This document shows, in pieces, positions 1 through 32,000 of a stretch of DNA of 32,000 nucleotides; position 1 is the stretch's first letter, and each line of letters starts with the position of its first letter. Made by a program: the position numbers and the translations under genes. Source of the stretch: Candidatus Heimdallarchaeota archaeon (GTDB taxonomy: Archaea > Asgardarchaeota > Heimdallarchaeia > JABLTI01); assembly GCA_030614005.1 (NCBI GenBank), contig JAUWKS010000027.1, forward strand, positions 11,140 through 43,139, written 5' to 3'. The notes beneath the pieces are model-generated. The model searched no databases and had not been told where the DNA came from. It was given only the letters and a program-made list of their open reading frames with translations.

Positions 1-9051: not shown

Positions 9052-11319
9052 ATGGATAAGGAAAACTATTCTGAAGAAGAAAAGGTACCTCCTACAATAA
9101 ATGATTTTGATGATTCATTAGAAAACCATAGTTTAAAAATAGATTTTCCAAATGGTGGATCACCACTAGAAAAAGCTCAACACATTGTGACAAAGATAGC
9201 AGAAAATTGTTCATTTGGAAACTTTAAAATTAATTTCCATTATTTGAAGAAACTAGAGGAGCTAGTGAAATCTAATTCAGAAAACAACGAAATCTTTTAC
9301 TGTTTAATTGAAGGCATAACAGTTGCATTGCAGTCACAAGAAGAAGATGGAAAAGAGGAAAACCTTAAACCCTTAATGGATGAAATCATTATACTTGTTC
9401 AGAATAATATTACAAAGGATGATTATTTAGCTGCTTTGAGTGATGTGTTTCTTCTTGGAGAAGAGATATTTCTAAGTAATGATCTACTTGAAGACTTAGA
9501 AAAATACACTCATTTTATTGTTAATTTCTCTCTTGAGCATTCAAATAATATTCTTTTAAGGACCTCTGCTGCAGATGCAGTAATTATAACTCTCTCTGGT
9601 TTTGGAAATGACTGGAATTATGAAAAAACTAAGCAGTATGGGAAATTATTGAGAGGATTACTTCCTCCATCAGAAACAAAAGGAATTTTTGCAGCAATAT
9701 TAATCAAAGGACTGGCTGAAGAAATTAGTTGTTATGGGGATATGCATGAATTTGGAGCATTAGAACGTTCACTCGAGTTAATGAAAGAAGTTTATACATT
9801 AAATTCTGATTATAAAATTGAAATCATTGAAGACTATTCAGATGGTTTGATAAATGCTGTCCGGTGGTATGGGGAAGAAGAAAATTACAGTAAAATGATG
9901 GAGCTGCTCAAAGAAGTAGCTCAACTTACAGAAGAAAATAGCTTTTTATTACCAATTAAAATCGCATATGCAAATGGTTTGAGAATTGCACTTGATCTTT
10001 CAGGTGTAGTGGATGATCTTGAAACAGCTACAAAATTAGCCAAAGATTTGTTTAATCTTTCCGAAGTATACCCCGATATCAAGGAATTGCAAACTATAGC
10101 ATTGATCGGTTTATTTAAAGCTGCTTCGTGGGCGGGTGCATATTGGGAAACCGGATTGGTTATTTCTCTACTTTCAAATGTAATTAAAATCTACAAACGA
10201 TTTCCAGATGATAATAGCTTTAAGATACTGCTAGGTAGAGGTTTATTCAATTTAACAAAAGCATTAACAGAGATAGGCAAAAAGAAAGTTATGGAAAAAA
10301 TCCTTGAAGAAATTGGAAAATTAAATCAAGACAATCCTAATTTAATTGAAGTGGCTCAATATTATTCTAAGTCAATTGTTAATGCGATATTTCTTTTTGG
10401 TGAAGTTAGTGAATCTAAAGAGGAGATTTTCTCTTATTTATCTCATTCCGAATCATTAGTAAAAAAATTCCCAAAGGATGAAGAGATAATACTGAATTAC
10501 TCAAAAGCTCTTGTTAATGTCGTTCGGATTTTAGGAAAATTTGGACAGATAGATGAAATGGAGCAGATGTTAGATACGCTAAGAGATTTTTGTATGTTAA
10601 CTGATAGTCGAGAGGTATTAATTCGCTTAGCAAAAGCATACATTGATGCTATTACGGCGTATGGAGAAATGGTTGAACTCGAAAAAATTATCCCCCTCTA
10701 CAATGAATTGATAAATTGGGCAGAAGAGGATACTGATGATATTGATTTTCAAATTTTGTTAGCAAAAGCGATTGTGAATGTTGTAAGCAGCTTCGGAAAA
10801 AATAATAGATATGTTGAGATGGAAGTGTATCTCGATGATTTACGAGAATTGGTTGATGAATTTCCTGGTCTTTCAGATATAAATATCCAATTAGCGAAAG
10901 GATTGTCATTAGCAATTCGTTGGTTTATCCAAGCTAATGATTCTGAAAAAGCATTTGTGTTGTTGAATGAGATTGATAGATTGCAATTAGAATTCGCAGA
11001 TGAATTCATTATGCAAGAATTATATGCTCGAGCTTCTAGACGATTATTGGTTCATTCTTCACAAGAGGGAAAGAATGCAAGAGCTGATTTAATGCTTGAA
11101 AATCTTAGAATTTTATTGAAGGATAACCCAACAGCTGAAAACCTGCAATTAGAATTTGCAAGAGGTTTATCCTTTACAATAATCAAGAAATCCAATGATA
11201 TTGAAGATTCTACATGGCATTCCCTAGTAATGGAGATACAAGGGTTACGAATACAATTTCCATATAATGAGAAATTAGAAGAAATCCACGATGCTGTAAA
11301 ACCACTCTTCAAAGACTGA
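9052..11319 (+). CDS. Alpha-solenoid (TPR-like) protein with ~44-aa repeats
   Basis: A [LY]AK[GA]L.N-like motif recurs near residues 88, 176, 220, 265, 309, 353, 397, 441, 486, 529, 573, 617, 661 and 705. Confidence 0.85.
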   Translation: MDKENYSEEEKVPPTINDFDDSLENHSLKIDFPNGGSPLEKAQHIVTKIAENCSFGNFKINFHYLKKLEELVKSNSENNEIFYCLIEGITVALQSQEEDGKEENLKPLMDEIIILVQNNITKDDYLAALSDVFLLGEEIFLSNDLLEDLEKYTHFIVNFSLEHSNNILLRTSAADAVIITLSGFGNDWNYEKTKQYGKLLRGLLPPSETKGIFAAILIKGLAEEISCYGDMHEFGALERSLELMKEVYTLNSDYKIEIIEDYSDGLINAVRWYGEEENYSKMMELLKEVAQLTEENSFLLPIKIAYANGLRIALDLSGVVDDLETATKLAKDLFNLSEVYPDIKELQTIALIGLFKAASWAGAYWETGLVISLLSNVIKIYKRFPDDNSFKILLGRGLFNLTKALTEIGKKKVMEKILEEIGKLNQDNPNLIEVAQYYSKSIVNAIFLFGEVSESKEEIFSYLSHSESLVKKFPKDEEIILNYSKALVNVVRILGKFGQIDEMEQMLDTLRDFCMLTDSREVLIRLAKAYIDAITAYGEMVELEKIIPLYNELINWAEEDTDDIDFQILLAKAIVNVVSSFGKNNRYVEMEVYLDDLRELVDEFPGLSDINIQLAKGLSLAIRWFIQANDSEKAFVLLNEIDRLQLEFADEFIMQELYARASRRLLVHSSQEGKNARADLMLENLRILLKDNPTAENLQLEFARGLSFTIIKKSNDIEDSTWHSLVMEIQGLRIQFPYNEKLEEIHDAVKPLFKD

Positions 11320-11324
11320 TTGTT

Positions 11325-11531
11325 TTATTCTAAAGGTGGAAAGATATCATCTGTTGGTCCTCTATTTCTTTGACCTGGAGGTTTAGGCATTCTATTGCGT
11401 GGGTCTGGTGGTAAATTACGATAACAGTTTTTACATACAAGTTTTGGTCCATTTGGGAAATGATAAATTCTTAATTCTTCTCGTTTTGCAACTTTATGGC
11501 AAATACTGCAATGATCAAATGACTGAAGCAC
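11325..11531 (-). CDS. Small CxxC...CxxC zinc-finger protein with Pro/Arg-rich tail
   Basis: GTG start, CSIC and CKNC, 68 aa. Fills the gap between the solenoid gene and sufS. Confidence 0.55.
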   Translation of the reverse strand: MLQSFDHCSICHKVAKREELRIYHFPNGPKLVCKNCYRNLPPDPRNRMPKPPGQRNRGPTDDIFPPLE

Positions 11532-11683
11532 TTTTTCTTCAACTCTTTGTTGATTAGATATACCAAGCTTACAATAATATTACATTATTATCAAATAAAA
11601 AAATTTCTATAAATAGAAAGCTTTTTCAAAAGCAATGATTTGTTCAGCAATAATCAAATTTCCATACAAATTGATTAAATATC

Positions 11684-12949
11684 TTGGTGAAAAAAATGGT
11701 TAACTGGACAAAAATTAGAGACGATTTCCCTACACTCAAAAGGAAAATAGATGGAAAATCAATTGTTTATTTTGATAGTGCGTGTAATAGCTTAAAACCA
11801 CAACAAGTTATTGATTCGCTCTGTTATTATTACACAAATCTTGGGGCATGTGGTGGACGATCAATACATTCACTTGCACGTGAAACTACCGAGTTAAGAG
11901 ATGATGCTCGAGAAAAAATTGCCAAACATATAAACTCTAAAAATACAAACGAAATTATTTGGGTTAGAAATACAACAGAAGCAATTAATCTCGTTGCAAA
12001 TGCTTTGCATTTTGAAAAAGGTCAAGAAATTGTCACTACAAATCTTGAGCATCATAGTGGAGTACTTCCTTTTCACAAAGTTATGAAACGAAAAGGTCTT
12101 AAATTGAAGATTGTAGAAGCAGACAAATATGGTTTGTTTGATATTGAAGATTTTGAGAAAACAATCAATAAAAACACTCGATTAATTTCTATTGTTCATA
12201 CATCAAATACCACTGGTACAACTGCACCGCTAGAAGAAATCATTAAAATTGCCCATGATTATGGGGCGTTAGTGTTGTCAGATGATGCACAGTATTTCCC
12301 ACATAAAAAAACTGATGTTCAAAAATCCGACGTTGATTTTTGTGCTGTAAGCATGCATAAAGCCTTAGGACCATCTGGTATGGGTTTCCTGTACGGCAAG
12401 GAGCATTTATTGAAGGATATGGACTCTTTCCTGGTAGGTGGAGACACAATAGAAGATGTCAAATATATCGATGGGGAAGTAGTACCTACTTATTTAGAAC
12501 CACCTCATAAGTTTGAAGCTGGTTTACAAAATTATGCCGGGGAAATAGGTTCAGGAGCAGCAGTTGATTATCTTGATTCAATTGGTATGGAAAACATCGA
12601 AGCAAGAGAACACATTTTAACAGAAAAATTACAAAAAGCATTAGAAAGTATCCCGAGCATAACAACTATTGGACCTAAAGATCCAAGTCTTAGAAGTGGG
12701 ATTGTAGCGTTCCAAATGAAAAATATGGACACTACAGGTGACATAGCCAATTATTTGGATTCAGATGTAGAAGGAAATAAAATAATGATCAGAGCAGGAG
12801 CTCATTGTACAAATCCATTCCATTATCATATTGGAATATCACCAAGCACTGGAACTGCACGAGCATCAATTTATGTTTATAATAATGAGGAGGACATAAA
12901 ACTTCTCAAAGATGCTCTAGAGGATCTTGATAAAATAGTAAATGCTTAG
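11684..12949 (+). CDS. sufS: Cysteine desulfurase, SufS/CsdA group (class V PLP enzyme)
   Basis: YFDSAC..LKP, NTTEAIN, LEHHS, DDAQ, HKALGP (PLP lysine), FEAG, RAGAHC (catalytic Cys). Confidence 0.92.
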   Translation: MVKKMVNWTKIRDDFPTLKRKIDGKSIVYFDSACNSLKPQQVIDSLCYYYTNLGACGGRSIHSLARETTELRDDAREKIAKHINSKNTNEIIWVRNTTEAINLVANALHFEKGQEIVTTNLEHHSGVLPFHKVMKRKGLKLKIVEADKYGLFDIEDFEKTINKNTRLISIVHTSNTTGTTAPLEEIIKIAHDYGALVLSDDAQYFPHKKTDVQKSDVDFCAVSMHKALGPSGMGFLYGKEHLLKDMDSFLVGGDTIEDVKYIDGEVVPTYLEPPHKFEAGLQNYAGEIGSGAAVDYLDSIGMENIEAREHILTEKLQKALESIPSITTIGPKDPSLRSGIVAFQMKNMDTTGDIANYLDSDVEGNKIMIRAGAHCTNPFHYHIGISPSTGTARASIYVYNNEEDIKLLKDALEDLDKIVNA

Positions 12950-12971
12950 AAATGAATTTAATTACCCTACT

Positions 12972-14552
12972 CTATCCATTCCATAGATTAAAGGGTAAAT
13001 TATCTTTTTCTTTATCTCCACTTGAGAATCCTCTTTTTTCGCTTTTTACTGCATTCTCAAAAGAACCATATCGTTGTATAATCTGATCTTCAAGTGGTTT
13101 TGCGATATCTACTGCTGCTTTAACATGTTTTGAGGTAATTCTATCATCTCCATTAGTTATTGCAAGATCACCTGCTACTTTAATTAAACCTGCAAGTTCT
13201 CTAAGTCGTAACGTCAGAGATGCTTCTTCTTTATCAGCATTTTCAGCAATATATCTAGCATATTTAATTATATCATTGATGCCTCTACGATCCATTGCGG
13301 GAATTTTGTTATCTCTTAGAATTTCTTGAGCAATGAATTGCATTAATTTCATTCTATTTACTTCGTTATCTGGCATTGCAGTTTTCAAGAGGATTTCATA
13401 ACCATCACCTTGAATCCTAGAGCGCATAGGTGGTAATATTTTCGGAAGATCTGCAAGATTACAAGCAGCAACAAGAACGAAATCACAAGGAACATTATCT
13501 ACTCTTACTGATGCACCGGAGCTTTGAGGATTTCTACCAATGATTGGGGATTTCCGTTCTTGCATAGCTGTTAGTAATGATCTTTGTAAAGAACCAAGTT
13601 GGGAAATTTCATCTACAAATAAAACTCCTTGATGAGCTTCGTGTATACTTCCTGCAACTACTCGTTTGTATGGTGGAGTGCCCAATTTATGATGCCCACC
13701 ATATGGATCATGTAAGCAATCGCCAAGCAATTCAGTTGCACTTGCACCAGTTGCTTGAACAAAAAGAGATCTCCTAATAGGAACTAGAACTTTCATTGGT
13801 TTAGTTCCTTTTTTAGCTTGAGAAAGTTCAATAGCTTCTTGGTCAAATACTCTAATATTGTTCCCTGCTTCTTCAAATAAAAGGATCTCTTCTCTGCCAT
13901 CAGGAAGATAAATTGCTTTTGATACTTTAGACCCATCTGTTGTTTTTGTCGTGAAGGGTGAAAGTGAAAGCAAATCGCCAAATCTAGAAGATGATTTCTT
14001 ACGTTTTGATTTATTACAATGAGGACATAAGCGTGATTCTGGGATGGAAAAACCAGAACAATGTTCACACCCATAACCTAATTTTACTGTAACATCAAAT
14101 GGTGCTTTAGAGGGATGAATTAGTTTTCCAAATTCACTATTTGTTGTTGTTTGCTGTTTTCTAAGACGAAGTTCGTGTAATTGTTTAATTTCAAAAAATG
14201 GTCTTTCGGGGTTTTCTGGATTATGCACAATCCAAATTTCTTCTGATGGTTGTCCTAAGTGAAAAGATAATGCTTGTGCTATCATTGACTTTCCAATCCC
14301 TGGGGGGCCAATAAGTAACAAATTTCTTCTTTGTTGAGCAGCCATACGAGCTATTTTAATTGCAAAATCTTGACCGATTATCCTTTTCAGTGGGTCTTTT
14401 GGAATAGGAATATCAAAAGTATCTTCAATATCTCGTAATCTTACTATTTGTGACTCATCTCGAGATTGAGCTATCCTAGCATTCTCATTATGAGTATTTG
14501 TAGATGACCGTTCTGAATGAAAATCTTGACCTCGAGACATTAGTGTGCACAA
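12972..14552 (-). CDS. LonB-related AAA+ ATPase with Zn-ribbon insert, lacking protease domain and TM segment
   Basis: IPKDPLKRIIGQD, Walker A GPPGIGKS, LLGDCLHDPYGG, GSIHEAHQGVLFVDEI (Walker B), VPCDFVLVAACN, LRLRELAGL. The ORF ends at 526 aa with no Ser-Lys protease domain. Confidence 0.88.
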   Translation of the reverse strand: MCTLMSRGQDFHSERSSTNTHNENARIAQSRDESQIVRLRDIEDTFDIPIPKDPLKRIIGQDFAIKIARMAAQQRRNLLLIGPPGIGKSMIAQALSFHLGQPSEEIWIVHNPENPERPFFEIKQLHELRLRKQQTTTNSEFGKLIHPSKAPFDVTVKLGYGCEHCSGFSIPESRLCPHCNKSKRKKSSSRFGDLLSLSPFTTKTTDGSKVSKAIYLPDGREEILLFEEAGNNIRVFDQEAIELSQAKKGTKPMKVLVPIRRSLFVQATGASATELLGDCLHDPYGGHHKLGTPPYKRVVAGSIHEAHQGVLFVDEISQLGSLQRSLLTAMQERKSPIIGRNPQSSGASVRVDNVPCDFVLVAACNLADLPKILPPMRSRIQGDGYEILLKTAMPDNEVNRMKLMQFIAQEILRDNKIPAMDRRGINDIIKYARYIAENADKEEASLTLRLRELAGLIKVAGDLAITNGDDRITSKHVKAAVDIAKPLEDQIIQRYGSFENAVKSEKRGFSSGDKEKDNLPFNLWNG

Positions 14553-14634
14553 ATAGATATTAGATATTGTTTTTCTTAAAACAATAGATTATCCATATAA
14601 TATGAAAAAAATTGAAATTAAAAAGAGAAATTTT

Positions 14635-14667
14635 TTAGTTGGTAGAAAGATATTCCCAACCAACTAA
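14635..14667 (-). terminator. Inverted repeat downstream of dnaG
   Basis: TTAGTTGGT(14635-14643)/ACCAACTAA(14659-14667), 19 nt after the stop of the DnaG C-terminal frame. Confidence 0.4.
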
Positions 14668-14685
14668 ATATATAGTTAGATTTTT

Positions 14686-14958
14686 CTAAGCAAAACTAAA
14701 TATCTTAGTTTTATTCGGACTTTTCTCAAGTTCAGCTATTCGAGCTCCAATTAAAGTACCGATATTTTTTTCTTCACAAACATCAATTAATCTTTGAGTT
14801 ATAATACCATCAAAAACAACTGTAATAACACTTGATTTTGCTTTTTTAATTTCATCAAAGATTGAAATGACTGGTACTTTTTTCACTCGCTTTTTCTTTT
14901 CATTGAGGAAAATACCTTCTTGTTTTTCCTTTCCATCGATTTCTTTAACGAAGGACAT
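14686..14958 (-). CDS. dnaG: C-terminal domain of archaeal DnaG in a shifted frame
   Basis: VPVISIFDEI...VVFDGIITQRLIDVC..KNIGTLIG matches the archaeal DnaG C-domain. This frame stays open upstream through RERYSRPPPPKIPEEL to a TAG near 15017. Confidence 0.85.
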   Translation of the reverse strand: MSFVKEIDGKEKQEGIFLNEKKKRVKKVPVISIFDEIKKAKSSVITVVFDGIITQRLIDVCEEKNIGTLIGARIAELEKSPNKTKIFSFA

Positions 14959-16142
14959 TAATTCTTCAGGAATTTTAGGGGGAGGTGGACGACTATATCG
15001 CTCTCTCTTGAGCGACTATCCCTTGAAGATCTTCTATCGTATCCATCTCGTTGGTAAGGTCTTCTACCTCTAGTATCTCTAGAGTCTCTTGATTGATATC
15101 TTGGAGATGATGATCTTCTTGAATCCCTTGGTTGATAGGTTTGCTTTCTAGCGTCAGCGGCTACTGGAGCTGGTGTTCTCCTTTTCTCTTGAACAGCTTC
15201 TGTTGCGACTTTTGGAGGCATTGGCTTTCCTTTTGTTTTAGTTCCTCCTCTCGCTTGTTTTCTTTTAATTGCTTTTGCAAGTAATTCGTCAGCATGAATT
15301 TCAGTTATGAAACCTGCTTTTTCAATTGGAACTTTATTACTTAAATGTTCAACAATTTCTTTTGGTTTTAGATCTTCAACTTCGATACCAACAGGTGCAC
15401 GAGCGACATAATCAACTTCACTATACATTAGAAGTTCTTTTAGTATCAAATCTCCACCACGGTCTCCATCTAGAAACGCTATTGTTGTTTTTTTCTTGGT
15501 AAGATCGCTAACAGCTCTTGGAACAGATGCTCCTTGGACTGCCACAGTATTTCTCACTCCTGCTCGTAAGCAAGCAGCAATATCTGCTCTACCCTCAACA
15601 ATAATAATTGTGTCTGAACTGTTTAATTCTGGTCCAGCAGGTAGAGGTCCATAATTGGTAATACCACCAACTCGGGCTGCTTTAATCACTTCATCGTGAA
15701 TTTCGCTTGAATCTTGAGAAGATTCTGTTTCCCATTTCTTAAGAAGATCAGAAGCACGTGAGATGATTTTCTTTCGCTTTTCTTCGCGCACATCTTCGAT
15801 TTTCTTTATGCTAATTCTGGCATTGCAAGGGCCAATTCTATCAACAGTTTCAATAGCTGCTGCTAAAATTGATGTTTCGACCTTATCAAGACTTGATGGA
15901 ACAGAGAGACTTCCTTTGGTCTTTCCTCCACGTATGACAAGGCTTACTTGAATTCTACCAACTCTTCCACCTTTTTGCAATTCTCGCAAATCAAGATCGT
16001 CTGAGAGCAGACCTTCTGTTTGGCCAAATAAAGCTCCAACGACATCAGGTTTTTCAACGATGCCTTCAATATTGAAATCAGCATGAATCATATATTTTGT
16101 TGTTGTTGATTCCTCATAATTATGATTTTTAGTATATGGCAT
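14958..16142 (-). CDS. dnaG: Archaeal DnaG (N-terminal RNA-binding domain plus TOPRIM), frameshifted before the C-domain
   Basis: KYMIHADF.IEGIVEKPDVVGALFGQTEGLL, IIVEGRAD, FLDGDRGG. GGAGGT Shine-Dalgarno upstream of the ATG. Confidence 0.95.
   Translation of the reverse strand: MPYTKNHNYEESTTTKYMIHADFNIEGIVEKPDVVGALFGQTEGLLSDDLDLRELQKGGRVGRIQVSLVIRGGKTKGSLSVPSSLDKVETSILAAAIETVDRIGPCNARISIKKIEDVREEKRKKIISRASDLLKKWETESSQDSSEIHDEVIKAARVGGITNYGPLPAGPELNSSDTIIIVEGRADIAACLRAGVRNTVAVQGASVPRAVSDLTKKKTTIAFLDGDRGGDLILKELLMYSEVDYVARAPVGIEVEDLKPKEIVEHLSNKVPIEKAGFITEIHADELLAKAIKRKQARGGTKTKGKPMPPKVATEAVQEKRRTPAPVAADARKQTYQPRDSRRSSSPRYQSRDSRDTRGRRPYQRDGYDRRSSRDSRSRESDIVVHLPLKFLKN
15001..15008. repeat. (CT)4/(AG)4 dinucleotide run at the probable dnaG frameshift
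   Basis: Removing one AG unit on the minus strand gives ...SRERYSRPPPPKIPEELMSF... as one continuous frame. Confidence 0.65.
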
Positions 16143-16839
16143 TTATTTTATACCTCCAATATTAACCTAGGTTAAATTGTATAAATGACCCATTTGTTGA
16201 AAAAATCGCTTCGGAGAGAACCTTTTATCCACCACTCATAGGTGCATACGAAATAATAGGTCTTTTTTTACCTATTCTATTTATCTCAAATTTCTCCGGA
16301 TCAAAAAGAAAACGAATAGTCATCAATTGTTGATATTCTTAGAAAATTACCTTATGCAATTTTCCTCATATCTTTGAGCAATAGTAATAATTTCTTAACT
16401 TTCAATAAACTCCATTTTAGAGTAGAACTGTTGTTGTTCCAATTAGTATTCAGTCGAAATTATTGTGATAGTATTGCGCTAATCTTTACTGATTATTTTA
16501 TCTAAATTATTTCTCAACCACTTTTGTGGGAGTTGGTAATCGTGATTTGATGATTAGGCTCTGATTATTAGTTGTTTTTTTATTGGAGCCTTGTAATATT
16601 CTTAATTGTTCTTTTTGATCAATATATTCGATTTTATTAATCAAATGTCATTTGTTTGTTAAGTCAAATGTGCCTAAGAGGTTTTTAAACCTTTGTCTGT
16701 TGCTGAAAGTCAGCACAAATTAAAACGGTTTGAGAGTTACAAAAAAAATTTCAAACACATTTTTCTCTCGATAAAAGGTAACTCTTTTATTATTAGAACA
16801 TACATTTCACTATAGGATAAAGTAATTTATTTCCGCTCG

Positions 16840-18927
16840 ATGATGCTGGAGGAAAAAAAGACTTTGATTTCAAGAAAGAAAAAAATGACATTTTTAACTT
16901 TATTATTGATTCTTTTAGCTGGGAATATTTCTACCTTTATATTTTCTGCGGAAAATACGATAGCAAAAGCACCACTTGGTGGAAGTGGTGGATTAGATAC
17001 TCAGGGATACTATTACTCTCATTGGAATGAAACCATTACCGTTGGAATGGATGGTTCGTTATTAATAGTTGAGGAGATGACTTTTAGATTAGATCCTGGT
17101 TCGTATGGATTTGCTTATAGAAATCTAAATTGGAAACTTTTTGATGACGTAAATAGTTGGAGTATTGAATCTGGGAATAATACACCAAGTATTACTTATT
17201 ATAAGATGGAAAAAGAAGCCGATGAAATTCAGTTCTACTGGGAGTTTTCAAGAGACTATTATTCATCACCTACTGAATTGACCTTTATTTTGACCTACAA
17301 TGTATCATCCGCAATGGACTTGCGAGGAGAACGGGATAGAGTATATTGGAATGTTATTGGAGCAGAATTTGAAGTACCAATTTATGACATTACTACTCGT
17401 GTTATTTTCCCACAAGAATATGCATTAGCTGATGTTCGATCAACATCATATTATCAAGGAAAAGAGCAAGGGGATGATACTGGGACAAAATTAAACGTTG
17501 ATGGAAAAACCCAAGTGACTTTTCACCAAAGCTCTGTTAATATTGGCGAATCATATACTATTGATGCAGATACGCCACCTGCAGGGATAATTATGCCTTT
17601 TAGTTGGAGAGTATATCTAAATACAAATTGGTATTTATGTATAGCATTTGGGTTTGTACCTGTAATGCTCTTCTTTGGAGTGCTCTTTATTTTCAAAGGG
17701 CTTGATCCAAAAGTAAAAAACATTCCAACACTGAATGAAGTTACATTCAAAAAATGTGTTCAATGTGGATATAAAGACGCTCGGAAAATTAAATTTTGTC
17801 CAATGTGTGGCGATGACGTTAAAATAGTAAATGAAATTGGTCCACCAAATAATCTAACACCTGCTGAAGTAGGAACGCTATTGGATGAGAAATTTGATAA
17901 AATTGATTTCGTTGCTGAATTCTTTTATCTAGCCGAAAAAGGATATTTGAAGATTATACAAACAGATGAGTCAAGCGAAATTTATTTCCAAAGAACAGAA
18001 AAAGATGCTTATTATGGCGAGTTATCAAAATTCGATAAAGGTCTACTAAATTTCATAGAAGTTTATTCATATGATACACTCTGGTTCAAAGATAAAAGTG
18101 AAAAGACAGAGGAAATTCCAGTAGAAGTTATATCGTTATCCGTCATTAAGACAAAGGCGGTAACGCTCTGGAAAAATAAAAAAGATGTCTACAATAAATT
18201 AGCCGGAGGCGATAACCCTTACTTTACACAAAACCCTGAGAAAATTAGAGGTAAGTATTCTGGGTATGCAATAATTGTTGGTATACTTGGATCATTGGGT
18301 TTCTTTATACTCTCCACATTCTTACTCATCAATGGATTAATTTGGGGTGTTGCAGGAGTAATTGCGGCATCTTTCATAGGTTTTCTTATATCATATAAAA
18401 TGCCCAAATTAACCAAAGAGGGCGCTAAAATTAAAGCAAGTTGGCAAAGCTATTTGCAATTAATACGTGGTCAAATGCTAGGATTCCCTGACCCATATGA
18501 ACAATTTAGCTTTTCAATGGATCACTTCTCGTATCTCTTAATCGACCCCAAATTCGATTTACCACATCATCTTAAGCATATTGCGAAGAAAATTCCTAAT
18601 AACCCTCCCCCTGCTAACTATCATTATACCGCACCATATTGGTATTATTATCCTAGAATATATTTACCCACTCGACCAGGAATGACTCATAGAACAATAA
18701 CAGGGTTCGACAGTCTCGGTAGAGGGTTTGAATCAATGGTTACTGGAATAAGCAATTTAGCAGAAAGTCTACCAACAGCAATATCTAACATGGCTGAAGG
18801 CTTAACTGGAGCAATTTCTTCAATGAGTGAAGGATTTACCCCACCATCTTCAAGTGGTGGTAGTAGTGGTTTCAGTGGAGGCTTTAGTGGTGGAGGAGGC
18901 GGTGGTGGTGGTGGAGGAATCGGTTAA
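16840..18927 (+). CDS. DUF2207-family membrane protein with Zn-ribbon insert and Gly-rich tail
   Basis: Signal/anchor segment, ITVGMDGSLLIVEEMTF, VYWNVIG, PPNNLTPAEVG.LLD, LAEKGYLKI, LTKEG and terminal SGGFSGGGGGGGGGG. The start may be the ATG at 16885. Confidence 0.9.
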   Translation: MMLEEKKTLISRKKKMTFLTLLLILLAGNISTFIFSAENTIAKAPLGGSGGLDTQGYYYSHWNETITVGMDGSLLIVEEMTFRLDPGSYGFAYRNLNWKLFDDVNSWSIESGNNTPSITYYKMEKEADEIQFYWEFSRDYYSSPTELTFILTYNVSSAMDLRGERDRVYWNVIGAEFEVPIYDITTRVIFPQEYALADVRSTSYYQGKEQGDDTGTKLNVDGKTQVTFHQSSVNIGESYTIDADTPPAGIIMPFSWRVYLNTNWYLCIAFGFVPVMLFFGVLFIFKGLDPKVKNIPTLNEVTFKKCVQCGYKDARKIKFCPMCGDDVKIVNEIGPPNNLTPAEVGTLLDEKFDKIDFVAEFFYLAEKGYLKIIQTDESSEIYFQRTEKDAYYGELSKFDKGLLNFIEVYSYDTLWFKDKSEKTEEIPVEVISLSVIKTKAVTLWKNKKDVYNKLAGGDNPYFTQNPEKIRGKYSGYAIIVGILGSLGFFILSTFLLINGLIWGVAGVIAASFIGFLISYKMPKLTKEGAKIKASWQSYLQLIRGQMLGFPDPYEQFSFSMDHFSYLLIDPKFDLPHHLKHIAKKIPNNPPPANYHYTAPYWYYYPRIYLPTRPGMTHRTITGFDSLGRGFESMVTGISNLAESLPTAISNMAEGLTGAISSMSEGFTPPSSSGGSSGFSGGFSGGGGGGGGGGIG

Positions 18928-18960
18928 CTCCATCAAAATCTGATTAAAATATAGATGCTT

Positions 18961-18990
18961 TTGGGTGAAAACCCAATTTTTTTCTTTTCT
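18961..18990 (+). terminator. GNRA hairpin plus T-tract
   Basis: TTGGGT-GAAA-ACCCAA (18961-18976) followed by T7, between convergent genes. Confidence 0.55.
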
Positions 18991-19031
18991 AATTCCAATT
19001 AAAATTATTATATGAAAGAGAGACCGGTAAT

Positions 19032-19751
19032 TTACTCTTCTATCTCTTCCTTATCTTGGCTTTTCATTTTTGCTTTCTTCTTTGGTTTTTCTTTTTTACT
19101 GATTTCTTGCTCTTCTTCTTTTTCTTCTTCTATTTCCATTTCTTTATCATCTGTTTTCTCATTTTTATATTTCAAAAGTTGAGTAGCAATCATTTTATCA
19201 AGAGCTTCAGTTTCTATCTCTTCACTATCAATAACAACAGTATTCAAATTTTCATCTGCAAAAGTTTGAACAATAGGACTTTTGTTCATAAGAATCATTC
19301 CTATTCCACCAAAAAGCTGCATGTCAACGAAAGAAAAGATGAATCTCTTGAAACTAATTAAAAGATCATCATTAGTTAAAAAGCGGAGCTCACCTTTCTG
19401 CATATCTGCAATTAACATTAAACGAATTCCCAAAGCTTTTTTACCAATTGTCAAGCCATTTGTTTTAATAGGCCAATAAATAAAATATGCCGCAGAAGCT
19501 AACCCTGCTACAACTCCCATAAGAGGCCAGAAAATATAGAGTAAAATCTCCAATGCAAGCTTAGCAGTTAAGACGAAACTCAAATGGAACGCAAAAGGTA
19601 AAGCTAAACAAACGAAGAAGATTAGATCAACGATTAAAAAATCAATAATTGTAGCTAATATTCTATTGGAAATAGTTGATAGTGGTTCCTTAATAGTGGT
19701 TGTTTTTTTCTCCTCGCTCAAATTGAACTCTCCAAACAATGTTTGATTCAA
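19032..19751 (-). CDS. RDD family membrane protein with charged C-terminal tail
   Basis: RILATIIDFL, GLTIGKKALGIRL, FADENLNTVVI. Confidence 0.88.
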   Translation of the reverse strand: MNQTLFGEFNLSEEKKTTTIKEPLSTISNRILATIIDFLIVDLIFFVCLALPFAFHLSFVLTAKLALEILLYIFWPLMGVVAGLASAAYFIYWPIKTNGLTIGKKALGIRLMLIADMQKGELRFLTNDDLLISFKRFIFSFVDMQLFGGIGMILMNKSPIVQTFADENLNTVVIDSEEIETEALDKMIATQLLKYKNEKTDDKEMEIEEEKEEEQEISKKEKPKKKAKMKSQDKEEIEE

Positions 19752-19828
19752 TATTATAAAATGAATGCTATTTTAAAACAATTTTCTAAGGTAAAAAAAA
19801 AGAAAAAATAAAGGAACTAGTAAAGATT

Positions 19829-20350
19829 TTACTCAGTCCTTGGTTTAATTAGTGGTACTAAATTTTCGTCAACTTGAACGACAATAGTTTTGCCTAATTG
19901 ATCAGCAAATCTTTGGCTGTTATTGTTATTGGTAATAAAGTACCATGCAAGCAATCCGAAACCAATTCCGGCTTCAATCCAACCAATAAGGACACGTACT
20001 AATACTTTAGTCATATCTCCTTCAGCAATTGGTCTAAGTGTCCATTTAGCTTCGTCCTCAATTAACATAAGCTTGATCTTTTGCATCTTTTTACCGATTG
20101 TTTGACCATCATTTTTGTAGGGCATCCAAACGAAGATGTAAAACATAGCTGCCAGGCCAAGAGCATAGACGGCTAACGATAGTAACCAACCTAACCAACT
20201 AATAATACTGGCAAGAATAATATAAAGAATAAATCCAACAAGATATATGCCGAAAACTATTCCATAATCAACTAAAGCAGCAAAAGCTCGCTCTTTAAAA
20301 GTAGCTAGAGCAACTTTGACATCTGGTTTTTCAGTTTTTTTCTCACTCAT
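19829..20350 (-). CDS. RDD family membrane protein
   Basis: RAFAALVDY, GQTIGKKMQKIKL, QRFADQLGKTIVV. Confidence 0.9.
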   Translation of the reverse strand: MSEKKTEKPDVKVALATFKERAFAALVDYGIVFGIYLVGFILYIILASIISWLGWLLSLAVYALGLAAMFYIFVWMPYKNDGQTIGKKMQKIKLMLIEDEAKWTLRPIAEGDMTKVLVRVLIGWIEAGIGFGLLAWYFITNNNNSQRFADQLGKTIVVQVDENLVPLIKPRTE

Positions 20351-20552
20351 AATAGACTAACTCCTATTAATAAAAGGATAATAGCACGCTCAATTCAGAC
20401 GAACTACTATAAAAATAATTTCAGAAAGAATTGATAATAGTAAAGAAAAACCACCAGTCAAATGATAAGAAGAACCTTTAAATGCGACAAAAAGGTAAGA
20501 GTATAGAATTTTTCAACCAAAATAGGACTCAAAATTATAACGGTGAAAATTT

Positions 20553-22061
20553 ATGGCAGATAAAGACATTTATGCTTACGCTCAGTTAGCGAAAAAAACA
20601 GGAGATGAGATTATCGATCCGACTTCAATTGAAGCAAAGAGAACAGGAAAGTTCAATGTTTTCCTTTGGTTTTCATACGATGCTGCAGATACCTACTTCT
20701 CACAATTAATAATTAGCCTTGCTTTTACACCACTAGCTCTTCTGCTAGGTATTCAAATGGGATGGTCATATACCTTCACATTTGTGATCGTTTCACTCTT
20801 TATGGCACTTTCAAACTTGTTAATAGCTGCTCTTGGACCAATTATGGGTTCAATATCAGATATTGCTGGTAAACGAAAAGGAGCAGTAATAATAGTTGCA
20901 AGTATAATGGTTGCTTCAACAGCAGCAGTAACTCCCTTTGTAAGTTTTGGTTCACCCATGTTCAAATTCTGGATGGCAACAATTCTATTTGTAATCGCAA
21001 ACTTCTGCTATCAAGCAGGTAGAATGTTTTATGATGCCCAAATCCCTTTCATTGCAAAAACAGAACAACGCTCATTTACGCAAGCTTTAGGAGGATCTCT
21101 TAGTTTCATAGGGTCTGTTCTTGGAGTTGTGACAAGTATGGTTTTAGTGGCTCTCTTTGGTAAGCCAACACATATTGATACTGCTATTTGGGCAAATGAA
21201 TCAATAAAACCTGAAGACATTGAATATGGTGGTCTTCAATGGATGTTTCTTATTGGTGCAATTGTTATAGTAATTATGGCGTTGCCGTATCTTTTTCATA
21301 AAGAAGTTGAAACTCCATCAAAAGTCACTTTGAAAGATAATTTTAAACAATCGCGACAAATTTTCCGTACAACAGGAAAGGAAATTCTTAGAGATCGAAA
21401 TTCCTTGCTCTTCTTTCTAGGTTGGTTCTTTATTACCGATGCTGCGAACACTGCAATACTCTATATGACTGTGACCATTTAAGGAGCTGTAGGATATGAT
21501 TTAGCAACTACTAATTATGTCCTTTTCGCAGGCATTGGTGGAAGTTTAATCTTTGCTGTTATCACAGGACTTTTTATGAACAAATATGGTCCAAAGTTAA
21601 CTTTTATTGTTAATGGCATTTCATGGGCAATAGCTGTTCTAATAATTATTTTCTCCGGCTGGGAGATTGGTAGTATTGTGACACCAAAATGGTTAGTGTT
21701 TTTCGGTGCGTTCTTTGTTGGCATTGGTTTTGGAGGTATTTGGATTGTCGGGAGACAATTCATTATGGTACTTGCTCCACCTTCGAAATTAGCACAGTAT
21801 GGGGGTTTCCAAAAAATCGCTGGACGAGTTAGTGCTATTGTTTCTCCACTCATGTATGCTGGACTTATCTTTGCATTTGAACCACAATTCGGCATTCGTA
21901 ATGCCTATCGTTTTGCTTTAGCTTCACTAATAATATTTTTCATAATTGGCGTGGGGTTAATTTCATTCATTAGAGATCCACACAAACGGTACCTCGCTGG
22001 TGAGCGTGCACCTTATGTAGGACTTTACGATGAGCAACAGGATGAAGAAGTAGCAAAATAA
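20553..22061 (+). pseudogene. MFS transporter, UMF1/Atg22-like family, interrupted by an in-frame TAA at 21480-21482
   Basis: ORFs 20553-21482 and 21576-22061 share one frame, and the gap reads GAVGYDLATTNYVLFAGIGGSLIFAVITGLF. Motifs WFSYDAA, GSISDIAGKRK, FYDAQIPFIA and AQYGGF..IAGR. About 502 codons in total. Confidence 0.85.
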
Positions 22062-22065
22062 AAGT

Positions 22066-22100
22066 TGAAGGATTTATCCTTCACTCATTTTTCTTTTTTT
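22066..22100. terminator. Hairpin plus T-tract between convergent genes
   Basis: TGAAGGA(22066-22072)-TTTA-TCCTTCA(22077-22083), then long T runs. Confidence 0.55.
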
Positions 22101-22118
22101 TATTTATTCCACAATATT

Positions 22119-22490
22119 TTATTGTCCAAGGTCTTTTCCATCTTCAACCATTTGTAGACATTCTTCATATACTTCAACAGCTTTTCGAAGATGGGGTATA
22201 ACTATTGATCCCCCAACTATGAGTGCGACATTCATTGTTTCATAAAATTCTGCAAGGGTTACACCTTCCTTCACACAGTTGATAATATGATAGCTTATAC
22301 AATCATTGCAACGTAACACTGTAGATGCAACTAATCCCAAAAGTTCTTTTACTTTGACAGATAATGCTCCTTCATCATACGCTCGAGAGTCTAGAGCAAA
22401 GAATCTTGTTATTTGTTTATTCCCACTATTGAGTATTTTTTCGTTCATTTTTTCTCTATACTTCTTGAATTCTTCCAACTTGTCTGTCAT
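22119..22490 (-). CDS. Carboxymuconolactone decarboxylase/AhpD-like protein
   Basis: GALSVKVKELLGLVAS..LRCNDCISYH with CxxC, and E...VA..VGG. Confidence 0.92.
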   Translation of the reverse strand: MTDKLEEFKKYREKMNEKILNSGNKQITRFFALDSRAYDEGALSVKVKELLGLVASTVLRCNDCISYHIINCVKEGVTLAEFYETMNVALIVGGSIVIPHLRKAVEVYEECLQMVEDGKDLGQ

Positions 22491-22653
22491 TTTACTAGCT
22501 AGCTCCTACTCTTCTTCTATGTTCAAATGCTTATATTCCTTTTTCTTTTACTGGCTAAATGTTTCTCATTTCTTTTTCGTAACGCAAAGGTTTTTTTTAT
22601 ACTATTGTTAATAGTAGTTCAGTTAATCATCCAATTCGTTGGTGGAAACTTAA

Positions 22654-23343
22654 ATGGCTCGAACAGCTCTCAAATGGATACTTGGTTTAATTTTATCGGT
22701 TATTGGATTCTTTTTTACAGGTGTAGTGGTTGTCTTCTATTTTTTGGGAAGGAATACGCTGGCTGGATTAATAACTGCTATAGTTATTGGATCAGTTGCA
22801 TATATTCCTGGTTTAATTCTAATAATACTTGCATTAATCGATGGAGTGCACAATATCTTTGACTTGCGGATTTCTAAACTTCTTGAGGAATATGATCGGA
22901 TCACCCCAACAGAACTTGCTGAAAAAGCTCGAAGTCGAGAGGATAAAATAGAAGCATCTGTTTCAAGGATTATTGAGAAAGGGCTAATTATTGTCTACTT
23001 TGATAAGGCTACAGGTGAATTTGTTACACAAGAGGGACGCGCAATAGCTGAACGTATAATGGGAATTATTATCTCCAAAAGACGTGTTACTTTGCAAGAA
23101 CTATGTGATGAAACAGGAATGAAAGAAGACGAAGTCAAACGCATCGTAATCGGTATGGAGAAACGAGGGTTGTTTGATGGTACATATGATTGGAAAAGTG
23201 GCAAAATCCTCTCTCGCGAAGGTACAACCCAGCTGAGTGTTGCTAAAACTAGTTGTCCACATTGTGGGGCCCATTTAACTGAACCTCCTCTGCCAGGAGA
23301 AGAAATTGGATGCAGTTATTGTGGAAAAATAATAACTGGTTAG
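22654..23343 (+). CDS. Membrane-anchored protein with two PCI-like winged-helix domains and a C-terminal Zn ribbon
   Basis: Two N-terminal TMs, RITPTELAEK...IIEKGLIIVYFDKATGEF, RVTLQELCDE...EKRGLFDGTYDWKSGKI, then CPHCGA...CSYCG. Confidence 0.75.
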   Translation: MARTALKWILGLILSVIGFFFTGVVVVFYFLGRNTLAGLITAIVIGSVAYIPGLILIILALIDGVHNIFDLRISKLLEEYDRITPTELAEKARSREDKIEASVSRIIEKGLIIVYFDKATGEFVTQEGRAIAERIMGIIISKRRVTLQELCDETGMKEDEVKRIVIGMEKRGLFDGTYDWKSGKILSREGTTQLSVAKTSCPHCGAHLTEPPLPGEEIGCSYCGKIITG

Positions 23344-23353
23344 TAATTAAGAA

Positions 23354-23385
23354 AATCTCCTTACTCAGGAGATTCATTTCTTTAT
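23354..23385. terminator. Hairpin between convergent genes
   Basis: AATCTCCT(23354-23361)-TACTC-AGGAGATT(23367-23374), with a T-rich run after. Confidence 0.55.
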
Positions 23386-23388
23386 TTT

Positions 23389-23838
23389 TCATAACTCCTT
23401 AACCATAAGATAACCATCTGATAAATCGTCATAATATTCTTTTAATCTAGTTTTTATCTCGAAACCATATTTTTCATAAAACAAAATGGCTGGTTTATTA
23501 TCTACCTTTACTTCTAATCTTACTCTTTTTACAGTTGACTCTCGAATTATCTCGAGAGTGAATGCTAATATTTCCAAACCAATTCCTTTTCTTTGGTGAT
23601 CTGGGTGAACAGCAAGGATCATTATATGGGCAGCATCAATTGAATAAATACCAAATATAACAAATCCAATAACTTGTTTAGAGCTTGGTTCCAAAGCAAC
23701 ATAATTATGCTCCGCATCAATAAGTGATTCAGCTAATTCAAAAACATCATCACCTGGGAAACACTTCTCACAAATATATTGTATTTCTTTCAGATTTTTT
23801 TTCCTTGCTTTTCTCATTTCTATTATAGAACCACTCAT
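23389..23838 (-). CDS. rimI: RimI/Ard1-like GNAT N-acetyltransferase
   Basis: HIMILAVHPDHQRKGIG, LEVKVDNKPAILFYEKYGF, EYYDDLSDGYLM. Confidence 0.88.
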   Translation of the reverse strand: MSGSIIEMRKARKKNLKEIQYICEKCFPGDDVFELAESLIDAEHNYVALEPSSKQVIGFVIFGIYSIDAAHIMILAVHPDHQRKGIGLEILAFTLEIIRESTVKRVRLEVKVDNKPAILFYEKYGFEIKTRLKEYYDDLSDGYLMVKEL

Positions 23839-24101
23839 CTATACAATTACTTCCATCAAATAGCCAGATAAATACTTTACTGATTTATTTTTAAAAAATT
23901 TATGTCAATAATGGTCTTCTGCCTACTGATTCTCATTTTTGTCTATGTTAGGCAAATTATATATAGAGGTAAAAAAGTTCTCAATTTACATAATGCTTAT
24001 TTACTAGAGGAAACTCCTCAAAGTATATTATTATAATCATCTACAAAATGAGTGACTTTTCTCTCTTTTTGTGAAGATTATTACCTATTGGTGCAATTAC
24101 A

Positions 24102-25328
24102 ATGTCTGATAAAATGTCCGAACTTCTTAACAACCTGCAATCAAAAGATGCAACGAAGAGAGTTAAAGCAGCCAAAAATTTAGGCAATTTAGGCGATCGT
24201 CGCGCTACTTCTGAATTAATGATTGCTTTGAAAGAATACCCTGATGTAGAAACCCGACTTGCTACTGCAGAAGCTTTAGGGAAAATTGGTGATAGGGTTG
24301 CAACAGAGCTTCTTATTGATATCTTTAAGGGTGATCCTGATAAAAAAGTTAAAACAGCAATGTTAATGGCATTAGGTGAACTCGGAGATGATAATGCTTA
24401 TGATACTTTGCTGGATGCAATTCTAAATGAAAAAATTTTGGCAATTCGTGAAGCAGCCATAATTGCGATTGGTAAATTGAATAACAAAGCTGTTGCCGAA
24501 GAGCTTCAGAATATTGTCTCTACAGAAAAAAGTACTAAACTAATTGTTGCAGCAATCAAATCACTCTATCTTTTGGGCGAAAGAAAAGCTGCACCAATGT
24601 TCAAAGAACTATTAGAGTCATCTAATAACCCAACAATCCGAGCAGAAGTTGCTGCGGGTTTAGGACGAATTGGTGGACGTGATGCATTAACACCACTAGT
24701 TGCTACTCTCAAAAAGGAAAAGGATGAAGGTGTTAGAGAATCCATAGTAATCTCTCTTGGCCGAATAGCTAACACCACCTCAGTAGCTCCACTGATAGAT
24801 GTTTTGAAAAATGATGAAAGTGCGGTTATCCGAAAAAGAGCTGCTTGGTCTCTTAGACGAATCAAAGATAGTCAAATATCAAGTGTTCTTTTGTCTCAAT
24901 TAGATAAAGAACCTATTGAAGCTGTTAAACAAGAAATTATTGCCTCCCTTGGAAAACACAAAGAAAGGAAAGCAATAAATGCAATAGTTGATGCTTTAGC
25001 AAATTCTAAAGACGATCAAGTTAGACGAGCTGCGGCAATTGCTCTTGGAGACATCAATGATAAAAAAGCGGTAGAACCTTTACTTACAACTCTTGAGTCA
25101 GATAAATCTGCTGAAGTAAGAAAATATGCAGCCTGGTCTCTTAGCAAATTGAAAAGTATCAATTCTAAGGAAATATTAATTGGTTATCTACAAAAAGAAA
25201 AGGATGATTTGGTTAAAGAAATGATTCAAACGGCAATCAATGCAATAGATAATGCCATCAAACAAGCGGAAGCTGAAGCCGCAAAAGCAGTAAAAAGAGC
25301 TAAAAAGGAAGAGTATTATTACTATTGA
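24102..25328 (+). CDS. HEAT-repeat (PBS-lyase/HEAT_2 type) protein with 12 repeats and C-terminal YYYY
   Basis: A 31-32-aa unit (VR..AA.ALG.IGD..A...L...L) repeated 12 times. The gene ends GAA GAG TAT TAT TAC TAT TGA. Confidence 0.92.
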   Translation: MSDKMSELLNNLQSKDATKRVKAAKNLGNLGDRRATSELMIALKEYPDVETRLATAEALGKIGDRVATELLIDIFKGDPDKKVKTAMLMALGELGDDNAYDTLLDAILNEKILAIREAAIIAIGKLNNKAVAEELQNIVSTEKSTKLIVAAIKSLYLLGERKAAPMFKELLESSNNPTIRAEVAAGLGRIGGRDALTPLVATLKKEKDEGVRESIVISLGRIANTTSVAPLIDVLKNDESAVIRKRAAWSLRRIKDSQISSVLLSQLDKEPIEAVKQEIIASLGKHKERKAINAIVDALANSKDDQVRRAAAIALGDINDKKAVEPLLTTLESDKSAEVRKYAAWSLSKLKSINSKEILIGYLQKEKDDLVKEMIQTAINAIDNAIKQAEAEAAKAVKRAKKEEYYYY

Positions 25329-25353
25329 TTTTCCTTTTTTTTTCTATTATTTC

Positions 25354-25797
25354 TTATAGTAATTTCTCTTGTTGAAAATCGCCAATCAGTTCTCCAAATG
25401 ATATACCAACGCTCGATGCGTGTGTAAGGGTTATTTTGTAATTAGTCCCATTGCGTACACTCATAAGTTGATCAGGAACGTGTAAGAATGAAAATCCTTT
25501 GCGACGATTTTTGAACTTTATACCAACATAGGGTTCAAAGCCTATTCTTTTACTAAATACAAGTAAACCAGTGATTTGCTCCTCACTAATGTATAGGGTA
25601 TCTTTTCGAATGGTTTTAATTTCGAGAACAAAGAATTTATTTCTCTTAACTGAACCTGCAATAAGATCTGGTCTTGGAAGAATTGTGCCTCCTCCAGAAG
25701 CCGGAGCACGTAGAACGGCAAACCCTGCTTCCCAGAACATATGTACTAAATCTCTTTCTGCTTTAACACCACTTGAAGACAAAGATACACCCATCAT
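25354..25797 (-). CDS. hjc: Holliday junction resolvase Hjc
   Basis: G..AERDLV..FWEAGFAVLRAPASGG, PDLIAG, LEIK (PD-(D/E)xK). Start placed at ATG 25797 (or 25794), about 25 nt downstream of a TTTTTATTT TATA-like box. Confidence 0.93.
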   Translation of the reverse strand: MMGVSLSSSGVKAERDLVHMFWEAGFAVLRAPASGGGTILPRPDLIAGSVKRNKFFVLEIKTIRKDTLYISEEQITGLLVFSKRIGFEPYVGIKFKNRRKGFSFLHVPDQLMSVRNGTNYKITLTHASSVGISFGELIGDFQQEKLL

Positions 25798-25952
25798 AAT
25801 GTACAATAATCCAAATAAAAATTCTAGGGAGAGATGGTTAAAGAATTTGTGGGAAATCGTATTACCAAAAGTTATATTTGAAATTAGCACGATAAAACTT
25901 GTAGTTACATCTTCTATATGTTCAAAGGTTTGATCTAAAAATAGAGAATTGA

Positions 25953-26037
25953 TCTGGAAAGCGACAGCCCAAAAATCGACCATTGTTTCAGGGAAAACAA
26001 TGGGGAGCGCGTATGGACGGGCTAATCGCAATCCAGA
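25953..26037. ncRNA. Candidate structured RNA (nested hairpin), family not recognised
   Basis: Four nested stems: TCTGGA/TCCAGA, GCGA/TCGC, AGCCC/GGGCT and CCATTGTTT/AAACAATGG. GC-rich relative to its flanks. Confidence 0.4.
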
Positions 26038-26050
26038 ATGCAGGTGAACA

Positions 26051-26077
26051 GGTCTCATAATGAGACCGGTTTTTTTT
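26051..26077 (+). terminator. Hairpin plus T8
   Basis: GGTCTCA-TAA-TGAGACC (26051-26067), GG, then T8 (26070-26077). Confidence 0.5.
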
Positions 26078-26121
26078 GAACAAGGTCTCTCTTGTTACAA
26101 GCATGATTTTGGATTGATTAC

Positions 26122-26841
26122 TTAATTCTCGGCCATTTTCATAACCATAGATACTGCTGAAATAACATCTTTAGCTGGAATTCCTTCGCCTCTTTTATAG
26201 ATCAAAAGTGTGCCTTCGTTAGATATTTGAGCACTGATTTGACTACCTGTTGGAAGGTCAATAAAGCCTCTAAAGTAGCGAATGACTCCTTGTCTTCTGT
26301 AAATGGTCCATTCAGCGCTGTCTAGAATGTTACCATTTAATTGGATTTGGTTTAATGCTTGGTTTTCCAGCTCGGATATCTGTACTGTTTTTAGTAAAGC
26401 TGCATTCTTGCATAAATTAACCATAGCTGTATCATTTAGATTTACACCATCGAATTCTACTCCAAGGAGCTCCATTAATGGTGCTAAACCTTTCTTTGTA
26501 ACCCATGAAGTTCCTCGACATTCGAGGAATTTTTGTTTAGTATGAATAATATATTCACATTTTCCTTGGGAGTACACTACTTCTGTTGTAAGCTGATCAT
26601 CTTTCATCCGTTGAACTGTTATTGGTTGACCAATTGTATAATAGACACTTATCATATTGCTATCTGTATCTACGTCTGAAAATCCCTCATAATATTTTCT
26701 ATCTTTAAATACAACTGGGCGTTCTTTCAATTTTCTTACAATCGTTTGTGCGCTTCCTAAAGATCCACCATTTACATGATATAATCTCAAAGGTAGAACC
26801 AAACCACGTGGAATAATTAAACCATTTGTTTGGAGAGCCAT
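26122..26841 (-). CDS. Hypothetical protein, beta-rich, possibly RdgC/TBP-like fold
   Basis: 239-aa ORF, ATG start with GGTGA upstream. Alternating strands and the C-terminal ISAQISNEGTLLIY pattern are only suggestive. Confidence 0.7.
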   Translation of the reverse strand: MALQTNGLIIPRGLVLPLRLYHVNGGSLGSAQTIVRKLKERPVVFKDRKYYEGFSDVDTDSNMISVYYTIGQPITVQRMKDDQLTTEVVYSQGKCEYIIHTKQKFLECRGTSWVTKKGLAPLMELLGVEFDGVNLNDTAMVNLCKNAALLKTVQISELENQALNQIQLNGNILDSAEWTIYRRQGVIRYFRGFIDLPTGSQISAQISNEGTLLIYKRGEGIPAKDVISAVSMVMKMAEN

Positions 26842-26887
26842 TATTTCACCTTGCTTTAAATTCAGAGGGTCCCTAGCTGACCTCTGT

Positions 26888-26954
26888 TTCTATTGGAATC
26901 AAACTTATGTGGTTCTCCCTTTATAAACTTTACTTACCTCACCTTCCATTGGAA
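26888..26954 (-). promoter_or_regulatory. Putative promoter (BRE-like AAAG plus TTTATAAA) flanked by two TTCYA-T-TGGAA palindromes
   Basis: TTTATAAA at 26920-26927, TTCTATTGGAA at 26888-26898, TTCCATTGGAA at 26944-26954. Confidence 0.45.
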
Positions 26955-27077
26955 CCTCTTTCTGATATTAATAGTAGAAAAAGAGAAGGAGCAGTAAACT
27001 GGAGAATATGAGTTAAAAAGGTAAAAGGACAACCTTAAATCAATGAATGTACCAAACATATTAGTGAGGAATTTATA

Positions 27078-28244
27078 ATGGCTATCAAAAAACTCCAAGG
27101 GTTGAAAGTAGGACGATTAATAGTACTAATATTGTTAATTGGCATTCCTTTAGCATTTATCTTAATGGTTGTTGGATCGGAACTTGGTTGGTTCGGACCG
27201 ATATTAACTTGGGAAATGTTTACCTATATTGGAACTACAGACATCGCTTTCTTACCTGAAGGTTGGGCGAAATTTTTCGTTTGGTTTGGTGCTCCAGTAT
27301 TCTTTAGCATACCTTGGGTAACTTTTCTCTTCATCGATAAAGATCGAGTAGGAGAAACTTTTGACAATATGGGTAGAGCTCTAAGAAGAGTGAGCATTGG
27401 TTTAAATATATTCTATAGTATGAATACAATTTTCATATTTATCTTCTTCATTTTACCATTCGGCTCACCAGCAATAGCTGTCTTTGCAGCATTTGGTCTT
27501 GTTCCCTGGTTAGTTAAAAAGAAAACTGAGGTGAAAATGCCTTGGTGGATTGCAATAATTCCAGGATTAATATTAGCTGCAATACCAATTGTACTATCCA
27601 TTGGTTATTATGCTAACTATGCACAAGTATGGTCTGGAATTTGGAATACTTGGACTGGTGCTGGAGAAGGTGTCGGAGATACACTCTTAGAACAATTTGG
27701 TATGATTCATTATCTATACGGTTTTGGTTATTCTGTTGCTATTGGAGCAGTAGTAGCCGGTTTCTTTTCTTTCATATATGAAGGAGCATCCCAAGTGGAT
27801 CGACATAGTCAGAGACCAAAAGGTTTTCTCTATATCGTAGAATTTGCTGTTGGTGCTGGTATATTAGCACTTTATTTGGCATTGCCAATGAATGATACTC
27901 GAGATATTGTCTTCTACGTGATAAGTGGTATTGCAATTAGTGTAGGAGTACTAGAATTTCTATTACGTTGGTTTAAGAAAGTCAAACGAACAGATAGAAA
28001 CAATGTGCCAATCGGTGCATATGTTATGTTGCCTCTTTTCATTGGGGTCGATTTAATTCGAACAGGAAAAGTTGGTGCAATAAGAAATCATGCACTTACA
28101 GTAGCATTAGCATTAGTGTGTGTAATATATCTCATCTTATTCATTATGGCGTATTCATTTGCCGGAGACGCTTACCCATCTCGTTGGAGCAAATCTGGTG
28201 AAGATGACGACGACGACGATGATGACGATTCGGATGAAGAGTAG
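27078..28244 (+). CDS. Multi-pass membrane protein (~10 TM) with poly-Asp tail, unknown function
   Basis: 388-aa ORF with GAGGA upstream, about 10 hydrophobic segments, C-terminal EDDDDDDDDSDEE. Confidence 0.85.
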   Translation: MAIKKLQGLKVGRLIVLILLIGIPLAFILMVVGSELGWFGPILTWEMFTYIGTTDIAFLPEGWAKFFVWFGAPVFFSIPWVTFLFIDKDRVGETFDNMGRALRRVSIGLNIFYSMNTIFIFIFFILPFGSPAIAVFAAFGLVPWLVKKKTEVKMPWWIAIIPGLILAAIPIVLSIGYYANYAQVWSGIWNTWTGAGEGVGDTLLEQFGMIHYLYGFGYSVAIGAVVAGFFSFIYEGASQVDRHSQRPKGFLYIVEFAVGAGILALYLALPMNDTRDIVFYVISGIAISVGVLEFLLRWFKKVKRTDRNNVPIGAYVMLPLFIGVDLIRTGKVGAIRNHALTVALALVCVIYLILFIMAYSFAGDAYPSRWSKSGEDDDDDDDDDSDEE

Positions 28245-28345
28245 GTAATATACCTAACTCTTCGAACTTTTCTTTTTAACTATGGAAAAATAGTTATTTA
28301 GCTTGTATTGTTATTCTTTTCTAGTAGATTTCTTGAGGTTGTTAA

Positions 28346-29836
28346 GTGGAAAAGAATAGCTGGATTACTTTATACAAAAAGTCAATTGGCGAAGTTGCTT
28401 TAAATTTGCCCAATCTTAAAGGCATACTCGTTGGATTGAATGTCAATGTTGATGCAATTCTTTTTGTTACCCCTGAGTTAATTTCACAGTTAATAAAAAA
28501 GTTAGAAATTGATCCAAATGACCTTGTCCAAAGAATAAAAGAATGGAAAGGAATAATTGAAACACCAAGTGATTTTGTAACCGGTTTATGTGGTTGTTTT
28601 TCTAGAGGTAAAGCGAGTGAATGGATAATTCAAAATAAAAAAACATATGATTACCTATTACAAAATCTCCCCCTTGATACTAAATTACGGATGGGTGGAA
28701 ATGCAGGTATAATGTCTGAAACATTGGCTCAAATTGATATACCAAATGTTTATGTTCATGCAGTTTCCCTTTCGAAAGAACTACGAGAACTGTTCTCTGA
28801 TAAACAAAATGTCAAAATACCTGTCTTAGCAGCTACTAAACAAATAACATTTAAACACCCCAAGACGGCAGAATCGGAGAATGAAGATTTGTATTTACAT
28901 ATTATATCCGAATTTGATAAAGGGGATGAATTACAGCTTACTAATACTATCAATTGGAAATGCCCTCGAGATAATCGTTTCATTGCAACATTTGATCCTC
29001 CAAATTCTAAATTAGATTTAATCAAAGGATTCGAATATGGGATAGATGTTTTAGCCAGTAAATGTGATGGATTTATCATTTCTGGTTTTCATATGCTTGA
29101 ATTCAAGGATAATGGAATTGAGGGTATTCGCGAAAAAATAATTAATATTCTTGATTTATTGTCCCAAGCAAAAAAAGCAAATCCAAAACTCGTTTTACAA
29201 TTAGAGTTGTGTAGTACCAAAAATAAAGAAATTTTGAAACAATTGATTTTTCTTTCAAAAGAAAAGAATATTTGGGATAGCTTAAGTTGTAATGAAAGAG
29301 AGCTTGGTGAAATACTAGAAATAATAGGTTATAGAAAATTAGCAAAAGTAATAAAACAACATTGTAACCAAAGAGATGTTATTGATGGGTGCTTGGAAGT
29401 TTCAAAAAACTTGAAGCTAAAAAGACTTCATTTACATGAATTTGGTTGTTATATACTGCTTGCAGATAAGGAGCAGTTTGAAGCACCCGAAAATTTGACA
29501 CAAGCATTGCTTTTTTCAGCTCTACTAACAGCTTTCAGAGCAAGTACAGGTGAGAATTTAGCTCTAAAAAAGGTCAAAGAGAAATTGGATGATTTACTAT
29601 TTGATTTCAATATATCTAACCAATTTATCCAGATAGCTGAATATTTGGATGAAAGGTATTCAATAGATAAAATTGAATTTATGAAAAATGGTCGAATAAT
29701 AATTGATAATTATCATTTAGTAGCCATACCAACAATTCTTATTGATCAACCTCGAATTACAGTTGGATTAGGAGATACTGTATCATCAACAGCTTTAGCT
29801 GCTCAACTTGCACTGCAGAAAACTGATTTGGGATAA
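28346..29836 (+). CDS. ADP-dependent glucokinase/phosphofructokinase
   Basis: GLNVNVDA, RMGGNAGIM, DNRFIA, ISGFH, CNERE and TVGLGD (catalytic Asp). GTG start. Substrate specificity cannot be called by eye. Confidence 0.95.
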   Translation: MEKNSWITLYKKSIGEVALNLPNLKGILVGLNVNVDAILFVTPELISQLIKKLEIDPNDLVQRIKEWKGIIETPSDFVTGLCGCFSRGKASEWIIQNKKTYDYLLQNLPLDTKLRMGGNAGIMSETLAQIDIPNVYVHAVSLSKELRELFSDKQNVKIPVLAATKQITFKHPKTAESENEDLYLHIISEFDKGDELQLTNTINWKCPRDNRFIATFDPPNSKLDLIKGFEYGIDVLASKCDGFIISGFHMLEFKDNGIEGIREKIINILDLLSQAKKANPKLVLQLELCSTKNKEILKQLIFLSKEKNIWDSLSCNERELGEILEIIGYRKLAKVIKQHCNQRDVIDGCLEVSKNLKLKRLHLHEFGCYILLADKEQFEAPENLTQALLFSALLTAFRASTGENLALKKVKEKLDDLLFDFNISNQFIQIAEYLDERYSIDKIEFMKNGRIIIDNYHLVAIPTILIDQPRITVGLGDTVSSTALAAQLALQKTDLG

Positions 29837-30025
29837 AATTACATCTAATCGATCATTTGCCTACCATTTTATGGCATTTAACCGATTTTAAGCACAATTC
29901 TAAGAAACTACAATAGCTTTTTTAGTACAATTTATTCAAAAAAAGAAAACATAGTCCAGTAATGTTATGTCAATATTATTTACTCTTTTATTAGCTGAGA
30001 AGAGAAGATACATAGGTGTTAAATA

Positions 30026-30535
30026 ATGCAACATCATAGCCCAGAACAAGATATTAAAATTGTAGTTACAGGACCTTATAATGCAGGGAAATCTGAATTT
30101 GTACAACGTTTTGGTGATAAACCAATCAATGTAGCAGTAAATGGTACAACAGTCGGAATGGACTTTACTCATGAAATGATTGATGATTTTCATGTGCACA
30201 TTTTTGGCACACCAGGTCAAGACCACTTCAAAGATGTACAACAGTGTGTAGCGAAGGGCGCTGCAGGTATAATTATGGTCGTTGATAGTTCTGATCCAGC
30301 TACTTTTGGGCAAGTTGAAACACTCACAAAGAGAATAAAAGCCGTATGTGGTCGTGTTCCAATAATCATTTGTGCAAATAAGCAAGATAAAACTGGAGCA
30401 ATTGCTCCAGAAAAAATCAAGCAAATGATTGGGTTCAAAGGAAAAGTAATCGGAACGTCTGCAGTTAGTGGAGCCGGAACGAAAACATCTATTGTCGAGG
30501 TCTTAAAACAAATTCGTAAAGAAAAAGGGATGTAG
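30026..30535 (+). CDS. Small GTPase, MglA/CvnD-like (Arf/Rab-related prokaryotic clade)
   Basis: G1 GPYNAGKS, G2 TTVGMDF, G3 variant FGTPGQ, G4 NKQD, G5 SAV. Confidence 0.92.
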   Translation: MQHHSPEQDIKIVVTGPYNAGKSEFVQRFGDKPINVAVNGTTVGMDFTHEMIDDFHVHIFGTPGQDHFKDVQQCVAKGAAGIIMVVDSSDPATFGQVETLTKRIKAVCGRVPIIICANKQDKTGAIAPEKIKQMIGFKGKVIGTSAVSGAGTKTSIVEVLKQIRKEKGM

Positions 30536-30645
30536 CAAGTTTTTCAAAACATTTTACCATCCCAAATTTTTTTTCTTTCATAGACTAACTGATTTTTGAA
30601 AAAATAGAATAAAAAAGCAAATGAGTTCATCATCATTTACTTTAT

Positions 30646-31638
30646 CTAATAGTATAGCACTTTTTCAGGATCAATTTTAGCGTCATCGTGGACTTCCCAA
30701 ACAATTTTCTTTTGTCTTTTCTTGGACGACTCGAAGATTTTATCTTCTTCTTCTAATTGTTTCATATGGGCTTTCAGTGTTAAATCTTGTACTAGATATT
30801 TCCACGGCTTATACCATTCAATACCTAAACTGAGATTTACTTCTTCTCGTATTTCCTCAAATGTGCTTGCACCATTGGTTGTGAGAGTTACTAAAATCGT
30901 CTCTTCAAAATTATTATGTGTGCTGAGTGCTTGTTTTATTAATTCTTTAGCCTGCCCCCCAAGATAAGCACCATCGTAAGCTGGACAAAGCATATCAATA
31001 TTTGCTCGAGAGATAAATGCTAAAGCTTTCTCTCTTTCAGCGGCACTGCCAGTGAGATCAATCAAATAATTACTGAAGCTCATTGGGTAGATGTAGATTT
31101 CTGCACCAGCAAAAATTGCCTTTTGTTTTGAACTGAAAAACATTGAATGACCAGCACTAAATCCAGGATAACAGACAGTGAAGATTGTTGTTTCTCCTAA
31201 TTGGAATTTATCACTATCATCAAAAACAGCGTGTGGTTTTACTCCCTTTAACCTTTCCCAGGGTTCATAGGAAAATTTGCCACCTTTTTTATTTGGTTCA
31301 AAGTGTTTCTCAGGAAGATACAAATAGGGTTTTCTGATAGTATCCTCGGCGTCTTTATGACAAACTAATTCAGCTTTAGGAAACATTTGCTTTAATTTCA
31401 CAGCACCACCGATTGCATCATGGTGCTCTCGAGTAAGGAAAATATATTTCACATCTTTAGCTTTTCTTCCAGCATGATCAATACATTCACCAATTTCATG
31501 CTGAATCGTGTTGCGGATGCCTGTATCAATAATGGCTATTTTTTCATCCATTACTATGTAAACTGCATTTCTTTCCCCTCCAGGACCGTGCTCACCATAC
31601 ACATTCCAAATGCCATCATTAATTTCATTAAATGTCAT
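30646..31638 (-). CDS. Metallo-beta-lactamase-fold protein with degenerate metal ligands and C-terminal winged helix
   Basis: NAVYIV..KIAIIDTG, LTREHHDAIGG, YPGFSAGHS, IFAGAE, LCPAYDG, and a C-terminal helix-turn-helix with AHMKQLEEEDKI. Confidence 0.85.
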   Translation of the reverse strand: MTFNEINDGIWNVYGEHGPGGERNAVYIVMDEKIAIIDTGIRNTIQHEIGECIDHAGRKAKDVKYIFLTREHHDAIGGAVKLKQMFPKAELVCHKDAEDTIRKPYLYLPEKHFEPNKKGGKFSYEPWERLKGVKPHAVFDDSDKFQLGETTIFTVCYPGFSAGHSMFFSSKQKAIFAGAEIYIYPMSFSNYLIDLTGSAAEREKALAFISRANIDMLCPAYDGAYLGGQAKELIKQALSTHNNFEETILVTLTTNGASTFEEIREEVNLSLGIEWYKPWKYLVQDLTLKAHMKQLEEEDKIFESSKKRQKKIVWEVHDDAKIDPEKVLYY

Positions 31639-32000
31639 TACTAATTACAACACCTATGATTAATTATTCTTTTAGAAACTATTTGTTCTTGAAATAATTG
31701 GAATCTTCTCAAATACACACAAAAGATGACATAAATGTTTCACACATAGCGAAATATTTGCTCTTCTTTTGTATGATTAGTTTCTAGATATAATTATAAT
31801 ACATTACATAGTATTTATTCCTTTTCAAAAGAAAAATTCTCCACCTACACCAAAATCTAATTTTAAACAAAAGGATCGATGTAATAGAGGGATTTTCTTT
31901 ATACGGTATACTGCACAGTATAACAAAAAACGTTTTTATATTTTCTATCCTACTAAAAATTCATGGTATTAATTGAACTCAATCAAAAATGATTGATTTA

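What the first reader, a model, noticed from the sequence alone, without database searches (positions are those of the whole stretch)
24102..25328. HEAT-repeat protein ending in YYYY: candidate Blm10/PA200-like 20S proteasome activator
Twelve HEAT repeats are followed by a charged helical spacer (QAEAEAAKAVKRAKKEE) and four terminal tyrosines. The last three residues fit the HbYX gate-opening motif of PAN, Rpt2/3/5 and archaeal Cdc48, and specifically the YYX form of Blm10/PA200, which are HEAT-solenoid ATP-independent activators. Four aromatic residues at the end of an otherwise Tyr-poor protein look selected. It is far smaller than Blm10, so it might act as an oligomer. I know of no described prokaryotic HEAT-type activator.
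Basis: partly seen in the sequence, partly recalled or inferred. Interest (0 to 1): 0.72.

Follow-up and report, generated by a model that had tools for sequence, protein, structure and literature searches.

The report
HEAT-repeat protein with conserved tyrosine tail
An uncultured Heimdall (Asgard) archaeon encodes a 408-residue HEAT-repeat scaffold whose last residues, Tyr-Tyr-Tyr-Phe/Tyr, never change in its relatives and match the tails that plug regulators into the 20S proteasome, but binding is only weakly supported in silico and the protein is not a relative of Blm10/PA200.

Summary
Window 24102-25328 (+) is a real 408-aa gene: 12 PBS-type HEAT hairpins, one long C-terminal helix (369-407) and a KKEEYYYY end.

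- **Tail conservation:** every orthologue found (58-87% identity) ends E-[ED]-[YL]-Y-Y-[FY]. The two tyrosines before the last residue are invariant. Tyr codons differ synonymously and the 3' flanks diverge.
- **Distribution:** the module occurs in only one family of Heimdallarchaeia, 12 of 12 genomes. It was found in none of the other 387 Asgard genomes searched.
- **Specificity:** none of the 17 HEAT paralogues in this genome has such a tail, and only 1 of 120 generic HEAT relatives does.
- **Not Blm10/PA200:** there are no Blm10 Pfam domains, it is five times smaller, and its nearest folds are alphaRep, PP2A-A and a Halobacterium taxis HEAT protein.

Proteasome docking is plausible.
- The genome's alpha subunit keeps the pocket Lys and the gate residues.
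- In this family the proteasome partners PAN ([FY][FY]x) and the PbaA-like protein (FYT) also carry aromatic-aromatic-X tails.
- A co-fold with three alpha subunits gave weak support (0.40 against 0.00 for controls).

YYF-COOH is also the classic HtrA/DegS PDZ ligand, and the genome encodes PDZ proteases. There is no gene-neighbourhood link to the proteasome.

The parts
24102..25328 (+). Complete CDS of the 408-aa HEAT-repeat protein, stop codon included
   Evidence: ORF list and translation. Orthologues of 58-87% identity cover residues 1-408 in all 11 other genomes of the same family.
24102..25205 (+). Residues 1-368: alphaRep/PBS-type HEAT solenoid, 11 full hairpins plus helix A of the 12th
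   Evidence: Pfam HEAT_2, HEAT_PBS and HEAT are all above their cut-offs. AF2 model has pLDDT above 90 across this part. Foldseek and PDB profile hits are to alphaRep proteins, PP2A-A, CpcE and YibA.
25206..25313 (+). Residues 369-404: one continuous helix. The first half (to about 386) is helix B of repeat 12. The second half (KQAEAEAAKAVKRAKKEE) is a charged Ala/Glu/Lys spacer that projects beyond the solenoid
   Evidence: DSSP on the AF2 model gives H369-407; pLDDT falls from 91 to 80 along it. E390, E392, K395, A396, R399 and E403 are invariant in 12 orthologues while neighbouring positions vary.
25314..25325 (+). Residues 405-408: aromatic C-terminal tail YYYY (YYYF in most orthologues, LYYF in the sister genus)
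   Evidence: Y406 and Y407 are invariant; position 408 is F or Y; position 405 is Y or L. TAT/TAC and TTT/TTC vary among orthologues and the sequence after the stop diverges.
25329..25353 (.). 25-bp T-rich spacer between the stop codon and the convergent hjc gene; probable transcript end
   Evidence: The sequence after the stop reads TTTTCCTTTTTTTTTC. Oligo-T as an archaeal terminator is established knowledge and was not tested here.

Best explanation
This is a cytosolic alphaRep-type HEAT scaffold specific to one lineage. Its concave surface probably holds a partner or cargo that is not yet known. Its C-terminus acts as a docking plug. A rigid charged helix holds the free end E-E-Y-Y-Y-F/Y-COOH away from the solenoid, and this end inserts into an inter-subunit pocket of the homoheptameric 20S alpha ring in the HbYX manner. 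In that mode the carboxylate pairs with the pocket Lys and the penultimate Tyr contacts the Pro17-turn Gly. The protein would then be a proteasome-tethered adaptor or regulator, convergent with Blm10/PA200 in principle (HEAT scaffold plus YYX tail) but not related to it. It is more likely a tether or recruiter than a dome-shaped gate opener.

Shown: the gene, its fold, the conservation of the tail, its restricted distribution, and the presence of intact alpha-ring pocket residues.

Inferred: docking to the 20S, any effect on the gate, and the existence of cargo.
For: 1. The tail is invariant where HbYX requires it. Y at -2 and hydrophobic Y at -3 are kept in all orthologues from 58 to 87% identity, whereas the preceding helix varies at many positions.
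2. Synonymous codon changes inside the tail and divergent 3' flanks show selection on the protein, not on the DNA.
3. The tail is special to this orthologue group. None of the 17 other HEAT paralogues in the genome has it, and only 1 of 120 generic HEAT relatives does.
4. The tail sits at the low-confidence end of a projecting helix and does not fold back in the model.
5. The genome has one alpha and one beta subunit. The alpha keeps K65 (equivalent to Lys66 of Thermoplasma), Y10, D11, P19, G21, E27 and Y28, which are invariant across 21 Heimdall sequences. PMC7077846 reports that both tyrosines of the PA200 YYA tail bond to Gly19 and Glu25 of alpha5.
6. Lineage concordance. In this family the proteasome partners also carry aromatic-aromatic-X tails: PAN [FY][FY][VTS] and the PbaA-like PAC2 protein FYT. 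Sister families use G[FY]I, EY[LTF], LYV and MF[VL].
7. Co-fold of residues 337-408 with three alpha subunits: score 0.40 (runs 0.40, 0.43, 0.36) against a best control of 0.00. The runs share at least 34% of contacts and the partner pLDDT is at least 70. That mark was reached by 58 of 80 solved complexes and 2 of 110 mismatches. At 0.60 or under it was reached by only 7 of the 80 solved complexes and by both mismatches. The tool therefore calls it weak support, and its calibration holds only roughly for this job design.
Against: - There is no genomic link to proteasome genes. The gene is monocistronic, lying between a divergent GNAT gene and a convergent hjc gene, in every relative. The proteasome genes are on another contig.
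- A monomer with one tail has little avidity for a seven-pocket ring. Known archaeal partners are oligomers, and Blm10 adds a large dome interface.
- All four terminal positions are constrained, including the last one. HbYX leaves the last residue free, so something more than, or other than, the alpha pocket may be selecting.
- HbYX-like ends occur in 1.4% of ORFs by chance.
- The co-fold pass is of the class that is 'more often wrong than right unless the guess was likely beforehand'. No contacts were released, and such passes can come from the model's memory of solved HbYX complexes.
- YYF-COOH is equally the textbook ligand of HtrA/DegS PDZ domains (PMC8545111).
Confidence: 0.38

Rival explanations
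1. The tail is a ligand for a PDZ domain, or a C-terminal degron read by a PDZ protease. In this reading Y-x-F-COOH docks into the PDZ domain of the genome's HtrA-like protease, or into the M61 or S2P PDZ proteins. That would either regulate the protease or mark the HEAT protein for turnover.
For: - The usual ending Y-Y-F-COOH is identical to the tripeptide used to activate E. coli DegS through its PDZ domain, which recognises a YxF signature (PMC8545111).
- The last residue is constrained to F or Y in all orthologues. PDZ ligands require this and HbYX does not.
- The genome encodes an HtrA-type protease with PDZ (C21), an M61-like peptidase with PDZ (C114) and an S2P-type protease with a weaker PDZ match, 22 bits against a cut-off of 27 (C30).
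- The HtrA N-terminus shows no obvious signal peptide, so it may be cytosolic like the HEAT protein.
Against: - The penultimate Tyr is invariant, whereas PDZ recognition tolerates variation at that position.
- The HtrA-like gene is interrupted by a stop or frameshift in this assembly.
- PDZ proteins are universal, whereas this tail is confined to one family, so no specific pairing is evident.
Confidence: 0.2
2. The tail binds something else, or binds the protein itself. One option is insertion into the concave groove of a second copy, giving head-to-tail oligomers. Another is docking onto an unidentified partner specific to this family. The resemblance to HbYX would then be coincidental.
For: - alphaRep and armadillo-type grooves are classic peptide and protein binders; the nearest folds are binders of this kind.
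- The nearest reviewed protein, H. salinarum OE_2401F, is named a taxis protein.
- Both the protein and its tail are restricted to one family, as expected for a partner confined to that lineage.
- The rigid spacer prevents intramolecular binding but would allow intermolecular binding.
Against: - No partner is suggested by gene neighbourhood.
- An acidic-aromatic free C-terminus on a spacer is the typical format of plug-in-pocket motifs, and in archaea the 20S pocket is the only well-documented receptor for such motifs (my own knowledge).
- The co-fold with alpha scored above the controls.
Confidence: 0.22
3. The tail has no docking role. It would be a helix cap or stability element, or a membrane-interface anchor, on a generic HEAT protein.
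For: HEAT_PBS proteins are abundant and mostly uncharacterised; there are 18 in this genome. Aromatic residues favour membrane interfaces (my own knowledge).
Against: - Strict conservation of four terminal residues with synonymous codon change is more than a helix cap needs.
- The tail is the least ordered part of the model.
- The two preceding glutamates and the free carboxylate argue against insertion into anionic membranes.
Confidence: 0.1

Closest known systems
Blm10 / PA200 (PSME4), the eukaryotic monomeric ATP-independent proteasome activator
   Same: Both have an all-helical HEAT-type scaffold and a C-terminal Tyr-Tyr-X tail. The penultimate Tyr, and in PA200 also the preceding Tyr, engage the alpha-ring pocket (PMC7077846, PMC13022661).
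   Different: - There is no sequence kinship: no Blm10 Pfam domains at E <= 0.01.
- It is 408 aa with 12 regular 31-residue repeats, against about 1840-2140 aa of irregular repeats closing into a dome.
- It is an open solenoid with the tail on a long helical stalk.
- Foldseek's top 50 PDB matches do not include Blm10 or PA200.
- It is restricted to one Heimdallarchaeia family, so it is at most convergent.
PBS-lyase HEAT-like repeat / alphaRep family (PF03130, PF13646; for example MTH187 1TE4, YibA 1OYZ, CpcE 5N3U and the artificial alphaRep binders built from this consensus)
   Same: The repeat sequence and fold match: the PDB profile search gives E 1e-68 to 1e-10 and Foldseek identities are 27-32%. 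This is the family the solenoid belongs to.
   Different: None of these carries the projecting C-terminal helix plus aromatic tail. Scores against the lyase and NblB equivalog models lie far under their cut-offs: 99 against 300 and 86 against 330 bits.
HEAT repeat-containing taxis protein OE_2401F of Halobacterium salinarum (B0R4J2)
   Same: It is the best reviewed structural match (E 7e-11, 406 aa, 23% identity). It is an archaeal HEAT_PBS protein of the same size that its entry name ties to taxis.
   Different: The similarity is only at repeat level. No orthology was shown and nothing was tested here about its C-terminus. It lives in a different lineage and context.
Archaeal HbYX-bearing 20S partners: PAN, Cdc48/VAT, PbaA/PbaB (PAC2 family)
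   Same: They share a free C-terminal hydrophobic-Tyr/Phe-X tail. In this very family PAN ends [FY][FY][VTS] and the PbaA-like protein ends FYT, the same aromatic-aromatic-X flavour as YY[FY].
   Different: The folds are unrelated (AAA+ rings, PAC2 fold). Those proteins are oligomers that present several tails, and they are conserved across archaea rather than confined to one family.
OMP-type YxF-COOH ligands of HtrA/DegS PDZ domains
   Same: The terminal tripeptide YYF is identical to the DegS-activating peptide (PMC8545111).
   Different: That system is bacterial and periplasmic. Here the protein has no signal peptide and the host is an archaeon. The invariant penultimate Tyr is not a PDZ requirement.

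Membership tests
Blm10/PA200 proteasome activators | Sequence signature of the family (Pfam Blm10 N-terminal, middle and PA200 C-terminal domain models) | tested here: not met
   The Pfam scan at E <= 0.01 lists only generic HEAT, Arm and similar models; no Blm10/PA200 model appears.
Blm10/PA200 proteasome activators | Single chain of about 1800-2100 residues whose HEAT-like repeats close into a dome covering the alpha ring | tested here: not met
   The protein is 408 aa. The AF2 model is an open 12-hairpin solenoid with a projecting helix. The top 50 PDB fold matches are alphaRep, PP2A-A, catenin and importin.
Blm10/PA200 proteasome activators | C-terminal Tyr-Tyr-X with conserved penultimate Tyr | tested here: met
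   Y406 and Y407 are invariant in 12 orthologues and in the further metagenome loci; the last residue is F or Y.
Blm10/PA200 proteasome activators | Binds the 20S alpha ring and stimulates peptide hydrolysis | tested here: inconclusive
   The co-fold with three alpha subunits scored 0.40 against a best control of 0.00, graded 'weak support' by the tool, with no contacts released. Activity cannot be tested in silico.
HbYX-motif ligands of the 20S alpha ring (functional class) | Hydrophobic-Tyr-X at the extreme free C-terminus, conserved in orthologues | tested here: met
   Protein-level selection is shown by synonymous codon variation.
HbYX-motif ligands of the 20S alpha ring (functional class) | The host encodes a 20S whose alpha subunit keeps the pocket Lys and the Tyr8/Asp9/Pro17/Gly19/Glu25/Tyr26 cluster | tested here: met
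   The alpha and beta genes lie at G000:C112:36297-37650. K65, Y10, D11, P19, G21, E27 and Y28 are invariant in alignment A2. The equivalence to Thermoplasma numbering is my own reading of the alignment.
HbYX-motif ligands of the 20S alpha ring (functional class) | Oligomeric or large-interface presentation that gives avidity for the ring | not tested
   The oligomeric state is unknown. The monomer model shows one tail on one stalk.
PBS-lyase HEAT-like repeat / alphaRep-type proteins (PF03130, PF13646) | Repeat models above the curated cut-offs and the matching fold | tested here: met
   HEAT_2 scores 200.7 bits (cut-off 27.7) and HEAT_PBS 127.3 bits (cut-off 20.9). alphaRep structures match at E down to 8.5e-68.
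Phycobilin lyase CpcE/F and NblB equivalogs | Score above the NCBIfam equivalog cut-off | tested here: not met
   NblB scores 99.1 against 300 bits and CpcE 86 against 330 bits. The matches are at repeat level only.
HtrA/DegS-type PDZ ligands (YxF-COOH) | Aromatic-x-Phe free C-terminus and a PDZ protease in the same compartment | tested here: inconclusive
   The motif is present as YYF in most orthologues and YYY in the window and two metagenome loci. PDZ proteins are present. Binding and compartment were not tested, and the HtrA-like gene is split in this assembly.

The most novel reading that the evidence does not exclude
One family of Heimdallarchaeia independently evolved a small HEAT-repeat partner of the 20S proteasome. 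It would plug a Tyr-Tyr-X tail, held on a rigid helical stalk, into the alpha-ring pockets and use its solenoid to bring cargo to, or to position, the core particle without ATP. That would be the first prokaryotic HEAT-type proteasome regulator, a convergent counterpart of Blm10/PA200 in the archaeal lineage closest to eukaryotes.
Probability: 0.3. Interest if true: 0.75.

Novelty: new variant of a known kind. Interest (0 to 1): 0.5.

Why it matters
ATP-independent regulators of archaeal proteasomes are few; the PAC2/Pba proteins are the only ones I know of. No HEAT-type regulator was found for any prokaryote in the paper library searched.

If the tail does dock to the 20S, this protein would show that the 'solenoid plus YYX plug' solution arose more than once. 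It would also give a small, tractable model of a single-tail proteasome adaptor from an Asgard archaeon: 408 aa against a homoheptameric ring.

Its restriction to one family means it says nothing direct about the origin of PA200. If the tail instead feeds a PDZ protease or another partner, it remains a clean example of a strictly conserved C-terminal docking motif on an archaeal repeat scaffold. That would be of narrower interest.

Tried and rejected
- **Word-indexed protein search, C-terminal region (residues 330-408).** It found nothing. The whole-protein search gave only generic HEAT proteins at 36% identity or less.
- **Exhaustive representative search with the orthologue profile.** It was swamped by giant multi-repeat HEAT proteins and held no orthologue. 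The exact sequences are not in the 15-billion-protein collection. These libraries therefore could not widen the family. GTDB genomes and JGI contigs did.
- **CAP-Gly reading (EEY/F tail as in tubulin/EB1).** No CAP_GLY match was found in the genome. The control genomes did not ring either, so the search is uninformative. I dropped it for lack of any support.
- **PIP-box reading, prompted by the neighbouring hjc.** By inspection, the residues before the aromatic pair do not fit Qxx[ILM]xx[FY][FY].
- **Deoxyhypusine hydroxylase.** The similarity is only at repeat level, and by inspection there are no His-Glu metal motifs.
- **Gene neighbourhood.** Synteny is conserved only because the relatives are close. 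It offers no operon partner.
- **HEAT paralogues near the proteasome and PAN genes.** One lies next to the beta-alpha genes and one 3 kb from PAN. The first adjacency holds only within the genus, and neither paralogue has an aromatic tail. I do not use them as evidence.
- **Expression.** No RNA holder was listed among public runs. DNA holders are cold-seep and marine-sediment metagenomes.
- **Earlier notes of this scan.** No look-alike was found by sequence.
- **Complex prediction.** Only one job was allowed, so the PDZ and self-association rivals could not be co-folded.

Full report
**What is there.** The window comes from a 3.6-Mb, 126-contig genome bin that is 90% complete. The records of its relatives are titled Candidatus Heimdallarchaeota, and G+C is about 34%.

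Coordinates 24102-25328 (+) hold a 408-codon ORF ending KKEEYYYY-TGA. Pfam reads it as PBS-type HEAT repeats: HEAT_2 at 3.5e-60 and HEAT_PBS at 1.4e-38. NCBIfam gives only sub-threshold, repeat-level matches to NblB and CpcE/F.

An AlphaFold2 model built on 12 orthologues is confident, with mean pLDDT 93.9 and pTM 0.85. It shows 12 helical hairpins. The last helix continues unbroken from residue 369 to 407. Confidence falls to about 57 over the last eight residues, and the tail does not fold back.

The body is poor in aromatic residues: 5 Tyr, 2 Phe and 2 Trp in 404 residues, against 3.6% Tyr and 5.1% Phe genome-wide. Only 2 of 2156 long ORFs end in three aromatic residues.

**Is the tail selected?** All ten other genomes of the genus and the single genome of the sister genus carry a full-length orthologue at 58-87% identity.
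- The endings are EEYYYF or EDYYYF in ten genomes, EELYYF in the sister genus and EEYYYY in the window.
- Six JGI metagenome loci, some redundant with those genomes, end EEYYYF or EEYYYY.
- Y406 and Y407 are invariant, while the helix just before them varies at many positions.
- The Tyr codons switch between TAT and TAC, the last codon between TTT, TTC, TAT and TAC, and the stop codon and 3' flank diverge. Selection therefore acts on the peptide.

**How wide is the family?** A search with the last 57 residues over 399 Asgard genomes found the module in 12 of 12 genomes of one family. Elsewhere there was only one marginal hit, at E 0.002.

Other families of the class have only generic HEAT matches. 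Large protein libraries contain no orthologue. Among 120 generic HEAT relatives only one ends in HbYX. Among the 18 HEAT proteins of this genome only this one has an aromatic end. The tail is thus a specific invention of one lineage.

**Context.** The gene stands alone. A divergent GNAT acetyltransferase gene lies upstream and is missing in one relative. A convergent hjc gene starts 25 bp after the stop, across a T-rich spacer. Synteny is conserved, but these genomes are close kin, so it carries little information. The proteasome genes lie on another contig.

**Does it look like Blm10/PA200?** Only in principle. PA200 is a dome of about 240 kDa whose C-terminal YYA enters the alpha5-alpha6 pocket. 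Both tyrosines bond to the pocket, at Gly19 and Glu25 (PMC7077846; PMC13022661).

Here no Blm10 model matches. The protein is five times smaller and open. Its structural neighbours are alphaRep binders, PP2A-A, catenins and importins. By sequence profile the neighbours are alphaRep, CpcE, YibA, MTH187 and deoxyhypusine hydroxylase. Among reviewed proteins the best match is the Halobacterium taxis HEAT protein OE_2401F. Membership in the Blm10 family is rejected. 'Works like' remains open.

**Evidence on proteasome docking.**
- The genome has one beta and one alpha subunit.
- Across 21 Heimdall alpha sequences the pocket Lys (K65 here) and the gate cluster Y10, D11, P19, G21, E27 and Y28 are invariant.
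- The genome's PAN (OB plus AAA domains) ends FFV, Cdc48 ends TFI, and the two PAC2 proteins end FYT and FMI.
- Within this family PAN ends [FY][FY][VTS] and the PbaA-like protein always ends FYT. Sister families use G[FY]I, EY[LTF], [NI]F[AI], LYV, MF[VL] or SFV.
- Aromatic-aromatic-X is therefore this family's flavour of alpha-ring tail, and YY[FY] fits it. This is circumstantial and rests on one lineage.
- A co-fold of residues 337-408 with three alpha subunits, both given as alignments, scored 0.40 (runs 0.40, 0.43, 0.36) against 0.00 for all three controls. The runs agree in at least 34% of contacts and the partner pLDDT is at least 70.
- The tool's mark was reached by 58 of 80 solved complexes and 2 of 110 mismatched pairs. 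At 0.60 or under it was reached by only 7 of the solved complexes and by both mismatches. The verdict is 'weak support', the calibration holds only roughly for this design, no contacts were released, and memory of solved HbYX complexes may contribute.

**What speaks against it.**
- There is no neighbourhood link to the proteasome.
- There is a single tail per chain.
- The last residue is constrained, which HbYX does not require.
- HbYX-like ends have a 1.4% background.
- An equally literal match exists to another motif. YYF-COOH is the peptide that activates DegS through its PDZ domain, which reads YxF (PMC8545111).
- The genome encodes an HtrA-like protease with PDZ, an M61-like peptidase with PDZ and an S2P-type protease with a weaker PDZ match. 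The HtrA-like gene is interrupted in this assembly.

**Most likely mechanism.** I put 0.38 on an HbYX-type tether. In this model the solenoid binds an unknown partner. The charged helix acts as a stiff spacer; its projecting part of about 20 residues spans roughly 30 A, which is my estimate from helix geometry. The free aromatic end plugs into one of the seven identical alpha pockets.

Because there is only one plug and no dome, I expect recruitment or positioning rather than efficient gate opening, unless the protein oligomerises. The rivals are a PDZ ligand or degron (0.20), another partner or self-association through the groove (0.22), and no docking role (0.10).

**Novelty and score.** The paper library holds no prokaryotic HEAT-type proteasome regulator. 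A first-stage note of this scan flags another HEAT-like solenoid ending -WKFYY in a different genome. That note is unchecked, and the sequence look-up found no look-alike.

If binding is real, this is a new variant of a known principle, convergent with PA200 rather than ancestral to it. Interest is 0.5: a clean, conserved and easily testable feature in an Asgard lineage, but with only weak computational support for the exciting reading and a narrow distribution.

Noticed in passing
G000:C112:38580-39449 (L095:5581-6447) and G000:C35:70898-71803 (L096:6899-7801): Two other HEAT_PBS paralogues lie close to proteasome-system genes. A 289-aa one sits about 1 kb beyond the beta-alpha gene pair, with a HAD hydrolase gene between them, and this arrangement recurs in all genomes of the genus. 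A 301-aa one sits 3 kb downstream of PAN. Neither has an aromatic tail. With 18 paralogues in 3.6 Mb this could be chance.
   Followed up: partly
G000:C35:66571-67791 (PAN) and relatives L108-L137; G000:C123:45230-45997 (PAC2) and relatives L219-L248: Heimdallarchaeia PAN and PbaA-like tails are not canonical HbYX. The penultimate residue alternates between Tyr and Phe, even within one genus (FFV, FYV, FYS, YFV). The 'Hb' position is Gly, Glu, Asn or Ser in some families. Each family has its own tail flavour.
   Followed up: partly
window 20553-22061 (+): The MFS transporter gene is in two ORFs here (309 aa and 161 aa). Relatives have one ORF of about 1.5 kb at the same place, so this is a frameshift, a pseudogene or an assembly error.
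   Followed up: partly
window 25354-26058 (-): The mechanical 234-aa ORF for Hjc is over-extended. The Pfam Hjc match starts at residue 100, and in most relatives the ORF at this place is 141-150 aa. The true start is therefore probably near 25800.
   Followed up: no
window 30646-31638 (-): A 330-aa protein, described by a first-stage note as a degenerate metallo-beta-lactamase fold, also ends in an HbYX-like -KVLYY. I confirmed the C-terminus but did not check its conservation in orthologues.
   Followed up: no
G000:C21:20047-21100 (-): The HtrA-like serine protease with a PDZ domain is interrupted. The N-terminal strand (MFQGLEKNIVEVVDDVLPCVVSVSTQY) is in one frame and ends at a stop. The catalytic domain continues in another frame. 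No signal peptide is evident.
   Followed up: partly
window 22654-23343 (+): This membrane-anchored protein has a winged-helix region that passes the Pfam PCI cut-off (38.9 bits against 22), a second winged helix and a C-terminal zinc ribbon. It is conserved at 65-92% identity in all relatives, two genes upstream of the HEAT gene.
   Followed up: no
window 12972-14552 (-): The Lon-like AAA+ ORF next to dnaG ends -LPFNLWNG here.
   Followed up: no
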